A stretch of DNA of 46,062 nucleotides, taken from the NCBI RefSeq assembly GCF_001194135.2, contig NC_068981.1, positions 180,225,444-180,271,505 of the forward strand, read 5' to 3'. Below the pieces are notes generated by a model. That model was not told where the DNA came from. It saw nothing but the letters and a program-made list of their open reading frames with translations, and made no database searches. The position numbers and the translations under genes were made by a program. Shown here one piece after another: positions 1-46,062 of this stretch. The stretch's first letter is position 1, and every line of letters starts with the position of its first letter. Source of the stretch: Octopus bimaculoides. Taxonomy: Eukaryota.

Positions 1-39327: not shown

Positions 39328-40209
39328 AGTTACTGTTAGTTACTGTGAATAATCCTTATTTAAGTAACTTCAAATTTGGTTACTTCTAAAAAACTAGTAT
39401 TATTTTGATATACATTATTATAGCCTAACTCTATATCTATGGGGTAATATAGAAGGTTGTAATTATTGTAGCTCTAAGTTTCTCTTCATATTTCTTACGG
39501 AATTCGCCCTCCGATAAACTACGTAAATAAACAATATTTTTTCTTAGCTACTCTAAAACAATTTTTATATCAATAACTTTAAGTAAAAGATAAGAGATGT
39601 TATATATTACCAATATAATATATTCTCATTTATATTTATAAACACATTTTATTACCGTCTCTACATTAAGTAAGACCCTGATACTTAATTTATATACTTA
39701 TATATTGTAATGGTATGTTATTAAAATAGCCAGATATTGTTTTCGACCTAAACGAATTTAGATTAATATTATTTAATTGTAGATTGTAGATAATTGTAGA
39801 TTCTCTTTACTTAATTATTTTGTCCGTTATAGTTTTGTTGTTTTTTTTTTAATTGTAATTGTTATGTAGTTGAAAGATTAACGCTCACGCTCCTCATCAT
39901 ACTCATGTGAATTAATTTTTTGGCAACCCAGCCGTCCTTTCACACGGAATTTCGTCTGTGTTTTAAACCAAAGCTCTGAAGAAACTGATATAAATGGATA
40001 TGAATTGTTTATAATTCAAATAATGTATATCAGTCGAAACAAATTGTTGGCTTTGTTGGTTTTTTAAATAATTTTTTAATGTTATCTTATATTATATTAT
40101 ATTCATAGTATATTATTTTATATTATAAATAAATTATTAGATTGTCAATTGAATCTCTCTATTTTTTATTGTTCATATGTATGTGTGTGTGTGTGTGCAT
40201 GTGTGTGTA

Positions 40210-41138
40210 TTGGATCATCCCATAAATAATGTGCTTTTTATACTTACTTTTGTTTTCAAAATTAAGATAAACAAAGTTCTTTTTTAATCTCAAATATACA
40301 CTCCTTCAGTTTCTACAATGCTCTTCCATCTCTCTGGTAGACTTGCAAGGCCCCTCTTCTAAAATCTAAAATTCACTTGTCCATGACGAAAAATACTACT
40401 CCAATACACCTCTGACATCGCCTACGGAATTCATACTTTTTCGTCCCAATGATTTTGAAGACTGCGGAATAAATGAGAATCAGATGAGACCATGTCAGGT
40501 GAATATGGTCGGTGGGGCATCGTTTCCCATTCAAAATACTCTAGCTTTAGAATGTCGTCCGCGCTGTATGTGGCTGAGCATTATCCTGATGGAAGAGCAC
40601 CTTTCGTCTTGAAATCAAAGATGGTTGTTTTTCCTCTAACGCTGGTGTCGATAAATAGTTGAATGACCAAATTTAAGCTCCTCTGCTAGTTCCTCAACAG
40701 TTATGACTGGATTTTGTTCCAACAGGGTTTGCAGGATATCCTCGTCGAACTCTACAGATCTTCCAAGTTGAAGCCCATCTTCTAGGCTGTAGTGCTCGGC
40801 TCAGAATTTCTGGAACCACTGTTGACACTGGCTTACGCTTATTGTCCAATCCCCATATACTATATTGATATTCCCCGCACTTTCCGTTGCGTTGTTGTCT
40901 TTATTGAACTAATAATGTAAAATATGCCGAATATGTTCCTTTGTTTTTTCCATTAAAGTTTTGAAAAAATAACTGCTAAAATCGAACTGTTCTCTTCAAA
41001 ACTTGTACTAAGAATAAACGCAAGGTAAAATTATTACCTGCTTTTATAGCAAGTTGATGCAGATAATTTATCCCGTCTCCTCCAACTTTTAGTTCATGCA
41101 AATGAAAGAAAAAACAGCATTATTTATGGGATGATGCC

Positions 41139-41140
<2 letters not shown>
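40210..41140 (-). mobile_element. Internally deleted mariner transposon (transposase pseudogene ~40953-40300)
   Basis: TIRs containing catcccataaataatg at both ends, TA flanks. Minus translation MEKTKEHIRHILHY..WFQKF..NPVITVEELAEEL...HQDNAQPHTAR..YSPDMVSSDSHLF. Confidence 0.9.
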
Positions 41141-41174
<34 letters not shown>

Positions 41175-42340
41175 TTATAAATAGGGGATATAATCATTAA
41201 AATAATTACATCAGCGGCTAGCCTATAAAAGAACCGCCATATCGGTAAAATTAATTTTTAAGTATATAATTATAAAAATATAATTACAATTAAGGTCTCT
41301 GAAGTGCCAACGCCTATACGCTAGATGTAGCTGTCAAATGTCTACAAGCCATTCTCAATTTCTTTCTCTATTTTGTTAATAATGCAAGGCCAAATGCGTG
41401 GTAATGGGCAAGGAGATTTACAAAAATTTCGGATAACCCTTTATCTTAAGATTTTGTGTTCTGTAATACAAAATTACTTTACACTCTTCAGTAGAGATAC
41501 ATCAACAATATATTAGCGAAAACTACATATACATACCGATAAATTTTTGCGTACAGATGCCAATATATACATGCATTTCCCGCATATATACTATATCTAA
41601 TCGACCATCTCAGCCGTGTGGATAATGTCAGAAATCATGCCGGAGAGAATATAGTACCGCAGCAAAATATAATCACTAGAGAACTCAAAATTATATATAC
41701 TTATAGAGGATATAATTATTAAAATGATTATATCAATGGCCAGCGCATAAAAAAAAGCCACCATATCGGTAAAATTAATTTTAAGTATATTATTATACTC
41801 CAGCGCCCTTAATTATAATTTTATTTTTATAATTATATACTTAAAAATTAATTTTATCAATATGTTGGACTTTTATACGCTAGCCATTGATATAATCATT
41901 TTAATGATTATATCCTCTATTTATAGGCATACATAATTTTGGGTTCTCTAGTTATTATATTTTGCTGCAGTACTATATTCACCCTGGCATGATTTCTGAC
42001 ATTAACGCCATGGCTGACATAGGCGATTAGATATATTGTATATTCGAGAAATGCATGTATATATTGGTATCTGTACGCAGAAATTTATCGGTTTGTATAT
42101 GTATCTTTCGCTTATATATTGTTGGTGTATCTCTACTGAAGAGTGTAAAGTAATTTTGTATTACAGAGCACGAAATCTTAAGATAAAGGGTTATCCGAAA
42201 TTTTTCTATATCTTCTTACCCGTATACATTTTTCTAAATCTTCTTACCCGTATACATTTGACATCTACTTCTAGCATATAGGCGTTGGCACTTCAGCGCC
42301 CTTAATTTTAATTATATTTTTTATAATTATAAATATATAT
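41175..42340. repeat. ~1.1-kb imperfect palindrome built from partial tandem pLTR-like units, flanked by (TA)n
   Basis: Left arm ~41260-41797 vs right arm ~41798-42335. The sub-unit aggatataatcattaaaatgattatatc...ggtaaaattaatttttaagtatataattata occurs at ~41178 (+), ~41703 (+), ~41812 (-) and partially at ~42290 (-). Confidence 0.9.
42131..42190 (+). ncRNA. Type I hammerhead motif in the right arm of the palindrome (decayed twin at 41438-41496, minus)
   Basis: cucua-CUGAAGA-GUGU aaa GUAAU uuugu AUUAC aga GCAC-GAA-AUCUUAAGAU-A-aaggg. Canonical core and 10-nt palindromic stem III, but stem I is weak (A-A at the first pair, then 4 bp). The left copy has GAAA changed to AAAA. Confidence 0.6.
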
Positions 42341-42389
42341 ATATATAGTTCAAATTTACAGAAAAACAAAAGACGAAGACAGGTGTATT

Positions 42390-42545
42390 CGTTTAACGGT
42401 CTGGAAAAAAAAGGGAAAAGTCCCGTTTGACCAATGTACAGAGAAGGACAGAGCAAGAGATGCAGTAAATAACATTGCTAGAGATGCAGGTAAAGGAGTC
42501 GGTGACGTAATAGGGACGGTGATGTTTGTCTGTGATGAGGGTTGT
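42390..42545 (-). pseudogene. Penelope-like GIY-YIG endonuclease fragment
   Basis: HRPYYVTDSFTCISSNVIYCISCS then, after a frameshift, LYIGQTG (cf. FTC.SSNVIYCISC..C..LYIGQTGR). Confidence 0.8.
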
Positions 42546-43204
42546 GTATGTATATACGTGCATGGCATGTATGTATGTATGTACGTATGCATGCATGCAC
42601 TTACCAGCGCAAGTATGTACGTACGTATGTGACTGTATGCATTTTTATTTACTAAAATCCTTACTTGGCAGGTGCTTGTTTCTTACAAAAAAGTGCCATA
42701 TCTAGATTTCGGCAAGCAGCAACGATAACTGATACACTTTGAACTTTAGAAAAGTCTTGCCTATTTCTTTCTACTCTGCTTTCTCCTTGTGTTAACCGGT
42801 TTCTTTCTCTAGTTGAAAATTCAAGCATTTCTGCATTGAAACTCAAACCTCTACTAACATAATCAAATGCATCAATGATTATTGTGGCCTAAATATGAAC
42901 TTATAATCATAACTAGCCAAGTATTAAATATTTACTCGTTATTTTTAATACTTTACTCCTTATTTCTATTGGTCTTTCTTGGCCCTGTGGTCATTAAAGA
43001 TGCGTTAAAATATTCCTTTGTCATATTCGGATATTTTACTCTTCACTAAACCCACACAACGGTTTTATCGCTTTGAAACCTGGATTTTCCGCACCTGTAG
43101 AATTTCGATATCCGTTAAGACTAGTATCTGACAGTGTAGATAGCCTAAAGCTCGGATTGAGTGCTACGGTGGAAATACCCCATTTTTCAACCATCCCGAG
43201 ATCA

Positions 43205-43263
43205 CACACACATACAGATAAGTAGACAGATAAATAGATAGATAGACAGACAGACACACAGAC

Positions 43264-43320
<57 letters not shown>

Positions 43321-43329
43321 GATAGATAC

Positions 43330-43387
<58 letters not shown>
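43205..43387. repeat. (GATA)n microsatellite running into a gap
   Basis: Direct reading. Confidence 0.95.
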
Positions 43388-44126
43388 NNNNNNNNNNNNN
43401 NNNNNNNNNNNNNNNNNNNNNNNNNNNNNNNNNNNNNNNNNNNNNNNNNNNNNNNNNNNNNNNNNNNNNNNNNNNNNNNNNNNNNNNNNNNNNNNNNNNN
43501 NNNNNNNNNNNNNNNNNNNNNNNNNNNNNNNNNNNNNNNNNNNNNNNNNNNNNNNNNNNNNNNNNNNNNNNNNNNNNNNNNNNNNNNNNNNNNNNNNNNN
43601 NNNNNNNNNNNNNNNNNNNNNNNNNNNNNNNNNNNNNNNNNNNNNNNNNNNNNNNNNNNNNNNNNNNNNNNNNNNNNNNNNNNNNNNNNNNNNNNNNNNN
43701 NNNNNNNNNNNNNNNNNNNNNNNNNNNNNNNNNNNNNNNNNNNNNNNNNNNNNNNNNNNNNNNNNNNNNNNNNNNNNNNNNNNNNNNNNNNNNNNNNNNN
43801 NNNNNNNNNNNNNNNNNNNNNNNNNNNNNNNNNNNNNNNNNNNNNNNNNNNNNNNNNNNNNNNNNNNNNNNNNNNNNNNNNNNNNNNNNNNNNNNNNNNN
43901 NNNNNNNNNNNNNNNNNNNNNNNNNNNNNNNNNNNNNNNNNNNNNNNNNNNNNNNNNNNNNNNNNNNNNNNNNNNNNNNNNNNNNNNNNNNNNNNNNNNN
44001 NNNNNGCATATATACGTACAGGTATGTGCATACCGACATCCACCTGTATGTATAGGTGCATATCTGGGTACAGGACATTGCAAACAAAACGTAGACGAGA
44101 AAACACACAAGCCACATAGAGAACAT

Positions 44127-44185
44127 TCTTCTTCATCAGCTACCCCCGTTTTAATACCGGCGTTTCGAAGAGCTGGGCAGGACGC
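44127..44185 (-). ncRNA. Candidate non-circularly permuted (rearranged) hammerhead ribozyme
   Basis: Minus strand: GCGU-C-CUGCCC-agc-UCUUC-GAA-ACGC-cgguauuaaaacgg-GGGUAG-CUGAUGA-a-GAAGA. Stems III (4 bp), I (6 bp) and II (5 bp) all pair and every core nucleotide is canonical, but strand order is substrate, GAAA, CUGAUGA. Confidence 0.65.
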
Positions 44186-44327
44186 ATCGTTAAAACGGCT
44201 CTTCCTATGGACCGCAAATTAAATTTGTATACACAAATTAAACCTTGCCATGGACGAATGTAGTGGCGGACAAAAAACAAGACAGGAAAACAAACAGAAA
44301 GGCTATATATATATATATACTTTTATA

Positions 44328-44588
44328 TTTTTACTTGTTTCAGTCATTGGAACGTGGCCATGCTGGGGCACGGTCTTGAAGAATTTTAGTTGAATGAATC
44401 GACTCCAGCACACTTTTAATTTTTTAAATCTAGTACATATTCTAATGACTCTTGCCGAACCGCTTGGTTACGGGGACGTAAACACACCAACAGCGGTTGT
44501 CAAGCTTAGGTGGGAACAAACACAGATATACAGTTACTCACGGACGCACACACACACACACACACGTGTATTTATGTATGTATGTATG

Positions 44589-44626
<38 letters not shown>

Positions 44627-44725
44627 CAGAACGGGCTTCTTTCAGTTTCCGTCTACCAAATCCATTCGTAAAGCTTTGGTTGGCCCGAGGCTATAGTAGA
44701 AGGCATTTGCCCAAGGTACCACGCA
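44328..44725 (-). mobile_element. Long SINE, minus strand
   Basis: tttttacttgtttcagtcatt...ggttacggggacgtaaacacacc...gcttctttcagtttccgtctaccaaatcc...ctatagtagaaggcatttgcccaagg. Confidence 0.9.
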
Positions 44726-45118
44726 TAAAATATGGATGATGGATAGCAGAACCCGTAGATCGACGGCCAAATGTCTTTCAGCGCTTTATGTCACTTCACG
44801 TTCAAATTTACATAAAAGTAACAAAAACTAAATACTGGAACTGATGTAGTATATTAGCTTACATATGTCACCTTAGTTTGTGGCCCTTGCCTATGTTAGA
44901 AATATTTTATAAAAGAGTTTTTATATACCAATACTATGAAGAGCATTTTATACAAGATATATATATATATATATACTCTAAAAGGGATATTATATTTTGG
45001 AGATATATTATGAAAGACTGGTTATACATATATGTATATATTATTGATTAATGGTAATATACATAATAATAGGCTTCAATTTCTCCTCGCTTTCCCAATC
45101 TCTCTCTTTCTCTCTTGC

Positions 45119-45159
<41 letters not shown>

Positions 45160-46062
45160 GCGTGTGCGTGTGCGTGTGTGTGTGTGTATGTTTCAATCTG
45201 CCTAATATATGCCTGCAGGGCAATCATGTTTCAACGTAAAATAGAAGCCATTAATACACAATATATGATTGAAATCTAACCTTATTAGCGAAATTAAAAG
45301 ACAATTGTATATCGGATAGTTAGTTCAAACAAATGGTACGGCGGTCTCTGTATGGGTTCGGTATTCTATCAAAGGAATTCTTAATAAGGAAACACTTCGT
45401 TACAAATGAGAATCATAGCCTACATACGCATACATAGCCATACATACAACATACTCATACATACACATACGTATACATAAATACATACATATATGCATGT
45501 GTGGTGTGTGTGAAATTTCTTGATGAAATTTAACGTAAAATGCTCGCAGACATATCAACTTCGGGGCAACTGCTGCCATTTATTGCTAAAATACCAAACG
45601 GAGCAAAAAATCAGATTATTTCAAGGGGAAAAAAAAACTCTAAAAGAAATTATTCTATATATCTCTCGTACCGTCTATGTCTGCGTGTGCGTGCGTGCGT
45701 GCGTGATTGCGTACATGTGAGTGCTTGTGCGCCCTGTGTGCACATGTGAGAGTTTGCTTGTCTGTATGGTTGTGCTTATACACATACATCATCAGGTGTG
45801 TCTCTATAGATGCATCTACCTATGCAATCTACAAAAGTATAGTGTTTCTCTTCTCAGTGATCCACTGTCAATTTCTAAGAAATGTTTCTCTGAGAGTTTA
45901 GCCTGTCTTTCTGTCTGCTTTTCATGTGTCTGTCTCTACTTTTACATTCATACATACATAAATTGATACATCCACACTCACTCACTCACACACACACGCT
46001 CACACACATACATACACAAGTATATATGTAAATACATATATATATATACATATATATATATG

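What the first reader, a model, noticed from the sequence alone, without database searches (positions are those of the whole stretch)
44127..44204. Hammerhead ribozyme with its three strands in a non-circular (pseudoknotted) permutation
Seen: the minus strand reads 5'-GAAGAGC CGUUUUAA cgau GCGU C CUGCCC agc UCUUC GAA ACGC cggua UUAAAACGG GGGUAG CUGAUGA a GAAGA-3'. GCGU/ACGC forms stem III with A15.1-U16.1 and a GUC site (cut between plus 44181 and 44180). CUGCCC/GGGUAG forms a 6-bp stem I abutting C17 and C3. UCUUC/GAAGA forms stem II. All of C3-A9 and G12-A15.1 are canonical. Established: types I, II and III are circular permutations of the order substrate - CUGANGA - GAAA. Here the order is substrate - GAAA - CUGANGA, which no circular permutation gives, so standard hammerhead searches would miss it. 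Inference: the 3-nt linker joins the distal ends of stems I and II, which lie side by side in the active fold, so the topology is plausible. Two extra helices (CCGUUUUAA/UUAAAACGG, 9 bp, extending stem III; GAAGAGC/GCUCUUC, 7 bp, competing with stem II) look incompatible with an active monomer and suggest a conformational switch or trans/dimer cleavage. The motif lies in a ~270-bp repeat starting at a (TA)n tract (~44305). I recall rearranged hammerheads being reported in the literature, so novelty of this family must be checked.
Basis: partly seen in the sequence, partly recalled or inferred. Interest (0 to 1): 0.9.

Follow-up and report, generated by a model that had tools for sequence, protein, structure and literature searches.

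The report
Orphan permuted (type-SGC) hammerhead candidate
The minus strand at 44127-44204 encodes every core base and all three helices of a hammerhead ribozyme in the non-circular "S-G-C" strand order, a topology already published in 2023; this copy would be the first in an animal genome if it is real, but it is a single copy with no relatives available to test conservation.

Summary
It has a full hammerhead core, stem I of 6 bp, stem II of 5 bp and stem III of 4 bp, a GUC cleavage site (cut between 44181 and 44180) and a G10.1-C11.1 pair. The strand order is substrate, GAAA, CUGAUGA.

This order is not new. Eckert et al. (NAR 2023, PMC10085705) described and validated it as the "type-SGC" hammerhead, but only in metatranscriptomes. 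The candidate shares two of that class's hallmarks: a 3-nt linker between the stem I and stem II strands, and an unpaired base after A9. It lacks the helix that closes the CUGAUGA block, which was needed for cleavage in the one ribozyme tested (SGC-3). It is not detected by a covariance model I built from HRIMA-1 sequences. Two strong helices (7 bp and 9 bp) compete with the active fold.

Composition-matched shuffles, Markov nulls and decoy-core controls make pure chance unlikely: about 1% per window for the bare topology, and none of 539 decoys matched its G-C-rich helices. No second copy exists in the window and no cephalopod sequence could be searched, so covariation is untested. The "~270-bp repeat" was not confirmed.

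Verdict: real ribozyme-derived element about 0.5, chance about 0.4. I class it as a new variant of a known kind.

The parts
44198..44204 (-). GAAGAGC, 5' arm of the 7-bp competitor helix. It pairs with GCUCUUC at 44167-44173 and so sequesters the 3' strand of stem II.
   Evidence: Present in the nested MFE and centroid structures. Duplex energy -9.2 kcal/mol, against -3.2 for stem II.
44190..44198 (-). CCGUUUUAA, 5' arm of the 9-bp helix.
   Evidence: Perfect inverted repeat with 44146-44154 (I7). Seen in 0.3% of shuffles of the 78-mer. However, non-microsatellite inverted repeats of 9 bp or more occur about 0.6-1.2 per kb in the real window.
44182..44185 (-). GCGU, stem III strand 16.4-16.1 (block S).
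   Evidence: Pairs with ACGC at 44160-44163, with U16.1 pairing A15.1.
44181..44181 (-). C17. The predicted scissile bond is 3' of this base, between 44181 and 44180.
   Evidence: Position by analogy with the hammerhead consensus; GUC triplet. Cleavage has not been tested.
44175..44180 (-). CUGCCC, stem I strand 1.1-1.6 (block S).
   Evidence: Forms 6 bp with GGGUAG at 44140-44145. Duplex energy -8.1 kcal/mol.
44172..44174 (-). AGC, the 3-nt linker joining the distal end of stem I to the distal end of stem II.
   Evidence: Same length as the 2-4 nt linker of published type-SGC ribozymes. An SGC chance hit with a linker of 6 nt or less occurred in 1 of 6000 shuffles.
44167..44171 (-). UCUUC, stem II strand 11.5-11.1 (block G).
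   Evidence: Forms 5 bp with GAAGA at 44127-44131, with C11.1 pairing G10.1.
44164..44166 (-). G12 A13 A14, the conserved core bases of block G.
   Evidence: Read directly from the sequence.
44160..44163 (-). ACGC, stem III strand 15.1-15.4 (block G).
44146..44159 (-). CGGUA plus UUAAAACGG, the spacer between block G and block C. Its last 9 nt form the 3' arm of the 9-bp helix. In known type-SGC ribozymes this position holds the 5' strand of the closing helix P.
44140..44145 (-). GGGUAG, stem I strand 2.6-2.1 (block C).
44133..44139 (-). CUGAUGA, core bases C3-A9 (block C).
44132..44132 (-). Unpaired A inserted between A9 and G10.1.
   Evidence: HRIMA-1 type-SGC ribozymes have an unpaired U at the same position. 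Penelope-like-element minimal hammerheads also conserve a nucleotide there (PMC4209133).
44127..44131 (-). GAAGA, stem II strand 10.1-10.5 (block C).
44122..44125 (-). UGUU, the only adjacent candidate for the 3' strand of helix P. It would pair with AACG at 44147-44150.
   Evidence: 4 bp including one G-U. Energy is 0 to -0.7 kcal/mol, so the helix is effectively absent. A distal alternative (44085-44091 plus 44067-44071, -8.9 kcal/mol) is no better than 15% of shuffles.

Best explanation
The minus strand encodes a hammerhead ribozyme of the non-circularly permuted type-SGC class, either genuine or decaying, and in a variant form.

Shown from the sequence:
- Block S carries the stem III strand, GUC and the stem I strand.
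- A 3-nt linker joins block S to block G, which carries the stem II strand, GAAA and the stem III strand.
- After a 14-nt spacer comes block C, which carries the stem I strand, CUGAUGA, an extra A and the stem II strand.

Inferred from established hammerhead chemistry and from the validated type-SGC ribozymes:
- Stem III forms locally.
- Block C docks onto the S-G hairpin loop through two pseudoknotted helices, stems I and II.
- The short linker holds stems I and II side by side, in place of the usual loop-loop contact.
- The 2'-OH of C17 then attacks its 3' phosphate, with G12 as general base and G8 as general acid. This cuts between 44181 and 44180 and leaves a 2',3'-cyclic phosphate and a 5'-OH.

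This copy differs from the known class. It lacks the fourth helix that closes block C. It also carries a 7-bp and a 9-bp helix that are each incompatible with the active fold. I therefore expect weak or conditional activity in the native context, for example only in transcripts that start 3' of 44198, or only in a co-transcriptional window. Alternatively it may be a relic copy.
For: - The core and all three helices are canonical, including GUC and G10.1-C11.1.
- Helix strengths (I -8.1, II -3.2, III -3.4 kcal/mol) equal or exceed those of the validated SGC-3 (-2.9, -2.1, -2.9).
- Chance controls: a non-circular hit of at least 15 bp occurs in 0.67% of shuffled windows, and SGC with a short linker in 0.017%.
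- Markov nulls at local GC give 0.075-0.19 non-circular hits of at least 15 bp per Mb. With G10.1-C11.1 plus C17 the rate is 0.015 per Mb or less. With at least 9 G-C pairs as well there were 0 hits in 200 Mb.
- Decoy cores on the real sequence gave 0 of 539 hits with helices of this quality. The only other real-motif hit is a bona fide type-I hammerhead at 3375-3460.
- The window is rich in hammerhead-type elements. CUGANGA occurs 29 times in the real orientation against 9 in the reversed sequence.
- A singleton permuted hammerhead (GCS-1) found by pattern alone did cleave in vitro.
Against: - This is a single copy. There is no second copy in the window and no homologue in metagenome or viral contigs or among predicted proteins. 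Those collections hold essentially no cephalopod DNA, so this absence is weak evidence.
- Helix P, conserved in the published type-SGC alignments I read and required for cleavage of SGC-3 (mutant M8), is absent.
- A covariance model built from 18 HRIMA-1 sequences does not find the candidate at E<=10.
- The nested MFE uses the 7-bp competitor helix, and its stability is ordinary (z = +0.94).
- Eckert et al. searched RefSeq and report no permuted hammerhead RNA in genomes of known organisms apart from GCS-1.
- The nulls are simple sequence models, and some of the discriminating features were chosen after seeing the hit.
Confidence: 0.5

Rival explanations
1. Fortuitous match. Neutral, single-copy DNA downstream of a SINE happens to satisfy the minimal permuted-hammerhead consensus. 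It is not transcribed as a ribozyme and has never been selected as one.
For: - No family, conservation or transcription evidence could be obtained.
- Helix P is absent.
- Two strong competing helices are present, and nested folding is no better than for shuffles.
- At the bare-topology level the chance rate is about 0.08-0.19 per Mb. That gives hundreds of non-circular hits of at least 15 bp in a genome of a few Gb.
- Real sequence holds about ten times more 9-bp inverted repeats than shuffles do, so shuffle-based p-values are optimistic.
- The published RefSeq search found none with covariation.
Against: Once the standard natural hallmarks are required (G10.1-C11.1, C17, G-C-rich helices, short S-G linker), chance hits vanish from 200 Mb of simulation and from 539 decoys. 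By extrapolation, about one such site or fewer is expected per genome.
Confidence: 0.38
2. A regulated conformational switch or dimer. The 7-bp and 9-bp helices would be selected 'off' states, or intermolecular contacts, that gate cleavage.
For: Both helices overlap strands needed for the active fold. The spacer UUAAAACGG can pair either with the 5' flank (-9.0 kcal/mol) or with a downstream CGUUUUG...GUACC (-8.9 kcal/mol) that would mimic helix P. Hammerheads that work only as dimers are known in Penelope-like elements and in newt satellite RNA (PMC4209133).
Against: The downstream pairing is no better than 15% of shuffles. Helices of 7 bp occur in 9% of shuffles of the 78-mer. In every dimer arrangement I reasoned through, the 9-bp helix still leaves 4-5 nt linkers to span about 50 A (my inference, not computed). 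No covariation data exist.
Confidence: 0.07
3. Some other element: a C/D-box snoRNA-like RNA, or a DNA-level inverted repeat belonging to a transposon end.
For: Weak Rfam hits to C/D snoRNA models across the UGAUGA (ceN106 at 15.1 bits, sR41 at 10.8 bits, E>1). The segment is bounded by TA-rich tracts like an insertion.
Against: The scores are far below the gathering thresholds, and I saw no D box or terminal stem. There is no tRNA-like head and no similarity to other repeats in the window.
Confidence: 0.03

Closest known systems
Type-SGC hammerhead ribozymes (HRIMA-1 motif and 'type-SGC variants'), Eckert et al., NAR 2023 (PMC10085705)
   Same: Identical block order S-G-C with two core pseudoknots. 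All core nucleotides are present. A 2-4 nt linker joins the stem I and stem II strands. There is one unpaired nucleotide between A9 and 10.1. Stems I and II are 5-6 bp, and the cleavage site is predicted by analogy.
   Different: There is no closing helix P between the flanks of block C. There is no sequence similarity (HRIMA-1 has a fixed AUGUU/AACAU stem I), and the covariance model gives no hit. The extra base is A, not U. A 9-bp helix uses the segment where the 5' strand of P should be. The candidate is encoded in a eukaryotic DNA genome, whereas the known ones come only from metatranscriptomes of presumed circular-RNA agents. It is a singleton, against 583 sequences with covariation.
GCS-1, the singleton type-GCS hammerhead of Caballeronia peredens (same paper)
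   Same: A single genomic sequence that fits a non-circular permutation by pattern alone, with no covariation possible. The evidential status is the same.
   Different: GCS-1 was shown to cleave, partially, in vitro. It has a different block order and comes from a bacterium.
Metazoan type-I hammerheads of Penelope-like elements and retrozymes (Cervera & de la Pena 2014, PMC4209133)
   Same: [quoted passage not shown] They are abundant in invertebrate genomes. Several type-I examples lie in this same window (3375-3460, about 39968-40056, and around 41491 and 42136).
   Different: They have the canonical C-G-S order, a very short palindromic helix III and dimeric activity. The candidate has a 4-bp non-palindromic stem III, a permuted order, and no sequence similarity to the type-I copies in the window.
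Classical type-III hammerhead
   Same: Read 5' to 3', the candidate is a type-III hammerhead up to the 5' strand of stem II: stem III strand, GUC, stem I, CUGAUGA.
   Different: The third strand (UCUUC-GAAA-CGC) sits inside what would be loop I instead of following stem II. The three-way junction is therefore replaced by pseudoknots.

Membership tests
Hammerhead ribozyme (any topology) | Conserved core: C3 U4 G5 A6 N7 G8 A9, G12 A13 A14, the A15.1-U16.1 pair, and H17 | tested here: met
   All are present. The triplet is GUC and the G10.1-C11.1 pair is present.
Hammerhead ribozyme (any topology) | Three helices (I, II, III) abutting the core | tested here: met
   6, 5 and 4 bp, of which 9 of 15 are G-C pairs. 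This rests on a single sequence only.
Hammerhead ribozyme (any topology) | Helices supported by covariation among homologues | not testable with these tools
   No second copy in the window. No homologues in the searchable collections.
Hammerhead ribozyme (any topology) | Site-specific, Mg2+-dependent self-cleavage that is lost in core mutants | not testable with these tools
   This needs in vitro transcription.
Rfam hammerhead families (types I, II, III, HH9, HH10) | A covariance-model match | tested here: not met
   No hammerhead hit at the gathering threshold or at E<=10 on 44040-44300. This is expected for a non-circular permutation.
Type-SGC hammerhead (topological class) | 5'-to-3' block order S, G, C | tested here: met
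   U16.1 is at 44182, G12 at 44166 and C3 at 44139 on the minus strand.
Type-SGC hammerhead (topological class) | A short linker (about 2-4 nt) directly joining the stem I and stem II strands | tested here: met
   AGC at 44172-44174. Compare the published alignments.
Type-SGC hammerhead (topological class) | [quoted passage not shown] | tested here: not met
   The adjacent option AACG/UGUU scores 0 to -0.7 kcal/mol. The distal option at -8.9 kcal/mol is matched by 15% of shuffles.
HRIMA-1 family (homology) | Detectable by a covariance model of HRIMA-1 sequences, with the conserved AUGUU/AACAU stem I | tested here: not met
   Model R1, built from 18 published sequences, was run with filters off. 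The candidate is not among the hits at E<=10.
HRIMA-1 / type-SGC variants (context) | Found in metatranscriptomes alongside hairpin ribozymes, in presumed circular RNA replicons | tested here: not met
   The candidate lies in gapped eukaryotic genomic DNA, about 100 nt downstream of a SINE.
Penelope-like-element minimal type-I hammerhead | Type-I (C-G-S) order with a 0-2 bp palindromic helix III, located in a pseudo-LTR | tested here: not met
   The order is S-G-C and stem III (GCGU/ACGC) is not palindromic. PLE membership of the flanks could not be tested.

The most novel reading that the evidence does not exclude
This is the first DNA-encoded, metazoan member of the non-circularly permuted hammerheads. 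It would be a variant without helix P whose activity is gated by alternative 7-bp and 9-bp helices. It might represent the 'non-canonical' hammerhead cores reported at the 3' ends of Naiad-type Penelope-like elements. Those elements insert into (TA)n tracts and survive only as remnants in cephalopods (PMC8557442).
Probability: 0.25. Interest if true: 0.7.

Novelty: new variant of a known kind. Interest (0 to 1): 0.45.

Why it matters
Non-circular permutations of a ribozyme are so far known only from uncultured, presumably viroid-like RNAs in metatranscriptomes. A working copy in an animal genome would show that the permuted topology also arises or persists in cellular DNA. The most likely route would be the very abundant hammerhead-bearing retroelements of invertebrates. 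It would also show that the fourth helix is dispensable when stem I is strong. Finally, it would argue for re-scanning animal genomes with permutation-aware descriptors that do not require that helix. If the site is a chance match, it is a useful calibration point for such searches.

Tried and rejected
1. Rfam, both at gathering thresholds and at E<=10. It gave no hammerhead hit at the site. The weak C/D snoRNA hits (E>1) were rejected.
2. A second copy in the window, by blastn with word size 7. None was found, so the '270-bp repeat' is not supported. The block sequences TCTTCGAAA and GTCCTGCCC are also unique.
3. Tandem or internal duplication. An S-like GUCCUG(UA)CCCAG lies 107 nt downstream, and a 24-nt T/G-rich match flanks the motif. 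Both are too short and of too low complexity, so I rejected them.
4. Fetching relatives through ORF translations of three open frames across the motif. No hits.
5. Exact-word scans. The metagenome 23-mer gave none. The 19-mer gave 9 hits, all in unrelated coding-like contexts. Viral contigs gave none.
6. Sampling cephalopod DNA through a retrotransposon ORF in the window. This returned only four homologues on contigs under 1.2 kb, so the collections hold no usable cephalopod genome.
7. A covariance model of HRIMA-1. The candidate was not detected.
8. Searches for helix P, both adjacent and distal. The results were not significant.
9. Homology to the type-I hammerheads in the window. Only an 8-mer (AAGAGCCG) is shared with the 3443 copy, which is within chance.
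10. tRNA or SINE head at the site. None.
11. Literature search for later reports of type-SGC ribozymes in animals. None found in the library.

Full report
**Observation**

An independent descriptor script anchors on CUGANGA, GAAA and UH, and extends helices outward from the core. It recovers the same assignment:
- U16.1 is at 44182 and C17 at 44181.
- Stem I is CUGCCC/GGGUAG (6 bp).
- The linker is AGC.
- Stem II is UCUUC/GAAGA (5 bp).
- G12 is at 44166.
- Stem III is GCGU/ACGC (4 bp).
- C3 is at 44139.
- A single unpaired A (44132) lies between A9 and G10.1.

The predicted scissile bond lies between 44181 and 44180. The 9-bp inverted repeat and the 7-bp helix are also real. One side statement fails. 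The motif is not in a repeat that recurs in the window. Only the sequence beyond the (TA)n tract recurs, and that is the 3' end of a complete SINE on the minus strand, about 44725-44305.

**Is it more than chance?**

I used three kinds of control.
- Dinucleotide shuffles of the window (6000). Any block order with at least 15 bp occurs in 1.2%. A non-circular order with at least 15 bp occurs in 0.67%. SGC with stems of at least 6/5/4 bp occurs in 0.067%. SGC with an S-G linker of 6 nt or less occurs in 0.017%.
- First-order Markov sequence, 200 Mb each, at the GC content of the local 270 nt (43%) and of the motif itself (51%). Non-circular hits of at least 15 bp arise at 0.075 and 0.19 per Mb. 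With G10.1-C11.1 and C17 the rate is 0.015 per Mb or less. With at least 9 G-C pairs as well there were none.
- Decoy cores on the real window: 539 same-composition permutations of the two core words. Six give a non-circular hit of at least 15 bp, and none gives a hit with at least 9 G-C pairs. The true core words give two such hits: this candidate, and an independent, conventional type-I hammerhead at 3375-3460.

Chance hits carry G10.1-C11.1 plus C17 in 1.35% of cases, and their helices average 14% G-C pairs against 60% here. At the level of bare topology a genome of a few Gb should hold hundreds of accidental matches. With the usual natural hallmarks added, extrapolation gives about one or fewer. 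These nulls are simple. Real sequence contains roughly ten times more 9-bp inverted repeats than shuffles do, and some criteria were applied after the fact.

**What it is in terms of known biology**

The topology is not new. Eckert, Friedrich, Weinberg and Weinberg (NAR 2023, PMC10085705) divide the hammerhead into blocks S, G and C. They describe the non-circular 'type-SGC' permutation (the HRIMA-1 motif with 407 sequences, plus 176 variants). They show cleavage at the predicted site, loss of cleavage in a G5 mutant, and rescue by compensatory mutations in four helices.

Their alignments show these features:
- a 2-4 nt linker between the stem I and stem II strands;
- an unpaired U after A9;
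- a spacer of 0-44 nt after block G;
- a 4-11 bp helix, here called P, that pairs the two flanks of block C.

They state that, apart from a type-GCS singleton in a bacterium, none of their RNAs was found in genomes of known organisms. I found no later report of type-SGC ribozymes in animals.

**Comparison with the known class**

The candidate shares the block order, the full core, the 3-nt linker, the extra base after A9 and comparable helix lengths. Its stems are as strong as, or stronger than, those of the validated SGC-3. It differs in four respects.
- Helix P is effectively absent. The only adjacent option is AACG/UGUU at about 0 kcal/mol. A distal pairing at -8.9 kcal/mol is matched by 15% of shuffles.
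- A covariance model built from 18 published HRIMA-1 sequences does not detect it at E<=10 with filters off. It is therefore not a homologue of that family.
- The 9-bp helix occupies the segment where the 5' strand of P should be. Its 3' strand continues with no linker into the distal end of stem I. Whether it stacks on stem III or on stem I, linkers of 4-5 nt would have to span roughly 50 A. I therefore infer that it cannot coexist with the active fold, in cis or in the dimers I considered.
- The 7-bp helix GAAGAGC/GCUCUUC (-9.2 kcal/mol) outcompetes stem II (-3.2 kcal/mol) and appears in the nested MFE. The stability of that MFE is ordinary (z = +0.94).

A transcript that includes 44198-44204 is thus predicted to sit mostly in inactive folds.

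**Context**

The window is gapped, AT-rich eukaryotic DNA full of (TA)n tracts and SINE copies. From my own recollection of the octopus SINE consensus, it is from an octopus, but no tool here confirmed the organism. The window is rich in hammerhead-type elements:
- a type-I motif at 3375-3460 (Rfam HH9, 20.4 bits, local E = 0.006), with the palindromic helix III typical of Penelope-like-element hammerheads (PMC4209133);
- a further type-I-like motif at about 39968-40056, which Rfam did not detect;
- a roughly 1-kb inverted repeat at 41300-42295 whose arms each carry a hammerhead-like core.

CUGANGA occurs 29 times in the real orientation against 9 in the reversed sequence. This raises the prior that the candidate is hammerhead-derived. 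It shares no sequence with those copies, however, and simple tandem duplication of a type-I unit cannot produce the S-G-C order.

**Search for relatives**

All attempts failed, for an uninformative reason.
- Translated-ORF searches across the motif found nothing.
- Exact-word scans of metagenome and viral contigs found nothing related.
- A retrotransposon ORF from the window has only four homologues, on contigs under 1.2 kb, in the protein collection. Cephalopod genomes are therefore not in the searchable data.

Covariation, the criterion that Eckert et al. required, remains untested.

**Verdict**

The interpretation as a new topology does not stand, because this is the published type-SGC permutation. 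I put about 0.5 on a genuine ribozyme or ribozyme-derived element, in the form of a variant without helix P that is probably weak, conditional or decaying. I put about 0.38 on a fortuitous match. The remainder is split between a selected switch or dimer and some other element. If real, it would be the first permuted hammerhead in an animal genome. An untested idea is that such motifs account for the 'non-canonical hammerhead cores' noted at the ends of Naiad-type Penelope-like elements, which target (TA)n and persist as remnants in cephalopods (PMC8557442). The decisive tests are a cephalopod-wide homology and covariation analysis and an in vitro cleavage assay.

Noticed in passing
window 3375-3460 (minus strand): A conventional type-I hammerhead: AGCCG-CUGAUGA, a long stem II, then GAAAUCGCGAU-A-CGGCU. 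It has an extended, interrupted stem I and a palindromic helix III, as in hammerheads of Penelope-like elements. The Rfam HH9 score is 20.4 bits (local E = 0.006), below the gathering threshold, so default annotation misses it.
   Followed up: partly
window ~39968-40056 (plus strand): A type-I hammerhead-like motif: CAAAGCU-CUGAAGA, a 9-bp stem II, then GAAAC-AAAUU-GUU-GGCUUUG. Helix III is 2 bp and there is an A-C mismatch at 10.1/11.1. No Rfam hammerhead model finds it.
   Followed up: partly
window 41300-41780 and 41844-42295: An inverted repeat of about 1 kb (arms 89-94% complementary). Each arm carries a hammerhead-like core, CUGAAGA...GAAAUCUUAAGAU-A, at 41491 (minus) and 42136 (plus). 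This resembles the inverted partial copies described for Penelope-like elements.
   Followed up: partly
window ~44305-44725 (minus strand); also 4129-4251, 26056-26117, 1445-1490: A full-length SINE with internal (TA)n/(TG)n tracts and a tail followed by (TA)8. It ends about 100 nt upstream of the candidate. Diverged copies lie elsewhere in the window. It matches my recollection of the common octopus SINE, but I did not verify this with a tool.
   Followed up: partly
window 8794-9210 (plus strand): An ORF with a zf-RVT domain (Pfam PF13966, E = 3.6e-4), which is a fragment of a non-LTR retrotransposon. It has only four homologues, all on very short contigs, in the large protein collection.
   Followed up: yes
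whole window: CTGATGA occurs 15 times against 5.7 expected from shuffles. CTGANGA occurs 29 times in the real orientation against 9 in the reversed sequence. Part of the excess comes from (ATG)n-like tracts and part from hammerhead-type motifs.
   Followed up: partly
window, 11 runs of N (e.g. 43388-44005): Most of the assembly gaps I looked at are flanked by (TA)n or (TG)n microsatellites. The gap 120 nt downstream of the candidate hides whatever follows it on the minus strand.
   Followed up: no
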